A stretch of 64,000 nt of DNA from a virus (lineage: Duplodnaviria > Caudoviricetes). The DNA lies in IMG/VR virus record IMGVR_UViG_3300020050_009513, positions 1-64,000 of that record. One strand, 5' to 3'. The position numbers and the translations under genes are program-made. The number at the start of each line of letters is the position of its first letter. Position 1 is the stretch's first letter. Below the pieces are notes generated by a model. That model searched no databases. It was not told where the DNA came from and saw only the letters and a list, made by a program, of their open reading frames with translations. Below, piece after piece: positions 1-64,000 of the stretch.

Positions 1-27
1 ATAGCAGATACAATAATTGCTTCCATA

Positions 28-255
28 CTATTCCTCTTCTTCTGTATCGTAATCCTGTTCCCAATTATATTGCTTTCGTTTATGTACTGGCTTAGTTGAT
101 TGGCTCTTCTTACCATCTAGAGCTAGGACTTCTTCGTCAAAAGGGAAGTCCCAGTCTTCTAGATCAGACACGCTAACGTCTCCACTAAGCAGGTGTTTCA
201 GTGACTTCTTGTCCACTAGTCTTCTCCCGCTTTTCAGTAGTAAAAGGTACACCAA
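28..255 (-). CDS. hypothetical protein, acidic C-terminus
   Basis: ORF track; part of the packed minus-strand gene run. Confidence 0.45.
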   Translation of the reverse strand: MVYLLLLKSGRRLVDKKSLKHLLSGDVSVSDLEDWDFPFDEEVLALDGKKSQSTKPVHKRKQYNWEQDYDTEEEE

Positions 256-472
256 GTTTAAGCATCTCGGCCTTAAGCATCTTCTTAGTAGAGTGCGGGG
301 ACTTGGATGTTACCGTAAGGATGAACTCTCCTGTTGTAGCATTAGAGATGGCGCCCTCTTTCATAGAGGGAGACATGTGTGCTTTAAGTGCAAGGTCGCC
401 TGCTTGATAAGTCTGAACGGAAGTCCAACTCTTATCAGGATTCTTAGCATACCGAATACGATTAGTGCTCAT
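185..472 (-). CDS. hypothetical protein
   Basis: ORF track; AGGAG upstream of ATG. Confidence 0.6.
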   Translation of the reverse strand: MSTNRIRYAKNPDKSWTSVQTYQAGDLALKAHMSPSMKEGAISNATTGEFILTVTSKSPHSTKKMLKAEMLKLGVPFTTEKREKTSGQEVTETPA

Positions 473-719
473 AATAAAACTCCTTAGTAAAATAACGATC
501 TATAACAATCATAACACGTTCATCCTGAAAAGCTAACATAGTCTCATCATTGTCGTGCTCAGGATAAGTTATACACAAATGATTATACAATACGTCGTGG
601 ATGTATAAGATAGCATCGCGGCGGTCCATGCCGCGAGCTTTAATATACTTACCCACTAGCTCTGTTCGGATATCATTTGCATTGAATGCTAACCATTCCG
701 CAACAGAGTAGGCATTCAT
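462..719 (-). CDS. hypothetical protein
   Basis: ORF track; ATGA overlap with upstream small ORF. Confidence 0.6.
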   Translation of the reverse strand: MNAYSVAEWLAFNANDIRTELVGKYIKARGMDRRDAILYIHDVLYNHLCITYPEHDNDETMLAFQDERVMIVIDRYFTKEFYYEH

Positions 720-859
720 TCAAAAAACCTCTTAGTTAAAAGTTCGTTAGCCACTTCGTAGGGATGTCCTAATACAAACCGATAGTACAAGTAAGACAGG
801 AATACATTGCCTACATAGGCCCCTGAAACAATAATCAATAACTTCAGTAGGTCTACCAT
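716..859 (-). CDS. small membrane protein (47 aa, not in ORF track)
   Basis: Manual translation MVDLLKLLIIVSGAYVGNVFLSYLYYRFVLG...; fills the gap between neighbours. Confidence 0.5.
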   Translation of the reverse strand: MVDLLKLLIIVSGAYVGNVFLSYLYYRFVLGHPYEVANELLTKRFFE

Positions 860-916
860 CTATCACCATTCCTTTTATAAAATTGCTCAAGCTCTTCTAC
901 ATATAACTCCATCACT

Positions 917-1213
917 CTATAGTCCTCCGATCCCAGTCCCGCTTTCACTGCCATCTCCAGTAGTGAAGGTGATTGATCCAAGACCAGTGTATCCTGCTGT
1001 GTAGGTGTTTGCCCAGTAGTCATTGATACTACGCTGAGATGCCTTTTGTTTGGCTGCATTCAACTCCTTTTCTAATTGAATAACTTTATCCTCAAGATAC
1101 TCCACATAAGAATCTTTATCTAAGCAAGTTAATTCAGTTTTAACTACAGGCTCTGGGGGTTTAGGCTTTCTATTTTGCCAGCGCACTAGCATGTTACGTT
1201 CAAACTTATTCAT
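917..1213 (-). CDS. hypothetical coiled-coil protein
   Basis: ORF track; GGAG RBS upstream. Confidence 0.6.
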   Translation of the reverse strand: MNKFERNMLVRWQNRKPKPPEPVVKTELTCLDKDSYVEYLEDKVIQLEKELNAAKQKASQRSINDYWANTYTAGYTGLGSITFTTGDGSESGTGIGGL

Positions 1214-1359
1214 ACTCCACCTTTAGTAAACAGTGTCCTCCACAAGTACATGACTTCTTTACTTCTTGTCCGCACTCGGAACAGTAGGCTTCGAAGAACT
1301 CGAAGCCCAACCGAGCAGCAAACTCTGCTATGTTAGCAGTGATTACTTTAATGTACATA

Positions 1360-2040
1360 TTAATGGAAGTACAGGGAAGGATCAATAGACATTCCGCCAG
1401 AGGTAAGCTGTAGTGACTGGCTTCCTGCACCAGTTTGTGCATAGTCCAAACGAATAGTGTGGACTCCTTTACGAAGATACCGTTGACCAGTTACCAATGT
1501 AGTACCGTGGTTGTTATCATTATCAATAACTTTAGCACCATCAATATACAACAGAGACGCATCGTCGCTACTCAATTCAAAACCGTAGTGACCCGAAGTC
1601 AAGACAACAAGCTGTCCTGTACAACGTAGCAAATACATGTTTTTATAAATGGCACGAAGGGCCGGCGGCAATACGTTCATGCCCTCACTGATAGGACTGT
1701 CTGGTTGATTAAACAAACCTGCATAGAGATAGGTACTTACTGTACTAACTCCGCTTAGAGTGTTATGTCCTGCAATCGAGGATTGAATACGGTCCCCACC
1801 AGTAATACTATACAAAGTACAAGACAACCCTGCACTGAGCATTGTTTGTCCGAGAGCCAAACGATATTCATTCTCATCTGCAATGATAGCTGCAATAGGA
1901 TCAACCGGAGTAGGGGCTGGAGCTGGCACTACAACAACTTCACCCGGCGCACCAGTTGCTCCAGTCATACCTGTATCACCACGATCACCAGCACAAGCAG
2001 CCAACGTCAACAGAGCAGCAACACACAATAGCATTTTCAT
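1360..2040 (-). CDS. lipoprotein with short collagen-like segment and C-terminal PA14 domain
   Basis: Lipobox LAAC; G-x-x repeat GDRGDTGMTGATGAPGE; PA14 signature YGFELSSDDASLLYIDG..VIDNDNNH...LRKGVHTIRLDYAQ. Confidence 0.85.
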   Translation of the reverse strand: MKMLLCVAALLTLAACAGDRGDTGMTGATGAPGEVVVVPAPAPTPVDPIAAIIADENEYRLALGQTMLSAGLSCTLYSITGGDRIQSSIAGHNTLSGVSTVSTYLYAGLFNQPDSPISEGMNVLPPALRAIYKNMYLLRCTGQLVVLTSGHYGFELSSDDASLLYIDGAKVIDNDNNHGTTLVTGQRYLRKGVHTIRLDYAQTGAGSQSLQLTSGGMSIDPSLYFH

Positions 2041-2498
2041 TTGTAGATCTCCTTCTTAAGTTTATTAAATTCAATTCCGCATCTTACTTTAATACTATCT
2101 TTACTTCTTCCAACCATACAAGCTACGTCTTGATAAGTCAAGTCCGGGTCAGCAACTATCAACATGAGGACTTCTCTCATATATCCTTCATAGCTATTTA
2201 CTTTTTCTAACAAAAGACTCATTGTTTGTTTACCAGAATAAATATCCTCCGGGGTTAGTTCTTGCATTGCAACTGGTACATCCTCCGAGTATACTAGTTT
2301 AGATTGTAGTCCGTCAATGAAAGTATTTCTACATACAGCAGCATAGTAACCAGCAGGGATAGCTTCATCACCAAACTTCTCGTAAAGCTTTAGGACTGTC
2401 TCTGCTATTAGTTCGTCTCGTCTATGTCCGTGATCTTTAGTTAACCTTGACGCCAGTCCAATCAAAGACCGGGAGTTTAAATAGTCTGCGGCTTTCAA
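2037..2498 (-). CDS. small sigma70/ECF-like RNA polymerase sigma factor
   Basis: Region-2-like RRDELIAETVLKLYEK; region-4 HTH LTYQDVACMVGRSKDSIKVR; 153 aa. Confidence 0.7.
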   Translation of the reverse strand: MKAADYLNSRSLIGLASRLTKDHGHRRDELIAETVLKLYEKFGDEAIPAGYYAAVCRNTFIDGLQSKLVYSEDVPVAMQELTPEDIYSGKQTMSLLLEKVNSYEGYMREVLMLIVADPDLTYQDVACMVGRSKDSIKVRCGIEFNKLKKEIYK

Positions 2499-3153
2499 GT
2501 TGCTTACACTCCTTCATCAGTAGTTCATGCAGATACGTAGGTGACGCCATGCTTGATCCTGTAAGCTTACCAATACGATTACCTGTGATAGTAGACACAA
2601 CAGTCCCGGCCCTTACTAGTACACCCGGTCCAGTGTTACCTACTCCACCTTCGTATGTTACGACGTGAAAGTTATCACCTAGTCCTTCGTACTTATATGA
2701 TGCAGGATACCGTTTAGTCTTAGAAATGTCTACCGAATCATTACCTGCCGCCACTACTACCTGTACTCCGTTGTCTGTCATAGACTTAAGTAACTCAAAC
2801 TCTCCAGGTTCTTTTTCGTTACCTGTGAGTGAGATGTTTATATACCTAACTCCATACATAGAGGCAAGAGACAAACAGGCTGACGTACTATTCCTATAGT
2901 TACAGGAGTATACGGTTACATTCAACTCAGGACACAAAGGTTCAATCGGTTGTCCTGTGTACGGGCTCACCTCTTTAAAGAGAATGATACCAGCAACATG
3001 AGTCCCATGGTCGATGCCGTCATTGACTGTGTTCTTTACTCTATCCGCAAATAGAGAATGGTCACTAGTGGCCGTATCAATAATCATTACGCTTGTGGCG
3101 TTTGCTGTACTAAGAAGCCCGAGCAGCGCGAGGAGCAGACTTATGTTTCGCAT
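2437..3153 (-). CDS. exported subtilisin-like serine protease (S8)
   Basis: Signal peptide; catalytic motifs IIDT, HGTHVAGII, GSSMASP; oxyanion AAGND. Confidence 0.9.
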   Translation of the reverse strand: MRNISLLLALLGLLSTANATSVMIIDTATSDHSLFADRVKNTVNDGIDHGTHVAGIILFKEVSPYTGQPIEPLCPELNVTVYSCNYRNSTSACLSLASMYGVRYINISLTGNEKEPGEFELLKSMTDNGVQVVVAAGNDSVDISKTKRYPASYKYEGLGDNFHVVTYEGGVGNTGPGVLVRAGTVVSTITGNRIGKLTGSSMASPTYLHELLMKECKQLESRRLFKLPVFDWTGVKVN

Positions 3154-3976
3154 ATGCTTTCTCCTGATATGAAAGAGTTTGTTTAGTCATGGTCTTACCA
3201 TACGCTACACGCTGGAGCCAGTCAACCCATCCAAAGATATCAGTCAGGTCAACGCTACCTTCTTTCAAACGAATCTCAATGGTGCGCATTTCTTTATAGG
3301 CACAGACATTAATATCTTTGTAACGATTAACAGAAGACTTTCCTTTAAGAGCACGCATGGCTATAGCAGGAGTTACGGCCTTACAAAACTTATTGTTAAG
3401 ACGTTCCTTTGCTACCATCTTACGCATCTTAGCACGAGCCTTGATAAGATTCTTAACGGCAGTCTCAGGACTGAAGTTACGCATGTCTAAATGTACGTGA
3501 AGTCCGCAGGAGTTGTTCACATCAGGCTGCATCCACGCAAATAACTCTTTCATCTTAGACTTAACCATGGTAAGCTCACGTTCACAAACTAAGACACGAA
3601 ACTCAACACCCTCAGATTGTTTATAATGTTTACGCTTAAAGGCATCTACTTTAGTTGCAAACGTATAATACTCAGTCTCTGCTCTAAATACTTGACTGTA
3701 AGTTTCTGCTGTTCGATTGGGGTTATTCCAATGTTGATTGCTCAAAATATTTAAATTCAAATTCATTTTATTAAGCTGCCCGTGCATAGATTCATATTCA
3801 GCTTTAATATTATCTGAAGTCCACACACCATTAGGCATGATAGATCCATCTCCACCTGCGTCTACATTAGACTCCAGTCCTAGCTCAGTAATCTTCTTAC
3901 GGATTGCATCACGACGTTTATCAGAGAAGCATTCAATCTCAATACCATAGTAACGATCTTGTGTAGAAGGGCGCAT
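3110..3976 (-). CDS. amidoligase (COOH-NH2 ligase type 2)
   Basis: GIEIEC, GDGSI, GVEFR, NNSCGLHVHLD, RYKDIN, TIEIR. Confidence 0.85.
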   Translation of the reverse strand: MRPSTQDRYYGIEIECFSDKRRDAIRKKITELGLESNVDAGGDGSIMPNGVWTSDNIKAEYESMHGQLNKMNLNLNILSNQHWNNPNRTAETYSQVFRAETEYYTFATKVDAFKRKHYKQSEGVEFRVLVCERELTMVKSKMKELFAWMQPDVNNSCGLHVHLDMRNFSPETAVKNLIKARAKMRKMVAKERLNNKFCKAVTPAIAMRALKGKSSVNRYKDINVCAYKEMRTIEIRLKEGSVDLTDIFGWVDWLQRVAYGKTMTKQTLSYQEKAYAKHKSAPRAARAS

Positions 3977-3985
3977 GTTATATCC

Positions 3986-4165
3986 TTAGTGTAATTGGTT
4001 ACGTTCTTTTTTATCAGCAGCAAGTAACAAGTCTTCAAGCTGATCTAGTTCTTCATACAATTGATAGCGTCGTACATTATCGGCAGGTGATTCACCTAGT
4101 GTAATCATCTCATCTTCAATAGCATTGATACGTTCAAGCAACAAACTAATATCTTCTATAATCAT
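3986..4165 (-). CDS. small acidic helical protein (59 aa, not in ORF track)
   Basis: Manual translation MIIEDISLLLERINAIEDEMITLGESP...; AAGGA RBS upstream. Confidence 0.6.
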   Translation of the reverse strand: MIIEDISLLLERINAIEDEMITLGESPADNVRRYQLYEELDQLEDLLLAADKKERNQLH

Positions 4166-4166
4166 T

Positions 4167-4346
4167 TTATTTTCCTTTTTTTAATTTACCTACTCTTGAG
4201 ATTTCTTTATAACCCGTACAAGCTTTAGTGTGTGCGCATCTGTATGGAGTAAAATTGAAATGATTATTTTTAGGCCATCCACATTTACAAATAAGTAATC
4301 CCATACGCTCAGCTTCTTGTCTTGACATTTGAATAGTAATACTCAT
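4167..4346 (-). CDS. small Cys/His-rich putative Zn-binding protein (59 aa, not in ORF track)
   Basis: Manual translation contains CKCGWPKNNH...CAHTKAC; overlaps stop of ATP-grasp gene. Confidence 0.55.
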   Translation of the reverse strand: MSITIQMSRQEAERMGLLICKCGWPKNNHFNFTPYRCAHTKACTGYKEISRVGKLKKGK

Positions 4347-5086
4347 CTACTTCCCCTAAAGTATTCTACATACCGATCAAGTGTAGTACCTTCAATGCCA
4401 GGTGCCGTATTAATTTCTAGAACATAAGCTTTGTTGTCGCGTTCTTTGTATACAATATCAAGGGCACCGAAGTCAAGGCCGACGGCGGCCAACGCCTTGA
4501 GAGCTTGGTCCTTTACTACAACCGGAAGGTCAACGCCATCACGACAGAACACCCAACCATTAACACTGTTCTTAATCAGTCCGCTGCTATCCGACCCGGC
4601 CTTACGCTTCTTCTTACTATAGTCAATCACGTTGCCGCCAGCCACATGCACCCTATACTCGTGTGCTTTGTGAATAGCCTTGGTATACAACGGGCAAGTC
4701 GGGACTTCATATACATCAGCAGTTACAATCTCAATGCCCGATCCCTGTTGTCCAACTAGGTGGCGGCGAGCATAAGCATACCCGTCATTGCGCAACCAAT
4801 CAACTACTGTATGCTTACTTGTAGTCCAGTCAGGAATAGACACGCCATGTTGTTGAAGTGTTTCAAGTGTGTACAATTTATTTTTAGCGAGAGCTACTGA
4901 CGTATTACTATTCAAAATACGTAGACCACCTCGGTTACGGAGGGTCAAATTGTCTCGACCCCAATTAATAATTGTAGTATTGAAGGGCATGATCTTAGTC
5001 CCATCAATCCGCTTAACATTCAGTGCTTGGGCCAGAGCCTTAGCCGACTCTGACCCCATCTTATACGGAGCAATGAATAGTTTCAT
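4343..5086 (-). CDS. ATP-grasp ligase (RimK-like)
   Basis: EYRVHV, DFGALDIV, VLEINTAPG. Confidence 0.9.
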   Translation of the reverse strand: MKLFIAPYKMGSESAKALAQALNVKRIDGTKIMPFNTTIINWGRDNLTLRNRGGLRILNSNTSVALAKNKLYTLETLQQHGVSIPDWTTSKHTVVDWLRNDGYAYARRHLVGQQGSGIEIVTADVYEVPTCPLYTKAIHKAHEYRVHVAGGNVIDYSKKKRKAGSDSSGLIKNSVNGWVFCRDGVDLPVVVKDQALKALAAVGLDFGALDIVYKERDNKAYVLEINTAPGIEGTTLDRYVEYFRGSR

Positions 5087-5094
5087 GTTACATC

Positions 5095-6189
5095 CTAGTG
5101 TCTGAAGTTATAGTTACCCAACTCTTCTTCAACCTGACGCTCAGTCAATACTCGAATATGAGTAGGAGCTTTGAAATACTCAATCATCTTGGCACTAAGA
5201 TTCTTTTTAGACTTGGATGCAGGCAATTGAACTACGTTGGAAGGCTCGTCCTTAACCGGCTTGCTTGTAGTACCACCTTGGTAGACATGAGAACCTTTTG
5301 AGTTATTGGATGTCGAACCAGAATAACCTCCGTAGCTAGCCGATCTGGCTCCCTCCTTAAAGGAGATCAAGTCAGGCAACATATCAGTATTAGGGTACAA
5401 CCGAATGAAGTTACCATCCTGTACTTGACGCGGCTCACGATAAGTAAAACCCAAAGTCTCACATACATTCTTAATGTTGTAGTCACTAGATGCAAACACA
5501 AAAGACTCAAGCTCTTCAATCCAAGCGATGTAGAAGTTACTATTGTGTGCCTTGAACAAGTCAAGAATACGACGACCATCGGCATCACGACCGAACACGG
5601 CTGATACATAGTACCCAACTAACGAAGACGACAGTGCATTGAGTGTCTTCATCGGATCTAAGTTAACACCGTTCTCTAGATACGAGATAAGGATTGACTC
5701 GCTATCACAGGTGGACAATGTAAACTTAAAGTCCTCGACGTTTTGAATAACACCATTGTGAATCAACGAAGTGTCGTCCATAACAAAAGGGTGAGTGTTC
5801 TGCATACCACGACTACTAGTTGCCATCCGAGTGTGCAATGTAATAGCAGTCATAGTGTTAATGTCAACGGGACCGAAGTTGTTGTACTCACCTTCAGCCG
5901 GGTCACCTGCCGGGACATCTGGAGTAGACTTGTCTTGATCCTTATACATAAGCACTGAGTTAAATACTGATTGAACAATATCCTTAGACTCAACATGCTT
6001 AAGTGTAGGAAAGCTTTGTTTATTTTTAAGCCAACGCTCACCAAACAACTCACCGCGAACATTGGTCGCTGCATAACCAAGCCCGTCGCTGTTGCCCACT
6101 GACATAACGCTGGACATTTCTTTAATGAAAGCTAGTGCATTTTCCCGTGTGCTATCTTTGATTGTAGGAATGATAAGTACTTTACACAT
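5095..6189 (-). CDS. class II glutamine amidotransferase (Ntn fold)
   Basis: N-terminal MC nucleophile; DGLGYA, HTRMATS, NTHPF, HNGVI, CDSE. Confidence 0.9.
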   Translation of the reverse strand: MCKVLIIPTIKDSTRENALAFIKEMSSVMSVGNSDGLGYAATNVRGELFGERWLKNKQSFPTLKHVESKDIVQSVFNSVLMYKDQDKSTPDVPAGDPAEGEYNNFGPVDINTMTAITLHTRMATSSRGMQNTHPFVMDDTSLIHNGVIQNVEDFKFTLSTCDSESILISYLENGVNLDPMKTLNALSSSLVGYYVSAVFGRDADGRRILDLFKAHNSNFYIAWIEELESFVFASSDYNIKNVCETLGFTYREPRQVQDGNFIRLYPNTDMLPDLISFKEGARSASYGGYSGSTSNNSKGSHVYQGGTTSKPVKDEPSNVVQLPASKSKKNLSAKMIEYFKAPTHIRVLTERQVEEELGNYNFRH

Positions 6190-6204
6190 ATGTATATCCT
6201 TTTG

Positions 6205-7389
6205 TTAAACGGCCACGTCGTAAACAGTAGAGTCCTGATGGTCCTGCAAAGTATTCTGCGTACCCTTGAACTTCTCTTGGCGGGTTACAATATACTTAGT
6301 TAGTCGGGCATCAGCTTGAAAGATACTTGCAAAGCTTTCGGCAGTAATGTTTGCAGAGAGTATAGTAGGGTGCTCAACTGCATACTTAATGATTGAAAAC
6401 CAATTCAGAATCTTACTAGCATTCAGTGTACCAGAATGCAAACGAACTTCAACCGTTTTATATTTACGATACGACTCCGGGTTAATTGCCTGATACCGAT
6501 TCATATCTGAGTCAGGGTTAGTATAGTTATTAGTCAAGCAGTACCGATTGTCTCGACGGCTAGCGGGAACAATCGACTTAAGCAACGGAACCATACGGAC
6601 CATGTTGTTATACATCTTAAGATAGTCACGGTTGCGTGCATCGAAATGCATATGCATACCACAACTATCATTAACATAACCGCCAGCTTCCTTGAGTACA
6701 GCACAGACACGAGTGATAATATCTTTCATGTCCTGCTCTTTACACAAGATAGCAATCTCATGTGTCCTACCACCAAGGCTAGGATCAACTTGAATACTAC
6801 TGTCACCCTTGATGTTAACATACCGATGTAAGTTAGCAGCAATGAACCGATCAGTTAACATGTTACGGTCATCTTGTGTAATACACTCAAGTTCAGTACC
6901 TACGTAGTTATCTTTGATACGATTGTGCGGAGCCTTACTCTGTGCAATAACATCCCGCTTGTTAACAGTAAGAGCTAATGCTGCAATTGTATTTGCCTCA
7001 GTGAACACGCCACCTGTTACACGATAGGACATGCCCATGTAGTTACGACGGTCGGTCTTAACTGTTGAAGTGTAACGCTTACGTGTCTCACGTAATTCTT
7101 CAATGCACCGATTGCAAAATTGTTTAAGCTCCGCAGAGGTAGGATAAGATGTGAACATCTCTTTCCATTTATGCTTACGTCCTAAAGTAAGGACTACCCA
7201 TGTCGAGGTGTATGCATATTCATCCCGCAGGGTGGAGCGCAACTGCTTCATTTCAGCACCGGCAAATTCACCCTCCCATTTATCAATGGGGCGGATACCA
7301 CGCAATCCACGCATACGTTTATACATCTCAGCCATCTCAGTGGTATCGTTAGCTAATTCATAAATCTTAAGATTCCATTTGCGAGACAT
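6205..7389 (-). CDS. amidoligase (COOH-NH2 ligase type 2) with N-terminal extension
   Basis: GTELEC, GDSSI, NDSCGMHMHFD, RYQAIN, TVEVRLHSGTLN. Confidence 0.85.
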   Translation of the reverse strand: MSRKWNLKIYELANDTTEMAEMYKRMRGLRGIRPIDKWEGEFAGAEMKQLRSTLRDEYAYTSTWVVLTLGRKHKWKEMFTSYPTSAELKQFCNRCIEELRETRKRYTSTVKTDRRNYMGMSYRVTGGVFTEANTIAALALTVNKRDVIAQSKAPHNRIKDNYVGTELECITQDDRNMLTDRFIAANLHRYVNIKGDSSIQVDPSLGGRTHEIAILCKEQDMKDIITRVCAVLKEAGGYVNDSCGMHMHFDARNRDYLKMYNNMVRMVPLLKSIVPASRRDNRYCLTNNYTNPDSDMNRYQAINPESYRKYKTVEVRLHSGTLNASKILNWFSIIKYAVEHPTILSANITAESFASIFQADARLTKYIVTRQEKFKGTQNTLQDHQDSTVYDVAV

Positions 7390-7392
7390 ATA

Positions 7393-7830
7393 TTACCAGC
7401 CTTTCTGAGGGAACTTAGAAGGTTTCTCAATCGCCATAGTAACGCCATCTTGATGCCAAGTATCTACTACCGCACCGTTCTTATAAAGAACTACTGTAGC
7501 TTTAATGCGCAGTCGTTCAAAACATTTAGTGAAGGTATCAACCGCACCCTTCCACTGTGACTCGCATACTTTGTGTGTCTCAAGATAATCTCGACCAATA
7601 CTCTTACGACGTGGGTCAGTTGGTGTCATTTTGATATGGTTCTTATAGTCAGAGATAAAGATTTGTTTATCTCCGATTGTATAAGCCAACTGAGTTGCTG
7701 TCTTATTACTAGCAAGTACGGTAAGTTTTAAACCTTGCAGCTTTTTAAGAATCATATTGTGTACATCACGAGTAAGTACACCAGCTTGCTTATACTCACA
7801 GCTAAGATTTGTAATTTTAATTTCGTACAT
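7393..7830 (-). CDS. hypothetical protein
   Basis: ORF track; GAGG RBS. Confidence 0.7.
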   Translation of the reverse strand: MYEIKITNLSCEYKQAGVLTRDVHNMILKKLQGLKLTVLASNKTATQLAYTIGDKQIFISDYKNHIKMTPTDPRRKSIGRDYLETHKVCESQWKGAVDTFTKCFERLRIKATVVLYKNGAVVDTWHQDGVTMAIEKPSKFPQKGW

Positions 7831-7831
7831 G

Positions 7832-8293
7832 TTAACCTCTCAAGAAAGTCCAGTTTAGTTTAGGATGTTCGTTCTCAATGTACTTCTTCATAGGATTGAA
7901 CAATGAGTGTGCCCGGAAAAGAATACCAGATACAATCGGAATGTCAACCTCAGTTTGAAGATTCTCTACTAGATCGTCGATGCATACTTGACCTGCCAAT
8001 GCCACATCTTCTGGGGTATCTTTGTGCCGACCAAAGAATCGGTTAGCTACAAACATAAAGCAAAAGGTTAACTCAGTAGCGCCGTGTCCTACTAGACAGA
8101 AATCAATCTGTCCTACCTCACGTCCGTCTAAGCATGCCTTAAGATACTTATCGTATACCTCAGGTAAGTCCCGCTTAAGAGCACGACCTTCAGGAGTAAG
8201 ATCAAATGCAGAGCCGCATACATCTACATCAAGTACATACAAAGCTTCCTTATCTGCTTCCCAAGGAAACTCTTTCTCCTCAATCCGTACCAT
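7832..8293 (-). CDS. divergent macro-domain-like protein
   Basis: GRALKRDLPEVYDKYLKAC...G..., a ..FFG.. strand and PIVSG near the C-terminus echo small phage macro domains; glycine loops are degenerate. Confidence 0.4.
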   Translation of the reverse strand: MVRIEEKEFPWEADKEALYVLDVDVCGSAFDLTPEGRALKRDLPEVYDKYLKACLDGREVGQIDFCLVGHGATELTFCFMFVANRFFGRHKDTPEDVALAGQVCIDDLVENLQTEVDIPIVSGILFRAHSLFNPMKKYIENEHPKLNWTFLRG

Positions 8294-8480
8294 AGTTCAA
8301 CTCCTGCTTAGCAAGTTGAGTAAGCACCGCTTGCTCAGCATCCTCAAGCAGTTGCTCACGTTGTTCTTGCTCCGCACCTTCAGGGAATACAAGATTGTGA
8401 AATGTGAATTGATTATCAACTGTTACAGTTACGTAGCACGAGAACTCTTCGCCTCGTTTGAAATGAAACACTTGTCTCAT
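8280..8480 (-). CDS. hypothetical protein
   Basis: ORF track; AAGGAG RBS encoded in upstream ORF tail. Confidence 0.65.
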   Translation of the reverse strand: MRQVFHFKRGEEFSCYVTVTVDNQFTFHNLVFPEGAEQEQREQLLEDAEQAVLTQLAKQELNYGTD

Positions 8481-8776
8481 GGCAACTCCTTATAATTTCT
8501 AGGATATAATTTTACATTCTTATTTAACCACTCAGTTTCGTCATTTGTAGATGTGTATATTTCATTCTCCGGTAAATAACAAAACACCCAATAATCATCA
8601 GCCTTTACAGCTGCTACAGGATCAAACATACCAGTAAGATAACAAGTGATGACTGTCTTTCCTGAATAGTTCTTCTGCAAGAAAGCTATATTATCTAATA
8701 GGTGCCTGCCTCTTTCTTCTATATAAGGATTACCGTAATGCTTTACCATTCTTTCTCCGCAACCTTTGAAGTTCAA
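8477..8776 (-). CDS. hypothetical protein ending PRNYKELP (true start probably the internal MVKHYG)
   Basis: ORF track; shared C-terminal motif. Confidence 0.6.
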   Translation of the reverse strand: MNFKGCGERMVKHYGNPYIEERGRHLLDNIAFLQKNYSGKTVITCYLTGMFDPVAAVKADDYWVFCYLPENEIYTSTNDETEWLNKNVKLYPRNYKELP

Positions 8777-8872
8777 TGAAACGAAACATCAACTCTTCAT
8801 CTGTCTCGATCGGAGGTTGATACTTAAGTAATGCAAATGCTACCATCAACATGAAGATACATACGAGGATAA

Positions 8873-9145
8873 TCATTTGTCTTTCCATCCTTTGATCTCA
8901 TCTTCCATAACAGTAATTTCATCCTGTTGGAAAGGATCAATTGTATAGATGATGCTAGTCTCTGATTTAATATAGTCAATGAATCGGTGAGTGATGTTTA
9001 CTTCAATGATCATACCTTCTTGCTCGCCATTGAGTAACTCTACCCAATCACCTAAACGATACAAAGGAATAGGCTCGACCTGTTCTTCTTGATAGGACAC
9101 GCAACCATTCTCATCAACAAACTTCACAAGCACTGTGTCAGACAT
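8873..9145 (-). CDS. hypothetical protein (possible SH3/KOW-like barrel)
   Basis: Start trimmed to MSDTV after GGAGGG RBS; YRLGDWVELLNGEQEGMIIEV pattern. Confidence 0.6.
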   Translation of the reverse strand: MSDTVLVKFVDENGCVSYQEEQVEPIPLYRLGDWVELLNGEQEGMIIEVNITHRFIDYIKSETSIIYTIDPFQQDEITVMEDEIKGWKDK

Positions 9146-9192
9146 GTTCCCTCCAAGGTAAGGCGGCCTCACTTAAGAAGCCGCCGCTATTC

Positions 9193-9456
9193 TTACAGAC
9201 CTAAAGCGCGGACCATGCGGGCAAACATCTGTGACGATGCTGAGCCAGCTACGCTACCGCTTGGAGGGCACGCTGCGTCCCAAGCTTCAGCCAACTTAGA
9301 GCGTGTGGTACTCAATGTACGCTCAGGTTCAAGCTCAAAGTTAGCACTGATGTCTCCCACTGTAAAGCTACCATACTCAGCGGCAGTCTTATAACCGCCA
9401 GTGCTACCAACGACTCGACCCTTACGACCCGATGCGATGAACTCTTGAATTGTCAT
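9193..9456 (-). CDS. hypothetical protein
   Basis: ORF track; AAGGAG RBS. Confidence 0.65.
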   Translation of the reverse strand: MTIQEFIASGRKGRVVGSTGGYKTAAEYGSFTVGDISANFELEPERTLSTTRSKLAEAWDAACPPSGSVAGSASSQMFARMVRALGL

Positions 9457-9468
9457 GTACCTTCTCCT

Positions 9469-9627
9469 TTATTGTGCCGCTTGATTGCGGGTAATACTAT
9501 ACATATACTCATTCTTATTTTGATACCGAGACTTGAGGTCTTGCAACACACTATCCAATTGGATCATGGTAGTGTATGCGCATTCGAATGTCATGCCTTT
9601 AGCTTTAAAGATCAGATTAAATTTCAT
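9469..9627 (-). CDS. hypothetical protein (52 aa, not in ORF track)
   Basis: Manual translation MKFNLIFKAKGMTFECAY...; GGGAG RBS and ATGA overlap. Confidence 0.55.
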   Translation of the reverse strand: MKFNLIFKAKGMTFECAYTTMIQLDSVLQDLKSRYQNKNEYMYSITRNQAAQ

Positions 9628-9875
9628 GGTAGCTCCCTATAATTTTTGGGTTTGTTTTTTAATTCAACTAAATTATACTTATCCATATCTTCTCTGTACT
9701 CAGATATGGATATAGTATTGACGTCATTACTCTCTACACAAATGTAGTAGTAACCTTCACTCGTTTTTGCTTTATAACAGCAATCAAATCCCACACCTCG
9801 TTTTAATTCTGTAATTTTTACTGGACCTGCATGTCTGTTTAGTATACTAAGTAGCCGGGCATCTAATTGTTTCAC
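9624..9875 (-). CDS. hypothetical protein ending KPKNYRELP
   Basis: ORF track; GTG start overlapping upstream stop. Confidence 0.6.
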   Translation of the reverse strand: MKQLDARLLSILNRHAGPVKITELKRGVGFDCCYKAKTSEGYYYICVESNDVNTISISEYREDMDKYNLVELKNKPKNYRELP

Positions 9876-10159
9876 ACAAGCTCTCGATAGTTACGAGGTT
9901 TGCTCATACGCAAGAAAGTTTCAGCAAAAGTTGAACCAGCAATGCGGCGACTTTCAATAGCCTCTACTTCACCGTCTTCATTTACATACCAGGTAACTCT
10001 ACGTAACTCACCACATTCCCTAATCACAACGCAGTTATCAAAGTCATCATGATAAAATGATGCAATGATTTCAGTATCATTCCAATCATTTAACTGATCT
10101 AATACATATTCATATTCACATTCTAATTCAGAAGGAATAGGTTTACCAACGTGCCTCAT
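9872..10159 (-). CDS. hypothetical protein ending KPRNYRELV
   Basis: ORF track; GGAGGAG RBS. Confidence 0.65.
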   Translation of the reverse strand: MRHVGKPIPSELECEYEYVLDQLNDWNDTEIIASFYHDDFDNCVVIRECGELRRVTWYVNEDGEVEAIESRRIAGSTFAETFLRMSKPRNYRELV

Positions 10160-10467
10160 TACTCCTCCGATTGTTCGGCGTATGATACTAACTCTTGTGT
10201 TAGTTTATCAATCTCCTGCTGTGCAGTTACTAATTTGTTTTTCTTTTCTTCAATAATGCGAGGAAGATTCTGTAGTTTATGTTGACGTTCGGTCATAACA
10301 TTTAACACACTCACACCAGCTATGCCGTAATTAGAAATAGCATACGCAAGTCCATACTCATGTACCTGAACTACCCCAGCTTTACTAGTGTTATTACCGT
10401 ATGTTCCTATGTAATAAAATTTATCAAGAGAATTTCCTTGTACATAAACAATATCTCCGATGTTCAT
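10159..10467 (-). CDS. hypothetical protein with C-terminal coiled coil
   Basis: ORF track; AAGGAG RBS. Confidence 0.65.
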   Translation of the reverse strand: MNIGDIVYVQGNSLDKFYYIGTYGNNTSKAGVVQVHEYGLAYAISNYGIAGVSVLNVMTERQHKLQNLPRIIEEKKNKLVTAQQEIDKLTQELVSYAEQSEE

Positions 10468-10763
10468 TCGATACTCCTTACGTTTTTAATCTTGATTGTG
10501 TTCTCGTTAATTAACGATTGAAACATTTCCATATCTATAAAAGCATGTCGCCCGCCAGCAGGGATATTAAAAAATTCTTTACAACTCTTAGTTACTATTG
10601 GCAAGGCAGCCTTATCTCCAGGATAGTACATAAGCATACCGTCTTGCATTACTGCTAAGTGTACCCATTGATTCATCTTAACTACATACTTAGGATTGTA
10701 TTTGTTAAGCTGATTGACTATAAACAAATTAACTTTTGTTCCTTGGGTATGAACTAATTTCAT
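10464..10763 (-). CDS. hypothetical protein
   Basis: ORF track; ATGA overlap. Confidence 0.6.
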   Translation of the reverse strand: MKLVHTQGTKVNLFIVNQLNKYNPKYVVKMNQWVHLAVMQDGMLMYYPGDKAALPIVTKSCKEFFNIPAGGRHAFIDMEMFQSLINENTIKIKNVRSIE

Positions 10764-11137
10764 TCAAGCATCCTAGTATTACGGGGTTGATGAAGTTTAA
10801 ATGTTCTAAGTAGCACAAGCCTCCCTTTCTTAATACGCTTATAAACGTTTTGCATATTCTGCCGACCGACAGGGTTAGCTGTGACAAACATAATTTCCTT
10901 AGGTGTATGCTGAGGATGCGCCTCAAGGAAATACATTACATCTAATCCTGTTTTCTCCACACCGTTATTGTCATACGAAGCAAGGTCGTGATCTAACAAA
11001 AGAATGTCAAAGGGCTGATTATTAATTAAAAGTTCAAGCCCTTCTGTATAACTCCAACCCTGAACTGTTACGTCTATGTTATAAGTGTTCTTAATCAAAG
11101 CAGGAGTCCTATTGTCATCAATAAGTAACACTCTCAT
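10760..11137 (-). CDS. stand-alone receiver-like protein (cyclic-phosphate-processing receiver type)
   Basis: RVLLIDDNRTP, DILLLDHDL, TGLDVMYFL, TANPVGRQNM; start reassigned to ATG 11137 after AAGGAG. Confidence 0.75.
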   Translation of the reverse strand: MRVLLIDDNRTPALIKNTYNIDVTVQGWSYTEGLELLINNQPFDILLLDHDLASYDNNGVEKTGLDVMYFLEAHPQHTPKEIMFVTANPVGRQNMQNVYKRIKKGRLVLLRTFKLHQPRNTRMLE

Positions 11138-11487
11138 ACACTTACTCCTTGACAAAACACTGCATAACATATATAGTTAAGAGAAACCCTTGCCTGTAAT
11201 AGTTCGGCCCATATCAAGGCAGCCCTGGGGTACAGAAGGTAGAGAGAAAAGGAATCCTACCTAACAGACGCCAACGTAGGTCTGTTCAGCCTTCTGTAAC
11301 GTGCATTAGGTCTATGTTAAACCTAACCATTATTAAGTTTCGCCACCACTTAGGGTATACTACTCTAATGGCAGTTTATTTAGAAACACGAGATAGGCGT
11401 TCAAACAAACTATACAACTGTATAACTTGTATTACAAACGTGTGATAGATACCGTTACTAATACATATATTTAAACATTACGCTGTA

Positions 11488-11619
11488 TCATAGATCATTG
11501 TGCAGATCAAGAATAACACGCTCAATGGCCTTTTGTCCACCGGCTACAAGGATGCCTGTGGTATAAAACACGGCTGCTGTGAAGAGCATGAGAGTAATGA
11601 ATACAATGTGCTTAAGCAT
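11488..11619 (-). CDS. small membrane protein (43 aa)
   Basis: Manual translation MLKHIVFITLMLFTAAVFYTTGILVAGG... Confidence 0.5.
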   Translation of the reverse strand: MLKHIVFITLMLFTAAVFYTTGILVAGGQKAIERVILDLHNDL

Positions 11620-11658
11620 ATGTAGTCCTAACTAGGATGTGTTAATAATATTAACTGG

Positions 11659-11871
11659 TTAGCTTACAAGGCGAGGGCGTGCAGACTTGACATACCAGGT
11701 CTGTGTGGGACAGTCGTACACGAGCACATCACCCATAGACACAGTTATTAAACACTCAGGTCCAAATGTTTGATAGGTGAATGTCACACCATGACCGTAC
11801 AGATGTGCCACTAAGCACTTCAAAGAAAACTCTAGTTCTTCCATATAGATAGACCTTTCTGTCTTATACAT
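11659..11871 (-). CDS. hypothetical protein
   Basis: ORF track; start uncertain. Confidence 0.5.
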   Translation of the reverse strand: MYKTERSIYMEELEFSLKCLVAHLYGHGVTFTYQTFGPECLITVSMGDVLVYDCPTQTWYVKSARPRLVS

Positions 11872-11962
11872 TTAGGAACAGAAATACAAACAAAGTCACG
11901 AGGTAAGCCCACATAGGCGCACCCATCCAGGCAAGCCCTAAGGTTAGCAAGATCCATACCAT
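11864..11962 (-). CDS. small membrane peptide (32 aa)
   Basis: Manual translation MVWILLTLGLAWMGAPMWAYLVTLFVFLFLNV. Confidence 0.5.
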   Translation of the reverse strand: MVWILLTLGLAWMGAPMWAYLVTLFVFLFLNV

Positions 11963-11991
11963 GTCGTTTTCCTTTCTGGAAAAGCGAGGGT

Positions 11992-12201
11992 CTATCCCAC
12001 CTTAACAGTAACTTCATAGTCCTGAAAACCCACAGACAGGTCTGGCACGGTATTTGCAGAGGTCTTTCTGTCATGTTCAGCAAGCATGTCCTGAAAGTCC
12101 TGAAATAGCATGTGCAGTTCCAAGTCATACACAGGTTGCTGGTCCAGTTGATTCTGTGCTTCACGGATGGCGGCGTGCATACCCTTTACTGCGCTATTCA
12201 T
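11992..12201 (-). CDS. hypothetical protein
   Basis: ORF track; GGAGGG RBS. Confidence 0.65.
   Translation of the reverse strand: MNSAVKGMHAAIREAQNQLDQQPVYDLELHMLFQDFQDMLAEHDRKTSANTVPDLSVGFQDYEVTVKVG
12042..12058 (+). promoter_or_regulatory. sigma54-type -24/-12 consensus site, antisense to early genes
   Basis: CTGGCACG-GTAT-TTGCA. Confidence 0.45.
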
Positions 12202-12292
12202 TTGTCCCTCCTAGGACTAGTACAAGCATTAAGTACGTGAGTACACCTGTGGTTACCCCACATATGGCTACAATAACGATCTGTTCAAACAT
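12194..12292 (-). CDS. small membrane peptide (32 aa)
   Basis: Manual translation MFEQIVIVAICGVTTGVLTYLMLVLVLGGTNE. Confidence 0.55.
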   Translation of the reverse strand: MFEQIVIVAICGVTTGVLTYLMLVLVLGGTNE

Positions 12293-12492
12293 TATACACC
12301 CCTTCTAGTGTACACGATGGCCACGGGTCCAAATTCAAACCACGCGGTGAACGTGCTTCTGTGAAAATACCACGGCTGCCAGAAGTTAACAATACCCACT
12401 GCAAGCCATACAGTCCTGATCTGTACCCCAAGTACAGGTAGACCATAGGCGTTGCGGCTAAGTGTAAACATAGCGCACCCCTTTTCCCTCAT
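12292..12492 (-). CDS. small hydrophobic/aromatic protein (start probably MFTLSR)
   Basis: ORF track. Confidence 0.5.
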   Translation of the reverse strand: MREKGCAMFTLSRNAYGLPVLGVQIRTVWLAVGIVNFWQPWYFHRSTFTAWFEFGPVAIVYTRRGV

Positions 12493-12615
12493 GTATCAAG
12501 ATGAGTCACCGGCCCAATCGTGGAGGGGAGACACGAAGGGCCAGGACATATGCGTGCCTTGACCGTGCTGTTCTTACCCTTCGGTTAAGAAGGGATTCTG
12601 CTACGGATTTAGGCT

Positions 12616-12676
12616 GGACTCATCAGCCAACGCATCACGTTGGGACAGGTACGTTCTGTGCATACCTGTTTCGTCC
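12616..12676 (-). ncRNA. hammerhead ribozyme, type II
   Basis: Minus strand: GGAC GAAA C AGGUA-loop-UACCU G UC CCAACG-UGAUG-CGUUGG CUGAUGA GUCC. Full core and three perfect stems; predicted cleavage between 12644 and 12643. Confidence 0.92.
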
Positions 12677-12681
12677 TGAGA

Positions 12682-12879
12682 CTATCGTGCCAAGAACTGT
12701 GCCCTAGTCATAAGCTGGGACGGATGCAGGGTCTCGCTATAGCCTGCACCTTGCCGCTTGACGTGTAGCATACCCAAGCCAGTACGGTAAAGCAAGCGAT
12801 AAATCTCAAACCGCATACCACTACGGGTATTAACCATGCGATAATACTTCACAAATCCTCCTCTGTTAAGCTCCAGCAA
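12682..12879 (-). CDS. small basic hypothetical protein (start probably VKYYRM or MVNTRS)
   Basis: ORF track; GGAGG upstream of internal start. Confidence 0.55.
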   Translation of the reverse strand: MLELNRGGFVKYYRMVNTRSGMRFEIYRLLYRTGLGMLHVKRQGAGYSETLHPSQLMTRAQFLAR

Positions 12880-12914
12880 AGGCCCGAGGTGTTACGCTCA
12901 GGCCCTCAGGGAAC

Positions 12915-13271
12915 TTAGCCGACCTTGCGGTTAAGAAACTCAGCGATCTGTTCACCAGTGATTCCAGCACGTTGCAGGGCTTCCAGTGCGGCAGTAGCTT
13001 TCTGGCGTTCCTTTTCGAGAAGCTTAGCGGCTTGCCGTTGGGCTTTCTCCAGGTCCTTCTGCTTGCTACGGTTACCTTGACGCTCTTGGGCTACCTCGAT
13101 GCCTTTCAGCAACTCTTCTGCGCTGTTGACAATCAGCTTCGCTACGTCTACGCTGAACATAGCCGTGTGTCCAGTAACGGGGTCAGTGATCTTCATGTAC
13201 CCCTTCTCGCTTACGCTTACAGGTCCGTTGGTGTAGTCCCAGTTAGCCTTGGGTTTCATCTGCTCGCTCAT
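12915..13271 (-). CDS. hypothetical protein with long charged helix; first gene of the putative early operon
   Basis: ORF track; GAGGGAG RBS; downstream of sigma54-type site. Confidence 0.75.
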   Translation of the reverse strand: MSEQMKPKANWDYTNGPVSVSEKGYMKITDPVTGHTAMFSVDVAKLIVNSAEELLKGIEVAQERQGNRSKQKDLEKAQRQAAKLLEKERQKATAALEALQRAGITGEQIAEFLNRKVG

Positions 13272-13347
13272 ACTCTCTCCCTCGTTAGCGCCTACGGTGT
13301 AGGCTTGGTTTGTTCGACCGGAAAACCCGACCGATGCAAACCACTAG

Positions 13348-13364
13348 AGCAACCGCCGTGCCAA
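13348..13364 (-). promoter_or_regulatory. sigma54-type promoter (-24/-12)
   Basis: Minus strand TTGGCACG-GCGG-TTGCT in non-coding DNA about 77 nt upstream of ATG 13271. Confidence 0.65.
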
Positions 13365-13539
13365 GTGCTAAGTGGTTGAAATCATTCGGTTCTCGTTTTG
13401 GGATTGTGTCGATCTTCTCGACAAAACGACCGTTGACCGATCGATCAAGTCGGCGAAATCACTCGGGTTTGTTGCAAAAGTGTCTAATCGTCAAAAAGTT
13501 TGTCGATCAAAATGAGACGGCGTCCGACAATCGCGCCTG

Positions 13540-13624
13540 CGTGCGTGTGCGCGTGTGCGGGCATGCGTGTGTACGTGCGTGTGCGCGTGTGCGGGCATGC
13601 GTGTGTACGTGCGTGTGCGCGTGT
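13540..13624. repeat. 2.5 tandem copies of a 34-bp alternating purine/pyrimidine repeat
   Basis: CGTGCGTGTGCGCGTGTGCGGGCATGCGTGTGTA at 13540-13573 and 13574-13607, partial copy to 13624. Confidence 0.95.
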
Positions 13625-13768
13625 AGGCGGGTAGGGGGGTAGGGGTTATTTTTTGTAAGAAAGCGGTTAACACTCACCGAGTACACATAAGTGTATTTTT
13701 AGACTTAATAACCTCCTAGGTCACCGGAATAGGATAGCTTCCGCCCTTCCAAGCATTATGCTCAGGTT

Positions 13769-14020
13769 TTATAAGAGACATGAGGACATAGGCCCGTCCA
13801 TTATTGAACGTATCATATCAACAGGCATATACATATGCAGTAATGAGTCGTAAGTCTGACTAATGTGCAATTGTCGGGCAGCATAGGGCACCAGCCTCTT
13901 TCCGTTTCGAATATACACGGTAAGCGTAGGAGACATAGTCCCACCTCGCGTATATTGCTCAATGTCAAGCTTTTCCTTAACTCCATTGACTAGAACGGGA
14001 ATTTTATAGTATTGTTTCAT
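13769..14020 (-). CDS. hypothetical protein, paralog of 14031-14243
   Basis: Start reassigned to MKQYYKIPV; shares KIPVxVN...DIE...RG...IRNGKRL. Confidence 0.65.
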   Translation of the reverse strand: MKQYYKIPVLVNGVKEKLDIEQYTRGGTMSPTLTVYIRNGKRLVPYAARQLHISQTYDSLLHMYMPVDMIRSIMDGPMSSCLL

Positions 14021-14030
14021 AGCCGTCCTT

Positions 14031-14243
14031 CTAAAACGTAAATGATCCGTATGCCATTTTAAATCTACCATTCATTGTAACTTTTATATCTAAATCTCTA
14101 ACCTCTTGCTTTGTAAGTCTTTTGCCATTTCGAATTACTACATAGTCCCCGAGGCAGTCAAGTTCGCCCCTAGAGTGTTCCTCTATGTCTACATATTCTT
14201 GTACATCGTTTACAGTCACTGGAATTTTAGTATGGTATTTCAT
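14031..14243 (-). CDS. hypothetical protein, paralog of 13769-14020
   Basis: MKYHTKIPVTVN...DIEEHSRG...IRNGKRL. Confidence 0.65.
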   Translation of the reverse strand: MKYHTKIPVTVNDVQEYVDIEEHSRGELDCLGDYVVIRNGKRLTKQEVRDLDIKVTMNGRFKMAYGSFTF

Positions 14244-14304
14244 ACACTTAATAATTTAAGCCCGCACCAAATAATGGCCAGGGTTAGTCTTTCTGTTGCT
14301 TCCA

Positions 14305-14493
14305 TTAAACTATCCACGCAATCTTAACACGACCTAGCACCAAAGAGAGAACATAGTCCCGTCCAAGTTTATGTCGGGTAACACCAATTAGAGTATCCAC
14401 ACGTTGTCCCTCCCCAAGCCGTTCATACCAACAGGTACCCTTAGGAGCAATGGAAATTCCAATAAGGCCTTTACCTACTTTAATAACTCTCAT
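14305..14493 (-). CDS. hypothetical protein
   Basis: ORF track; TAATG overlap. Confidence 0.55.
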   Translation of the reverse strand: MRVIKVGKGLIGISIAPKGTCWYERLGEGQRVDTLIGVTRHKLGRDYVLSLVLGRVKIAWIV

Positions 14494-14621
14494 TACTGAG
14501 AACCTTTCTTACGTTTATGCAAAGTAGATTTATATACAATCTTATGGGTACTTCCATCGCAATGTGCCGGAGGTTTAGTTAGAACACTCTCGCCACAGAC
14601 AAGACATTTCCCGTCAGACAT
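14493..14621 (-). CDS. 42-aa Cys/His metal-binding peptide with CDGS(T)H motif (not in ORF track)
   Basis: Manual translation MSDGKCLVCGESVLTKPPAHCDGSTHKIVYK...; TAATG overlaps on both sides. Confidence 0.6.
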   Translation of the reverse strand: MSDGKCLVCGESVLTKPPAHCDGSTHKIVYKSTLHKRKKGSQ

Positions 14622-14920
14622 TATTCCTGCCCTTCCAGACGCTCTAGGAGGCGTTGGTTGCCTTCCTGAGGATCTACGGGCCTAGCAGCCTCAATAAGCG
14701 TTCTAATGAGCTCCCAGACGCTTTGGTTGCGGTCATAGCCCTTAAGCTGTGCAAACAATGCTGGGGTGCCCGACCAATTGTCAGCCGCAATCCAGGCGTC
14801 ATAGCTGTGCCCGTTTCCATTCTCTCGCGAGAACGACACGTTCGCAGCCATCATCTCACCAATCTTTTTCTTCTGATCTTCATTTCCGAAGGGAATCAAT
14901 TCTACCGTAATACGTAGCAT
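14621..14920 (-). CDS. hypothetical protein
   Basis: ORF track. Confidence 0.7.
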   Translation of the reverse strand: MLRITVELIPFGNEDQKKKIGEMMAANVSFSRENGNGHSYDAWIAADNWSGTPALFAQLKGYDRNQSVWELIRTLIEAARPVDPQEGNQRLLERLEGQE

Positions 14921-14921
14921 T

Positions 14922-15236
14922 TTAATAACCTAACTGAGCACATAGCTGTGCTTGTTCTGGGGTTGTAGGGTTAGTGCAGGCTGATGCAAAGTCTGTAGGA
15001 TTTATGTTCACTAAACTCATCTTGTCAAAGGTACACTGAGCCACCGCTTGATTATAAAGTTCCTCGCTAGGAAAGTTAGATTCTAAATTAAGTTGTTTAC
15101 ATAAAGCATTGATTTCAGCGATGAAGCCCATTTCAATCGTGACTCGGCTTTCACCGGAAGCAATGACGTCATACCGCCCTGAGGAGGGGCCGCAGGAAAT
15201 AAGAAGTAGAGGTAGAGTTAATAACAAATATTTCAT
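14922..15236 (-). CDS. small lipoprotein
   Basis: MKYLLLTLPLLLISC lipobox; four further Cys. Confidence 0.7.
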   Translation of the reverse strand: MKYLLLTLPLLLISCGPSSGRYDVIASGESRVTIEMGFIAEINALCKQLNLESNFPSEELYNQAVAQCTFDKMSLVNINPTDFASACTNPTTPEQAQLCAQLGY

Positions 15237-15628
15237 TTAGTTCCTACGATACGTGCACATTTAACTTGATTAATCGGAATGTATAAATTATCCTGAGTTA
15301 TAAAAAATCCATCTTTAAAACTCTCCTTTAATTTAAAGAGAGTTAAGTCCTCACTTGTCCATCCAGTGAATACCATATCATCTTGTACCACTGGATAACT
15401 AGTTGTGAATAATGTTTGATTACTGGTTGTTGTGAGTTCGATTTTGTAAACAGGATTTTTTTCTTGTTCCTTGCCCCAAGCTAAAGCTTTAATAGCCCTT
15501 TCTTGTAACTTGTTATTATCTGTCCGTCGGCTTAGATAGAAACCTACAGAACAAAATGCTATAGACATAGCAACAATAACCCACCAACCAAGATCAATCA
15601 CCGTTTCCATGATCTGCCTCCATATCAA
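15233..15628 (-). CDS. membrane-anchored hypothetical protein
   Basis: N-terminal TM WWVIVAMSIAFCSVGFYL. Confidence 0.6.
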   Translation of the reverse strand: MIWRQIMETVIDLGWWVIVAMSIAFCSVGFYLSRRTDNNKLQERAIKALAWGKEQEKNPVYKIELTTTSNQTLFTTSYPVVQDDMVFTGWTSEDLTLFKLKESFKDGFFITQDNLYIPINQVKCARIVGTK

Positions 15629-15866
15629 GCATCATTACGTTCAGTCCGATCGTCTCTCTGACCCGGAGTTTTGCTCCTCCTTGCACCAAGCGACGCTGAA
15701 TCTCATATGGATTAAAATACACCAGATTGTAGGGAATGTCAATACGTAAATACAAGTCTCCCTTACGAAGCCGGTATTCGTATGCAGCTGAATTTTGAGA
15801 CTGAACATAGGTTAATTCAACATCGCGTAAATAATCGGGCTTAAGCTCAACAACATTAGACGGCAT
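15594..15866 (-). CDS. hypothetical protein
   Basis: ORF track. Confidence 0.6.
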   Translation of the reverse strand: MPSNVVELKPDYLRDVELTYVQSQNSAAYEYRLRKGDLYLRIDIPYNLVYFNPYEIQRRLVQGGAKLRVRETIGLNVMMLDMEADHGNGD

Positions 15867-16107
15867 AACTTAAAGACACCTGTGCTACGCTAAACTGTTC
15901 ACCTAGGACTACAATGTATTCTCGATCGTACAGGCTAAGAAGAAAGGCTTGCTTAGAAAGCTCTTCTACCCGATTCAAGGAGCGAGCTTCGGCCAGAATG
16001 CCGGGGTACATACGTGTGGTCAATTCCACACGAACCCTACCGGCAGATGCCATGTTACCTTCCTCAACAATAGTAGCCAACAGATTATTAAGTGTTTTCA
16101 GTGTCAC
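15856..16107 (-). CDS. hypothetical protein
   Basis: ORF track; GGAGAG RBS. Confidence 0.55.
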   Translation of the reverse strand: MTLKTLNNLLATIVEEGNMASAGRVRVELTTRMYPGILAEARSLNRVEELSKQAFLLSLYDREYIVVLGEQFSVAQVSLSYAV

Positions 16108-16330
16108 GCGGACTCTCCAGTTGCGGCGTCTCTACGACGTTAAGATCTTCAATGGTATACTCTTGATCGGCAAAATAGGGCCAAATATATAGCACCTCTT
16201 CGCCTGTGTCTTGGGCGGTAAGAACTAGGTAGGACCCTGTTACGTCTTTCTTTTTGGCAACTTCATGAGAAAGAATATTTCCCGCGGTAATATCAAATAG
16301 ACGATTCGTCGCTCGATGTTTCAAAATCAT
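16088..16330 (-). CDS. hypothetical protein
   Basis: ORF track. Confidence 0.55.
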   Translation of the reverse strand: MILKHRATNRLFDITAGNILSHEVAKKKDVTGSYLVLTAQDTGEEVLYIWPYFADQEYTIEDLNVVETPQLESPRDTENT

Positions 16331-16634
16331 CGGTTACCTCCACGTAGGAATAGAAATTTAAAGCTTCTGCAGAATAGAAGATTTTAGCACGACCTTCTTC
16401 AAATACAAAGTTCCGAAGTTGCATGTAGTCGTGAAACTTTTCATGAGCTGAATTAGTAATTACCTGTTCAATAAGTCGAGTAGTGCGAGTAACACTGCCG
16501 TAGTTATTAAATATATATCCACTGGATTGATTTTCTGAATAGGTGGCTGGCCTGGTAATAGTTTCTTGGGTATCTTCGAATACCTTAGAACGAATAGTAC
16601 CGTCTTTCATATGGAAGCTTACTAATAGCTTCAT
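16293..16634 (-). CDS. hypothetical protein
   Basis: ORF track; GAGG RBS. Confidence 0.6.
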   Translation of the reverse strand: MKLLVSFHMKDGTIRSKVFEDTQETITRPATYSENQSSGYIFNNYGSVTRTTRLIEQVITNSAHEKFHDYMQLRNFVFEEGRAKIFYSAEALNFYSYVEVTDDFETSSDESSI

Positions 16635-16816
16635 GTCTCACCTCGAATGAGTCCGCCACGTTTCATAATCTCTAGCGTATCTTTGGATTTCTCCTTGACC
16701 TCAGCTTCGATAACATCTAGGCGGAAAAGCATTTCCATAAATGGCATCTCTGGGTAAGCCGTAGCCCACTCTATAAGTGCCCATATGATTTCTTTATTAG
16801 CTTCTTGATTGGTCAT
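16631..16816 (-). CDS. hypothetical protein
   Basis: 3' part of track ORF 16631-16954, restarted at MTNQEA. Confidence 0.5.
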   Translation of the reverse strand: MTNQEANKEIIWALIEWATAYPEMPFMEMLFRLDVIEAEVKEKSKDTLEIMKRGGLIRGET

Positions 16817-17015
16817 CAGATACATCCGTAGTGCGAATAAGCATTTGAAGAAACTCGTCAGCGGCATTATTAGCGTTTGCAATAAGTTTATCTTCGGGAG
16901 TTCTGCGTACTTGATCGTAGAAAGAAATAGCAATATTGGCTTTCCAACTATCATAATAATCTCGATCGTCTTGTAAGGCTCTTACTAATTGTTCTACGGC
17001 TTCTTTTGTTGTCAT
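16797..17015 (-). CDS. hypothetical protein
   Basis: ORF track; GAGG RBS. Confidence 0.65.
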   Translation of the reverse strand: MTTKEAVEQLVRALQDDRDYYDSWKANIAISFYDQVRRTPEDKLIANANNAADEFLQMLIRTTDVSDDQSRS

Positions 17016-17073
17016 GTTACCTCAAAAATATTTTGCCCGGCCACTGCGACACGGGGAAGAGAGGGGAACGCAG

Positions 17074-17190
17074 TTACTCTTGCGTAAGTAAATGTAACAA
17101 AGCTAGAATTTTAGTATGAACATCAATAGTCCAGCCTTCTTTTTCTATCTGCTTATTTAGTTTTTTAGCTAAATCTCTAGCTTCCTTCAT
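17074..17190 (-). CDS. 38-aa hypothetical protein directly downstream of ncRNA copy A
   Basis: GGGAGG RBS; MKEARDLAKKLNKQIEKEGWTIDVHTKILALLHLLTQE. Confidence 0.55.
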   Translation of the reverse strand: MKEARDLAKKLNKQIEKEGWTIDVHTKILALLHLLTQE

Positions 17191-17206
17191 GTATCCTCCC
17201 TAAAAA

Positions 17207-17378
17207 GGTGAAGAGGACCTGCGCTACTAGGTCTCCTGCTATACTGACGGCTACTGCACCTTTACGTGGTAGTTCCGAATTTCCGCAGGCCTCGCCAGGC
17301 GTGTCTCCAGTGGAACCCAGTTCCAGGTTCAAGAGGGCGTTTATACGCGCCCATCCACAGCTTTCCACGCTGCTCTTC
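17207..17378 (-). ncRNA. tRNA-shaped structured ncRNA, copy A
   Basis: Terminal stem GAAGAG/CUCUUC then ACC; GCGUG/CACGC stem; hairpin GACCU-AGUAGCGC-AGGUC; homologous to 39775-39988. Confidence 0.75.
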
Positions 17379-17387
17379 TTATAATTT

Positions 17388-17427
17388 AAAAATAAAAGAG
17401 ATGGACGGGTACGATTCCGTCCTTCTC
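17388..17427 (-). terminator. probable rho-independent terminator
   Basis: Hairpin GAGA-A-GGACGG / CCGTCC-A-TCTC followed by a T-rich tract on the minus strand. Confidence 0.55.
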
Positions 17428-17441
17428 ATCTAAAAGTTTCA

Positions 17442-17603
17442 TTAGCATACCTTAGCTTGATGCAGTCGAATAAGTGACATAACCAAACTTTCAATCGTCA
17501 GCGCGTGATCACGCAGTTTCTCAGAGTCGAACTTATCCTTGCCTTCGATAGTCTGCATTTTTTCCAAAATGCGTTCGATCTCTTTTTTAATCTTCGTATC
17601 CAT
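17442..17603 (-). CDS. small helical hypothetical protein
   Basis: Start reassigned to MDTKIKK after AAGGAG. Confidence 0.6.
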   Translation of the reverse strand: MDTKIKKEIERILEKMQTIEGKDKFDSEKLRDHALTIESLVMSLIRLHQAKVC

Positions 17604-17685
17604 CTTTATCTCCTTTGGAGGGAACAACCCTCACTTGGTTTATGTGGCCACTTTTGTATTCGGTATTGCCGCTTTTCATAAATAA

Positions 17686-17713
17686 CTATATCAAACTTTA
17701 TTCATCTAGTCAA
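17686..17713 (-). promoter_or_regulatory. sigma70-type promoter TTGACT-N16-TATAGT
   Basis: Direct sequence match; predicted +1 falls at or next to ATG 17680 of a 24-aa ORF (17606-17680). Confidence 0.55.
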
Positions 17714-18476
17714 GATACTTTTTTGCTACTGCAATAAGCGGCTCAGCAAAAGGAGGATCAAAGCTTCGACGCTGATCAAAAATATAACGAAGAGCACCGG
17801 CATAATCCATACTCTTATAGATACGCCCTGCTAACCAACTAAACGGAGTAGTCATAGTCCTAACACCAGCTACGATATCACACAGGAGCATTGTATGTGC
17901 GTCAGTGCGGCTACCATCTGTCTTAATATCTTTACGATCAGTATATGCAGTAAGCGCTAAATCCACCAATAAAAAGACATCGAGTACTACAAGTAGTGGG
18001 TAGAGAAGCTTATTTTTAGTAGTGCGGATGTACATAGTAATTTGAGACGGGATGACATTGTCCGGAATCTTCCACTTCCACCCGTCTTGACCGGGTTTCA
18101 CATAGTTAGGACGTACGTTGTTGTGCCACCCCAGTCGTTTTGCTAGATTACCCATGATTCGCTTTGAGGTAGCCACGTCGTCCATTGCGTAGGCTGCAGC
18201 GAGCAGCATGCGAGTCTGGTCCCGAGAGAAATTGTCAGGACGACTATACCAACGGGAGGGGTCCGGATGGCGTCTGGGGAGTTGGTTCTCGGGAATATAT
18301 TGAGAAATACCGTGGGAATAGTAGCTATCTACGTCATCTTCCCATTCAGTTTCCGGTTGATCTAGCAGTTTTTTAACAAAAATATAGCTACCAAAACGGT
18401 GAGCACTGTCTCCACCGTCTCCGCCACAGTCAAGTCGCTGTACAATAAGGCGCCATTGATCTAAAAAATTTTTCAT
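17706..18476 (-). CDS. hypothetical protein (GDGGDS motif)
   Basis: 256-aa ORF; no family recognised. Confidence 0.75.
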   Translation of the reverse strand: MKNFLDQWRLIVQRLDCGGDGGDSAHRFGSYIFVKKLLDQPETEWEDDVDSYYSHGISQYIPENQLPRRHPDPSRWYSRPDNFSRDQTRMLLAAAYAMDDVATSKRIMGNLAKRLGWHNNVRPNYVKPGQDGWKWKIPDNVIPSQITMYIRTTKNKLLYPLLVVLDVFLLVDLALTAYTDRKDIKTDGSRTDAHTMLLCDIVAGVRTMTTPFSWLAGRIYKSMDYAGALRYIFDQRRSFDPPFAEPLIAVAKKYLD

Positions 18477-18479
18477 AGC

Positions 18480-18908
18480 CTACGCAGCCTCAATTGTAAT
18501 CGGAGTGCTGTGGCTAGCAAGGAAAATATGTACCAATTGCTCCGATGTAATCACAGTTTTCCTCTTGCCGCTGATAAAATTTGTTAAAATAATACGACCT
18601 GAGGGTGTCATGTAGGCAAAAACCACGTGAGCAACGCCTGGCTCTAAAGAAAACGCAATAAAACAACAGCCACGAGAGTACAAAAGGTTCAAAGCTTCCG
18701 ATCCGTCGTCTCCAAGGTACAAAGCACGCCCTGGATTTAGTGTATCTATGAAATTTCCAAAGGTTTCCATGGTACTTCCACGCTTATTTGTCAATAAGGC
18801 GTAGCGCAGCAGTGGAATATCCTTAGAATTCCAAGATTGGCCTGCCCAGCGCATGAAATTAATGATGGCTACGGGACCGCAGTCGAACTTTGTAGTCTGG
18901 CTGATCAT
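18480..18908 (-). CDS. C39-like cysteine peptidase
   Basis: N-terminal QTTKFDCGPVAI (Q...C) and downstream HVVF. Confidence 0.65.
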   Translation of the reverse strand: MISQTTKFDCGPVAIINFMRWAGQSWNSKDIPLLRYALLTNKRGSTMETFGNFIDTLNPGRALYLGDDGSEALNLLYSRGCCFIAFSLEPGVAHVVFAYMTPSGRIILTNFISGKRKTVITSEQLVHIFLASHSTPITIEAA

Positions 18909-19264
18909 TAGAAACTCCGGATGTCGGCTTTTTCGAGGTATTCGGTAGGAATTTTGTGGTTATACAGATAAGCTTGTACATTATCAATACGATGTCCAGT
19001 GTCACGTTCAAATACAGTGATAGGAGTGCGTGTATACATAGTGGGATGCCCTTCAAGACGATCAAGACGCTTGAGAATATCGCTGTCGATGCGGTATAGC
19101 TCACCTACCACCCCCGCACCTTTGATTTTTTGCATGAAAGGAAGGCCTGCTACGTTTAAACTATATTCATTTGTCGTGTGAGCCACGCCTAGATACATAG
19201 CTCCGTCTAGAAAATGATGATTACCCTTACCTTTACGAAGGGTGCCGTACGTAAACACAATCAT
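18908..19264 (-). CDS. gamma-glutamyl cyclotransferase (AIG2-like)
   Basis: VFTYGTLRKG..NH; VVGELY; LDRLEGHP.MYTR. Confidence 0.9.
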   Translation of the reverse strand: MIVFTYGTLRKGKGNHHFLDGAMYLGVAHTTNEYSLNVAGLPFMQKIKGAGVVGELYRIDSDILKRLDRLEGHPTMYTRTPITVFERDTGHRIDNVQAYLYNHKIPTEYLEKADIRSF

Positions 19265-19277
19265 ATAAGCTCCTTAA

Positions 19278-20201
19278 TTAAAGATGACCTAGATCTACTT
19301 GATCTGTAATAGCTTTCCAGGACTTTTTTGTTTTTACGTATCTAATTTGAGTTTTAGATACTCCGTATTTAGTAGAAAGCTCTGACATACTTGCTGTTTT
19401 GTCTTTATAAATTTCTACTACCTGAGTTTTATTCAATTTAGCCATACCATTAGCTAAATTAATTTGAGTAGATTTTCGAGCTTTTCTTACCTTACGATTT
19501 GAGTTTTCTTTAGCAGTACACCATTCCAAATTTGATAAATTATTGTTATTTCTTTTTCCATCAATATGATTAACCATAGGTTTATTTTCAGGATTAGGAA
19601 TAAACGCTTCTGCTACTAGTCTGTGTACCTGCTTTTTTTGACCTTTTCTATTTTTACTTTTAAGTTGAACCATTGGGTAGCCTGTTTGCAAATCTTGGTC
19701 TTTAATTTGGTAGCTTCCGTCATTACAAATACGACGTACTCGACCATAACTACTTACTTCATACTCACCTTCATAACCTACTACATATTTCCAGTCCTCT
19801 CCACTAAGCGTATCATGAAAATACAAATGCTGCCCTAGTACTTTGTCGGCAGGCAAATCATCATAAAAAGCGGTAAGCTTATTCATAATAAGATCCACAT
19901 TAGACTCGATACCAAGTACCTTAACTACCTCACTTGCCCAACTACCGCCTGCGGCACTCCACACAATAACTTTAAATCCGCGATGTTTATATGTTTTAAG
20001 TAAAAATAAATGATATTTATGTGGGGTTAAGTATACTGATTCGCCGTTTCCAGGTACAATAAATCTAATTTTTCCTGGACCAGGAGCTCTCGCGTCGTCA
20101 TCCCATTTGACCAATGTTTGGTCAACATCAAAAGCAATAGTAGGAATATCACCAAAAAAAGAAGGATTTGTAAAGTCATGAATTTTCATAATGCTACTCA
20201 T
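19278..20201 (-). CDS. HAD-family phosphatase fused in frame to a NUMOD4-HNH homing endonuclease
   Basis: FDVDQTLV, VWSAAG, YDD (HAD); EDWKYVVGYEGEYEVSSYGRV (NUMOD4); VHRLVAEAFIPNPENKPMVNHIDG..NNN.LSNLEW (HNH). Confidence 0.85.
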   Translation of the reverse strand: MSSIMKIHDFTNPSFFGDIPTIAFDVDQTLVKWDDDARAPGPGKIRFIVPGNGESVYLTPHKYHLFLLKTYKHRGFKVIVWSAAGGSWASEVVKVLGIESNVDLIMNKLTAFYDDLPADKVLGQHLYFHDTLSGEDWKYVVGYEGEYEVSSYGRVRRICNDGSYQIKDQDLQTGYPMVQLKSKNRKGQKKQVHRLVAEAFIPNPENKPMVNHIDGKRNNNNLSNLEWCTAKENSNRKVRKARKSTQINLANGMAKLNKTQVVEIYKDKTASMSELSTKYGVSKTQIRYVKTKKSWKAITDQVDLGHL

Positions 20202-20518
20202 TTAATATCCTTAATCCAGCGATCATCCATGTCCGGTCGGTTTTTTTCCATCCACAATAGGAACATAAGATTACAAGCTGCATGGGCTGCGTGGCTAATG
20301 CCAGTTTCATTGTCAGTGTCTATGCCTGAGTTATATTGATTCAAATGGCGCATTGCTGCTGCAATAAGACGAGAGTAATTAATGCCGTTGGCCCAATTAG
20401 CACGACCGTATTTTTGTTTACCAAAGTCCAGCACTCGTGCAATTTCTTGTAAAGCCTCATACGGAACGAGATCAAGGGGCTCTTTCCCATTGTCATGCTT
20501 TACGCCGCCTTCGCTCAT
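20198..20518 (-). CDS. dATP/dGTP diphosphohydrolase domain protein (DUF5664)
   Basis: GVKHDNGK..LDLVP; GKQKYG..NW; AAMRHL; ETGISHAAHAACNLMFL. Confidence 0.9.
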   Translation of the reverse strand: MSEGGVKHDNGKEPLDLVPYEALQEIARVLDFGKQKYGRANWANGINYSRLIAAAMRHLNQYNSGIDTDNETGISHAAHAACNLMFLLWMEKNRPDMDDRWIKDIK

Positions 20519-21033
20519 TGTTTTGCTCCTACTCCATCAACATTAGCCCATTTACCACGAAATGTCAACAGAACACTGTGCTCAGCTGTTAGCTGCATAT
20601 CCGGAATCTGAAGATAGTAGGACCCAAAACGTACCTTATTCTCATCTCCGACAGTAAGACGGTAGTTGCCCAGAGCTTTTTCAAATACAACGTCCATTAG
20701 GTAGTTGAAATACTCAGGTTTTTCCGAAGCAATAGCCGCTTCTTCTTGAGGAATTTCTATATTGTAGACAATTTGAAAAACATCTACATCTTGACTAATA
20801 AGACTAACCCTGGCCGGGGCATTTAATTTAGGATTGGCAAGACGGGGTTCAATGATTGTACCGCCTCCTTTACCTACAGTAACTACGGGTACTTCAAAGA
20901 CAGCTCCGTCTTTTTCTGCAGCCAAGTATACATTTTTATTTAGCTCGACCAGGCGCTTACTATAGCGAGCAACAAACATACGGTTAAATTCAATAAGTTG
21001 TTCTTTAGTCATCTTTTTTCTCCGACTTAGCAT
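20515..21033 (-). CDS. hypothetical protein
   Basis: ORF track. Confidence 0.65.
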   Translation of the reverse strand: MLSRRKKMTKEQLIEFNRMFVARYSKRLVELNKNVYLAAEKDGAVFEVPVVTVGKGGGTIIEPRLANPKLNAPARVSLISQDVDVFQIVYNIEIPQEEAAIASEKPEYFNYLMDVVFEKALGNYRLTVGDENKVRFGSYYLQIPDMQLTAEHSVLLTFRGKWANVDGVGAKQ

Positions 21034-21208
21034 ATTCTTGTCGTAATACTAGTTCAGTAAATGTCAGTTGAGACTTAAGATCTACAGCCATTAGAAAACC
21101 AAATACAGCTAGTACAGTAACTAAGGATACCTGTGTAATCATAGATAAGGCTACTGCTATTCCAAATGTAATCACTACAGATACTAGACGAAATACAGTA
21201 CTAGACAT
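21005..21208 (-). CDS. small two-TM membrane protein
   Basis: Two hydrophobic segments. Confidence 0.6.
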   Translation of the reverse strand: MSSTVFRLVSVVITFGIAVALSMITQVSLVTVLAVFGFLMAVDLKSQLTFTELVLRQEYAKSEKKDD

Positions 21209-21584
21209 TAATTACCTCTGCTGTACACAGTGCCGTAGCTTTTTTACGCATGGCTGAAGCCATAAATCGCATACCGGGATCTTCTAGAACAAGAAGATCT
21301 GAATATTTCATGAAGTCATTGTAGGCTCCAACCATATCCATTGCATGTTTAAATTCTAATTCGTATAAACGTACTTGTTCTTGGTAATCCAGTTCTTGAT
21401 TATTAAGCTGCATATCAATATGAATAAGATTTGCATTAGCTTCTTCAAGTTCTGCCGATAGATCTTGGCATTTTTCTAAAAGTTCCATTTTACGGTTACC
21501 TGTTTCTCCGACAAGGCTTTTCCAACCGGCGCGAAGTAGCCGACCCACTTTTGAATGTTTGAATTTACTCTGTGCTTTACCCAT
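21201..21584 (-). CDS. coiled-coil hypothetical protein
   Basis: ORF track. Confidence 0.65.
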   Translation of the reverse strand: MGKAQSKFKHSKVGRLLRAGWKSLVGETGNRKMELLEKCQDLSAELEEANANLIHIDMQLNNQELDYQEQVRLYELEFKHAMDMVGAYNDFMKYSDLLVLEDPGMRFMASAMRKKATALCTAEVINV

Positions 21585-21754
21585 TCTTCCGCCATTCTGT
21601 CGATTTCAGTTTGGCGAAGGAAGGCTTCTCCAGCCTTCTTCCCCGCCTCGTCATATTCAGATGCCTTAGCGGTAGAAATCCCCGCGAGTACGAACATCAA
21701 CAGCAGGAACGTTAATCTTAAGACCCAATTTGTCAACGCTGTTCCCAACATCAA
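21476..21754 (-). CDS. exported or membrane hypothetical protein
   Basis: Signal-like FLLLMFVLAGISTAKA; overlaps neighbours, so limits are uncertain. Confidence 0.45.
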   Translation of the reverse strand: MMLGTALTNWVLRLTFLLLMFVLAGISTAKASEYDEAGKKAGEAFLRQTEIDRMAEEWVKHRVNSNIQKWVGYFAPVGKALSEKQVTVKWNF

Positions 21755-22460
21755 AGCCTCCTTGGGGTTGATTTTTTACTAGTAAAATCAAAGAATCTGC
21801 AAGGCCGTCATTGATAGCATCTTGAGATTCAAGCCAGTATTCGCTTTCCAAACGTGCCTTAAACTCTTTATAGTCAATGCCAGAACGTTTAGCTACTTCC
21901 ATATCCATACGATCAACTAGACGAGAGAAAGCTCCCAATTGACCGGACATCTGTTCCATAGTACCTTGAACCCCGCCACTGGCCGGATGAAACATAAGTA
22001 CACTACCCGGAGTCATGTAGCGGGTTTTGCCTACCTGGTGAATCTGAGCTGCCATAGAAGCGCACAAACCTTCACATACGGTATGAATAGTAACTCCAGA
22101 ATTTTTCATGAAGTTAATTAGTCGAGCACCTGCCAGAACACTACCGCCAGGACTGTTCAATACAAGGTAAATCTCATCCTCACCTCGAGACGCAGCCTCA
22201 ATGGCTTGCAAAGTAAGGTCTACTGTCTCGTCTACAATGGGGGTATTTAGGTAAATAACTTGGTCACCGTTTACACGGGCCGTTTTAGTTTTTACTTTTT
22301 TATCTTTAGTCAAATCCGCTGTTGCGGTTTGCTCAATTTTCAAAAGAGGTTCGGTAGTCTCTTTAGACTCGGTGTCCCGGCTTGTAAAAATTGCCGTAGC
22401 CACAAAAGCTACACCCAAATAACCGACAATAGATCCAATCAATAGCTTGTTCAGTTTCAT
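21666..22460 (-). CDS. membrane-anchored ClpP-like serine protease (S14/S49 fold)
   Basis: N-terminal TM; LNSPGGSV, CASMAA (Ser), LMFHP (His); start reassigned to MKLNKLL after AAGGAG. Confidence 0.85.
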   Translation of the reverse strand: MKLNKLLIGSIVGYLGVAFVATAIFTSRDTESKETTEPLLKIEQTATADLTKDKKVKTKTARVNGDQVIYLNTPIVDETVDLTLQAIEAASRGEDEIYLVLNSPGGSVLAGARLINFMKNSGVTIHTVCEGLCASMAAQIHQVGKTRYMTPGSVLMFHPASGGVQGTMEQMSGQLGAFSRLVDRMDMEVAKRSGIDYKEFKARLESEYWLESQDAINDGLADSLILLVKNQPQGGFDVGNSVDKLGLKINVPAVDVRTRGDFYR

Positions 22461-22478
22461 AAATCTCCTTATAAGATA

Positions 22479-22508
22479 ACTATAGCATAGGAAATATTTA
22501 AAAGTCAA
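22479..22508 (-). promoter_or_regulatory. sigma70-type promoter TTGACT-N18-TATAGT with extended -10 TG
   Basis: Direct match in the divergent intergenic region. Confidence 0.65.
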
Positions 22509-22554
22509 CCACTATTAACATATATTTATAGATAGTTAAACAGCAAATAGCCCT

Positions 22555-22583
22555 TTGACACAATGTCAACCTAATGGTATAGG
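22555..22583 (+). promoter_or_regulatory. sigma70-type promoter TTGACA-N17-TATAGG; -35 inside palindrome TTGACA-CAA-TGTCAA
   Basis: Direct match upstream of the packaging operon. Confidence 0.65.
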
Positions 22584-22626
22584 CCGTAACGCTAACTAGA
22601 TTATCTATTTTTTACAAGGATGTGGT

Positions 22627-22905
22627 ATGCTTAAAAAACTGAATATCGACTATATCTTTGCTAGTCTCCTTCTATTGGGACTGGCTTCTATCTTTGTCCA
22701 GTCTATTACACTGGCAGTGTCTGTGGTGTGTTTTTCTGCGCTCCATGGATTTGATAAATGGCGAAAAGACCAGGAAAAACCAGATATTAACGCTGAAATC
22801 CAAGAAGAGCTAAAGGAAGTTAAGAACTTTGTAGCTAGCCTTAGTATGCGAAATGTTAATAAAGCTAACGTAGCTCCTCCTGCTGACGGAAGACGGTTGT
22901 TTTAA
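22627..22905 (+). CDS. membrane protein with C-terminal coiled coil
   Basis: Two N-terminal hydrophobic segments; first gene of late operon. Confidence 0.7.
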   Translation: MLKKLNIDYIFASLLLLGLASIFVQSITLAVSVVCFSALHGFDKWRKDQEKPDINAEIQEELKEVKNFVASLSMRNVNKANVAPPADGRRLF

Positions 22906-23351
22906 TGTCTTCTAATGTTTACGAAGTTATTTCTATTGATGATCTCCGAGAGCAGTACAAAGAGAAAATCAAAGCTAAAGATATCAAAGAGTTTGCTGCC
23001 GTGCAGCAAAAGCTTATTGAAGATTTATTGCTTCGTAACAAAGCTTTAGAAGATAAGCTACAATCTGCAGAGAGCATCCTTAAGGGTTTACAAAAACCTT
23101 CTGGCTTGGTTAATATTATGTCTGAAGAAGAACTCATCTGCGTAGAACAAATTCAAATCCTCAAAGGAAAGTCTGCTCAACGTGAGCTTTCTCTTGATGA
23201 AGTTAAACGCTTAGACATTCTCATTAAGAATTTACGTCTTATTCGAGATAAGTCCACCGAAGCCATCGACGTTACAGATTATTCTGATATGAAGGAGGCC
23301 GATCTTGTCGCACTTATCACCGGAACAGGAAAAGGTTCAGAAGAAGGCTAA
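22905..23351 (+). CDS. putative terminase small subunit
   Basis: 148-aa helical protein immediately upstream of terL; positional only. Confidence 0.45.
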   Translation: MSSNVYEVISIDDLREQYKEKIKAKDIKEFAAVQQKLIEDLLLRNKALEDKLQSAESILKGLQKPSGLVNIMSEEELICVEQIQILKGKSAQRELSLDEVKRLDILIKNLRLIRDKSTEAIDVTDYSDMKEADLVALITGTGKGSEEG

Positions 23352-24789
23352 GGAAACACTCTGGCGCAAAGCCAGTATTGCTAGCTGGAAACTCGATGTT
23401 AATCAAAAAGAAATGTATAAGTTTGCCAGAGAGAAACCGGACAAAATTATTGTCATTGGATCTTCTCGTCAGTTAGGTAAGACCTATTTCCTTGTAACTC
23501 TGGCTTTAGAGGAGTGTCTCCGGACCCCGCATGCCATTGTTAAGTTTATTGCTCCCAAAGTTCGGGACATTAAGCGTATCATTGCCCCGCTCATTCGGGA
23601 AATCACTGACGACTGCCCCAAAGATCTACGGCCTTCCTATAAAACCCAAGAGAACATCTTTCGTTTTCCTAATGGAAGCGAGATCCAGTTAGCTGGGACA
23701 GATAATGGACATGCCGAGTCCATCCGGGGTAACAAAGCCAATCTTTGTATTATCGATGAGGCTGGATTCTGTAATGATTTAGCCTACATCGTAAATAGTA
23801 TTTTAATTCCTACGACAACAACAACGGGTGGAAAGATCATTATGGCATCTACTCCCTCCAAGTCACCCGACCATGACTTCATGCAATTTATGAAGCAGGC
23901 TGAAATTGAAAATCGATTCATTAAAAAAACAATCTTTGATAACCCGCGTCTTACTAAAAAAGACATTGATGACCTAGCAGAAGCCATTGGTGGATATGAG
24001 TCTGTAGATTTTAAACGAGAATATCTAGTAGAAATCATTACTTCCATTGATGACGCAGTTGTTCCGGAATTTAATTCTGACGTTAAGCCTGAGATTATCA
24101 AAGAATGGGAGCGACCTGCCTTCTATGATGCTTATGTTGGGATGGATATCGGTGTAAAGGACATGACTGTTGTCCTATTTGGTTACTACGACTTCCTTAC
24201 TGCCAAACTTATCATTGAAGACGAGGTTGTTCTTAGCGGACGTAGTATGCTTACCGATAATCTGGCTGCAAAAATTGCAGAGACAGAAGCTCGGCTTTGG
24301 TTTAATAAGTATACAGGAGAACCTAAGACTCCGTTCTTACGCGTATCAGATAATAATAACCTAGTTCTATTAAACGACTTAGCAGGGTCTCACGGTCTTA
24401 CTTTTCTCCCAACTCGCAAAGACGACAAGGATGCGGCTCTTAATAATATGCGTATGCTTATTCGAAATAAGCGAATTATCATACACCCACGCTGTAAAAC
24501 GTTAATTTTCCACCTTGAGTCCGCCATCTGGAACAATGATCGTACTAAGTATGTCCGTAGTGCAGTAGATAAAAGTCACTACGATGCCGTGGATGCTCTT
24601 GTCTACTTGTGTCGTAATATTAATTATAATAAAAATCCCTATCCAGCAAACTATGACTATTTAGGTAAGGGTCCGATGTTCCACAGAGATCCACTCCCCA
24701 AAGGGGATAATCAATTTGAGCAAGCTTTGAATAAGATGGTCAAAGAACGCAACCCTTTCGGAAGTACGCGAAAGCTCAAGAGATATTAA
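23305..24789 (+). CDS. terL: terminase large subunit
   Basis: Walker A-like SSRQLGKT, Walker B CIIDEAG, MASTP; RNase-H nuclease GMDIG and HYDAVDALVY. Confidence 0.95.
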   Translation: MSHLSPEQEKVQKKAKETLWRKASIASWKLDVNQKEMYKFAREKPDKIIVIGSSRQLGKTYFLVTLALEECLRTPHAIVKFIAPKVRDIKRIIAPLIREITDDCPKDLRPSYKTQENIFRFPNGSEIQLAGTDNGHAESIRGNKANLCIIDEAGFCNDLAYIVNSILIPTTTTTGGKIIMASTPSKSPDHDFMQFMKQAEIENRFIKKTIFDNPRLTKKDIDDLAEAIGGYESVDFKREYLVEIITSIDDAVVPEFNSDVKPEIIKEWERPAFYDAYVGMDIGVKDMTVVLFGYYDFLTAKLIIEDEVVLSGRSMLTDNLAAKIAETEARLWFNKYTGEPKTPFLRVSDNNNLVLLNDLAGSHGLTFLPTRKDDKDAALNNMRMLIRNKRIIIHPRCKTLIFHLESAIWNNDRTKYVRSAVDKSHYDAVDALVYLCRNINYNKNPYPANYDYLGKGPMFHRDPLPKGDNQFEQALNKMVKERNPFGSTRKLKRY

Positions 24790-24794
24790 CATAT
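24787..24794 (+). promoter_or_regulatory. TAACATAT putative late-promoter motif (representative of 11 copies)
   Basis: Copies at 11165, 22516, 24787, 27494, 33153, 35348, 36411, 39999, 41116, 46420, 51634, all on the plus strand. Confidence 0.65.
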
Positions 24795-24804
24795 TAAATT
24801 AGAG

Positions 24805-26823
24805 GTGTTTATGTCAGACTCGGTGTATTTCGCAGCCAAGGAAGCGGATAAAACAGCCGGAATTTTGCTAAGTAAGGCAAATGGCTGGTATAATCAATTA
24901 CAAACTAACGGGTATCTCGACAAAGTTCGTGAGATGTGGTTAGCCTACCATGGAGCCTATCAAACAGGTCCGGGTGCTGCCCACATGATTACCTTTGGTG
25001 GTGAGCAAGGTGAGCTAGCACAGATGGCGGTGAACCATTTGCGATCTATCGCCGATAATATCATCACTATGATTACATCCAGCCGCCCTGCATTTCAGGC
25101 TCGTGCTACAAATGGTGATAGTAAGAGTATTGTACAAGCTACGCTTGCAAATAACCTACTTGATTACTACATGCGTGAAAAACGTTTGGAGAAATACCTT
25201 CGTACAGCCATTCAATATGCTGTAGTATTAGGTAGCGGTTATGTTAAAATGGAATGGAACTCCACTACTGGAGAAATTTACGACACAAATGAAGAGACTG
25301 GCGCACCAATTTATGAAGGTGACGTTGCGTTCTCTAACCTGTCTCCTTATGATGTTGTATTTGATACAACTAAAGAGTCGAGTCTTGGTCATGACTGGGT
25401 ACTAACACGTACCTTTAAAAATAAATTTGACATTGCAGCTAAGTATCCCGAACTTGAAGGTCGTATTAAAGGTCTTCAGACTAAAAATCAATTGCTCCGT
25501 TATCGTATGGACTTGATGGCTTATGAGGATACAGACGATGTTCCCGTATATGAATTCTATCACCGTCGTAGCGAAGCTTTGCCAGATGGTCGATATCTTT
25601 TGTTCCTAGAAGATAATCTAATTCTTATTGATAGTCCAATGCCTTATAGACAGTTACCCGTGTATCGTGTATCACCTAGCGATATCCTTGGTACTCCTTA
25701 CGGCTATACTCCGATGTTCGACCTGTTACCCATTCAAGATGCGGTTAACAGTTTGTACAGTACTATCCTGACTAACCAGCATACGTTTGGTGTACAGAAC
25801 ATCTATGTTCCTCGTAATGCCGATATTCAATTGAAATCTCTTGAGGGTGGATTGAATATTATTGAAGGTAATAGTGGTGCGGGAAAACCTGAACCTCTAA
25901 ACTTTACACAAACTCCTAAAGAAGTATTTGAGTTCCTTCAAATGCTTGAGCGACAGATGGAGATTGTATCGGGAGTCAACTCGGTTGCTCGTGGTAACCC
26001 GGAAGCTTCGCTTAAATCCGGATCTGCTCTTGCCATGGTGCAATCTATGGCACTGCAGTTTATTTCTGGTATTCAACAACAGTACATTCACTTGATTGAG
26101 GACGTTGGTACAGGTCTTGTGAATATGCTTAAGGACTTTGCTGTTGTCCCTCGCATTGCTATTATTGCAGGGGAAACTCGTAAGCACTACGTAGAAACTG
26201 AATTTACTGGTGACGACCTTAGTATGGTAAGCCGTGTAATTGTTGACGTAGGAAATCCTATTAGTAAAACTACTGCCGGACGTATGCAGATGGCGACGGA
26301 GCTTATCCAATATGGTATTGTATCTACTCCTCAAGAGTATATGACAGTACTTAATACTGGAGATTTGAGCGGTATTACTGATGATACTCAGGATGAGCTT
26401 GATAATATTCGTCGCGAAAATGAAACTATGCTTAATGGCGGTCAAGCCATTGCTATCGGTATTGATCAACACAGTGTACACATTAAACGACACAAAGCCC
26501 TTCTTTCCGATCCAGTTATTCGTTCTCAACCTGGAGTTAGAGATCAAGTCCTTGCTCATATTATGGAGCACGTAAATCTTTTACGTACTGTTGACCCTTC
26601 TCTTCTTGCAATTATCGGAGAACAACCAATTGGACCTATCGGAGGAACGCCTAACAACCCAGTTCCCGGTCCACAGAATCAATCTATGCCTGTAGATCCG
26701 GCTAGCATGAGTCAGGAACAACAACCGTTACCTAATATGCCATCCATACCTACAGTACCTGCTGAAGCTCTCGCCAATCCCGAGGCTCAGCAGCAGGCTA
26801 TGGGTAATGTAGCACCTCAGTAA
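24805..26823 (+). CDS. portal protein
   Basis: 672 aa directly after terL; P22-like features (ALVLGSGYVKMEW, SGVNSVARG..SGSAL); Pro/Gln-rich tail. Confidence 0.85.
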   Translation: MFMSDSVYFAAKEADKTAGILLSKANGWYNQLQTNGYLDKVREMWLAYHGAYQTGPGAAHMITFGGEQGELAQMAVNHLRSIADNIITMITSSRPAFQARATNGDSKSIVQATLANNLLDYYMREKRLEKYLRTAIQYAVVLGSGYVKMEWNSTTGEIYDTNEETGAPIYEGDVAFSNLSPYDVVFDTTKESSLGHDWVLTRTFKNKFDIAAKYPELEGRIKGLQTKNQLLRYRMDLMAYEDTDDVPVYEFYHRRSEALPDGRYLLFLEDNLILIDSPMPYRQLPVYRVSPSDILGTPYGYTPMFDLLPIQDAVNSLYSTILTNQHTFGVQNIYVPRNADIQLKSLEGGLNIIEGNSGAGKPEPLNFTQTPKEVFEFLQMLERQMEIVSGVNSVARGNPEASLKSGSALAMVQSMALQFISGIQQQYIHLIEDVGTGLVNMLKDFAVVPRIAIIAGETRKHYVETEFTGDDLSMVSRVIVDVGNPISKTTAGRMQMATELIQYGIVSTPQEYMTVLNTGDLSGITDDTQDELDNIRRENETMLNGGQAIAIGIDQHSVHIKRHKALLSDPVIRSQPGVRDQVLAHIMEHVNLLRTVDPSLLAIIGEQPIGPIGGTPNNPVPGPQNQSMPVDPASMSQEQQPLPNMPSIPTVPAEALANPEAQQQAMGNVAPQ

Positions 26824-26832
26824 GGTATATAA

Positions 26833-27447
26833 ATGGCTTTTGACACTAGTCCGTTAAGTCAAGAGAATATTTTACGGGACGTACACGATCCTGTAACCCA
26901 GACGCTGCGTACAACGGCTAGTGCGACTATTATTGTACCTGGCGGCCTTGAAGTTGACATTGACCAAGCAAGCGATAGCATTAAGCTTGGAGACGGCACT
27001 ACGTTGTTTACGTCTACTACGGTAGGACCTAAGACCGGCCTCGATGTTAGCATTATTAGCGGTAATCTTCAAGGGGAGGTGGATGCCTACCCTCTGGAAA
27101 AAGGCATTACGCGCAACACCTACAATGAAGTTCTATCTGTAACACCGGGAGTAGAGACTACTATAGTCACCTATACCGTCCCCAGCGGTAGGATAGCTTA
27201 CTTAAGCCGAACTGAATACTCAGGCACTAATATTGCCACTTATACAGTAAAAATCAACGGTGCCACACAAGATAAAAAGCGTACTAACTATGCAACTAGC
27301 TTAAATGAAAGCACTATATTGAATTCTTCAGGTAATACCGGAATTGCTTTAGTAGCTGGTGATGTAGTAATCGTAACAGCTACACACACCAATGTGTCTA
27401 CTGGAGACTTTAACTCTCGAGTAGAGACAGTAGAAATCATACTATAG
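26833..27447 (+). CDS. virion structural protein (SQENILRDVHDP N-terminal motif)
   Basis: Thr/Val-rich beta protein; N-terminal motif shared with 43667 and 44480. Confidence 0.65.
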   Translation: MAFDTSPLSQENILRDVHDPVTQTLRTTASATIIVPGGLEVDIDQASDSIKLGDGTTLFTSTTVGPKTGLDVSIISGNLQGEVDAYPLEKGITRNTYNEVLSVTPGVETTIVTYTVPSGRIAYLSRTEYSGTNIATYTVKINGATQDKKRTNYATSLNESTILNSSGNTGIALVAGDVVIVTATHTNVSTGDFNSRVETVEIIL

Positions 27448-27521
27448 CATTATAAAATATCCGCGGGCTATTTTATAGCAAAAACAGTCAGAATAACATA
27501 TATTTATAAAGGAGGCTAGGT

Positions 27522-28103
27522 ATGCAAGATTTTGCGCAAGGTATCCCAGTAAGAACGCAAAATAACGGCGATGTTGTCGTTCGCGTTGCCGATGCCACTA
27601 CTCCTACAGACGTATTAAAAGTTAATACAGACGGTAGCATTAATGTAGTAACTACAGCTACAGCTCTAGATACTAGACCTCTGGCCTTTGCAACTGATTC
27701 AGTTGATGTATCTGGGTCTATAATTGCGTTAGACACCTCTACTTTAACTTCTATCTTAGGCGCTACTTATAAAGTAGACGACGACGCTACTCAAGCTGCT
27801 CTAGGTTCCATTCTAACTCAGTTATCTTCTGGTGAAATAATCATTGGTACTGAGGATGGTACTCCTTCTGGTACTCAGCGTGTCTTTGTAAACAATGTAT
27901 ATCTTCAAATCTTGGCCGCAAAAGACAGAGATCAAGATATTTCCTACGCTGATTTTGGCACAAAAGACCAAAGAATTATGCAAATAGACTACACTGCCCC
28001 CAGCATTGGTGTTGGAGCTGGGTTTATTGCACGAAAAACATTTACTTATGTTCTAGACGGCGGACGCTACAAAAGAACAAAAATAACAAGATTAATAGTA
28101 TAA
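27522..28103 (+). CDS. virion structural/decoration protein
   Basis: Thr/Asp-rich, TDSVDVSGS segment; AGGAGG RBS. Confidence 0.65.
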   Translation: MQDFAQGIPVRTQNNGDVVVRVADATTPTDVLKVNTDGSINVVTTATALDTRPLAFATDSVDVSGSIIALDTSTLTSILGATYKVDDDATQAALGSILTQLSSGEIIIGTEDGTPSGTQRVFVNNVYLQILAAKDRDQDISYADFGTKDQRIMQIDYTAPSIGVGAGFIARKTFTYVLDGGRYKRTKITRLIV

Positions 28104-28112
28104 GAGGTACAG

Positions 28113-30176
28113 ATGAAATATGTAAAGGCAGATCTTTTAGCAGACGTTGTTGGGACATACGACCAAACTAAAACTACAATCCAAGGTCGAGTGCAGACTA
28201 AGACCATTGATGGAGACTCGGCCCTAGGCCCGCCCTTAAATAGATTTATTGACGTAGTAACGGACTCTGCTCCGGCCTCCCCGGTTATTCCTGCACTAAC
28301 CTATTTGACTGCCAATGGTAGACTATTTACAATTGGAGCTGAGGTCAATGGTCTTATTCCCGTAAGTCTGCACACTGTGAATCTAACTACCGGAGCACAT
28401 GTTTTTATTGGAACAATCCGAGTACAAGTAGCAGATAACGCAGCAACAAGCCACTCGCTTAAGGCACTCAAAGTAATAGACACTGGGACTACTGGCTGGC
28501 GTATTTTTATTGTGACTTCTGGTTCTGTTCTTATCAATGGCGGAGTTTATTGTGCCAACAATGTGGACCTAGCTGATTTTTTAGCTGTAGGACTTGGTAC
28601 TTTATTCCCAAGCGGAACTGGATCAAATCAAAAAGCAACTTATTTTCTACAAGATCCGTCTAATATAGGTGTAGGGCAGCTTAATATTGCGTCTGCAGGA
28701 GCTGTGTTAGATGTTGCAAACAACAGAATTTATGTACATAATGGTGTGGCAGCTACGCACCAATATTATGTATACAGTACCAATGCAACCTTGGATTGTC
28801 CTAAAACAGTAGGCGTATCTATGGACTCTACCACTGACAGGATTACTCAAACAGCACATGGATTTGTAGACAACACTCCTATTTTTATTAGCAATTTAGT
28901 AGGAGCCGCTCCATTAACCAATAATACTATTTACTTTGTACGAAATGCTACTCCAAATGATTACCAACTTTCCACAACTACTGGAGGAGCGGTAACGAAT
29001 GTAACAACAAACGGTACTATGGACGTAAACCGTGCATTTGGGACAACTGGAGATGCTTGGGTACATAAAACTGGAAACTTACCGGCTTTAGCTGGAACTT
29101 TGATTAGCTCTGACTCGGAAGATTTTGCTCAACCTGCTCATACAACTAATGCTGGATTTGATTGTATATTTCTTGCGTCAACTTCAAATTTGTATTTAGG
29201 TAAAATATCGGAGCTGACTTCAGGCGCAGTCACTTGGCCGTCCTTAGTAACAGCAAACATACTCGGTTCCCCAAATCAAATAATTGCCCCGTCTATTACA
29301 TTAGCTGCGTGGAGTAATGCTCTTGACCGAGCCATGTATTTAACTAATGCAAATATCTTAGTTACAAAACAAATGGTTAACAACTCTATTGATAAAATAT
29401 TTGGCGGAGCAAATAACATTTATCGAGAGACTTTTGTAAGTGATAGTATACCTCTACAATGGCTAGTAGCTGGTGCACTAGATGTAGAAAGCGGCTGGCT
29501 TGTAGTACAAACTTCAACAACTGTTGGGCAGCGTGGAGTTTTATTAGCCGATACTAGATCAGATGAATTGTTTGATTATTCTTTTATTGTTACTAAAGTA
29601 CTAGACACTCCCAACTCTGTGTATAAATTTATAACAACTGTAGATAAACTTTACGACTTTACTGGATCGCTACGTATTCAGTATCGCACATCAGGATTTG
29701 GATCTATTTCTGGCGGTTGGACAGACATTGCATTTGCAGAAGATCTAAGTGGAGTTGCTACTGCAGCACAAGTTCAATTTAAAATACTATTTGATACACT
29801 AGGACTAGACACTTCTATCCCGGCTCAATTGGTAGATTTTTTTCTTGGATTTGAAAGCAACACTGCTATCTCTGATAACTGGGAATTTAGCGATGATTTT
29901 TCGGATAATGGTGTGCCTTCGCGCTGTGCTTTCCGTTTAAAGAAAGCGTATACATCTACTGTACCGGAATTGTTTTTCCGAGCTTACGACCTTTCAGATG
30001 CTTTAGTTGTAAATCACAATACAACAGCAGAGGCTGCTCAGTTTGAGTACTCTACTACAAACGGAGTGTCTTGGTTGCCACTTGGAACAATCCCTAATAC
30101 AGTAGGGACTCTTGTTCGCTATACCTTTACCTCTCCTCCTGGAGTAGACATCCGACCCGGACTTAAGGAGTCGTAA
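28113..30176 (+). CDS. large virion appendage protein (beta-rich; FCCH-like insert)
   Basis: 687 aa; insert TDRITQTAHGF...IYFVRNAT..YQLSTT typical of tail-associated proteins. Confidence 0.6.
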   Translation: MKYVKADLLADVVGTYDQTKTTIQGRVQTKTIDGDSALGPPLNRFIDVVTDSAPASPVIPALTYLTANGRLFTIGAEVNGLIPVSLHTVNLTTGAHVFIGTIRVQVADNAATSHSLKALKVIDTGTTGWRIFIVTSGSVLINGGVYCANNVDLADFLAVGLGTLFPSGTGSNQKATYFLQDPSNIGVGQLNIASAGAVLDVANNRIYVHNGVAATHQYYVYSTNATLDCPKTVGVSMDSTTDRITQTAHGFVDNTPIFISNLVGAAPLTNNTIYFVRNATPNDYQLSTTTGGAVTNVTTNGTMDVNRAFGTTGDAWVHKTGNLPALAGTLISSDSEDFAQPAHTTNAGFDCIFLASTSNLYLGKISELTSGAVTWPSLVTANILGSPNQIIAPSITLAAWSNALDRAMYLTNANILVTKQMVNNSIDKIFGGANNIYRETFVSDSIPLQWLVAGALDVESGWLVVQTSTTVGQRGVLLADTRSDELFDYSFIVTKVLDTPNSVYKFITTVDKLYDFTGSLRIQYRTSGFGSISGGWTDIAFAEDLSGVATAAQVQFKILFDTLGLDTSIPAQLVDFFLGFESNTAISDNWEFSDDFSDNGVPSRCAFRLKKAYTSTVPELFFRAYDLSDALVVNHNTTAEAAQFEYSTTNGVSWLPLGTIPNTVGTLVRYTFTSPPGVDIRPGLKES

Positions 30177-31522
30177 TGGCTAATATTCTAATAGAGAATA
30201 ATTTTTATCAGGGGACCAGTCAGGCTTGCGTCATTGATTTGACGCCGCCTACCTTTGCAGGAATTACTTTCCTTGACGTTGAGTCTAGGGGTCAAATTCG
30301 TGCAGGGTGGTCTGCTGCCTCAGATGCTACGGCTCCTATCCGGTATGAAGTATACATCAAAGCTTCTACGGCCACGGGTCTATTTAGTACCTCTAATATC
30401 ATTGCAGTTACTCCAAATCTTCAGTATGATATTTTTACACTACCGGACGGTTCGTTTTTGCAAAATGGCACCACATATTACGTAGGTACTCGTGCTATTG
30501 ACGGTGTTAACAATAGAGATAGTAACGTAGTCTCTATGAGTGTAATCTCTACTGGAGTCCTTACTGCAGTTGATACATATAAATGCAATGCTTCTTGGTC
30601 AATAAACAATACAAATCAATTTATTCTTACTATGTGGGCAGATAAAAATGACAGTATTGCTGATGGATCAAATGGAGTTTTAGGTACGGCTTCTTATCAG
30701 GTGTATGATAAAACTGGCGCGGCTGTCGTAGGCATGAGTGCCTCGGGTATTTCTCCTAATGGGCAGGGCCTTTTTACAGCGCCTTCTGTATCTAACTTAC
30801 TCGTAGAAGATGCGGAACATTATGAAATTAAAGTTACTGTTGTCGTAGACGGGGAAGCTCGCTCAAACATGATTCCTTTAATGGATCAAAAAGCCGAGTA
30901 TAAAATTGGCGGGCTATTTTTTGTCAACGTAGAGAATAACTTTGATGGTACTTTTTGGGTTTCTAAAAACGAAATTGTAAAAACTACTGGACTAGGGGCA
31001 GGGGCTTATCAAGTTTACGATCACGACGGCGATCTTATCTCCGGAATGAACGGTTCTGGTATTACTGCTGATATTAACGGGGTATACAAAATACCGCACG
31101 TTGCTTCTCTTTTGGAAGAAGACTATCCCGGATTTTCTGTCAAAGTCACATTGGTTGTGGATGGAATTACCAGGTCGCAGATGTTCTCTCGTGCAAATGA
31201 TCCTATCCACTATAGCACAAAAGCTCAATTTTCAATTAATGCATCTAATCAACTGCAAGCTACGTTTTGGCTAGAATACGATTCTAATGTTGAGACAAGT
31301 TCATTGGGCGCAGCTAATTATACAGTGTACGATGTAAATGGTAATACTGTTGTGGGGCTTTCACAATCAGGCATCACTGCTGATGTTAACGGAAGATTCC
31401 AAATTACGCCGGTAAGCGCCGCTCTGCTGACAGATCTCACACACTATTCTGTTAAGGTCGGGATTGTTGCGCACGGGGTCGAGAGAGTTGCATACAAAGG
31501 ATTTACTTTACTAGGAACATAG
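30176..31522 (+). CDS. FN3 domain plus three tandem Ig-like repeats; virion surface protein
   Basis: PPTFAGI...WSAASD..PIRYEVY (FN3); three ~105-aa repeats with LG.A.Y.VYD..G...G...SGI..D.NG. Confidence 0.7.
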   Translation: MANILIENNFYQGTSQACVIDLTPPTFAGITFLDVESRGQIRAGWSAASDATAPIRYEVYIKASTATGLFSTSNIIAVTPNLQYDIFTLPDGSFLQNGTTYYVGTRAIDGVNNRDSNVVSMSVISTGVLTAVDTYKCNASWSINNTNQFILTMWADKNDSIADGSNGVLGTASYQVYDKTGAAVVGMSASGISPNGQGLFTAPSVSNLLVEDAEHYEIKVTVVVDGEARSNMIPLMDQKAEYKIGGLFFVNVENNFDGTFWVSKNEIVKTTGLGAGAYQVYDHDGDLISGMNGSGITADINGVYKIPHVASLLEEDYPGFSVKVTLVVDGITRSQMFSRANDPIHYSTKAQFSINASNQLQATFWLEYDSNVETSSLGAANYTVYDVNGNTVVGLSQSGITADVNGRFQITPVSAALLTDLTHYSVKVGIVAHGVERVAYKGFTLLGT

Positions 31523-32077
31523 ATGGCTATCATACGAAAATGGGTTGCTCAAAACGATAGCGGAGAAAACCAGTGGTTAAAAGTAGACCACCCGAGTCGT
31601 TTTATTGTAAATCATACTAGCGAATGGCAGCCTATTTTTGGTGTAGACTCAGCTTTAGTACCCGGAGCTCAAGTCCTAAAGTTGGCCGCGCAACTTGATA
31701 CATCTACTCTAGATGAAATTAGACTTGTAGGGTATTTGTATAATCCTGCTAGCGGTGCGGTGGATAGTGCGGCTACCGTAGTGTTCTATATTTATAAAGT
31801 AACAGACATTACAACTCCTAGGTGGGATGATCAATTAATCTCGACTCAAACAGGAGATGTGCAGTCTAATAATTATTATTTTAAGAGCATTAATATCAGC
31901 TCTTTATCTGGAGTTAATTTAGATGGAGACACTACGCTCATGGTAGAAGGCGTGGCTACTAGGTTAGGAATTACTTACAGAGATCGCATCTACGTAAATC
32001 ATCTAGGAGTGTATGATAGTATTGTTCGACTGCGTAATGATGTTGAATTCTTAGACATAACAAAATTGGATGAGTAA
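31523..32077 (+). CDS. virion structural protein
   Basis: Coupled to upstream gene; beta-rich. Confidence 0.6.
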   Translation: MAIIRKWVAQNDSGENQWLKVDHPSRFIVNHTSEWQPIFGVDSALVPGAQVLKLAAQLDTSTLDEIRLVGYLYNPASGAVDSAATVVFYIYKVTDITTPRWDDQLISTQTGDVQSNNYYFKSINISSLSGVNLDGDTTLMVEGVATRLGITYRDRIYVNHLGVYDSIVRLRNDVEFLDITKLDE

Positions 32078-32565
32078 TGATAAAAAAATATGCGGCTATA
32101 AATAATAATACAGTGACTCAAGTAATAGATATTGACAGCGAGTCCGATGATTTTCAATTAACAGCTAAACAACATCAAATGCTAATTGACATTGATTTCC
32201 TAAATCCTACGCCTACTGTTGGGTATGTATTAAACGGAAATAAACTTGAACTTCCGCAAGGTTACACCGATCGCGAAATGTACGAAGAGCACCTAAATGA
32301 CCTTAAGGCTACTTTCGGCACGGCCTTGGCTCGAAAGTGTACAAATAAAATTGGAGCTAGAAACAAAATCCTAAATAAAACTGGAACTCAAGTCACTACG
32401 CTATTAAATGTTTTACTTGGAGTGCGGTTTCTTTTAGAAGGCGGCGCTCTTGGCACAGCTCGCGCAAGTTGTATACAGTTAAAAGCAGTATATAGCGAAT
32501 ATAGTGACGTTTTTGATTACGTTGTAAATGAAATTAATATATTTGAACAAAACAATAGTCTATGA
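32077..32565 (+). CDS. possible fibre assembly chaperone
   Basis: KYAAINNNTVTQVI N-terminus and helical C-terminus; position after fibre-like genes. Confidence 0.45.
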   Translation: MIKKYAAINNNTVTQVIDIDSESDDFQLTAKQHQMLIDIDFLNPTPTVGYVLNGNKLELPQGYTDREMYEEHLNDLKATFGTALARKCTNKIGARNKILNKTGTQVTTLLNVLLGVRFLLEGGALGTARASCIQLKAVYSEYSDVFDYVVNEINIFEQNNSL

Positions 32566-33068
32566 GTAAGATATTTATAGGATTTTCATATCCTCATAAA
32601 TTTAAAATTGGAGCTGCAGCCATAGCTTGGTGGCTGTCTACTCCATATTCTCACGTGTATATTAGATTTGAAAGTGAAACTATGCCGTCTTCGGTGTATC
32701 ATGCGGCTCATGGCATGGTACATTTTACAAGTTACGCTAGATTTAAAGAGCAGAATAAATGTGTACATGAGTATGAGGTAGCTGTTACTACTACACAACG
32801 TCGGCAAGCTTTAATACAATGCATGGAACTAGCTGGAATAGAATATAGTACTACCGAGCTAGTGAATATTCTAATGACTGATTTATGTAATTCATTTGGC
32901 CATAAGCTAAGTACTACAAACTCTAAAGGTTACATATGCTCTGAGTTAGTCGGTGAATTTTTAATTCAACTTGGAGCAACTTTCAATAAACCTACCCATT
33001 TATTAACTCCGCTAGATATAAAGCAAGGATTGACTACGTGGCAAGAATCACTCTTATACCGGACATAA
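32562..33068 (+). CDS. permuted papain-like (NlpC/P60, YiiX-type) enzyme
   Basis: YSHV (His) early and YICSELV (Cys) late, the permuted order; TPLDI near the end. Confidence 0.75.
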   Translation: MSKIFIGFSYPHKFKIGAAAIAWWLSTPYSHVYIRFESETMPSSVYHAAHGMVHFTSYARFKEQNKCVHEYEVAVTTTQRRQALIQCMELAGIEYSTTELVNILMTDLCNSFGHKLSTTNSKGYICSELVGEFLIQLGATFNKPTHLLTPLDIKQGLTTWQESLLYRT

Positions 33069-33178
33069 AAGATGCTGGGCACAAAAAGCTCATCGCTAAA
33101 AGCAAACGACATAATTGGCTTATAGCCCTCTGTTCGCTTCAATTTGTTTTATTAACATATTTAATTATGAGGTAACTA

Positions 33179-33778
33179 ATGGATTTTTCAAAACTAAAGC
33201 AGCTAATGCAAAATGCTGGTACTGCAGTTTCTGATTGGAAACAAGGTATGGATAAAAATGCAGATCAAGCAATGGAAGACATGGCTCGTTCTTCTGTTAT
33301 GGTAGGTAGATCACAGGATTATCAACCTACAGAACAAGAAATGTTGGATGCCCGTAAAATGGTAGAAGATTCCATGAGTATGGGTACGGGTGCTGTAGGC
33401 TCTGTAAAGATGCTTGGTGCCGGTGAGAATGCTGCCCAAATGCTTATGCGTAAAGCTGCAGAAGAAGCTGGTACGGGCGTTAAGATTGCAGGTAGAGGCA
33501 AGTCTGCTGCGGAAATGATTAAAGAAGGTCAGGCAGCAAAAGCTGCAGCTAATCCTCCTGTCCCTAAAAAGACAGCCGCCGAACTCTACAGAGACGCTAA
33601 AGCAAGCGGTAAGTCGGTAATGAATATTGATGAGATGCGTGCAAACCCTGTTAAAGAACCTATGAATATGGGTAAACTGCAACAAGAAGCTACTGGTCTT
33701 GTTGATGATGTCTCAGAAAAACTTAAATTTCGCCGTCTCCAAGAACTAATGGAGCTTAATAAGCTCAAAGGTAAGTAA
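33179..33778 (+). CDS. low-complexity putative internal head protein
   Basis: Ala/Met/Lys-rich; FSKLKQLM at N-terminus and FRRLQELM at C-terminus. Confidence 0.65.
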   Translation: MDFSKLKQLMQNAGTAVSDWKQGMDKNADQAMEDMARSSVMVGRSQDYQPTEQEMLDARKMVEDSMSMGTGAVGSVKMLGAGENAAQMLMRKAAEEAGTGVKIAGRGKSAAEMIKEGQAAKAAANPPVPKKTAAELYRDAKASGKSVMNIDEMRANPVKEPMNMGKLQQEATGLVDDVSEKLKFRRLQELMELNKLKGK

Positions 33779-33897
33779 TGGCTGATTATCCTGGTTCTAA
33801 TAGTGAAGCTACTATGGAAGGTAACGAGAAAGAAACCTACGCAAAAAAGGTTGCTCGTTTCTATAAGCTTCGTAAGCTATTGAAAGAGAAGAAATAA
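33778..33897 (+). CDS. 39-aa putative internal head peptide (not in ORF track)
   Basis: MADYPGSNSEATMEGNEKETYAKKVARFYKLRKLLKEKK; TAATG overlaps both sides. Confidence 0.7.
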   Translation: MADYPGSNSEATMEGNEKETYAKKVARFYKLRKLLKEKK

Positions 33898-34496
33898 TGG
33901 ATGATACATACGCACGTCTACTAAAATCTATTCTCGAAAGTAAAGAAGGGCGCAGTGAGACTGTATACCCTGATGAGAAGGGTAATCCTACTGTTGGTGT
34001 TGGGACTAATCTAAACAGCCCAGAAGGTCTGCGGGATTTAGAACGTGCCGGTATGTCTCCAGAGCGCGTTCTAGCAGGAGAGAGTGTTCCTACTGAAATC
34101 CAGGACGCTGCTATGAACAGTGCCATTAAGCGTAAAGAGGCAATGCTTCAAGATAAACTTCCCAATGCTCAGCTTAAAGAAAATGAGCGCGCTGCTATTA
34201 TGTCGCTTATGTACAATAGCCCAGCCCTGGTTGGGCCTCGTCTTACTGAGATGCTGAACAAAGGCGATAAAGAATCTGCAGCTAAAGAGATTCTTCTAAA
34301 CTCTAATAAAAATAAAAGTCCCGGCCTTGCTAGCCGACGTATAGAAGAGAGCGCGATGTTCCGTGGAGATAATAGCTTGCCACCTATTAACATGGAGGAA
34401 GAGGCTAATCTTAAGGGTACTCTTAGTGGCATTGAGAATAAAAACGAAAAAGAACGCGTATTTAAGCGTTTATCTGAGTTATTACGGAGTAAGTAA
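33897..34496 (+). CDS. phage lysozyme (GH24-like), probably virion-associated
   Basis: E-x8-D-x5-T triad in KEGRSETVYPDEKGNPTVGVG; AAIMSLMYN; GLASRRIEE. Confidence 0.85.
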   Translation: MDDTYARLLKSILESKEGRSETVYPDEKGNPTVGVGTNLNSPEGLRDLERAGMSPERVLAGESVPTEIQDAAMNSAIKRKEAMLQDKLPNAQLKENERAAIMSLMYNSPALVGPRLTEMLNKGDKESAAKEILLNSNKNKSPGLASRRIEESAMFRGDNSLPPINMEEEANLKGTLSGIENKNEKERVFKRLSELLRSK

Positions 34497-35344
34497 TGGC
34501 TGGGCCTATTTCGTCAAAACGTGTATTTAAACTTACTGAAGACTACTTTAAAGCTATAGCTGATCGTGCGGCTAGTAGATCTCATGCAACAGCGGTTCCT
34601 ATTTTTGCAGATGATACTATAAAAAATAAAGCTAAAGAAATGATGAGTGAGGAGACTGTTACTAGAATCAATCCTACCACACAGGAAAAAGAATACCTTC
34701 TATTTAGAGGACCTTCTGAAAAAGATATTACCAATCATATGAAAGATGGTAAATTTATTAGTCAACAAGCCTCCAGTTGGACAACTAGACCGGATACTGC
34801 TAGTGGGTATGCTAATAGTCATTCTGCTAACCTAGAGGGTACACCAATTGCAGCATGGGTACCAGAGTCCAAAGTAAAGAATTTCTTACCTGCTAATTTT
34901 GAAAAAGCTTCTGATGTTCCTGCGCATAGTGAAGTTATTGTTGATAGTGTAAATCTTCCATTTGATACTTTTAGTAACCATAGAATCGATAAAAAAATGC
35001 CATTTGATCAATCTATTGGTAAGCTATTTGGAAATCCTAAAAAGTTAGCGGCTATTGCTCCTCTGTCAATAGGATCAGAAACATTAGATGCTGCTAAAGA
35101 TTTAGCTTCTCAATACGTACAAGGTAAAGATTGGGTATCTGAAAAACTTGCACAGCAATTAAATCTCACTAAGAATTCAGAAGTAGAAAAACAAATTAAG
35201 AATGTAACTGATATTGCAGTAGATCCCACTATGTTAATTCCAGGTGTCGGTGGTATAATGACGGGTCCTGCTCTAGAAATGTTGGCAGAGTCTAATAAAA
35301 ACAGCTTTTCTAAGATAAAAAACTTATTAAGTAATAAAAAGTAA
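34496..35344 (+). CDS. ADP-ribosyltransferase-fold protein, putative head cargo
   Basis: R-S-E motifs LLFRG, ASSWTT, HSEVIV; C-terminal DPTMLIPGVGG and FSKIKNLL. Confidence 0.6.
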   Translation: MAGPISSKRVFKLTEDYFKAIADRAASRSHATAVPIFADDTIKNKAKEMMSEETVTRINPTTQEKEYLLFRGPSEKDITNHMKDGKFISQQASSWTTRPDTASGYANSHSANLEGTPIAAWVPESKVKNFLPANFEKASDVPAHSEVIVDSVNLPFDTFSNHRIDKKMPFDQSIGKLFGNPKKLAAIAPLSIGSETLDAAKDLASQYVQGKDWVSEKLAQQLNLTKNSEVEKQIKNVTDIAVDPTMLIPGVGGIMTGPALEMLAESNKNSFSKIKNLLSNKK

Positions 35345-35439
35345 ATCTAACATATATTATTATAAGGCTTACCCATACCGGATGGCCACTTAAACTCGCT
35401 ACCCTGTCTAAGTACAGGATGTGACACAAGGAGAATAGT

Positions 35440-36405
35440 ATGTCTGACTCTGCTGCTGCAGCCGCTAGTGCTGCGCCCGCTTCCACTGGTGCCGAATCTA
35501 CCGGCGCTGAATCCCAAGAACTTGCTGCTGAAGGTACTGAAGGCATTATTGAAGATGACGCTTCAGATGTACTTGCCGAAGAAGCCAAGGCTACCGAGGA
35601 AGCCCTTAAAAACCTCAAACGCAAATATAATGTTAAGGCTAATGGGAAGTCTCGCGAAATCGAGCTTGACCTGTCTAACGATAAACAAATCCAAGAATAC
35701 CTATCTAAGGCCGCTGCAGCTGACGAGAAATTCGAAGAAGCTGCCAACATGCGTAAGGCAGTTGAAGAGCTTGTACGAGAGCTGAAAAGCAATCCTAAGG
35801 CTATTCTGAGCCACCCTTCGATTGGTTTAGATCTTAAGACATTTGCCCAAAGCATCATGGATCAAGAGCTGGAGGATATGTCCAAGACTCCTGAGCAGAA
35901 GCGTATTGAGGAAATGGAACAAAAGCTTAAACAATACGAAGAAGACAAGAAAAAACTGGAAGAAGAGAAAACTACGGCTGAACGGGCTCGTATTCAAGAA
36001 GAACAGTTTCAAAAGCTGGATGAACAAATCACTGATGCTCTGTCGAAATCTGAACTTCCTAAGTCTCCTTATGTACTTAAACGTATTGCTGACACTATGA
36101 TTGAGGCTGTTAATCTGGGGTATACAGACGTATCTGTTGAGCAAATTCTACCCTATGTAGAACAGCAAATCGTAGGTGAAATCAATAGGTTATTCGAAGA
36201 AGCTCCGAGCGCAACTGCAGGCAAACTTATGGAAAAGTTAGTCGGTAAAAAGAACCTAGATTCTTACCGCAAAGCTCGTGTTTCTAAAGCTAAAACCACA
36301 GCTTCTGCTTCTACAGTTAAAGATTCGGGTGCTTCCTCTAAGACTGCTGAGAAAAAAGAAGACGTTAAACCTGTCCGATTTAAGGACATGTTCGGACGTT
36401 TCTAG
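35440..36405 (+). CDS. capsid scaffolding protein
   Basis: Acidic N-terminus, long coiled coil, basic tail; directly upstream of major capsid. Confidence 0.8.
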   Translation: MSDSAAAAASAAPASTGAESTGAESQELAAEGTEGIIEDDASDVLAEEAKATEEALKNLKRKYNVKANGKSREIELDLSNDKQIQEYLSKAAAADEKFEEAANMRKAVEELVRELKSNPKAILSHPSIGLDLKTFAQSIMDQELEDMSKTPEQKRIEEMEQKLKQYEEDKKKLEEEKTTAERARIQEEQFQKLDEQITDALSKSELPKSPYVLKRIADTMIEAVNLGYTDVSVEQILPYVEQQIVGEINRLFEEAPSATAGKLMEKLVGKKNLDSYRKARVSKAKTTASASTVKDSGASSKTAEKKEDVKPVRFKDMFGRF

Positions 36406-36571
36406 AACGTTAACATATAGTTATAGGACTAGTAGAGTAGTGTAACGGATCGGTTGGTAAGCTTCGCGCCCTAACGGTACCCGGAAATGAAAGCGGCCTA
36501 TCATGACAACAGGTGTATTTTTAATAAACAAAGTCCTCTAGCTAAGGCAGAGGCAACAAGGAGAATTTGAA

Positions 36572-37825
36572 ATGGCTGAATACGGTGGCGCGAATAACAT
36601 GGCAACCCTGAACGGGTTGTTTAAAGAACGCTATGCTGATAAAATGGAGCGTCTGATTCCTGATGGAAAGAAGCTCTTGAATGAAATCCCCTTCATCTCG
36701 AAGGACAAACAACCCGGTAATGCTTATCACCAGCCCGTAGTTTTGGGTATGGAACATGGTGTTACTTTTGCTGATGACACCGAAGGTGCATTTGAGTTGG
36801 CAGCTCCTATCGCTGGTCAAATCAAAGATGCAGTTGTCAAAGGTTACCAATTGGTTCTGCGTTCGGTTCTGTCATACAGTGCCGCTTCGCGCGCAATGGG
36901 TCCTGGCGATCGCGCTTTCGAAGATTCGACTAAGTTCTTGGTTGGAAACATGCTGGATTCTATTTCGAAGAAACTCGAAATCGAACTTCTGTATGGTCAA
37001 ATGGGTTACGCTGTAGTTACCAATGCTGAAGCTGCTGCTGCTGGCGTTGTTATCGAACTGAACGCTGCTGACTTTGCTCCCGGTATCTGGGCTGGTGCTG
37101 AAGGTATGAAACTGGACGTTGTACGTACTGGTGCCTTGGTTCCCACTCTGTCGGGTGTCAATGCTATCACCGTTTCTTCAGTTGATTTGACTGCTCGTAC
37201 CATTACTGCGGATCTCCCGGCTGCTTTGGTTGCTGGCGATGTTCTGTATCACAAAGGTGCTTTCGGTAAAGAATTTGCTGGTATCCACAAAATCCTGACC
37301 AACACTGGTACTCTGTTCGGTATCTCGGCTGCTACCTACACTCTGTGGAAAGGTTCGGCTTTTGCTCCCGCAGTTACTTCGGTATTGTCGTTTGCTATCA
37401 TGCAGCAAGCTATCAGCCAAGGTGTTGCTAAGGGTCTGGACACTGACGTAATGGTCATGGTTAACCCCGGTCACTGGGACGATTTGCTCACTGAGCAAGC
37501 TGCTCTGCGCATGTACGATTCTTCGTACAAGTCGGACACTGCTGAAAGCGGATCGAAGTCGATCAAATTCCATAGCCAAAACGGTATGGTTGAGATCACT
37601 CCCTCGATTTACGTTAAAGAAGGCTACGCTTACGTACTCTGCGTTGAAGACTGGGTTCGTGTCGGTTCGACCGATATCACCTTCAAACGTCCGGGTCAAG
37701 GCGATAACTTCTTCCGTGAACTGGAAGACCACGCTGGTTTCGAACTGCGTTGTTACACTGACCAGGCGATCTTCTGTAGTAAGCCCGGGCGCTCGATAAT
37801 CATTTCTAACTTGAAAGTATCGTAA
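36572..37825 (+). CDS. major capsid protein
   Basis: 417 aa after scaffold; strongly biased codon usage; AAGGAG RBS; followed by terminator. Confidence 0.85.
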   Translation: MAEYGGANNMATLNGLFKERYADKMERLIPDGKKLLNEIPFISKDKQPGNAYHQPVVLGMEHGVTFADDTEGAFELAAPIAGQIKDAVVKGYQLVLRSVLSYSAASRAMGPGDRAFEDSTKFLVGNMLDSISKKLEIELLYGQMGYAVVTNAEAAAAGVVIELNAADFAPGIWAGAEGMKLDVVRTGALVPTLSGVNAITVSSVDLTARTITADLPAALVAGDVLYHKGAFGKEFAGIHKILTNTGTLFGISAATYTLWKGSAFAPAVTSVLSFAIMQQAISQGVAKGLDTDVMVMVNPGHWDDLLTEQAALRMYDSSYKSDTAESGSKSIKFHSQNGMVEITPSIYVKEGYAYVLCVEDWVRVGSTDITFKRPGQGDNFFRELEDHAGFELRCYTDQAIFCSKPGRSIIISNLKVS

Positions 37826-37856
37826 TTCTACGGTATAATTACAAGTAAAGTTGTGG

Positions 37857-37885
37857 GCCGGGGGTGCAATGCTCCCGGCTTTTTT
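37857..37885 (+). terminator. rho-independent terminator after major capsid
   Basis: GCCGGG-loop-CCCGGC followed by T6. Confidence 0.9.
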
Positions 37886-38564
37886 ATTTTACAAATCTAT
37901 TTTTCTTCCAGTTGTCCTTGGCCCACAGAGGTTGAAGATTAGTATAGTGTGTAGCTTTTAGAAACTGCTGTCTATTTGTTAAATCAAAGCTAGATAATGG
38001 AATAATATGATCAATATGCCAACCAGTTAAGTTATGATTTTCCCAAGTCATTCCGGGCTGCCATTTTGATTCTATATACAATTTAAATTGCTCTATAGAA
38101 CAGCCTAGATCGGCAACAGCAGATCCTTTTTTTGTATTATTTTTTATACAGTTAGCAATGCGTGCTCTAAGTAAAGCTTTAAGTCTATATTGTAAATCAG
38201 TTTTCTTTTTGTCTACGTGGTATCGACTACGTCGAGCTTTTACTTCAGGACGCGAATGATACTCTTTCTTTTGTGCGGCAATATGCTCAGCATTATCATC
38301 CCTATACTTAGCCTTACGCTGAGCTATCTTTTCTGCATTCTTTTTATCATACTCTTTACTACGAGTACGTACCGCATCTCTGTTTGCCTGCTTGTAGGCA
38401 TTTGTTTTAGCTTTAATCTCTTCTTTGTTCTCTTGATATTTAGCTGCAGATTTGGTTTTACGACAAGGCTTGCATAGGCTATCAACACCAAAAGCCCCCA
38501 TAGCTTTCTTATGAAAAGCTTCGAGAGGCAGAGATTGTTTACAGCACCTGCATACCTTGGTCAT
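37884..38564 (-). mobile_element. free-standing HNH homing endonuclease
   Basis: CRCC..CKPC Zn motif; GMTWEN..WHIDHIIPLS..YTNLQPLWAKDN; antisense inside the structural operon. Confidence 0.85.
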
Positions 38565-38800
38565 TATTTTAAATATTTCCTAAGTCTATCTAGACAAGCT
38601 TTTCCGTCTGTATTGGCAGTAATGTGCCCTCCAAGTTGGGCATATAAAACTGTCTCTACGTCCTGCAATAATTTATTATAATCCTTTAAAGAAACTACAG
38701 CTTCAAATTGTCTTTCCGGAAAGTTCTTTGTATACTCAGGTTCACAGATAATATCACAATCAGTGTGTAGCCCTTCTTGGGAAATGTATAGTATTTTCAT
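38564..38800 (-). CDS. hypothetical protein
   Basis: ORF track. Confidence 0.55.
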   Translation of the reverse strand: MKILYISQEGLHTDCDIICEPEYTKNFPERQFEAVVSLKDYNKLLQDVETVLYAQLGGHITANTDGKACLDRLRKYLK

Positions 38801-39324
38801 ATTTTATTTACTTCACTAGCTTCAAATAGAGGGGTAATTTCAAACTCTTTCTCCGTAATATAAAAAGAAATGGGACCAGCAGGCCCGGAGATTTGAATAC
38901 TTTGATATCCATTACTAGTCCAAATAGGAGCGTATCCTCCGTATTTATATCGATTATTTAGTTCATCTCGCAATGAATAATAAATGCTTACAGACACGGC
39001 AAATTTAGTAACATGCCGATTGTATGTTACATGGTGAGTACATTGATTAAAAATATAATTAATTACGCCATCATATAAAGTAATTCTTTTACTGGTAATT
39101 GTATTATTTATAAGTGGAGGCACTTCCTCCATGTATTGATAGGCAACTGGAGGAGGACTTGAGTATACAGGTATAGTCTCATATCTACCGTTGGGATATA
39201 CACCCGGCAAACTATTAGGTGCGGGAGGAGGAGTGGCAGCAGGCCACGCATTGAGCATTAGTGCAATTTCATCCGCATCCATAGGAGTACCATCAGGCAA
39301 TAGAAAATCTGTAGGTTTAAACAT
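38797..39324 (-). CDS. hypothetical protein, Pro-rich N-terminal part
   Basis: ORF track. Confidence 0.6.
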   Translation of the reverse strand: MFKPTDFLLPDGTPMDADEIALMLNAWPAATPPPAPNSLPGVYPNGRYETIPVYSSPPPVAYQYMEEVPPLINNTITSKRITLYDGVINYIFNQCTHHVTYNRHVTKFAVSVSIYYSLRDELNNRYKYGGYAPIWTSNGYQSIQISGPAGPISFYITEKEFEITPLFEASEVNKI

Positions 39325-39670
39325 CGATTTGAGCCTTAAAGGAATCTACAATGCCCTTAAAAATATAATCTTTAATACGTTGTTCCTTTGGTAGAAATGA
39401 ATAGTGCCCAATACAGGGGTGTGTTTTAGCAACAGGATCTTTTACTGCTCCCCAAATCCAACCGTCTTCAATTTTTTTAGCACACCACATAAGATGTGAT
39501 TGTTCAGGGCTTAGGTTTTCTTTTAAATGACCCTCTACGCCGGATATGGCAGACTCTTTCTGCCAAGTCGGGGCATTTTCCCAATTAGGTTGACTAAAAT
39601 CTCCAATAGCTTCACAATAAGCCTTGTTAGCCTCATGGCAAATTTTGGCAATAGATTCAGTAGAAATCAT
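39317..39670 (-). CDS. RyR (ryanodine-receptor repeat) domain protein
   Basis: IAKICHEANKAYC...W...PEQSH..W...K..GW.WG..KD..AKTHPC..Y..LP.EQR.KD; start reassigned to MISTES after AGGAG, since the longer track ORF runs into the ncRNA. Confidence 0.75.
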   Translation of the reverse strand: MISTESIAKICHEANKAYCEAIGDFSQPNWENAPTWQKESAISGVEGHLKENLSPEQSHLMWCAKKIEDGWIWGAVKDPVAKTHPCIGHYSFLPKEQRIKDYIFKGIVDSFKAQIDV

Positions 39671-39774
39671 AAATACTCCTAAAATCCGGTTCTTGTTTGG
39701 TGGAAAACCGGCAAGCCCTTGTGTTTTTATCGTGTCTCTCCAGAACACGCCCTTTGTCATTCCTAAGGGAGGAA

Positions 39775-39988
39775 GGTGAAACGGGAGGTGCGCTACTACC
39801 TCTATCTTGTACTTCGAATCTGGCGGGTTCCCATGGTGCCCGACCACCTAGATTATGAATATAGGAAAGTTACTCCTACATATCAGCCTCTAGCGTCATC
39901 CCAGTGCGTGTCTCCAGAACCGACTATCCTGCCCACCTCGCGGTTTAAACAATGCAGGGTCCACCTCATCTACCACGCCGCTCGTTTC
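39775..39988 (-). ncRNA. tRNA-shaped structured ncRNA, copy B
   Basis: Terminal stem GAAACG(A)G/CCGUUUC then ACC; GCGUG/CACGC; hairpin GAGGU-AGUAGCGC-ACCUC; 12-nt identity CTGGAGACACGC with copy A. Confidence 0.75.
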
Positions 39989-40023
39989 AATATAACAGTA
40001 ACATATTCATGTATGGAGGTCAA

Positions 40024-40404
40024 GTGATTTCTAGGGCTGAAGTTCTTATGGGCCGTGATAAAGACTATCCGTTGGATAAAGAGCAAGAAGCAAACCTTGC
40101 AATCCTGCTGGAACGTGTTAATAAGCTTAGGGCTCTATATAACAAACCAATGACTGTCACTAGCGGGTACCGCCCTGCTGCTATCAATGCCGGCGTAGCT
40201 GGTGCTGCTAAGCGTTCTAATCACATTCTGTGTGCTGCCTGTGACTTTAGGGACAGTGATGGTGCTATCGACGCCTGGTGCCTAACTAACCTAGATAAGC
40301 TGGCAGAAATCGGCTTATGGCTGGAATCTCCTGACCATACGCCTAATTGGTGTCATGTGCAGATCTTTCCTCCCAAGTCAGGTAATCGGGTATTTAAACC
40401 TTAG
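40024..40404 (+). CDS. endolysin, peptidase M15 family
   Basis: VTSGYRP..N..V.GA..SNH..C.A.D ... WCHVQ; GTG start after GGAGG. Confidence 0.85.
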   Translation: MISRAEVLMGRDKDYPLDKEQEANLAILLERVNKLRALYNKPMTVTSGYRPAAINAGVAGAAKRSNHILCAACDFRDSDGAIDAWCLTNLDKLAEIGLWLESPDHTPNWCHVQIFPPKSGNRVFKP

Positions 40405-41063
40405 TCAATATAGCGAAAGACCAATCCTTTCAAAGACTTCATCTTTCCACGACATACTGCAGAGATACTACTTCGGTCGCAATTAAGTTCTGCTGCGGCA
40501 TCCTGAATACAATCATAGGTTTTACCATTAGTTTCACAGTAGACTTTACGACGAGTGGGTGAAGGTTTACCCCAGAATTTGCTTTTCTCTCCGGACCAAA
40601 GCTGAGAAAGGTGAACTTTTTCCTCAGCAGTACGAGGGCGAAGTTTTTTTCCGGTCATGGCTTTTCGTTTAGCTTCAATTTGCTCTGGAGACTGTTTGTG
40701 TCCTAAGGTATGTTTATTTCCTAAAAGAGCCTTACTAATTTTATTACGAGTTTCAATTGTAATCTCAAAAACCCCCCCTCCATACGATTTATTATATCCA
40801 TATATAGGATCAATACTCTTATAATTGCGAATAAATTCTTGTTCTTTACGATTAAGCTCTTCTAGAGATTCTGCGGCGGCAATACGTTCAAATAAAAAAC
40901 TATCTTCTCCATATTTAATCCAAGCTCTCTGTAGATGTTCATTAAAATGAGTACCTTTTCTCAGATAATATCGATGATTAGCCCAGCGACGAGCTAATGT
41001 AGAAGAGGTTTGTCCAATATAAACTTTATTATTGATTTGATTTGTAATTTTGTAAATAAACAT
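40401..41063 (-). mobile_element. GIY-YIG homing endonuclease with NUMOD3/NUMOD1-type modules
   Basis: FIYKITN..NNKVYIGQT; GYN..GG; C-terminal DAAAELNCDRSSISAVCRGK. Confidence 0.9.
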
Positions 41064-41072
41064 AACTACCTA

Positions 41073-41101
41073 ACTATAGCCTAAATTTTAAGTAAAGTCA
41101 A
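41073..41101 (-). promoter_or_regulatory. sigma70-type promoter TTGACT-N17-TATAGT for the GIY-YIG gene
   Basis: Direct match; predicted +1 about 3 nt before ATG. Confidence 0.7.
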
Positions 41102-41144
41102 TGTATTTAAGTAATTAACATATTACAATAGGAGACCTAATAGA

Positions 41145-41600
41145 ATGATTCAACTTACTATTGCAGGTAACACATATGCCTACCCAAGTGCAGGTGAAGA
41201 TCCCGGCTGGGGCTCCGAAGCAACTGACTGGGCTACAGCCGTAACTGATGTATTAAATAGCTTTCTTGGTCCCGGAGATATTCTACCAACCGCATTTGAA
41301 ATTGTAGATAATACTCCGTCTCCTACTGAGGTTGTCGGCCTTACTTTTGATGGCGCACTTGTTCGTGCAGCTAATGTAACGTATGCAATTGTTCGGGGTT
41401 CTATCACTCAAACAGGTACTCTTTACCTAAGTTATAATGGCACGGCTTCTGCTGGAAACCAATGGACCTTGTCTGAACAGCTCAGCAATGATGCAGGAGT
41501 TAGATTTTCTGTCACGGATGCTGGTCAAGTACAATATATATCTTCTTCAACCGGAACAAACGGACAAATGCGTTTTTCCGCTAAAACATTGGGAACATAA
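41145..41600 (+). CDS. virion structural protein (domain shared with C-terminus of 44749-46422)
   Basis: GDI..T.F...VVGL...W.LS...V.F...GQV.Y.S...M.F.A pattern. Confidence 0.65.
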   Translation: MIQLTIAGNTYAYPSAGEDPGWGSEATDWATAVTDVLNSFLGPGDILPTAFEIVDNTPSPTEVVGLTFDGALVRAANVTYAIVRGSITQTGTLYLSYNGTASAGNQWTLSEQLSNDAGVRFSVTDAGQVQYISSSTGTNGQMRFSAKTLGT

Positions 41601-41602
41601 AA

Positions 41603-43201
41603 ATGGCTATTTCTTTAACTAAGTGGATCAAGTCGCTCGTCGTCAGTCAAGAAGGCACGACTACCCCTAATGAAATTGAGCTTACTCCTGGCGGATCAGC
41701 TAGTACTAAGACTACTATTACTGGTGCACAAACTTCCAATGTAACTGTGACTATGCCTAATGCCACAGATACCCTGGTTGGTCGGGCTACTACCGATACT
41801 TTGTCAAATAAGACTCTAGATGTCTCTACTATTGCCAATCTACGCGATGACCGTCTTTCTATTCAGGATAATGCTGATGTATCTAAGCAGCTTCGCTTTG
41901 ACTCCTCGGCTATTACTACTGGTACTACTCGTACTCTCACTGCTCCTGATGCTAATACTACTATTGTTGGTACAGATGCTACTCAAACTCTCACCAATAA
42001 AACTCTCACCTCTCCCGTTATCAATTCACCTACTGGAATAACCAAATCAGACGTCGGTCTTGGGAACGTCGATAATACTTCAGATGCGACTAAAAACTCG
42101 GCTGCAGTCAGTTTAACGAATAAAACAATTGATGCAGATCTAAACACGATTACAAATATCGAGAATGCAGATATCAAGGTCAGCGCTGCGATTGACTATT
42201 CAAAACTTGCATCTTTGACTCCATCAAGAGTCCTGGTTTCAGAAGGTTCGGGTTTTGTTTCGGCGTCTTCTGTCACCTCGACAACGCTCGGATATGTTGA
42301 CGCGACAAGCTCAATCCAAACTCAACTCAACGCAAAGGCTGCAACCTCTGCAGTAGTTCTAAAGACTGACTATACGGCTAAAGGTGCAATTCTCGCAGCA
42401 AGTGCCGCTTCGACTCCAACCGACCTTCCTGTTGGGGCGGATGGTACGGTTCTCACTGCAAGTTCCGGTCAAACAACTGGGCTCATCTGGGCAACTCCGA
42501 CTGATCCCGCGCTAAATATTACTGCGCAAACTTCGACCTATTCTGCCGCAATAGGAGACTACGTTTTGGCGAGCGGTTCTGCCTTTACGGTCACTCTACC
42601 TACTGCAGTCGGAGTTAGTGGAAAGGCAATTCGGATTAAAAAGACCGATTCAAGCCTTTCAAATATCATCACGATTGCTACAACGTCCGCCCAGACGATT
42701 GACGGTTTCTCGACTCGGAAACTTGCGACGCAAAACGAATCAATCACGCTCTATTCTGATGGCGCAAACTGGCAGATCACCGAACGTCGGATTCCGTCAT
42801 ATTGGATCTCTCAAACTGCCACAGGTTCTTGGAATACCAATACAACATATACCATGCGTATGCGTAGGGTGGGTGATACCGCGGAATTTGATCTCACGGT
42901 TGCAACTACAGGTGCGCCCAACAATACCGCGCTTACGGTCAATCTGCCCATCACTATTGATACAGCCAAGATGTCGGCTTTTGGAGATTTCGAAAATTTT
43001 GGTGTGGTAAACATCCGAGATTCCGGTGTCGCAATCTATGTTGGTAAGGTCAGCTATAGCTCTACGACTGCAATTACAATCTCATCGATCAACTCCACGC
43101 CTGCATTATTGGCATTCAGTGCATCAAATCCAATGGTCTGGGCGAATGGTGACCACGTTCACGCGATCTTTCGAGTTCCCGTAGTAGATTGGGAAGGGTA
43201 G
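41603..43201 (+). CDS. tail fibre/spike protein
   Basis: Repeated T[DQ]TL[ST]NKT[LI] shaft motifs, GADGTVLTA, beta-rich C-terminal domains. Confidence 0.75.
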   Translation: MAISLTKWIKSLVVSQEGTTTPNEIELTPGGSASTKTTITGAQTSNVTVTMPNATDTLVGRATTDTLSNKTLDVSTIANLRDDRLSIQDNADVSKQLRFDSSAITTGTTRTLTAPDANTTIVGTDATQTLTNKTLTSPVINSPTGITKSDVGLGNVDNTSDATKNSAAVSLTNKTIDADLNTITNIENADIKVSAAIDYSKLASLTPSRVLVSEGSGFVSASSVTSTTLGYVDATSSIQTQLNAKAATSAVVLKTDYTAKGAILAASAASTPTDLPVGADGTVLTASSGQTTGLIWATPTDPALNITAQTSTYSAAIGDYVLASGSAFTVTLPTAVGVSGKAIRIKKTDSSLSNIITIATTSAQTIDGFSTRKLATQNESITLYSDGANWQITERRIPSYWISQTATGSWNTNTTYTMRMRRVGDTAEFDLTVATTGAPNNTALTVNLPITIDTAKMSAFGDFENFGVVNIRDSGVAIYVGKVSYSSTTAITISSINSTPALLAFSASNPMVWANGDHVHAIFRVPVVDWEG

Positions 43202-43272
43202 CGTGACTAATCTCATCGGGGACTTCGCGCCTCTCTTTGGCAATGTATCTGTATTTATAGAGTTGGAAATTA

Positions 43273-43674
43273 ATGACTAAAATCGCTACACTTCTTAGAC
43301 TTCTGCAATTGTTTGCCCACAATGCACATAATATGGCGAGTGGGCCTACATTTTTTGCAGACCATGATCACCTAGGAAGTCTGTATCCTCAATATGAGGA
43401 ACAGTATGATAGCGTTATTGAGCGTATGCTAGGCCTGGATGAGCAACCTAATCTAGTAGAAATCACTCTACAGGCAGCACAAGGAAGTTCGGCAATGACA
43501 CTTGAGATGCCCTTTCAAGAACTAGTAGAAGCTGAATCTTTGTTAAGAGAAGAAATTGCTATCTACTTGGCCACTGCTCAGTGCACTGAGGGAACAAAAC
43601 AATTACTTGGTGAAATCTCTAACCAAAGTGAAATGCGTCAATACAAACTAAGACAGAGGATTAAAAATGGCTAA
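43273..43674 (+). CDS. ferritin/Dps-like four-helix protein (DUF5856-like)
   Basis: AHNAHN..SG..FFADH..LG.LY...E..YD.VIER..G. Confidence 0.65.
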   Translation: MTKIATLLRLLQLFAHNAHNMASGPTFFADHDHLGSLYPQYEEQYDSVIERMLGLDEQPNLVEITLQAAQGSSAMTLEMPFQELVEAESLLREEIAIYLATAQCTEGTKQLLGEISNQSEMRQYKLRQRIKNG

Positions 43675-44062
43675 CCATACTCTTACAGGTGAACACGTAC
43701 TACGAGAGGCCTGGGACCCTACGCAAGGTGCGGTAAAGGTTACAGTAGATAGTGAGTTTGCAGTAGCCTTGGATGCCGCTGATGGGGATAGTATAACAAC
43801 TGTTCCTAATAATCTTACTGTCACAGGTGTCCAGGAAATGGATGCTACTAGCTATAAAAGCTTAGTTCTATACACTGCTCCTGGAGCAGGAGAGGCTAAG
43901 GTAGAGGTATCCCCTACTGCATCCGGTGATGTTTGGGTAGACCTAGTCACTGTTACTGCCAATGCTCTTCTTGTTGTTAAGTCCGCTGTCACTGATTTTA
44001 GAGCTGTACGCATCCGTATTTCTACAACAGGAGCAGCTCCTCACGTGGTGATGCATGGGTAA
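43667..44062 (+). CDS. virion structural protein (TGEHVLREAWDP motif)
   Basis: N-terminal motif shared with 26833 and 44480. Confidence 0.6.
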   Translation: MANHTLTGEHVLREAWDPTQGAVKVTVDSEFAVALDAADGDSITTVPNNLTVTGVQEMDATSYKSLVLYTAPGAGEAKVEVSPTASGDVWVDLVTVTANALLVVKSAVTDFRAVRIRISTTGAAPHVVMHG

Positions 44063-44483
44063 GATCATTATGGGTAAAGGCACACGGCAGCGCGCTCCTG
44101 TTTCGACTGCAGAAGTCGCAATGGAAGTTATTACCCAAGATCAAGCCCCGAGTATTCAAACTATTACAGTAGAAGTTCCTGTTGAAGTAGTCCGTGAAGT
44201 AATTGTAGAAGTACCTGTTACTGTTGAAGTAGTAAGAGAAGTACAAGTTCCAGTTATTGTAGAGAAGATTGTAGAAATTCAAGTCCCGGTAGAAATCATT
44301 AAAGAAATTCAAGTTCCGGTTGAACGTATTGTTATTCAAGAACGCGTCGAATATATTGAAATTCCTATGGATATCTCACGTATTCGTGAATTAGAATCTA
44401 AACTAAGATCTACTAATCGGGTGAAATATATTGCCTGTGCAGTAGCACTAATTGCCTTGTCTATTGTAGGAGTCTTGCTATGA
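44055..44483 (+). CDS. VEVPV-repeat protein with C-terminal TM anchor
   Basis: About eight [VI]EVPV/EIQVPV-type repeats; tail YIACAVALIALSIVGVLL. Confidence 0.7.
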   Translation: MGKIIMGKGTRQRAPVSTAEVAMEVITQDQAPSIQTITVEVPVEVVREVIVEVPVTVEVVREVQVPVIVEKIVEIQVPVEIIKEIQVPVERIVIQERVEYIEIPMDISRIRELESKLRSTNRVKYIACAVALIALSIVGVLL

Positions 44484-44749
44484 ATTCTACCACTAAGCCT
44501 GCATCTAATGCAAGTCATGAGAACGTTCTTCGTTCCGCCCACAATGAAGTAACGGCAACTATTGGAGTTTCCGGATTTGTTACCGCTAAGGTAGGGCATC
44601 GTATTACACAAACAGTAACTACTACTAATACTGCAGATGATACTTTAGTATTTAACTATTTTGATGGATCTATTGCTCTTATGGAATTAACTGTGATTTA
44701 CACAGACGGAACTCGGGAGACCCTTCTTTCGGTTGAAAGGACAGCGTAA
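44480..44749 (+). CDS. small virion protein (SHENVLRSAHNE motif)
   Basis: N-terminal motif shared with 26833 and 43667. Confidence 0.6.
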   Translation: MNSTTKPASNASHENVLRSAHNEVTATIGVSGFVTAKVGHRITQTVTTTNTADDTLVFNYFDGSIALMELTVIYTDGTRETLLSVERTA

Positions 44750-46422
44750 TGAGTTTCCAGTTCAATCCTCTTATCCTAGATGGCTTCGATATCTCTGGAG
44801 GCGGAGCTTCTACAGTTGTAATTGGAACTACTCCTGTTGTAGGAAGTACTCCTTTTTCTATTCTTATTGTTGATGCTGCAAACACTGTGGGAGACGTTGG
44901 TCCTCTTACTAACGGTCAACTTTTAATTGGAGCCACAGGAGCAGAGCCGGTCCCTGCTACACTCACTGGAACAGCTAATCAAGTATCCATCACTAACGGT
45001 TCCGGATCAGTTACTTTATCATTACCTCAGGACATTGCTCCTACTTCAAACGTAACATTCGCTGATACAACAGTTGACACACTTACTGCCGACGTGGTAA
45101 ACACACCTGTCCTAGACTATGCTGGTGCAATTGCTATCGGTACTGTTGACGCTACAGTAATTAATATTGGTAATGCTTCTTCTGTAGTTAACTTTAATGG
45201 TACAGTTAATGATAATAATGTTACTAATCTAATCGTATCCGATCAGCTAATCACTCTAAATGCTGGCGGTGGCGTGGGATCTGCTACAGGCGCTGGTATT
45301 GAGTTTGAAGAAGATAGTGTTATTACTGGATATGTAAAGACTTCAGCAGATCGTAATAGCCTAACTGCAAAAGCCCCTGCAACAGCTGGTGTTGTTACAG
45401 TAACTCCTGGTGCATCAGGTTTTACTATTGACCAAGGATCTCATAATCCCCTGACTATTGATACGGCAAACGGATTATCATTAAATGACCAGGAATTATC
45501 GTTAGCCTTAGCTACAGCCGGTAATCCGGGTGCTCTGTCCTCTTCTGACTGGACTACTTTTAATGACAAGGCTAATAATACTTTAAACAACCTAGGTGTT
45601 ACAAACATTAACGCCTCTCTGTTAGTAAATAGCCCTGGCACATATAACTTAGGTGCAAACTTAGGTCAATGGAATACTGTATATACCAACTTTGTACGCC
45701 GAGACAATGGAAGTCCTGCAGTACAGCTTCAAACTGGTGGTCTAAATGACACCGCTAATTTTACTTCTTTAAATTGGCAAAATCGTCAATTATTGACAGG
45801 ATTTAGCACAGCTGCTGATTGGGGAAATAGAGTACTTCAGAACTCATCTAGTGTCACTACTTTGAATTGGGAAGCTCAGTCTCTTTCTGACGGTACAGAT
45901 TTGTCAGTTGATTGGGCAGGACGCTCCTTAGAAAATAGTACAGGAGCTATGCTTGATTGGAGTGGATCTCAGGTATCTTTTGAAGGAAAACGTGTAATTA
46001 ACGTTGCTACTCCTACTACAGGTACTGATGCTGCCAACAAAGACTACGTTGATGCTGCTGCTGCTTTGCTGCCCTATGGTGACATCCCCAGCACTACCTT
46101 TGTAGCTGACTTCTCCCAAACCGACCAGCCTGTAGTAGGTCTTGTAGCCGCGCCAGATGACTTACCCGTAGCTGTATTAGCGTTTAAAGCTCATGTTATG
46201 GTTATTAACACCGATACATCTGCTTATACTTCTTTTGATATGATTGCAACTAGAGATCTTATTGACAATATCTGGCACTTGTCATATTCCCAGTCAGGAG
46301 ATAATAGTAATGTTACTTTTGATATTGATTCTACCGGACAAGTTATATATACATCTCCCGCTGCAACTGGATCTCAAGATTTGACCATGTTCTTTAGAGC
46401 ACAAGCAATTACCCAAAGTTAA
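44749..46422 (+). CDS. tail fibre protein
   Basis: GQLLIG, NLIVSDQLITLN..., DW repeats, PTTGTDAANKDYVD. Confidence 0.75.
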   Translation: MSFQFNPLILDGFDISGGGASTVVIGTTPVVGSTPFSILIVDAANTVGDVGPLTNGQLLIGATGAEPVPATLTGTANQVSITNGSGSVTLSLPQDIAPTSNVTFADTTVDTLTADVVNTPVLDYAGAIAIGTVDATVINIGNASSVVNFNGTVNDNNVTNLIVSDQLITLNAGGGVGSATGAGIEFEEDSVITGYVKTSADRNSLTAKAPATAGVVTVTPGASGFTIDQGSHNPLTIDTANGLSLNDQELSLALATAGNPGALSSSDWTTFNDKANNTLNNLGVTNINASLLVNSPGTYNLGANLGQWNTVYTNFVRRDNGSPAVQLQTGGLNDTANFTSLNWQNRQLLTGFSTAADWGNRVLQNSSSVTTLNWEAQSLSDGTDLSVDWAGRSLENSTGAMLDWSGSQVSFEGKRVINVATPTTGTDAANKDYVDAAAALLPYGDIPSTTFVADFSQTDQPVVGLVAAPDDLPVAVLAFKAHVMVINTDTSAYTSFDMIATRDLIDNIWHLSYSQSGDNSNVTFDIDSTGQVIYTSPAATGSQDLTMFFRAQAITQS

Positions 46423-46447
46423 CATATAGATATATAAGGAGTTTTTA

Positions 46448-46798
46448 ATGTCCGATCTAAAAGATATGCTAGGCAAAAAGCCTAAAAGTAACGACGCAGA
46501 CGTAAAAGAAGCTAAACTTACGGCTCTCAAAGAGTTGAAAGGTATGGCTTCGGGTATGCTGGGCGGCGGTCTAAAAGAAATGATGGACGCTCCTAAAAAA
46601 TCCGTAACTGTTGCTGCTGATAGCGAAGAAGGACTCGAAGCGGGTCTGGATAAAGCTAAAGAGATTCTCCCGGAAATGCCTGATATGGATGATGAGTCAG
46701 AAGATTCTGATTCTGAAGACATGAGCATGGAAGAAATCGAAGCAATGGAACGTCAAATCGCCGAAATGAAAAAGAAACTCCTCGCGGCCAAAGCCTAA
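46448..46798 (+). CDS. acidic low-complexity protein
   Basis: AAGGAG RBS; DDESEDSDSED tract. Confidence 0.7.
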   Translation: MSDLKDMLGKKPKSNDADVKEAKLTALKELKGMASGMLGGGLKEMMDAPKKSVTVAADSEEGLEAGLDKAKEILPEMPDMDDESEDSDSEDMSMEEIEAMERQIAEMKKKLLAAKA

Positions 46799-46807
46799 GG
46801 AGGAGAG

Positions 46808-47785
46808 ATGGCTCGTCATCTCACATCTAGCACACTAATTGATAGTGCGGTTCGTCGCGCGACTCTACCAAAGACACAGGTAACCTTCTTAGAAGAAGAT
46901 TTCCTTGCATTTGCTAATGAAGAAATGGATATGGCAATCATACCCTATGTAATGGGGTATCATGAGGATTATTTTCTTTTTAAAGAGAATATGCCTTTGT
47001 TAGATTTTACATCTAGATACTCCATTCCGTATCGTGCGGTAGGAAATAAACTCCGAGACGTTCAATTTTTGGATCAAGGTAATACCATTTTTGAAATGAC
47101 GCGTATTGGCGTCGGTGATAATTCATATTTTCAATATGGTTCTATGGGATCTGTTGTCACTCGTCTACGTGCATTCTCACTTGAGGGTGACGAGATTGTT
47201 CTACATCCGCATGTAGATGGTGCAGCTAATGGCGGTTCCCTGGATATATACTATTACATTCGTCCTAATCAACTTGTATCTGAAAATCGAGTAATGATTG
47301 TTACTTCTATTTCAGACATTGCAAATGGAAATATTACTGTAGATAAACTTCCTCTGGACTCTGAGTCTGGGGCTAGTCTTTTTATGTCCGGTACTTTGGT
47401 TGATTTCATTAAAGTCAAATCCCCGCATAAGTGTATTACTATTGATAATGCTATTCAATCAGTAAATACTACTACTAAAGTTATAAGCTTCGGCCCTGAT
47501 GTTATCCCTGCGTCTATTAAAGTTGGAGATCATATTGCACTTGCCCAAGAGTGCATGATCCCTCAGATCCCTACAGATTTACATAGCATGCTAGCACAGC
47601 GCATTGCTGCTCGTTGTCTTGAGGCTATAGGTGATAGCGCAGGACTTCAAGCTGCCAATGCTAAACTTGCTGAGATGGAACTTAAAGGCGGAACTCTTAT
47701 TGATAGCCGTGTTGATGATGCTCCTATGAAGGTTGCTAATCGTCACGGATTCTTACGTAGATCACGTCGATTTGTTGGAAGGTAA
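46808..47785 (+). CDS. putative head-tail adaptor (tail tubular A-like)
   Basis: N-terminal LIDSAVRR..FANEEM helices; position before nozzle. Confidence 0.6.
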   Translation: MARHLTSSTLIDSAVRRATLPKTQVTFLEEDFLAFANEEMDMAIIPYVMGYHEDYFLFKENMPLLDFTSRYSIPYRAVGNKLRDVQFLDQGNTIFEMTRIGVGDNSYFQYGSMGSVVTRLRAFSLEGDEIVLHPHVDGAANGGSLDIYYYIRPNQLVSENRVMIVTSISDIANGNITVDKLPLDSESGASLFMSGTLVDFIKVKSPHKCITIDNAIQSVNTTTKVISFGPDVIPASIKVGDHIALAQECMIPQIPTDLHSMLAQRIAARCLEAIGDSAGLQAANAKLAEMELKGGTLIDSRVDDAPMKVANRHGFLRRSRRFVGR

Positions 47786-47788
47786 ACC

Positions 47789-50700
47789 ATGGCTACTACT
47801 TCAATGTTGCGTGCCAAAGGTCTTCACCTATTTAACAACTACCTAAGTGAAATTCCTGAAGGTGCATTACTAGATGCAGATAATACTGTTATTGATCGGG
47901 ACGGGACTATTGAACCTCGTCGCGGTATTCATCAGTATGGTGAAATTGGTACTACAAGTGCTGATTTGGCAAAACAATTACTTGTATATAAAGATCGTAT
48001 TCTTGCTCACTACTCGTCTACTCTTGCTTGGGACGATGGCGTTGGTAATTTTACTGACTATGGAACAGCTTTTGCTGAAACTCAAGCCGGGCTTCGGATT
48101 AAGTCCGTTGAAGCTAACGGTAACTTGTATGTTACTACTTCTGAAGGTGTTAGAAAACTAGCCACAGATAGTCAAGCAGGATTAGGTACAGCTGCTATTA
48201 CATTCGCGGGTGGGATTAAGGCTATCACAGGTACTGCTACTTGTGATTATACTGTAGAAGGATTTCTACCCGGTTACTCTAAAGTTGCCTATCGTATTAC
48301 TTGGATTACTGAAGATATTAATGGTAATCTTATAGAAGGGGCGCCTAGCCCTGCTATTGAAGTAACCAATCAATCAGCGCAAGCGTGCCGTGTTGTATTA
48401 ACTTTTCAAGTTCCAAACGGTATTACTACTGACTATTCTTATCGTATTTACCGTACAAACGTAGCAGTTCAATCTGGAACTCCTACCTTTGCAGGAATCT
48501 CTACTCTTCAAACTGGCGACGAAATGCGCCTAGTTATTGAATCTCCATATGTATCCGGTACTTCCATTACTGTAGTTGATGAAACTCCGGAAGATTTTCG
48601 TAATAATGGAGTAAATTTATATACAAATGAATTCTCAGGAGAGGGCATTAATCAATCGAATGAACCTCCTCCATTTGCAAAAGATATTGCTCTATACAAG
48701 AATGCAGTATTCTTTTCTAATACACGCACGCGCCACTTTCTTCAAATTTCCCTATTGGGGCTTAGTGCTTTTAAGAGTTATGGGGGTTTACAGGATGCGA
48801 TTAATATTACTAGTATTACCTACCTTGCTCCAGATACTACTATTACTTTCTCTGCTGACCATGGACTTACCGTAGGAACTAGAATTGTTGTTCTTGAGTC
48901 CGGGTCTGCTCTTGATGGTGTACAGATCATTACAGATGTTCCTACTAGTTCTACTATCGTCGTAGAAGCGGATAGCACTGGAGCTAATGCATCTACTACC
49001 TCTATCTACGGATCATCAATTGCAATTGTTCGTGGAGCAAACCCTCCTAATTACTACTATTTTGTAGGCCGACCTGAGGTTAATAGTTTTACTTTACCTG
49101 CAAAAGCAGCTTTAGCCACTGTGGGTACAGCTGATTATATTCGTTTATATGCTTCAGAAGATTCTGCTAATTATGTATTTTGGTTTGATACTAATGGTAC
49201 AGTAGACGAGCCGGTAGTAGCAGGAGCTATTCTTGTACGAGTGGATGTTACTGATGCTGGTATTGTGACCGCAGCTAATGTTGCTGACAAACTAGCAGAC
49301 ACAATTAGCGAAAATTCTTTTGATTTTCTTATTAGCGATGTAACTGGTCCTGTTGTACAAGTTCAAAATTCCAATAGCGGATCAGCTACCGACGCTACCG
49401 TGACCGGAACTATTGCTGTTGTAAAAGATCAAAATGGACACGGGGAAAATGCGGCTCTTCATTATGTTCGTCTATCAACATACCTAAGTCCGGCACAGTC
49501 CATTGATGATACAGGTCGCTCACTAGCGAAAGTTATTACTGCAAATGCATCCGAGTATGTAAATGCATTTTATCTATTTGACCCTAACGGTCTTCCGGGT
49601 AATTTGTATTTGCAATCACGAGACTTAGACCCTACCCCCTTCTTTATTACTGCTAGTGATGCTACTACCGGAGCAGCATTCAATCCTGATTTAAGTACTC
49701 CTACATCCTCTGGCAACGAGGAAAGTAATAATCGTATTTATTATTCCAAGCCCAGTCAGCCCGAGGCTGTACCTCTACTTAACTACCAACCAGTCGGCCC
49801 TAAAGATAAGAAGATTCTTCGTATTATTGCTCTTCGGGATAGTTTATTCATCCTTAAAGAAGAGGCTGTATACCGTTTAACAGGAGATTCTTCTACCAAT
49901 TACTCTATTACTATTTTTGATAACTCAGCTAATCTAACAGCACCAGACACAGCGGTTGTTTTAAACAATCAAATCTACTGCCTTACTACTCAAGGTATTG
50001 CTACTATCTCAGAAACTGGAGTTAGTATTATATCTCGACCTATCGAGTCTGTATTTAATACAGTAATGTCCCCAGCTTTTACTAATTATAAAACTATCTC
50101 ATTTGCTACCGCATATGAATCGGATCGTGCGTATTTAATTGCAGTTCCTAGCCTGCCTACCGATGAAAACGCTACTCGTATTTTTAGATTTAATACCTTT
50201 ACTCAAACTTGGACTTATTGGTCTAAAGAAGTTACTTGCGCAATTGTTGAACCTAGCATTAATAAGTTATACATTGGGGCAGGGGATACGAATTTAGTAG
50301 AGGTGGAGCGTAAAGAGCTTACACGAGATGACTACGCAGATCGTCAATATCAGCTAGCTATTCCTGTAAATTCTATTGTTAATGGTAATGTTACCTTAAG
50401 CAGCGGTGTTTTGGTTGAACCTGGAGACAGTATCATCCAACTACAGTATTTAACTGTAGGTCAAGTAGAACGCCTTGCTAAAAAAATTGCACTGGACACA
50501 GCAGTACCAGACACAGTAGGGAATCAAAATAAAGATTTTTATCGTAATTTTGATATTGCTATTGGTGGAAATATTCAAACGCGCCTGTCTGCTCTAATTA
50601 CACAATTGAATGCTGATGTGGGTGGGGCATTTGATACAACCTATTCTTCTGATTTTGAGACCTTACAAGGTGAATTTAATGCCTTGGTAGTGGTCATGAA

Positions 50701-51229
50701 CTCCAGCGCCTTGTTAAATCAAACCAATTATCAAGGATCTATCGGCACTGCTCCAGTAGAAATCTTAGTACAGGCTAAGGTATCGACTAACATTGTAACA
50801 CCCTTGGCCCTTGGTCCAATAGTTCAAGGTGCAGTAACCCACTATAAAGCGATTAAGTCCTCTGTAGTATGGGCGCCCTCTTCTTTTGGGGACCCGTCTT
50901 TGTACAAGCATATCCGGCAAGGAACTGTCCTATTTGATACCGCAGGCATTGCCTTTGCTACTATTGGATATAATAGCGACCTAAGTCCTAACTTTGAAGA
51001 TATTCCTTTCCTAATGGAAGGGGATGGATCTTGGGGCGGGTTCTTTTATTCGTCTACTACATGGGGCGGAGAGGGGACAGCTCGTCCCTTTAGGACTCTT
51101 ATTCCTCGTCAGAAGCAGCGTTGTCGATTTATCCGGGCTCGTTTTCAGCATAGCACAGCTTTCTATAGGTACTCAATACTAGGTATTTCTTATACCTATG
51201 AAATCTATGGGGAAAGGGCATACAAGTAA
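47789..51229 (+). CDS. putative tail nozzle/hub (tail tubular B / P22 gp10-like)
   Basis: 1146 aa; N-terminal GL..IPEGALLDADNTVIDRDG.IEPRRG; propeller-like repeats; C-terminal RFIRARF. Confidence 0.7.
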   Translation: MATTSMLRAKGLHLFNNYLSEIPEGALLDADNTVIDRDGTIEPRRGIHQYGEIGTTSADLAKQLLVYKDRILAHYSSTLAWDDGVGNFTDYGTAFAETQAGLRIKSVEANGNLYVTTSEGVRKLATDSQAGLGTAAITFAGGIKAITGTATCDYTVEGFLPGYSKVAYRITWITEDINGNLIEGAPSPAIEVTNQSAQACRVVLTFQVPNGITTDYSYRIYRTNVAVQSGTPTFAGISTLQTGDEMRLVIESPYVSGTSITVVDETPEDFRNNGVNLYTNEFSGEGINQSNEPPPFAKDIALYKNAVFFSNTRTRHFLQISLLGLSAFKSYGGLQDAINITSITYLAPDTTITFSADHGLTVGTRIVVLESGSALDGVQIITDVPTSSTIVVEADSTGANASTTSIYGSSIAIVRGANPPNYYYFVGRPEVNSFTLPAKAALATVGTADYIRLYASEDSANYVFWFDTNGTVDEPVVAGAILVRVDVTDAGIVTAANVADKLADTISENSFDFLISDVTGPVVQVQNSNSGSATDATVTGTIAVVKDQNGHGENAALHYVRLSTYLSPAQSIDDTGRSLAKVITANASEYVNAFYLFDPNGLPGNLYLQSRDLDPTPFFITASDATTGAAFNPDLSTPTSSGNEESNNRIYYSKPSQPEAVPLLNYQPVGPKDKKILRIIALRDSLFILKEEAVYRLTGDSSTNYSITIFDNSANLTAPDTAVVLNNQIYCLTTQGIATISETGVSIISRPIESVFNTVMSPAFTNYKTISFATAYESDRAYLIAVPSLPTDENATRIFRFNTFTQTWTYWSKEVTCAIVEPSINKLYIGAGDTNLVEVERKELTRDDYADRQYQLAIPVNSIVNGNVTLSSGVLVEPGDSIIQLQYLTVGQVERLAKKIALDTAVPDTVGNQNKDFYRNFDIAIGGNIQTRLSALITQLNADVGGAFDTTYSSDFETLQGEFNALVVVMNSSALLNQTNYQGSIGTAPVEILVQAKVSTNIVTPLALGPIVQGAVTHYKAIKSSVVWAPSSFGDPSLYKHIRQGTVLFDTAGIAFATIGYNSDLSPNFEDIPFLMEGDGSWGGFFYSSTTWGGEGTARPFRTLIPRQKQRCRFIRARFQHSTAFYRYSILGISYTYEIYGERAYK

Positions 51230-51636
51230 TGAAAGTCACAAACTTAAAACGGCTTGTAATGGAAGACTTCGAGTCAGAGGACCAAGAGTTAATCAACAAA
51301 GTTGCCTTCTCTTATAATCCGCTCATTGAACAGATTACTCAAGCCTTCAATAACAATATTGATTTTGATAACTTGAATCAACAGGTTATAACATTTGATG
51401 TTGAATTGGATGCAGCAGGTATACCTAAGGCAGTTACTGAACTTCGTAATAAGTTGAGAGGCAAGCCACAGGGTATACTGGTTATGAGAGCAGAAAATTT
51501 GGCACTCAATAACCTATACCCAACTGCAACCCCGTTCATCACATTCTCATTAAGAGATAATAATATCCTTATTAAGCATGTTGCTGGAATTCCCGCTGAT
51601 ACAAAGTATAAACTCACCGTAATATCAGTAGGTTAA
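51229..51636 (+). CDS. tail-associated protein
   Basis: Coupled to nozzle gene. Confidence 0.6.
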   Translation: MKVTNLKRLVMEDFESEDQELINKVAFSYNPLIEQITQAFNNNIDFDNLNQQVITFDVELDAAGIPKAVTELRNKLRGKPQGILVMRAENLALNNLYPTATPFITFSLRDNNILIKHVAGIPADTKYKLTVISVG

Positions 51637-51661
51637 CATATTATAATAGGAGATCCTACTC

Positions 51662-53236
51662 GTGGCAGTTCAAGCAAAGCTAAACCAAGATAAGAATAAC
51701 CAGCAGACCGGCGGTGGACAAGCGCCTGCTACGGCAGCTCCGTCTACTCAGGTATCTACGGTTAACCCTTACAGTGGCGCTACAACTACTCCTACAGGCA
51801 ACACATCCTCGGGACGTTTTACAAACATCTCTAGCTATTTGAATGCTAACAAAGGTGCTGGTGAGAAGATTGCAACTCAAGTTGGGTCTAACATCACTAA
51901 GCAAGTTGATAAAACTCAAGAGCAAACAAATAAAGTAAACGATGTTGCTTCTGCGGTTAATGCAGAAAAAGATCGTTTGGCTAAAGCACAAGAATACAAT
52001 GCTAAGATTCAAGAAAATCCAAATGAACTAGTTAATGACGAGACTACCTACGGTCAAGTTCGTAATTTAATTACTGGAACTAGTGATCAGTCTAAACAAC
52101 AGCAGGATGCTTCTGCTGCTTTGTCTGGAGCTAACACTGCATTGAATACTGTAGGACAAAAGATCTCCGGCCTCGGTAACGAAGCAGGCCGCTTCAATGT
52201 TCTTGGTGAAACATTTGCTCGTCCTTCTTACTCTCAAGGTCAGAAGCGTTTGGATCAGTTGTTATTCTCTGTTGGCGGCGCTCAACAATTGGCTGATACT
52301 GCAAAGAATCTTCAAGGTCAAGTACAAACTCGTCAAAATCAAGTTAACGATTTGACTAAGACTATTGGTGATCAACTTACTTCTAACGCTACTGCATTAG
52401 GAGACGCTTCTACTCTTCTTGGAAATACCTTGAATAGTCAACAAGCTAACCTTATACAACAGCAAACAGATGAAGCTAAAGCTCTGAATGCTAAAAATGC
52501 TGATTTAAATCAAACACTCACTGCTTTGTTCTCTGGTGGATTCGATCAACTCACCGATACTCAAAAAGAATTAGCTAAACAAGAATTGGCTAAATCTGGT
52601 TTGGGACTTGATAGCAAGACTTACAATGTTCTCAATGAAAACAAATATCGTAACTACCTTACCGAAGGTGCTACGGATTTTAGTGCAGCCGATGTACTCG
52701 ATGACCAAGAATTGGCTCGTTACCAAGCACTAGCTCGTCTCCAAGGAATGACACCGGAACAGTATGCCTATACCCAAGCCGGAAGTAATAAAGCTACTGC
52801 TGGACTAAAGGGTCAGGATCTTCAATCAGCAATTAAAAGTGCTGAAGAAACATTTAACTCTATTCTATCTGGCACAAATTTAACAGGAAATGCCAGCACA
52901 GTAGAACGTCGTGGCGGGTTCCTTAACGCTCGAAGCCCTGAAGAACAGTCCTATACTACTAAAGCTAATGCTATGGCCCTGTTGCAAGGTATCTTGAGTG
53001 GACAAGGAACTAACGTAGAAGCTCAGTGGAGTCAAGGTAATCAAGTACGCAGCCCTATTACTTACAACATGGCAGCGAACGGTCCTGGACAACTCGGCGG
53101 CATCGACTGGGCTAACGTAGCTACTGCTTCAGGGCAAGACCTCTGGAATCAGTTTCAAAATATTCTTAATCAACAGGGCTACAGCAATACTCTCGGTGGT
53201 ATTAAACCCTCTAACGGTAATTTCGGAGTAAGCTAA
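51662..53236 (+). CDS. internal virion / DNA ejection protein
   Basis: Q/N/A/T-rich helical; GTG start after AGGAG; after tail genes. Confidence 0.65.
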   Translation: MAVQAKLNQDKNNQQTGGGQAPATAAPSTQVSTVNPYSGATTTPTGNTSSGRFTNISSYLNANKGAGEKIATQVGSNITKQVDKTQEQTNKVNDVASAVNAEKDRLAKAQEYNAKIQENPNELVNDETTYGQVRNLITGTSDQSKQQQDASAALSGANTALNTVGQKISGLGNEAGRFNVLGETFARPSYSQGQKRLDQLLFSVGGAQQLADTAKNLQGQVQTRQNQVNDLTKTIGDQLTSNATALGDASTLLGNTLNSQQANLIQQQTDEAKALNAKNADLNQTLTALFSGGFDQLTDTQKELAKQELAKSGLGLDSKTYNVLNENKYRNYLTEGATDFSAADVLDDQELARYQALARLQGMTPEQYAYTQAGSNKATAGLKGQDLQSAIKSAEETFNSILSGTNLTGNASTVERRGGFLNARSPEEQSYTTKANAMALLQGILSGQGTNVEAQWSQGNQVRSPITYNMAANGPGQLGGIDWANVATASGQDLWNQFQNILNQQGYSNTLGGIKPSNGNFGVS

Positions 53237-54195
53237 TGGTTGCACCTCTTTTAATCGGAGCTGGCGCTAGTCTTGCTGGTGGACTTCTTGGTCAGGCAGC
53301 TTCTGCAGGCGATCGTGCGGCATCTTCCCAGATGCTGCAAGATTTGCTTATGCAATATCAAAATCTTAATACGCCTGATGTTGATGCTCTTAAGGTATAT
53401 TTAGAACAGCAACAATCCATGGGGGATTTGGTTCCTCAACAAGAGGCTTTGGTTGGACAACTAGGCCCTTCTGCCTTAGGTGCTATTTCTCTTGATCCTG
53501 CTTTGCGGGCTCAACAAATGGAAGCTCTGAATACTATTGCTGAGACTTCTAAAGAAGGTATGTCCGCAGTAGACCGTGCCCAGTTGGATGAATTGCTGCG
53601 TACCAATGCAGCCGCTACAACTGCTGCACAAAAATCTGTTCTGGAGAACCGTCAATCTCGAGGCATGGGTGGCGGTGGTGATGAGCTTGCTGCTATGCTT
53701 GGTAATACCCAAAGCGCGGCAAATCGAGGAAGCTCTGAATCTCTTAAGATTGCAGCAGAAGCTGCTAATCGCCGTTTGAATGCTACAGACAAATCAGCTA
53801 ACTTGGCTGCTGCTATTGAAGCTTCTGATTACAACCGTGCTGCAGCTAAAGCTGGAGCTAATGACGCTATCGCTAACTTTAATGCTCAGCTTAAGCAGGG
53901 TCTTGAGGGTCGTAACACTTCTTCTGCAAATAATGCACAAGAGCGTAATTTGGCAAACAAACAAACAATTGCCAATAATAACACTGCTACTCGAAATCAG
54001 CAACAGCAATACAATACCAATTTAACTCAACAGGACTTTGAAAATAAACTGAAGAAGTTGGGTGGAGTTGCAAGCGCTACTACCGGAGCTTCGCAGAATT
54101 TACAAAATAATGCTAACGCTACTGCACAAATGTGGTCTAATATTGGGACTGGTGCTGGTGCAATCGGCGCTAATTACATGAATCAAAAGAAGTAA
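53236..54195 (+). CDS. internal virion / DNA ejection (pilot-like) protein
   Basis: N-terminal LLIGAGASLAGGLLG, Q/N/A-rich, C-terminal GTGAGAIGA. Confidence 0.7.
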   Translation: MVAPLLIGAGASLAGGLLGQAASAGDRAASSQMLQDLLMQYQNLNTPDVDALKVYLEQQQSMGDLVPQQEALVGQLGPSALGAISLDPALRAQQMEALNTIAETSKEGMSAVDRAQLDELLRTNAAATTAAQKSVLENRQSRGMGGGGDELAAMLGNTQSAANRGSSESLKIAAEAANRRLNATDKSANLAAAIEASDYNRAAAKAGANDAIANFNAQLKQGLEGRNTSSANNAQERNLANKQTIANNNTATRNQQQQYNTNLTQQDFENKLKKLGGVASATTGASQNLQNNANATAQMWSNIGTGAGAIGANYMNQKK

Positions 54196-54204
54196 GGGAT
54201 TACA

Positions 54205-55920
54205 ATGGCACGCAATATTCTTGATGATATCCTAGGTAACGGAATGATGCAGGCTGACACTGGCTCTATGGGGCAGTCTATTCAAGATGATATTCGTCGC
54301 CAAGCCAACCTAGAACAAAGCCTTCAGGCTATGGAAGAGGAGCGTCCTACTCTAGCAAGCTCTATCCAAGATGAAAGTGCGGCTGCTGGATTAGAAGTCC
54401 CGCCTCCTATGCCTTCGCTTGCAGAACAAATGCGTGATCCTAAATTGGATAAGATGTTGGGAATCGGCCCTCGTACTCCTGCTGCAACAGGAACCGCTCC
54501 TGCTGCACCTGTTGACATTGACGCTGATCGCCAAAAAGGCTTGAACGTATTTCCGTTTGATCCGGCCATTAATGCTTATCCTGATAATCCTAACTGGAAC
54601 CCTCAGGTTGCCGATAAACTTAAAAATATCGGAATGGCTCCCTTCACTATGCCGGAAGAAAATATTCTGGCTAACGTACCTAAGCCTAGTTTGAGTCTTA
54701 AAGATACTTTACCTAAGCCTAAAAAAGCTAAGGCTAAAGTTGAGGACAAGGGTCCATATGATCCTTCTGAAGAAGAAGATGCAAACGCAGCTGCTGACGC
54801 AGTTGAGGATGTTAAGGACGCTGCTGTTAAAGTTCAGGAATCTGAAGAAGATGAGTTGAGTGCTGCACAAAAGGCTAAGCGCCAAGATCAGATGCTTCAG
54901 GCTATCCTTAAGGCTAGCGCTAACATTGGTGCGGCTATTGCGGGCCAAGGCCACATTAAAGCTGACCTATCTTCTATCGAAGCTTTCGATCCTTTGGTCG
55001 GCTCTCAGCTTGAAGACTTAAAAGAAAAGCGTACTCAAGAAAAGAGTATGATTGAGCTTGACAAATTGCGTGACCAACGCAAAGATGATAAGGCTAAAGC
55101 TGATCCTGCTAGCGAGATCTCTCAGATTGCTCGTAACATGGTTATTCCTGATTTACGTAAACTGGGTATGAATGACCTGGCTGATCGTATTATTTCTAGC
55201 AATGCTAGTCATAAGCAGATTGAAGACTTGTTTGGTCAAAACAGCCTGGCTAATCGTATTAACCAGCATGAAGCTTCGTTGGCTCGTATTGCATCTTCAA
55301 ATGCTTTGCGGGAAGCTCGTAAAGAAGGCGCAGATCAGCGCAATGACGACAAGCGTCAGGCTCAGATTCAAGGACTACGTAAAGAACTTATGTCGGGAAC
55401 TCTTGGTAAGCAATATGCTAACTACTTATCTGCTGCTCGGGCTGACGAAATGCTTACTGAATTTGCCAAAAATCCTACTGGTTACTCTGATTACGGTTCC
55501 TTGATGGGCGCTCTTAAAGCCTTGCAAGGTGACGAGTCCGTTGTACGTGAGGCGGAGATTCGGTTAGGTATGCAGGCTACATCCTTGCCTAATAAACTAG
55601 CCAACTGGGTTAGCAGCGCAAGCACGGGTAAAATGTTGCAGCCTAAGCAACGTCAAGATATGATTAAAGCTATTAAGATTTTGTCTCAGGTATCTAAAGA
55701 TAAATTCCATGAAGCCTCTGCTCCGGTTATGCAACAAGCTGAACTTATGGGAATTGATCCTAAGTATTTGATTGGCGGCCAAATGACTGGCGCGGATCAG
55801 CCTCAAGTTTCAGGTGAACAAAAGAAAACCTTAGTTAAGAAGTTGCAAAATAAAGCTGCTAATAAAACTAAGTATATTTATTCTGACGGTTCTGAAGAAG
55901 TTGTTGACGGATTAAAGTAA
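54205..55920 (+). CDS. internal virion / DNA ejection protein
   Basis: Helical; third gene of ejection block. Confidence 0.65.
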   Translation: MARNILDDILGNGMMQADTGSMGQSIQDDIRRQANLEQSLQAMEEERPTLASSIQDESAAAGLEVPPPMPSLAEQMRDPKLDKMLGIGPRTPAATGTAPAAPVDIDADRQKGLNVFPFDPAINAYPDNPNWNPQVADKLKNIGMAPFTMPEENILANVPKPSLSLKDTLPKPKKAKAKVEDKGPYDPSEEEDANAAADAVEDVKDAAVKVQESEEDELSAAQKAKRQDQMLQAILKASANIGAAIAGQGHIKADLSSIEAFDPLVGSQLEDLKEKRTQEKSMIELDKLRDQRKDDKAKADPASEISQIARNMVIPDLRKLGMNDLADRIISSNASHKQIEDLFGQNSLANRINQHEASLARIASSNALREARKEGADQRNDDKRQAQIQGLRKELMSGTLGKQYANYLSAARADEMLTEFAKNPTGYSDYGSLMGALKALQGDESVVREAEIRLGMQATSLPNKLANWVSSASTGKMLQPKQRQDMIKAIKILSQVSKDKFHEASAPVMQQAELMGIDPKYLIGGQMTGADQPQVSGEQKKTLVKKLQNKAANKTKYIYSDGSEEVVDGLK

Positions 55921-55939
55921 CTAGTGTAAGGTAGAAGGT

Positions 55940-58486
55940 ATGGCTAAACAAGACTCAGGATGGGAAGAAGTACCGCTAACGGGTGACGATTCAGGATGGG
56001 AAGAAGTTCCTGTTCAGAGCATCGCTATACCTTCTTCTAAAGAAGATATGACAATTCGTCCTGATGATGTCTCCATGCTTGAGAGTGCCGTTCGTGGTGC
56101 GGCTCAAGGGGCTTCCTTCGGCTTTGCCGATGAGCTTACAGGTGCTGCAGAAGCTTTAAAAGAAGCCTATGAAACTGATGATCTAGGAAAGCTTAACTGG
56201 GAAACCTACGAAAAGGGCCGGGACGAATCCCGAGCTGCTTATACAGCTGCAGAAGAAGCTAATCCTATGACCTCCCTGGCTGGTAACTTAGCCGGCGGTC
56301 TTCTTATCCCCGTACCTGGAGCTAATGCTGCTCTTAAGGGCGCTACTGGGGCTGCCAAGTTTGCTAAATTAGCTGGTATCGGTGCAGGAGCCGGGGCTCT
56401 TACCTCTATGGGGACTAGCGAAGCCGCTACTGCGCAGGACCTTGGTAAGGATGCTGCTATTGGGGCTGTTGGCGGTGCCGTAATCACTCCTGCTTTAGGT
56501 ATGGGCGTACCTGCGGTAGCTTCTAAGCTTTCTAATTGGTGGAAAAGTAATAGGTTTGGTAAGGATACCATAAATGCATTTAAACTTTCTCGGGAAAATC
56601 CGGAGTTTATGTCTCCGAAAAATGCCAAGAAGGTAGCTGATGATTTGTACAGTACGGTTGAAAATAAAATTCTTCCTATGGTAACAGATGATCTACAGGA
56701 CGCTGCATCTAAAACCTATCAAGAAGGCATTGAGCAGGCTGGAGGCGTAGCCTCTGTTGATGATTTGAATCATATGGTAGATGAGGCTTTCACAACAAGC
56801 AATCCTGCCATCTTAGCGGACCCTTCATATCAGGATCAAATTGCTAAGACTAAGGGTGTTGTTTCTGGTCTTGCTGGTGAATTGGAAGTTGCCCTTCCCT
56901 CTAAGGCAGCTAGCACTGCTGATGAAGAGGCGCGTTTAGCAGACAAGCTTAAAGATACAATGGCCAAAGAAAATACTCGTATGCGGACTGAGATTGATAA
57001 TCAGACCCGTGCTGAGACTCGTCGTCTTATCGAAGATGCAGGTAAAACAGATGCGGTTACGGCTGCACAAAAAGCAGCGAATGAATGGTTTGCAGTAGAA
57101 GAACAAAAATCTTTAGCTGATGCATACAATAAAGCTGTATCTAAAGCTGATACAGAAGTAAATGCAGTTCTTAAAGAAACATTAGATGCTATGCGCTCTA
57201 ACGGAGCTTCTTCTGCAGATATTGAGTCTGCCCGTAAATCCTTAGTTCCTAAGATTCAAAAGGCTCGGGATGATCTTGCTAAGAAATATCACCAAGATTA
57301 CATGGATTACTACACTAAGGCAAAGGCTGAAAACCCCCTTACTAAAATTAGTACCGAACCTAATCAGGTTGGCGAACAAGTACTAAAAGCAGAGTTTATT
57401 GATCCCACAGGTCGGCGCCGTGTTAAAAGCTACAATCTTAATAAACTTACCGATGCAGTAAAGGCTAAAGATCCTGCTGCTTTAACAGAAATCTCAGAGC
57501 AAATCAAAGCTGAGAAGCTGCGTGCTTTGGAATCTGCTGGCGCCCCTTCCATTGCTAAAGAGACCGATCCCGTAAGCGGTAAAGACATGATGGTACTTCG
57601 CTACTTCCGTCCTGACGGGACCGAGGTTGTTAAACCTGAGGTCATTAAAGCTGCTATGACTAGCGATACTGCTCGTATTGCTATGAAGTCTGACATGGTT
57701 GCTGAGGACGTTGTTAAGTTAAAGCGTCAGGCCCAAAATATGATGAATATGTTTGAGACCGGGCCGGGTAAGCAAGGTAACCCGGATATTTATCAAGCCG
57801 CCTCTCGTTTAAATAATGCAGCAGACATTAAACTTAAAAGTCTAGGTGTAGATCTAGATACAATTAATGCCAAATACAAAACTGTCTCTGAGGTTGCAGG
57901 GCAAACAGGTGTAGATTTGCGTGGAGGATCTATTGGTAAAGATCCTTTGCGTCGTCGTGAAGCTGCAGAGAAATTAGCTAAGGACTTCAGTACTCAACAC
58001 AAAAATATTGGTACAAACCAAGAACGTAGACTTGCTAAGACTCAAGAGATCCTAGATGAGTCCGGATTGATTGATCCTAAAAAGGTAGAAGCCACATTTA
58101 ATGAAGCTAATGATCTATCTTATAAGGACTATTTGCTTCGTAATGCGTTCAATGAATCCTACTTAGCTACAGATGCTACCAAATACGGACTAGGGACCGG
58201 GGCTTTTAATGCTCGTGGTAAACTTCTTCAGGGTACTTCTTTGGTAGGTGCAGCCACTCACCAAGTAGACAAAGGTGTAGCTGCTCTTGGTAGATCGGTA
58301 CAGTCTTTGACTCCGGACGGTTTAATTAATCTTGCTAGTAAAGTTAAGGATACAAAAATTGCTCAGCTTCTTAAGAATATTGCTTCTCAACCAGAAGGCA
58401 AACGTAAAGCTCTTATCTTCTCAATGATGCAGACCCCGGCATACCGAGAAGCTCTAAACGGGGTTCTTGGAGATATCGGTGAATAA
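55940..58486 (+). CDS. large internal virion / DNA ejection protein
   Basis: Duplicated DSGWEEVP; RGAAQGASFGFADEL...NP..SLAGNLAGG glycine-zipper segment typical of podoviral ejection proteins. Confidence 0.7.
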   Translation: MAKQDSGWEEVPLTGDDSGWEEVPVQSIAIPSSKEDMTIRPDDVSMLESAVRGAAQGASFGFADELTGAAEALKEAYETDDLGKLNWETYEKGRDESRAAYTAAEEANPMTSLAGNLAGGLLIPVPGANAALKGATGAAKFAKLAGIGAGAGALTSMGTSEAATAQDLGKDAAIGAVGGAVITPALGMGVPAVASKLSNWWKSNRFGKDTINAFKLSRENPEFMSPKNAKKVADDLYSTVENKILPMVTDDLQDAASKTYQEGIEQAGGVASVDDLNHMVDEAFTTSNPAILADPSYQDQIAKTKGVVSGLAGELEVALPSKAASTADEEARLADKLKDTMAKENTRMRTEIDNQTRAETRRLIEDAGKTDAVTAAQKAANEWFAVEEQKSLADAYNKAVSKADTEVNAVLKETLDAMRSNGASSADIESARKSLVPKIQKARDDLAKKYHQDYMDYYTKAKAENPLTKISTEPNQVGEQVLKAEFIDPTGRRRVKSYNLNKLTDAVKAKDPAALTEISEQIKAEKLRALESAGAPSIAKETDPVSGKDMMVLRYFRPDGTEVVKPEVIKAAMTSDTARIAMKSDMVAEDVVKLKRQAQNMMNMFETGPGKQGNPDIYQAASRLNNAADIKLKSLGVDLDTINAKYKTVSEVAGQTGVDLRGGSIGKDPLRRREAAEKLAKDFSTQHKNIGTNQERRLAKTQEILDESGLIDPKKVEATFNEANDLSYKDYLLRNAFNESYLATDATKYGLGTGAFNARGKLLQGTSLVGAATHQVDKGVAALGRSVQSLTPDGLINLASKVKDTKIAQLLKNIASQPEGKRKALIFSMMQTPAYREALNGVLGDIGE

Positions 58487-58781
58487 GGAAAATTGGGACA
58501 AGCTGGAAGAGTCCATTACTGAAATCAAAATGACTTTGGTACGGAATACCGTTACCTTAGAAGAGCATATGCGCCGGACGGCTGCGGCTGAAAAGAATAT
58601 TGAGATTGCTCAAGAACGTATTACCGTAGTTCAAGAAAAGCTTGAACATGATATGGAACCTATACGGGATCACGTAAAAACTGTAAACTTAATTATGCGA
58701 CTCATCGGTATTGTTACTAGTACCGTTGCTGCCACTCTCCTTTTTGTCAAGGAGTTCGGCTTGTTCAATTTCTTTAAGTAA
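58479..58781 (+). CDS. coiled-coil protein with C-terminal TM (possible holin-like)
   Basis: GTG start after GGAG; TM LIGIVTSTVAATLLFV. Confidence 0.55.
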   Translation: MNKENWDKLEESITEIKMTLVRNTVTLEEHMRRTAAAEKNIEIAQERITVVQEKLEHDMEPIRDHVKTVNLIMRLIGIVTSTVAATLLFVKEFGLFNFFK

Positions 58782-59171
58782 GTCTATCCGTTCAATGATA
58801 TGGTCCTCGGGAGAATAGGCTTCTTCTGGCGTAGTTATATCAAAATCTAATACACCCATAGCCCGCGAACGGCTAAAGATATCCCGGTTACGGGCATTGT
58901 TTGCATCAAATACCGATTTACGATGCTTCTTACTTTTGTGTAAATTACTCTTACGGTTATACTTTTTGTTCTTATTTTCATTTAAATTAGCACCAAGAAA
59001 TTCATCTTGAAACTGAGCTAGCCAAGCTTTGTCCTTATCGCTAAGCTTATTAGCGTAATCAATTTCAAAGTACTCCTGCTTAATCTTAGAGAATAGATTC
59101 TTCTCTAGTCCTGGGAACTTTGCTTTATCACGCTTAGTTGTTTTCTTTTTTGCTTTCTTTTTCTGTGCCAT
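58689..59171 (-). CDS. basic hypothetical protein
   Basis: ORF track; Lys-rich N-terminus. Confidence 0.7.
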   Translation of the reverse strand: MAQKKKAKKKTTKRDKAKFPGLEKNLFSKIKQEYFEIDYANKLSDKDKAWLAQFQDEFLGANLNENKNKKYNRKSNLHKSKKHRKSVFDANNARNRDIFSRSRAMGVLDFDITTPEEAYSPEDHIIERIDLLKEIEQAELLDKKESGSNGTSNNTDESHN

Positions 59172-59506
59172 ACCTTAGCTATTTCCTCTCGAATTTCTTC
59201 CGAGTCTGGGAAGGACTTCTTGTCCAACTTATATTTCATCATTCCACTAAAACTGCTTCTTTGTACCCAAGCTGGAAAACCGTGTTGTTTACGAAAAAAC
59301 CACTTTTGTGCTAATGGTTTTAGTCCATTAGCTTTACACCAAATACAGTAATGATAGTACACTAAGGCAGCGTCTACTCTATGTTCTAAATTTTCTACAA
59401 CACCGTAGTCTTTAAAGAACATTTGCGGATGGGAGTTGGGGTTTATATACTCCCCCTCAGCCTCCGCCGCTAACTTAAGAAGTTCCTCAAAACTCAATAC
59501 TGACAC
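59105..59506 (-). CDS. hypothetical protein (possible winged-helix DNA-binding)
   Basis: LVYYHYCIWCKANG.KP...WFFRK resembles primase C-terminal winged-helix tails; weak. Confidence 0.5.
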   Translation of the reverse strand: MSVLSFEELLKLAAEAEGEYINPNSHPQMFFKDYGVVENLEHRVDAALVYYHYCIWCKANGLKPLAQKWFFRKQHGFPAWVQRSSFSGMMKYKLDKKSFPDSEEIREEIAKVWHRKRKQKRKQLSVIKQSSQD

Positions 59507-59879
59507 TTATACCTGCCGTGGAGTTAGTCATACCCCACACACCTACACCAATGTTAGGTAGTACCTTGCGTTCAATAGCGCCGCCATAGAAGGGCTTTAA
59601 GTCTGTACCTGCCCCTACCATAGCTGTGGCCTTCCATAGCCGCTGATCTGCCTTGATAGTTGTTGTGCTGTTACTATTAACCTTACTCTTGTCTTTAATT
59701 TCTGTAACAGTTTCTTTAGTTCCATCAGGACGGGTTATCTCTTTAACCACCGTGATGATGTCCTTAGTTTCTTTTACTACTTCTACTTGTTCTGTCTTAG
59801 GAGTAGTAAATCTACGTCCACCTTCAAAGCCTAGGATAGCTGTAATTGCACACAAAAAAGCAATGCCTCGCCAGGTCAT
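59487..59879 (-). CDS. membrane-anchored protein (spanin-like or outer-membrane)
   Basis: N-terminal TM, VEVVKE.K..T segment, terminal Phe after alternating strands. Confidence 0.45.
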   Translation of the reverse strand: MTWRGIAFLCAITAILGFEGGRRFTTPKTEQVEVVKETKDIITVVKEITRPDGTKETVTEIKDKSKVNSNSTTTIKADQRLWKATAMVGAGTDLKPFYGGAIERKVLPNIGVGVWGMTNSTAGISVSIEF

Positions 59880-60574
59880 TGATCACCTCTGATATTAAGT
59901 TGTAAATCTAGTCCTACAATAGGACCAAATAGAAGATAGTCCTCATTCACTGCAGAGTTAATTCCGATAACATTATACTGCTCATCTAGAACAGGGCCAC
60001 CACTCATGCCAGGCTGAAGAAATCCGCCTTGTGCTCTAAGAAGAAAGTAGAAATTGCCAATAACTTTAGATCGAATACAGAAGAAGTCGGTTGCTTGTGG
60101 GTAGCCACAAGCAACAACATTGATCTCGGATTTCAAGTGGAGTGATTTACCTTTGAAATCTACCGGGTAGGCTTTAAATTGGTTGAAGTCTCCACGTAAG
60201 AGAGCAATGTCTCGACCCTCATCCATATAAGCCATGTTAGCTGTGGTAAATCCTTCCCAGTTTTCAGAGTATACAGAGATTGATTGTTCCGGGTTATGTA
60301 CACAATGGGCTGCTGTGAGTGCGTAATTAGCATCAATTACTACTCCGCTGCAGAAGGCAGGACCAGAGAGTAAACGAATAATCCCGGAGTATTTAGGGTT
60401 GATTGCGATGTCTTCTAGATATAATTTATCTATTTGACTATAGTTGGTTTCAGTATTAAATTCTTTGTACATATTATACAAAGCTCTGCCCATTAACCCA
60501 AAACAAACAGCAATAATAACTAGACTAATCAATCTTTTCATTGTCGTCCCCATTAAGTTCGATAGTCTTGTCAT
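59876..60574 (-). CDS. membrane-anchored trypsin-like serine protease
   Basis: CSGVVI..ALTAAHC, RDIALL, GMSGGPV; N-terminal TM. Confidence 0.9.
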   Translation of the reverse strand: MTRLSNLMGTTMKRLISLVIIAVCFGLMGRALYNMYKEFNTETNYSQIDKLYLEDIAINPKYSGIIRLLSGPAFCSGVVIDANYALTAAHCVHNPEQSISVYSENWEGFTTANMAYMDEGRDIALLRGDFNQFKAYPVDFKGKSLHLKSEINVVACGYPQATDFFCIRSKVIGNFYFLLRAQGGFLQPGMSGGPVLDEQYNVIGINSAVNEDYLLFGPIVGLDLQLNIRGDQ

Positions 60575-60833
60575 CTAAGTCAAGCTTAAAACTATCTAGC
60601 TTACGTAGACGATAGAAGACTACAGCCAGTGCCCAAAAAGAAATAGACACAAAGGCTGCGGTTAGGGTTTTATCTGTAAACATTAATGAGATGCTGGCAA
60701 TACAGGAGATAATCCCACTGAGCCAAACAAAGAATAGAGTAACAGATGGGCCATTAGATTGTTTATCGTAGGCAAGAGGAAGATACATACCTCGAATGGA
60801 CCATGTTTTTAAAATGCTTGCTAACTTAGTCAT
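60525..60833 (-). CDS. two-TM membrane protein (holin-like)
   Basis: PSVTLFFVWLSGII.. and AAFVSISFWALAVVFY. Confidence 0.55.
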   Translation of the reverse strand: MTKLASILKTWSIRGMYLPLAYDKQSNGPSVTLFFVWLSGIISCIASISLMFTDKTLTAAFVSISFWALAVVFYRLRKLDSFKLDLDDKTIELNGDDNEKID

Positions 60834-60839
60834 GAATTA

Positions 60840-60868
60840 ACTATAGCAAGAACTGTGCCAGAAGTCAA
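60840..60868 (-). promoter_or_regulatory. sigma70 promoter TTGACT-N17-TATAGT whose spacer holds a sigma54 consensus
   Basis: GTTGACTTCTGGCACAGTTCTTGCTATAGT; predicted +1 at ATG 60833. Confidence 0.7.
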
Positions 60869-61216
60869 CTATTTTTTATTAGTTTTTCTGATTTCATTTT
60901 CCTGTTTAGTTTTAATACTATGGCAGGGTTTACAAAGACGGCGCCAACCTTCGGGGGTAGAAGGGTACATACGGTCGATGTAATCATCAAATCCGGTAAA
61001 CCCCTGAACGGGATCTACTACGGGAATATGGTGATCCATTTGACTTTCTCGTTTCTTACAGATAAGACCACAGTCCTCGCAGAAATACTCATTACGTCCT
61101 AACTTAGAACGCTTCTCTGCTGCCCAACGGGTGTGCCATTTATATGTAGCCCGTCGTAATGTTTGAATTGCGAAGTTTTTTTTATGTTGATCCATCTCTG
61201 CGTTCCCTATGTCCAC
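60869..61216 (-). CDS. small HNH endonuclease
   Basis: CEDCG...MDHHIP...LCKPCH..KT. Confidence 0.85.
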   Translation of the reverse strand: MDIGNAEMDQHKKNFAIQTLRRATYKWHTRWAAEKRSKLGRNEYFCEDCGLICKKRESQMDHHIPVVDPVQGFTGFDDYIDRMYPSTPEGWRRLCKPCHSIKTKQENEIRKTNKK

Positions 61217-61484
61217 ATACAGGACATGTCTTATAAATAAACTTACCGAGGTCCATGGTTTGCATGGCTCCTCGGCGACACTCTTTACAGAACTCTACAT
61301 AAGTATCTGCAGTGCTTGTGACCTCAACAGTATCGTCTTGTCCTTCATAATCTCCAGCCTCATACATATGCTCGTGCTTTTGTAATTGCTTGAGTTGTTT
61401 AGTCAGGGACCGATTCTCTGCCTTCAGCCTACGAATTTCTCCACGCAGATGCTCAAGTTCTGAGTGAGTCTTTTTTCTAGTCAT
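61182..61484 (-). CDS. coiled-coil plus Zn-ribbon protein
   Basis: CKEC...CPVC. Confidence 0.65.
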   Translation of the reverse strand: MTRKKTHSELEHLRGEIRRLKAENRSLTKQLKQLQKHEHMYEAGDYEGQDDTVEVTSTADTYVEFCKECRRGAMQTMDLGKFIYKTCPVCGHRERRDGST

Positions 61485-61505
61485 GTTCCCTCTCAGGGGA
61501 CAGGC

Positions 61506-61925
61506 TTACTTACCAGTACTCCCAAAGCCACCAGCACCACGTTCAGTGACATTAAGTTCTGTAACCTCTTGCACTTGGATTTTGGGATAAGGTACAATCA
61601 TTAATTGCCCAACACGCTCACCTGGCTCGTAGGCTGGAGCGCCACTGATCTTTTTAAACCGCATTTTAACTTCACCGCGATATGAGCTATCAATCACGCC
61701 AACACTATTAGCTAGTGTTAAACCAGTCTTACTGATAGACGAACGTGGGTACAGTAGACCCACATATCCTTCAGGGATCTCAACAGAAAATCCTAAAGGG
61801 TATTCAATAAACCCATTAGGACTAAGTTCAATGCTTCTGGCTGTGCAGTCCATGCCAGCCGCGCCAGGTTCAGCGTAAAAAGGTAATGTTGCATCGGGGG
61901 TTTCTTTCTTAAATTTAACAATCAT
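61506..61925 (-). CDS. dut: trimeric dUTPase
   Basis: GAAGMD, PRSSISK, GVIDSSYRGE, RGAGGFGSTG; start reassigned to MIVKFKK. Confidence 0.95.
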   Translation of the reverse strand: MIVKFKKETPDATLPFYAEPGAAGMDCTARSIELSPNGFIEYPLGFSVEIPEGYVGLLYPRSSISKTGLTLANSVGVIDSSYRGEVKMRFKKISGAPAYEPGERVGQLMIVPYPKIQVQEVTELNVTERGAGGFGSTGK

Positions 61926-61931
61926 ACAAAA

Positions 61932-61960
61932 ACTATACCACCTTTCTAGATCTTTGTCAA
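61932..61960 (-). promoter_or_regulatory. sigma70 promoter TTGACA-N17-TATAGT, leaderless dut mRNA
   Basis: Direct match; predicted +1 is 61925, the A of ATG. Confidence 0.75.
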
Positions 61961-62251
61961 TATTAAACCTGCTAACATAGTTGCAAGACCTATACCTTGC
62001 CAAAAGGTTAGCGTAAATCCATTTACTAATAACGGTACTACTAAGAAACTACAAGTTAACACTGCATCAAAATACATACCATAAAGAGCCAGGGCCTCTT
62101 TAGGGACGCTTCTAGCTAAGGTAACCCATAGACCCGCCCCCAGTATAGCGAACGCTGCAGCAGCACCATAATGCGCTCTGGGTGATGGGTTTAGAAAGGG
62201 GAGGTAGGCATAGCAACTATACACTACCCCCGCTAGGAGAAGTACCATCAC
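61946..62251 (-). CDS. small multi-pass membrane protein
   Basis: Three to four hydrophobic segments. Confidence 0.65.
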   Translation of the reverse strand: MMVLLLAGVVYSCYAYLPFLNPSPRAHYGAAAAFAILGAGLWVTLARSVPKEALALYGMYFDAVLTCSFLVVPLLVNGFTLTFWQGIGLATMLAGLILTKI

Positions 62252-62775
62252 GAGTAGTACTTCCGTTTTATTAATTTTTTCTTATCTCTAAACTTATCTG
62301 CAGTGGGTAGATTGCCAGTTAGATAATAGTATCTATATACCCAAATGTCTAGTTCTATATCCATTTTCAATTTACGTTCTGGAATGGTAATTCCTACCTC
62401 ATGAGCGATCATACTACGGTACGTAGCATCAGATTTTTCACACTCATAAATAAGCTTACGTTTAGCTTTTTCAATTGGCGGATCTTTAGGTTTACGATCG
62501 CCCTCTTCAATTAACGCATTTAAAAGAGCTGGATCATCTCTCCGACCCTTGTATACAAAACCCATATGATGAGCGAGTTCATGTAGAAAATCTAATACAA
62601 TCTGCGACTTAGGCTTTCGCGGCCATATGTACATTACAATCTTTTCAGAAATACCGTCAACTGAAATAAGCGCAGCACCAGGATCACCGGGCCGATGATT
62701 TCGATATTCAACGCGTAGTCCTAACCCCTTAGCGTAGTTTTCTAGTTTTTTAATCTCGTTGTCTCGAATTGCCAC
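62248..62775 (-). CDS. HExxH metallopeptidase-like protein (ImmA/IrrE-like)
   Basis: FLHELAHH preceded by beta strands. Confidence 0.6.
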   Translation of the reverse strand: MAIRDNEIKKLENYAKGLGLRVEYRNHRPGDPGAALISVDGISEKIVMYIWPRKPKSQIVLDFLHELAHHMGFVYKGRRDDPALLNALIEEGDRKPKDPPIEKAKRKLIYECEKSDATYRSMIAHEVGITIPERKLKMDIELDIWVYRYYYLTGNLPTADKFRDKKKLIKRKYYS

Positions 62776-62831
62776 GACTATCCTCTAGAAAAAATTTAGC
62801 CATCCTTGGCCATAAAGGGGAACAATCCTTG

Positions 62832-63992
62832 TTAAATCCTTAATTTACCATTAATAACATTAATTAGTTGTCTTTGTCCATTAGCATACACGAGACAAGA
62901 AGTATTGAGCCAGCTTGAAGCTCCTCGATTGTAGTCTAGTTTAAGTTTACTAGTAGTGCCTACGCACCAAGCATCTCGAAGAATGTTCGGAGTATGGGTG
63001 TGTCCGTATACGCATTTGCCATAAGCACTTTCCATAGATACTGCAGATCCACGAGCACCATTAGATCCTATGTCACCATGCTGACCCAACTCAATATCAC
63101 TAATCTGATAGGACTCGTCTCTCTCTAGCCATTTGATTTCATGCTTAGTAGATTTTACTTTAGAATTAAAGTACTCTTTCAACGGATTCTTACCATCCAA
63201 AACATGGAGGGCTAGTTGTAATGCTAGCTTATGGTTCTGGTAGTCGGTAACGTAGTAGCCCGCGTCAAGATAACGATCCAAGAACTCATCGTGATTAGAT
63301 TTAACAACAACAACTTTACGCTTACTACTCATGTCAACAAGGTCCTGAACAAATACATCAAGCTCATCTTGCAAAGAGAGTTTATTCTCCATTGCCATCT
63401 TAGCTTTGGTCAGGTGCTTATCTTTAACGTGGTGATTAATCGAGTTACCCGAGAAGGCATCGTGAATAATCCAAGACTTTGTTTTTGTGTCAATAGACAA
63501 TTTATCCAGAGCTGCTGCAACTTGCAAATCGGTCTCGCCGCTATGCCAATCACCTAGTACCATTGCCTCAGGTGCATAGTTGGCGATAGAGCTAGGAGAA
63601 TACAAACGGCCCATATCCGCAAAACGACCTTGTTTGTCAGCTTGCACTTGGCGGAAGTGATAGAACCCGCCCTCGGCCAACTCTACAATTACCGCACCCA
63701 TAACATGATCATTACTAGCTACGTAATCATTCTGTGCAATTAGCACTGTGCTCTTGATATAGTTAGGACTTGTGATTGCTCCCGGCGACATGAGTGCGTG
63801 AGGAAGATTGGAGCCTGTGGCTACGTACTTAAGACGCTGCTTGGGGGATGCGCTAATAAACGTACCATTACGTTGTCCTACACGAGGTAGTCCTGTTACC
63901 GGGTCAGCACGTTTAGCACTATTTTTAATTCCCAAGATAGAGATGTTCGAATTAATCTTGGTGTCGTTGACAATGATCGAATACTTGGCCAA
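62832..63992 (-). CDS. calcineurin-like metallophosphoesterase (5' end probably beyond window)
   Basis: LGDWH, HDAFSG, SNHDEFL, QHGD, GHTHTP. Confidence 0.85.
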   Translation of the reverse strand: MAKYSIIVNDTKINSNISILGIKNSAKRADPVTGLPRVGQRNGTFISASPKQRLKYVATGSNLPHALMSPGAITSPNYIKSTVLIAQNDYVASNDHVMGAVIVELAEGGFYHFRQVQADKQGRFADMGRLYSPSSIANYAPEAMVLGDWHSGETDLQVAAALDKLSIDTKTKSWIIHDAFSGNSINHHVKDKHLTKAKMAMENKLSLQDELDVFVQDLVDMSSKRKVVVVKSNHDEFLDRYLDAGYYVTDYQNHKLALQLALHVLDGKNPLKEYFNSKVKSTKHEIKWLERDESYQISDIELGQHGDIGSNGARGSAVSMESAYGKCVYGHTHTPNILRDAWCVGTTSKLKLDYNRGASSWLNTSCLVYANGQRQLINVINGKLRI

Positions 63993-64000
63993 CGCCGGAT

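Follow-up and report, generated by a model that had tools for sequence, protein, structure and literature searches.

Type II hammerhead ribozymes are common in bacteria and prophages, where they often flank genes, and they were proposed to process long phage transcripts (PMC3088659). The genes that they flank are not constant (PMC3088659). A pseudoknot between loop I and the tail is found in the majority of type II hammerheads and was needed for fast cleavage where this was tested; many hammerheads do without this contact, which is therefore typical and not obligatory (PMC3088659). In Desulfovibrio vulgaris, in vivo cleavage has been documented for three type II hammerheads that lie close to phage-like genes (PMC8782182).

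The element described here was found in the genome of an uncultivated phage, whose virus record is about 91% complete and contains portal and tail genes. It lies on the minus strand of the window, which is the whole stretch of 64,000 nucleotides that was analysed, at positions 12616..12676. Compared with the Rfam family of type II hammerheads, RF02276 (PMC3088659), it has the same catalytic core, the same GUC cleavage triplet, an open stem II and loops on stems I and III, and it is likewise intergenic, on the coding strand and among small phage genes. Its 3' tail, CAGCCUAAA, also resembles the Rfam consensus GcAGCCaAAg. Unlike the Rfam consensus, in which stem II has 2 bp, the window's copy has a stem II of 4 bp, and its 6-bp stem I with a 5-nt loop cannot form the loop I-tail pseudoknot. 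Reading by eye, no pseudoknot of at least 4 bp was found between loop UGAUG and the 3' tail; the best pairing had 3 bp (GAU/AUC).

The predicted arrangement can also be compared with RiboJ, in which a self-cleaving hammerhead placed before a cistron generates a 5'-OH and a terminal hairpin, uncoupling the cistron from upstream sequence. RiboJ is an engineered insulator derived from a plant satellite RNA, and the analogy is one of mechanism; RiboJ is not a relative of the phage element.

Anatomy of the ribozyme and predicted cleavage site

The first-pass annotation had proposed a complete type II hammerhead with all core nucleotides and three perfect stems. Sequence reading, a descriptor, the covariance model R1 described below and RF02276, the last below its gathering score, all pointed to this element on the minus strand; loops close its stems I and III, and its stem II is open. 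Read from 12676 to 12616, the RNA is GGAC-GAAA-CAGGUAUG(CACAGAA)CGUACCUG-UC-CCAACG(UGAUG)CGUUGG-CUGAUGA-GUCC, and the order of its elements (II5'-GAAA-III hairpin-UC-I hairpin-CUGAUGA-II3') is the type II circular permutation. Stem II is made of GGAC (12676-12673) and GUCC (12619-12616), flanked by A residues at 12677 and 12615. The 5' strand of stem II is followed by G12 A13 A14 (GAA, 12672-12670) and by stem III, which has 9 bp including A15.1-U16.1 (12669-12661 / 12653-12645) and the loop CACAGAA. C17 (12644) separates stem III from stem I, CCAACG / CGUUGG (12643-12638 / 12632-12627), with the loop UGAUG, and the core CUGAUGA occupies 12626-12620.

Every conserved core position of the hammerhead was present, namely C3 U4 G5 A6 N7 G8 A9, G12 A13 A14, A15.1-U16.1 (A12669-U12645) and a C as H17. 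The core-adjacent pairs C1.1-G2.1, G10.1-C11.1 and A15.1-U16.1 were all standard, and the three stems contained no mismatch (6 bp and a possible U.G in stem I, 4 bp in stem II, 9 bp in stem III). Stem III had been given as CAGGUA/UACCUG; these pairs exist, and the stem is longer than that, since a U.G and a G-C pair extend it. The minimum-energy fold of the isolated 61-mer was the exact three-stem hammerhead, at -22.2 kcal/mol.

Hammerhead cleavage leaves a 2',3'-cyclic phosphate on the C17 side and a 5'-OH on the C1.1 side. The GUC triplet at 12646-12644 places the predicted scissile bond at 12643..12644; the cyclic phosphate would stay on C17 (12644) and the new 5'-OH end would be C1.1 (12643), in agreement with the position proposed earlier for the 5'-OH base.

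The type II descriptor matched only once in the whole 76,596-bp genome, both strands included, and this match was the window's ribozyme. In dinucleotide-preserving shuffles of the genome (n = 300), a relaxed version of the descriptor gave 0.037 matches per shuffled genome, and the strict version (stem I of at least 6 bp, stem II of at least 4, stem III of at least 7) gave none. Descriptors detected no type I or type III hammerhead in the genome, and R1 gave no match in its last 12.7 kb; by descriptors and R1, the element is thus the sole hammerhead of any topology in this genome. Judged from its sequence, it is very probably a genuine hammerhead that is competent for cleavage.

A phage subclass with a 4-bp stem II

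Scanning IMG/VR with the pattern CGAAAC..GTC..CTGATGAGNCC returned at least 120 stretches, many of them with multiple copies. We extracted 199 distinct type II hammerheads from the matches listed, and 159 of these 199 had a stem II of exactly 4 bp. Among the matches listed, members with a 4-bp stem II shared several features that were not forced by the pattern: an A directly 5' of stem II (155/158), an A directly 3' of it (113/158), a GGNC/GNCC stem II, which was GGAC/GUCC in 48 of 158, and a G-C-closed stem I of 6 bp with a loop U-N-A-N-G. All these marks are found in the window's ribozyme, which has A12677, A12615, GGAC/GUCC and a loop UGAUG that fits U-N-A-N-G; its stem II reads A-GGNC...GNCC-A and its 6-bp stem I carries the G-closed loop of the subclass. 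Its string CGUGAUGCG is identical in three of the IMG/VR loci (L100, L035 and L084). The same exact stem II form also occurs in prophage-like DNA of Acidobacteriota, Actinomycetota, Myxococcota, Bdellovibrionota, Bacteroidota, Patescibacteria, Proteobacteria and others.

Placement relative to genes was a further shared property. A stop triplet was present within 10 nt upstream in 177 of 198 family members among the matches listed, against a chance frequency of about 38% by our own arithmetic, and the first Shine-Dalgarno-plus-start followed at a median of 15.5 nt downstream among the same matches. The window's copy likewise follows its upstream stop codon by less than 10 nt. It differs from the subclass in four respects. 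It is present as a single copy, whereas many subclass contigs have 2-12, including multi-copy arrays (for example L028 and L021). Its stem III has 9 bp and a 7-nt loop, whereas the commonest stem III of the subclass has 6 bp. It is followed by a start codon only after 124-145 nt, compared with a subclass median of about 15 nt. Finally, its tail CAGCC pairs with GGCUG, whereas the family tail AUCAG pairs with CUGAU, the register being shifted.

Model R1 was built from an alignment (A1) of 104 IMG/VR hammerheads, from which the window's copy was left out and in which the stems were written by hand. Pairing reached 99.9% on A1 and was not used as evidence, because the sequences had been chosen by a pairing descriptor and the argument would be circular. 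R1 recognised the window's ribozyme over the full length of the model (1-66; span 12679-12608) with 63.0 bits and E = 4.8e-19, and this was the only match at E <=10 in the 64 kb searched on both strands (128 kb in total). The score lies within the range of the family: full-length R1 matches in comparator contigs scored 55.9-70.5 bits, several of them being training rows.

The outcome was different with the Rfam model. A cmscan comparison with the type II hammerhead had been proposed as a check; RF02276 aligned end to end with the element in a 111-nt search, with 26.6 bits and E = 6e-4, and the score stayed below the gathering score of 37. At gathering thresholds, no Rfam family was matched over the whole window, and in the remainder of the genome beyond the window no family was matched at E <=1. 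Five comparator contigs (L037, L049, L073, L084 and L100) contain many hammerheads of the same build by descriptor and model, 11 of them in the three contigs also searched with R1. On these five contigs only 2 copies were reported by RF02276; they scored 31.0 and 27.3 bits, and no copy attained 37. Because the comparators also fall below the cut-off, the low RF02276 score reflects a limit of the model's seed and not a defect of the window's copy. At its curated threshold, RF02276 misses the abundant phage subclass with a 4-bp stem II, and routine annotation therefore undercounts these ribozymes. The window's ribozyme, as assigned from its sequence marks, belongs to this very common subclass of phage hammerheads; it is a sound but ordinary member, and current knowledge of hammerheads is unaffected by it.

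Genomic setting and proposed role in transcript processing

The ribozyme and all flanking ORFs are on one strand. The first ORF encodes 118 aa (12915..13271, minus strand), and homologues of its product, at 90% and 50% identity, were found in Logan assemblies only, on contigs of 41,111 and 2,129 nt. It is followed by a 56-aa ORF (12682..12852, minus strand) with a GTG start and a GAGGAGG Shine-Dalgarno sequence. The TAG stop codon of this ORF (12684-12682) is 5 nt ahead of stem II, in keeping with the placement of the hammerhead family. Downstream of the ribozyme are a hydrophobic 59-aa ORF (12292..12471, minus strand), for which an alternative ATG at 12492 would give 66 aa, a transmembrane-like 32-aa ORF (12292-12194) and a 69-aa ORF (12201-11992). 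The element had been described as lying on the coding strand between two ORFs, and it indeed sits between ORF 12852-12682 and ORF 12471-12292.

The spacer from the ribozyme to the next convincing start codon (12471 or 12492) measures 124-145 nt and contains the two hairpins that had been noticed in the first-pass annotation. One is CCCUUC-UUAACC-GAAGGG (12577..12594, minus strand). The other, described as GGCCC/GGGCC at 12542-12511, extends to 12545-12509 as a long hairpin with an outer stem CUGGCCC/GGGCCGG and an inner stem UCGUG/CACGA. Neither hairpin is followed by a U-tract, and no terminator-like site was seen between the ribozyme and the flanking ORFs. The family layout, in which a stop codon, a ribozyme and a ribosome site follow each other, does not fully apply here, since the next gene is 124-145 nt away and not about 15 nt. 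A 17-codon ORF (12496-12549, minus strand) with a weak AAGG site 7 nt upstream is located in the spacer and overlaps the long hairpin; it is a candidate only.

Searches with the flanking genes returned little. The flanking proteins had no Pfam or PHROG identity. The 118-aa protein, or its alignment, had no relatives in IMG/VR, JGI metagenomes or GTDB genomes; two larger nearby proteins had none in IMG/VR, and an antisense 68-aa ORF that overlaps the ribozyme gave no match when searched. INPHARED returned no DNA or protein match, and cultured phages, searched by BLAST with the 72-nt motif, gave chance-level fragments only. The nearest cultured relative of the genome, a Silvanigrella phage whose portal is 28% identical, gave no match with R1. 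No flanking gene was shared with other hammerhead loci, in agreement with the finding that the genes flanked by type II hammerheads are not constant (PMC3088659).

The five small ORFs and the ribozyme form a stretch of about 1.8 kb (~11990-13770) with 51% GC, compared with 41.7% for the genome. GC3 was 0.51-0.61 for the 118-, 56-, 59- and 69-aa ORFs and 0.39 for the 32-aa ORF, against 0.35-0.45 in the neighbours. The contrast in GC and GC3 makes this cassette (118 aa - 56 aa - ribozyme - 59 aa - 32 aa - 69 aa) look imported. A search for flanking repeats that could mark a mobile element around it revealed nothing convincing.

In the reading that we favour, the element is probably catalytically active, belongs to the type II hammerhead subclass that is common in phages and prophages, and would cut a leftward multi-gene RNA between cistrons. 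The ribozyme would be transcribed within this RNA, fold once the 3' strand of stem II has emerged, and cut itself after C17 (12644). Owing to the type II topology, the upstream product would end in the stem III hairpin and the downstream product would begin on the stem I hairpin. The upstream product, with the 118-aa and 56-aa ORFs, is thus predicted to end in a 9-bp hairpin bearing the 2',3'-cyclic phosphate, and the downstream product, with the spacer and the 59-, 32- and 69-aa ORFs, to start with a 5'-OH placed immediately at the stem I hairpin. The two halves would be held together by the 4-bp stem II only and should separate, after which each may decay and be translated independently. Cutting between cistrons at this site would match the processing role proposed for type II hammerheads (PMC3088659). 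For this role itself, intercistronic processing with hairpin-capped products, we put the chances somewhat above even.

Cleavage in vivo, and an effect of it on RNA stability or expression, are what we infer from this arrangement. The first-pass annotation had gone on to suggest that the downstream membrane-peptide segment is protected from decay; from the anatomy of the predicted product, stabilisation of this segment by the 5'-OH and the structured leader is a reasonable inference. The locus adds one clean hammerhead to an uncultivated phage lineage. As a single copy between two short gene blocks, it would offer a convenient minimal system for studying intercistronic effects on stability and translation.

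Alternative pairings and competing readings

When the flanks were included, nearest-neighbour folding gave a minimum that lacked the 4-bp stem II and favoured either an upstream competitor or an alternative hairpin between GGCUG (12628-12624) and CAGCC (12616-12612; hairpin 12612..12628, minus strand). This alternative hairpin would mask core positions C3-G5 and take the last base of stem II. The fold in which the hammerhead was enforced lay 0.9-2.4 kcal/mol above the minimum. The upstream competitor involves GUUCU (12697-12693), at the end of the 56-aa ORF, which can pair with AGGAC (12677-12673); in minimum-energy folds this pairing forms at the expense of stem II. The competitor would be displaced by a ribosome that translates or terminates at GUUCU, but the same ribosome would also cover the 5' strand of stem II.

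Tails that can mask the core were also found in other phage hammerheads. Among the matches listed, about one fifth of the phage type II hammerheads have a 3' tail AUCAG or GUCAG that is complementary to core bases 3-7, and the hairpin formed by such a tail excludes the active fold. Because tails of this kind are common across the family, a tail-swap control was uninformative, and we used upstream flanks and a covariation test at position 7 as the control. Among the matches listed (IMG/VR loci L001-L138), NTCAG was present in 42/198 family tails versus 2/198 upstream flanks. Its first base tracked core position 7 in these matches: with U7 it was A in 29 cases and G in 1, and with C7 it was G in 6 and A in 1. 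The enrichment in tails and the covariation with position 7 indicated that the core-masking tail is real in part of the family.

A second possible pairing was seen when the 3' product of cleavage was folded. The sequence GACUCAUC (12500..12507, minus strand), just upstream of the start region of the next gene, is an exact 8-nt complement of GAUGAGUC (12623-12616), which comprises core and stem II bases, and the two pair in this fold. Shuffling gave p = 0.012-0.031 for the 8-nt anti-core, a value obtained post hoc. A long-range anti-core was also considered as a family trait and rejected: matches of at least 6 nt were found downstream in 9% and upstream in 8%, without enrichment. The status of GACUCAUC is therefore uncertain, the anti-core not being a feature of the family.

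These pairings raise the question of whether the element is a regulated or bistable switch rather than a constitutive cutter. The CAGCC tail would mask the core before cleavage, the freed core would pair with GACUCAUC afterwards and remodel the leader by the start region of the 59-aa ORF, and cleavage would thereby set downstream translation. The small energy difference between the alternative hairpin and the hammerhead fold is in line with such a switch, as are the covarying NTCAG tails of the family and the pairing of the anti-core in the cleaved-product fold. The window's tail, however, pairs in another register than the family AUCAG, the family showed the same frequency of anti-core matches on both sides to within one percentage point, the anti-core p-value is post hoc, and the Shine-Dalgarno sequence AAGGGG of the 12471 start is free in both folds. 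We regard a switch as rather unlikely. A more specific form of it, in which cleavage acts irreversibly on the downstream membrane-peptide genes because the released GAUGAGUC pairs 110 nt downstream (12507-12500) and the 150-nt leader closes into one domain, appears improbable to us; if true, the ribozyme would control the timing of downstream translation in addition to its occurrence.

Constitutive cutting between cistrons remains the reading that we prefer, and three other accounts of the same element were weighed against it. The ribozyme could be a passenger on a horizontally acquired cassette, which may still cut and has no role tuned to this phage. The raised GC of the 1.8-kb stretch and the raised GC3 of four of its five ORFs fit this account, and so do the status of the element as the sole hammerhead of the genome, the abundance of the subclass both in prophages from many phyla and in phage contigs with a higher GC content, and flanking genes unrelated to those beside other hammerheads. 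Both the core of the motif and its 19 stem pairs (21 once the U.G and G-C extension of stem III is counted) are free of mismatches, and such a flawless motif argues for ongoing selection or a very recent arrival. A passenger origin is also compatible with a processing function, and we consider an origin of this kind without a tuned role unlikely. It is quite improbable that the ribozyme makes the 5' end of a free-acting structured RNA that runs from 12643 to ~12500 (some 130-150 nt, with the two hairpins) and does not process mRNA: the spacer that precedes the next gene is of unusual length and rich in hairpins, but its folding z-score is only -1.8, it has no Rfam match, no look-alike in the phage collection and no visible 3'-end signal, and part of it is occupied by the 17-codon ORF with its weak ribosome site. 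Finally, the RF02276 score below the gathering threshold and the missing loop I-tail pseudoknot could point to a match that arose by chance or has decayed and is unable to cleave. The subclass comparators also fail the Rfam cut-off, the independent model R1 gave 63 bits (E = 5e-19), the strict descriptor had no match in 300 shuffled genomes, and none of the subclass-specific features outside the core is missing, so we give this last account hardly any credence.

Three further observations were made in the surroundings of the cassette. A 136-aa protein encoded at 10760-11170 on the minus strand matched PF20274 (cREC_REC) with 54 bits, the cut-off being 27. The cRec domain was predicted by Aravind's group to open 2',3'-cyclic phosphates (PMC7824862, PMC9503650). 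The cRec gene lies 1.45 kb downstream of the ribozyme, which would make a 2',3'-cyclic phosphate end. A link between the two was considered and rejected: cRec was absent from five hammerhead-rich viral records and the gene is outside the GC-rich cassette, so that their proximity was treated as a coincidence, which it probably is.

Upstream of the cassette is a gap of 500 bp that contains no ORF. A 34-bp unit of alternating purines and pyrimidines is repeated there in 2.5 perfect copies (13540-13645), followed by G-runs. Boxes of the sigma-54 type (TGGCAC-N5-TTGC) occurred as three exact copies, at 13349-13363 (minus strand), 12043-12057 (plus strand) and 60846-60860 (minus strand), the first of which (13363-13349) is 78 nt upstream of the 118-aa ORF. 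The first-pass annotation had placed the ribozyme inside the earliest transcript, which would presuppose a putative genome end around 13.5-13.7 kb and a putative promoter; of this proposal, the box at 13363-13349 is the part that could be seen in the sequence. When one mismatch or fewer was allowed, 9 such sites were counted, compared with 3.2 expected.

Follow-up and report, generated by a model that had tools for sequence, protein, structure and literature searches.

A short terminal sequence tag on unrelated proteins encoded beside the capsid genes of an uncultivated podovirus lineage: a candidate signal for recruitment into the prohead

A four-gene cassette upstream of the scaffold and capsid genes

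In the window, i.e., the whole analyzed stretch of 64,000 nt, four genes (ORF1 to ORF4) form a cassette at positions 33179-35344, directly 5′ of the genes for a scaffold-like protein and the major capsid protein (MCP). The features of this region, together with a ClpP-like gene located elsewhere, are the following:

33038-33175, plus strand: ORF for a small tail-anchored membrane protein, 45 aa, GTG start, neighbor of the cassette
33153-33160, plus strand: TAACATAT, leader or promoter-like motif 5′ of ORF1
33179-33778, plus strand: ORF1, 199 aa, low-complexity protein rich in Ala, Met, Lys, and Gly; tags at codons 33185-33208 and 33728-33751
33778-33897, plus strand: ORF2, 39 aa; residues 1-27 (33778-33858) mimic the MCP N-terminus; tag at 33859-33882
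33897-34496, plus strand: ORF3, 199 aa; GH24 lysozyme domain, residues 1-161 (33897-34379), two-helix extension, tag at 34461-34484
34496-35344, plus strand: ORF4, 282 aa; ART-like domain, residues ~20-165 (34553-34990), second module, residues ~183-267 (35042-35296), tag at 35306-35329
35348-35355, plus strand: TAACATAT motif 5′ of the scaffold gene, closing the cassette unit
35440-36405, plus strand: scaffold-like protein, 321 aa, acidic N-terminus, tail h-[KR]-D-F-F-[GK]-x-[LF]
36572-37825, plus strand: MCP, 417 aa, phrog_14242 (E 4.6e-14); a copy of its first ~25 residues is present in ORF2
21666-22508, minus strand: ClpP-like gene, outside the head module, PF00574 (E 6.5e-28)

The original prediction had described four coupled genes in front of scaffold and capsid, and the reading frames, their overlaps, and the coordinates were confirmed. 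At positions 33778, 33897, and 34496 the TAA stop codon and the next ATG share an A (TAATG), and the distance from the end of the cassette to the MCP gene is 1.2 kb. The TAACATAT motif occurs 11 times in the window and only on the plus strand, compared with an expectation of 3.65; none of 100 shuffled sequences reached 11. Nine of the copies precede the start of a late gene, six of these at a distance of 20-30 nt.

An endolysin candidate (39952-40404, phrog_894) is encoded separately from the cassette, and therefore, the lysozyme of ORF3 need not be the lysis enzyme. Scans of the head module with Pfam and PHROG revealed no protease gene between terminase and capsid.

A shared tag at the protein termini

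All four cassette proteins carry the motif F-x-[KR]-[LI]-x-x-L-[LM] at the C-terminus, and ORF1 has a further copy at its N-terminus. These five copies had been predicted correctly, apart from the fact that ORF1 extends four residues beyond the tail quoted for it. The strict pattern matched seven times when all 649 ORFs (six frames, minimum 30 aa) of the 76.6 kb genome were scanned, and five of the seven matches are located in the cassette, all of them terminal. A match near the N-terminus of the ClpP-like protein was rejected as a tag, as it resembles a signal peptide or a membrane anchor. When a profile was generated from the other loci, the four cassette proteins and one further ORF among 134 ORFs reached a score of at least 14.

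The tag is characterized by an invariant aromatic residue and Leu/Ile with the spacing i, i+3, i+6, i+7. Its net charge ranges from +1 to +6, and runs of Lys follow the core; the C-terminal tag of ORF1 has a charge of +2 and contains two Glu. The hydrophobic moments of the window tags are 0.22-0.59, with low values in two of five cases (0.22 and 0.27), and several tags are weakly amphipathic and 8-10 residues long. Identical tag residues are encoded mostly by different codons, which shows that the constraint acts on the protein, as had been proposed; for the same reason, a DNA repeat or junction was rejected as the origin of the tag. The tag core lies 12-35 nt 5′ of the next start and thus outside the Shine-Dalgarno region, and no coupled gene follows the tag of ORF4.

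The T7-like core (ejectosome-like) proteins of the genome lack the tag. In T7 itself, nothing alike was present when the genes were read, and a similar end of gp13, gp6.7, or gp7.3 was rejected.

The bodies of the four proteins

ORF1 did not match any entry of Pfam or PHROG. In its homologues P0066-P0068, which are 64-81% identical in the alignment, both terminal tags are kept, while residues 20-70 have diverged. A homology between ORF1 and P0029 is not claimed, because it would rest on a single short common stretch with an E value of 0.028.

ORF2 had been regarded as almost nothing but the motif, which turned out to be incorrect. Alignments and blastp showed that its first ~27 residues resemble the N-termini of MCPs, with E values of 7.6e-4 for the MCP of the same genome and 5.7e-6 for that of the related locus L070. 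Similar peptides of 34-49 aa are encoded in L021/L022, L041, L081, L083, and L053, and they could likewise be aligned to their cognate MCPs. The alignment of the MCP N-terminal arms includes a conserved K-E-x-Y-A-D-K stretch. In P22, the N-arm of the coat protein is the element that is bound by the basic terminus of the scaffold (PMC9965877).

For ORF3, the prediction of a GH24 lysozyme was borne out by three lines of evidence. The protein matched PF00959 with an E value of 1.7e-12 and 48.2 bits (curated cut-off 22.3). The AF2 model (pLDDT 90.6) had the fold of a lysozyme, with VIA Z scores of 16.0 to 9kbs_B over 144 aa at 2.9 Å, 15.7 to 6et6, and 13.8 to P22 lysozyme. The Glu-Asp-Thr catalytic triad (E17, D26, T32) is invariant in five orthologues. 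Complete lysozyme chains align to residues 1-161 of the model only, and the terminal tag, which is located behind this domain, is present in four of four orthologues. The terminal helix was placed confidently by AF2 (pLDDT 86-93), and because of these high values, it may be packed against the enzyme instead of protruding freely. Among the tagged proteins, the lysozyme was the only one with a PHROG match.

ORF4 was considerably more difficult to assign, as neither Pfam, including its ADP-ribosyltransferase (ART) models, nor PHROG contained a match. Word-index protein searches retrieved only ORF4 itself and P0002, and scans of viral contigs with both proteins had zero matches, whereas an exhaustive profile search yielded 64 remote homologues in two groups. 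R-S-E-like motifs are present: the Arg and the Ser-Trp-Thr (Ser-x-Thr) are conserved, and the second Glu is retained. At the third ART motif, the homologues have E-x-E, while ORF4 and P0002 have H-S-E. The AF2 model of the N-terminal domain (pLDDT 71-94) had no Foldseek match at E ≤ 0.001, and most of the weak top matches were ARTs. With VIA, the Z scores were 6.7 for TreX (98 aa, 3.2 Å), 6.5 for KptA, 5.5 for LT-A, 5.4 for Arr, 5.3 for Scabin, and 5.2 for diphtheria toxin, all of them below the caution line of Z 8; all beta-rich fold matches were ARTs. The N-terminal domain probably has an ADP-ribosyltransferase fold in its predicted structure. The original assignment to this fold is moderately supported: the Arg and Ser motifs and the type of the fold matches argue for it, whereas the low Z scores and the missing match to the Pfam ART models do not.

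The second, conserved module of ORF4 ends in a Gly-rich hydrophobic stretch and is common to P0029-P0064, most of which have an N-terminal tag. P0002, which is 59% identical to the enzyme domain of ORF4, has neither the tag nor the second module. The genomic contexts of P0002 and P0029-P0064 were read at loci L098, L101, and L103.

Distribution of the tag in related phages

The occurrence of the tag was analyzed in 80 related uncultivated phage loci, in which the interval from the portal gene to the scaffold gene was defined as the slot. A strict regular expression turned out to be too narrow for the relatives, with six matches in slot proteins versus four elsewhere. Therefore, the five window tags were converted into a BLOSUM profile, which was used with a threshold of 14. 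Scores of at least 14 were reached by 63 windows at C-termini and 44 at N-termini of the 80 loci, while composition-preserving shuffles yielded 5-7 and 2-8, respectively, an about tenfold difference. The tagged proteins number 101, belong to 57 sequence clusters, and are distributed across 59 loci. The tag was found in 33 of 305 slot proteins and in 30 of 1348 other proteins (Fisher 5.5e-10); of the interior windows of slot proteins, 7 of 753 reached the threshold. Many of the tagged proteins outside the slot are further small proteins of the virion module, and the tag is confined to the virion gene module.

The consensus of the family reads [RK]-F-x-K-[LI]-K-x-[LM]-[LM]-K-K and is positioned 2-6 residues from the C-terminus or 1-3 residues after the initiator Met. 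The C-terminal tags of the original prediction are thus real, but in the relatives either end of a protein can be used. As expected for homologues, the orthologues of ORF1, ORF2, and ORF3 retain the tag; P0002, the one close homologue of the ORF4 enzyme domain, lacks it.

As had been anticipated, the corresponding locus of relatives encodes further tagged proteins, which are unrelated and have cargo-like bodies. They include ART-PolyVal enzymes (PF18760) and DUF5872 proteins. In L098 and L101, an N-terminally tagged ART-type gene is located between a tail-tube B-like gene and genes at the position of the T7 internal virion proteins. A MuF domain (PF04233) or a portal-fused targeting domain was absent from ORF1 to ORF4 and from the tagged relatives that were scanned. 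Like the 45-aa ORF next to the cassette, a conserved gene for a small tail-anchored membrane protein always adjoins the tagged genes; in L021, L023, L025, L029, L070, and L103, it encodes 41-62 aa, with a hydrophobic stretch near the C-terminus. PHROG contained no match in this case.

In a phage collection, no DNA match to the genome and no match for ORF4 or P0056 was found. The MCP had one distant match, an unannotated record of a Silvanigrella phage with 30% identity, and for the portal there were distant matches only.

Scaffold and capsid as candidate partners

In the related loci, 79 ORFs encode homologues of the scaffold-like protein; they are invariably located just 5′ of the MCP gene, and directly after the portal gene where slot genes are absent. 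Both the MCP and the scaffold-like protein are candidates for an interaction with the tag, the former as its receptor and the latter as its partner or competitor. The original prediction implied a P22-like mimicry of the scaffold terminus. A consensus was built from 65 unique scaffold tails, and the tails scored 0.4-7.8 on the tag profile (threshold 14). Simple scaffold mimicry is thus unsupported, and an identity of scaffold tail and tag was rejected: the tail motif is different, and nothing beyond a loose hydrophobic spacing is common to both. The tails of the lysozyme orthologues look intermediate between tag and scaffold tail, which is true for no other tails.

Proposed function and alternative explanations

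We propose that the tag is a portable docking signal that recruits accessory proteins into the prohead of this uncultivated podovirus lineage with a T7-like organization; we regard this as the most likely explanation, at about even odds. The short basic helix with its hydrophobic stripe would dock accessory proteins in the assembling prohead without proteolytic removal. The tagged genes would be transcribed together with the head assembly genes and coupled to them in translation, and their products would become trapped in the shell via a conserved internal site, for which the acidic N-terminal arm of the MCP, the acidic scaffold, and the portal/core are candidates. Upon infection, the tagged proteins would exit together with the DNA. 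The targets after ejection would be the cell wall for the lysozyme and host proteins for the putative ADP-ribosyltransferase. That the tag binds a head component and that the tagged proteins are encapsidated and ejected are thus steps that we infer. The effector-like bodies (GH24 lysozyme, ART-like fold, ART-PolyVal, and DUF5872) were counted in favor of packaging; ART-PolyVal takes its name from the polyvalent proteins; approximately 35% of these are encoded by phages, and the phage-encoded ones are thought to be packaged into capsids (PMC5512222). Further points in favor were the specificity of the tag within the genome, its recurrence and slot enrichment in the relatives, its retention by orthologues with diverging bodies, the second gene position in L098 and L101, the separate endolysin candidate, the N-arm copy in ORF2, and the known short capsid-targeting peptides. 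Counted against it were the absence of the tag from P0002, the low hydrophobic moments, the confidently placed helix of ORF3, the mismatch between scaffold tail and tag profile, the lack of the tag in the core proteins and in T7, and the adjoining membrane protein gene.

That gene is also one of the reasons to consider that the tag might be no capsid address but an amphipathic helix of the MinD/FtsA kind that anchors proteins at the inner membrane. Such a location could serve lysis or envelope remodeling by the lysozyme, a membrane-associated assembly of proheads, or an action at the membrane after entry. The tag resembles the helices of MinD, MinE, and FtsA in being short and basic, in having a hydrophobic stripe, and in its location at one or the other terminus (PMC6158289), the E. 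coli MinD tail resembles by eye the tails of the lysozyme orthologues and the scaffold, and the Gly-rich hydrophobic end of the second ORF4 module would also fit. However, the MinD tail scored only 5.4 on the tag profile (threshold 14), and several tags are short and weakly amphipathic. The tagged genes are located within blocks of head and internal-protein genes and not beside the endolysin candidate, a cytoplasmic tether would bring no obvious gain for an ART or for a lysozyme without signal peptide, and the copy of the capsid N-arm in ORF2 would be left unexplained. We regard membrane targeting as rather unlikely, although it is an alternative to be taken seriously. The N-arm mimicry would also be in line with the tag being a handle of assembly factors, i.e., secondary scaffolds or chaperones that bind the scaffold or the capsid protein transiently and leave with the scaffold, without being packaged in the mature virion or injected. 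The two tags and the low-complexity body of ORF1 are reminiscent of a cross-linking scaffold, and cassette and scaffold are co-expressed behind one TAACATAT unit. Such a function would account neither for a handle on host-directed enzymes (the lysozyme and two types of ART) nor for tagged genes among those for internal virion proteins, and it appears improbable.

The charge of the tag and the Lys runs behind its core could also indicate a tail that binds DNA or neutralizes charge in internal head proteins and has no specific protein receptor; internal proteins of phages are stored amid densely condensed DNA in the heads (PMC7697877). But the aromatic residue and the Leu/Ile spacing would not be needed for DNA binding, and the C-terminal tag of ORF1 has the low charge and the two Glu mentioned above, which makes this explanation very unlikely. 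An artefact is extremely improbable, whether it is attributed to chance, to composition, to the duplication of a DNA junction, or to a constraint that the following coupled gene imposes through its ribosome-binding site. It is true that, in ORF1 to ORF3, the codons for the final 2-4 residues coincide with part of the following gene's Shine-Dalgarno site and that Lys-rich tails are common in AT-rich phages. However, the counts exceeded those of shuffles preserving the tail composition tenfold, and the orthologues keep the tag. The Shine-Dalgarno explanation was rejected, because the tag core is located 5′ of the respective region, ORF4 has no follower, and N-terminal tags exist.

A more far-reaching version of prohead docking, which we consider unlikely, would be that interchangeable effectors (two types of ART, the lysozyme, DUF5872 proteins, and dozens of uncharacterized proteins) are swapped in and out of the heads of a large podovirus lineage via a tag that, similarly to encapsulin cargo peptides, docks at either protein end and independently of a protease on the MCP N-arm, with ORF2 as a decoy or adaptor that tunes the number of open sites. 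If this were true, podovirus cargo would have its first consensus packaging tag, possibly with an evolutionary link of phage cargo loading to the encapsulin targeting peptides.

Comparison with known systems

How accessory and ejected proteins are recruited into the proheads of short-tailed phages is poorly understood. To our knowledge, no portable signals for prohead recruitment other than the N-terminal ones of T4 and P1 DarB are known, and a consensus packaging signal for podoviruses was not found in the literature searched. The tag resembles, by analogy, three known types of capsid-targeting signals: the capsid-targeting sequence (CTS) of T4, the signal of P1 DarB, and the encapsulin targeting peptides.

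The T4 CTS is exclusively N-terminal, binds to the scaffolding core, and is cleaved off by the prohead protease. It is a short, portable terminal peptide on unrelated proteins (IPI-III and Alt) that loads them into the prohead for injection (PMC9024508, PMC5512222). The tag described here is likewise one short terminal peptide on unrelated bodies, and T4's also include an ADP-ribosyltransferase (Alt). In contrast to the CTS, it is C-terminal on all four cassette proteins, with the additional N-terminal copy in ORF1, and can be at either end in the relatives; furthermore, the head module has no protease gene, a cleavage motif is not found beside the tag, and the sequences are not similar. In the case of P1, the first 30 residues of DarB suffice to bring a reporter into the capsid, and the phage injects anti-defense proteins (PMC9024508). 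The DarB signal is N-terminal and no consensus has been reported for the Dar proteins (PMC9024508), whereas here a clear consensus is present on dozens of unrelated proteins.

Encapsulin targeting peptides are terminal peptides of about 10 residues on diverse cargo that dock on the interior of an HK97-fold shell without proteolysis (PMC10960027, PMC8346489). The tag shares with them the conserved terminal peptide on unrelated proteins and the proximity of the genes to that of an HK97-fold shell protein. However, the consensus is different, and encapsulins are cellular compartments without DNA, portal, and ejection.

Proteases that share a C-terminus with the scaffold (lambda C/Nu3, herpesvirus UL26/UL26.5, and the HK97 protease) are examples of non-scaffold proteins that are carried in by a scaffold-like tail. 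In P22, the basic C-terminal helix of gp8 attaches to the coat protein of the procapsid via acidic residues in the N-arm (PMC9965877). The present lineage differs from this type in that the scaffold tail, h-[KR]-D-F-F-G, is a motif different from the tag. Phage effectors, including ARTs, are also carried in the head as MuF fusions or polyvalent proteins and delivered with the DNA (PMC5512222). The ART-PolyVal domain of tagged proteins in the relatives is in line with this, but those systems use a whole MuF or portal-associated domain or a giant polypeptide, whereas small single enzymes with a 10-residue tag are encoded here. MinD and FtsA share with the tag a short basic amphipathic helix at either terminus (PMC6158289), which in the tag is a predicted one; they are cellular division proteins, whereas the tag occurs in the context of virion assembly genes, and the MinD tail is below the profile threshold.

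A consensus tag of 10 residues on about 100 proteins makes the question of loading directly testable with peptides and GFP fusions. If it functions as proposed, the tag would be a sequence rule for spotting injected effectors, and probably anti-defense proteins, in metagenomic phages, and phage particles could be loaded with foreign proteins by means of this minimal handle. If membrane targeting were true instead, it would represent a common localization signal linking head genes to the membrane. The combination of the capsid N-arm copy and the tag in ORF2 points to a specific candidate receptor.

Late gene order and the ORF1-ORF4 cassette

A cultured close relative of the phage was not found (source IMG/VR record of 76.6 kb, its first 64 kb being the window; estimated completeness 91%). 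The phage collection yielded no DNA match to the window, a single capsid match at 30% identity, and only distant portals. The late genes are arranged as follows.

Late genes of the window
23305-24789, +, large terminase (phrog_2, E 3e-38)
24805-26823, +, portal (phrog_156, E 5.6e-25)
after the portal and before the cassette, +, fibre-like genes
33179-33778, +, ORF1
33778-33897, +, ORF2
33897-34496, +, ORF3
34496-35344, +, ORF4
after ORF4, +, scaffold-like gene, 321 aa, acidic
after the scaffold-like gene, +, major capsid gene (phrog_14242)
downstream of the capsid gene, +, genes of 325 and 1146 aa, in the position of the T7 tail-tube genes
after this pair, +, genes in the position of the T7 internal virion proteins
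39952-40404, endolysin candidate, separate from ORF3 (phrog_894)

The sequence TAACATAT occurs 11 times in the window (3.65 expected), in every case on the + strand, at 11165, 22516, 24787, 27494, 33153, 35348, 36411, 39999, 41116, 46420 and 51634. Nine of the 11 copies precede the start of a late gene; six lie 20–30 nt upstream of it, with an A/T-rich spacer and then a Shine-Dalgarno site in between. It resembles a late promoter or leader motif of a phage, dividing the late region into units, and the cassette looks like one such unit bounded by it.

The terminal tag in the window

The four ORFs, their three TAATG overlaps and the TAACATAT copy at 33153 were all present in the sequence. The quoted C-terminal tails were also found, but ORF1 extends four residues past the tail given for it. 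The strict pattern F-x-[KR]-[LI]-x-x-L-[LM] has seven matches in the 649 six-frame ORFs of the genome, and five of these are termini of the four cassette proteins. Identical tag residues are mostly encoded by different codons, in agreement with the original observation that the DNA differs. The tag core precedes the ribosome-binding site of the following gene, and the ORF4 copy has no coupled gene behind it. Chance, DNA repetition and a start-site constraint are therefore excluded as the origin of the tag.

A further strict match lies near the N-terminus of a ClpP-family protease (21666-22508, −; PF00574, E 6.5e-28), encoded on the early strand outside the head module. It was rejected as a tag, as the protein starts with a stretch resembling a signal peptide or membrane anchor, to which the match seems to belong. 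The sole further protein of the genome with a tag-scoring C-terminal tail is encoded by a 153-aa early-region ORF (2037-2498, −; score 16.4 with a profile from other loci), which could be a chance match or an early tagged protein.

Distribution of the tag in related phages

The proteins that carry the tag are accessory members of the virion module; the tag is portable and under selection. From 137 matches of a capsid-protein alignment search, 80 related uncultivated phage loci were sampled, with genes called simply as longest ORFs. Terminal windows were scored with a BLOSUM profile built from the five tags of the window, and a score of at least 14 counted as a pass. In the slot between portal and scaffold, 33 of 305 unique proteins passed at the C-terminus, compared with 30 of 1348 ORFs elsewhere (Fisher 5.5e-10), while 7 of 753 interior windows of slot proteins passed. 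Many matches outside the slot are small proteins farther down the virion module. When all + strand ORFs were scored, 63 windows passed at the C-terminus and 44 at the N-terminus, versus 5–7 and 2–8 after composition-keeping shuffles. The 101 tagged proteins, about one tenth of which are expected to be false calls, group into 57 sequence clusters and come from 59 of the 80 loci. The tag lies 2–6 residues before the C-terminus or 1–3 residues past the initiator Met, with the consensus [RK]-F-x-K-[LI]-K-x-[LM]-[LM]-K-K, which is partly circular because the windows were picked by similarity to the window tags.

Homologues retain the motif: the three homologues of ORF1 (64–81% aligned identity) have a tag at each end, while the stretch following the N-terminal one has diverged, and a terminal tag is present in all four lysozyme orthologues of ORF3. 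Unrelated cargo-like bodies in the relatives also carry it, among them ART-PolyVal (L077, L016), DUF5872 (L083, L049) and one that weakly matches Peptidase_M91. Two loci, L098 and L101, encode an N-tagged protein with an ORF4-type module between the tail-tube B-like gene and the next genes, at the T7 internal virion protein position, and the L098 copy includes an ART-PolyVal-like stretch as in the homologous proteins P0032 and P0056. L103 has a tagged-gene cassette in the slot used by that of the window.

Recurrent genes and peptides (L numbers, related phage loci)
ORF4-type second module: L098:6981-8285; L101:7233-8282; L103:3936-4913
capsid N-arm copy plus tag: window 33778-33858; L021:8659-8781; L041:2070-2219; L081:304-411; L083:7052-7162; L053:3503-3607
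M-P-x-K-S-K family: L029:2670-2831; L049:4993-5160; L045:16446-16625; L086:10664-10867; L072:17429-17611; L079:660-812
small tail-anchored membrane protein: window 33038-33175; L021:8510-8656; L029:6108-6233; L070:7234-7380; L025:2220-2366; L103:4913-5059

The tagged proteins of the cassette

ORF1 had no family match. ORF2, originally described as almost only the motif, holds more than that: in peptides of this type (34–49 aa), the first half reproduces the N-terminal arm of the cognate capsid protein and the second half is the tag. Equivalents occur in at least five further lineages (at least six with the window), and in four of six cases the peptide is closer to the cognate capsid N-terminus than the family median. 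Such peptides could be a decoy or adaptor for a capsid N-arm binding site.

ORF3 is an intact GH24 lysozyme, as had been proposed, on the evidence of PF00959 (E 1.7e-12), the lysozyme fold, and Glu17, Asp26 and Thr32, which are invariant across its orthologues. In VIA, the AF2 model (pLDDT 90.6) matched two Acinetobacter muramidases (Z 16.0 and 15.7) and P22 lysozyme (13.8), and complete lysozyme chains aligned to residues 1–161 only. The last two helices of the model, tag included, are an add-on to the lysozyme.

The N-terminal part of ORF4 (residues ~20–165) matches domains within proteins of 500–2400 aa. It has conserved Arg, Ser-Trp-Thr and Glu motifs, with H-S-E where homologues have E-x-E. 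Foldseek with the fair AF2 model (pLDDT 71–94) gave no significant match, the weak top rows being mostly ADP-ribosyltransferases. In a Foldseek-independent search the Rhs ART toxin TreX was best (Z 6.7, 98 aa, 3.2 Å), followed by KptA, heat-labile enterotoxin A, Arr, Scabin, diphtheria toxin and pertussis toxin. The originally proposed ART fold is therefore probable from model and motifs, short of proof.

Residues ~183–267 of ORF4 (window 35042-35296) form a second conserved module, with the core Q-L-[ND]-L-[ST]-x-[DN]-K ... D-P-x-N-x-I-P-G-x-x-G and a Gly-rich hydrophobic end, for which neither Pfam nor PHROG gave a family. Ten other small proteins have it, most of them tagged N-terminally (P0029, P0032, P0035, P0047, P0049, P0050, P0056, P0058, P0061, P0064), and P0056 also holds PF18760 ART-PolyVal. 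The module is portable and forms the C-terminal end of otherwise differing proteins.

Possible functions of the tag

Recruitment of tagged accessory proteins into the prohead would best fit as the function, and we give it about an even chance. The analogies are with the T4 CTS and the signal of P1 DarB (PMC9024508), with encapsulin targeting peptides (PMC10960027), and with head-delivered effectors such as Alt and polyvalent proteins (PMC5512222). Unlike the T4 CTS, the tag stands at the C-terminus or at either end and has no cleavage site beside it, and the head module lacks a protease gene, the only ClpP-like gene being located elsewhere. Two findings count against packaging: P0002, the closest homologue of the ORF4 enzyme domain, has no tag, and the terminal helix of ORF3 is placed confidently by AF2 and might pack on the enzyme. 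The T7-like core proteins encoded by the phage carry no tag and nothing similar is present in T7 itself, so the tag marks add-on cargo and not the ejectosome.

The suggested likeness to the terminal helix of P22 scaffold holds only loosely. The scaffold tails of 65 relatives share a different motif, h-[KR]-D-F-F-[GK]-x-[LF], and score 0.4–7.8 on the tag profile, below the threshold. Tails of some lysozyme orthologues look intermediate. In P22, acidic residues of the coat N-arm are bound by the basic C-terminal helices of scaffold (PMC9965877), and a conserved K-E-x-Y-A-D-K stretch occurs in the capsid N-arm of this lineage. The best available hint thus points to the capsid N-arm as a putative tag receptor.

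As the main alternative, the tag could be a helix that targets proteins to the membrane. By eye it resembles the tail of E. coli MinD, and a conserved gene for a small tail-anchored membrane protein always adjoins the tagged genes. However, MinD scores 5.4 on the tag profile, amphipathicity is weak in two window tags, the genes lie in a virion-assembly context, and the capsid N-arm copy in ORF2 would be unaccounted for. Lesser alternatives are that the tag serves as a transient handle of assembly factors or simply as a DNA-binding tail. The original reading as a packaging tag is partly supported, and the tag family is classed with the capsid or compartment targeting peptides.

Additional observations

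The small tail-anchored protein (41–62 aa) has a basic N-terminus and a single C-terminal hydrophobic helix; it could be holin-like or a membrane partner of the tag. Another family, of 50–67 aa, begins with M-P-x-K-S-K-[AS]-Q-x-R and ends with the tag. Two scanned members (L029, L045) had no Pfam match, and its genes are located either between portal and scaffold or several kb past the capsid gene. In L103 (3635-4913), the gene for an N-tagged ART-PolyVal-like protein that ends in the second module appears divided into two overlapping ORFs (111 and 325 aa), as might result from a frameshift, a sequencing error or gene decay.

The capsid gene of the window is uninterrupted; behind it come an HNH-like ORF (37884-38564, −) and a GIY-YIG-like ORF (40401-41063, −). 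In several relatives (L003-L006 and L015-L017, from the same contigs as L021, L022, L027 and L028), an inserted ORF with a GIY-YIG-like start interrupts the capsid gene, which suggests an intron or homing endonuclease insertion.
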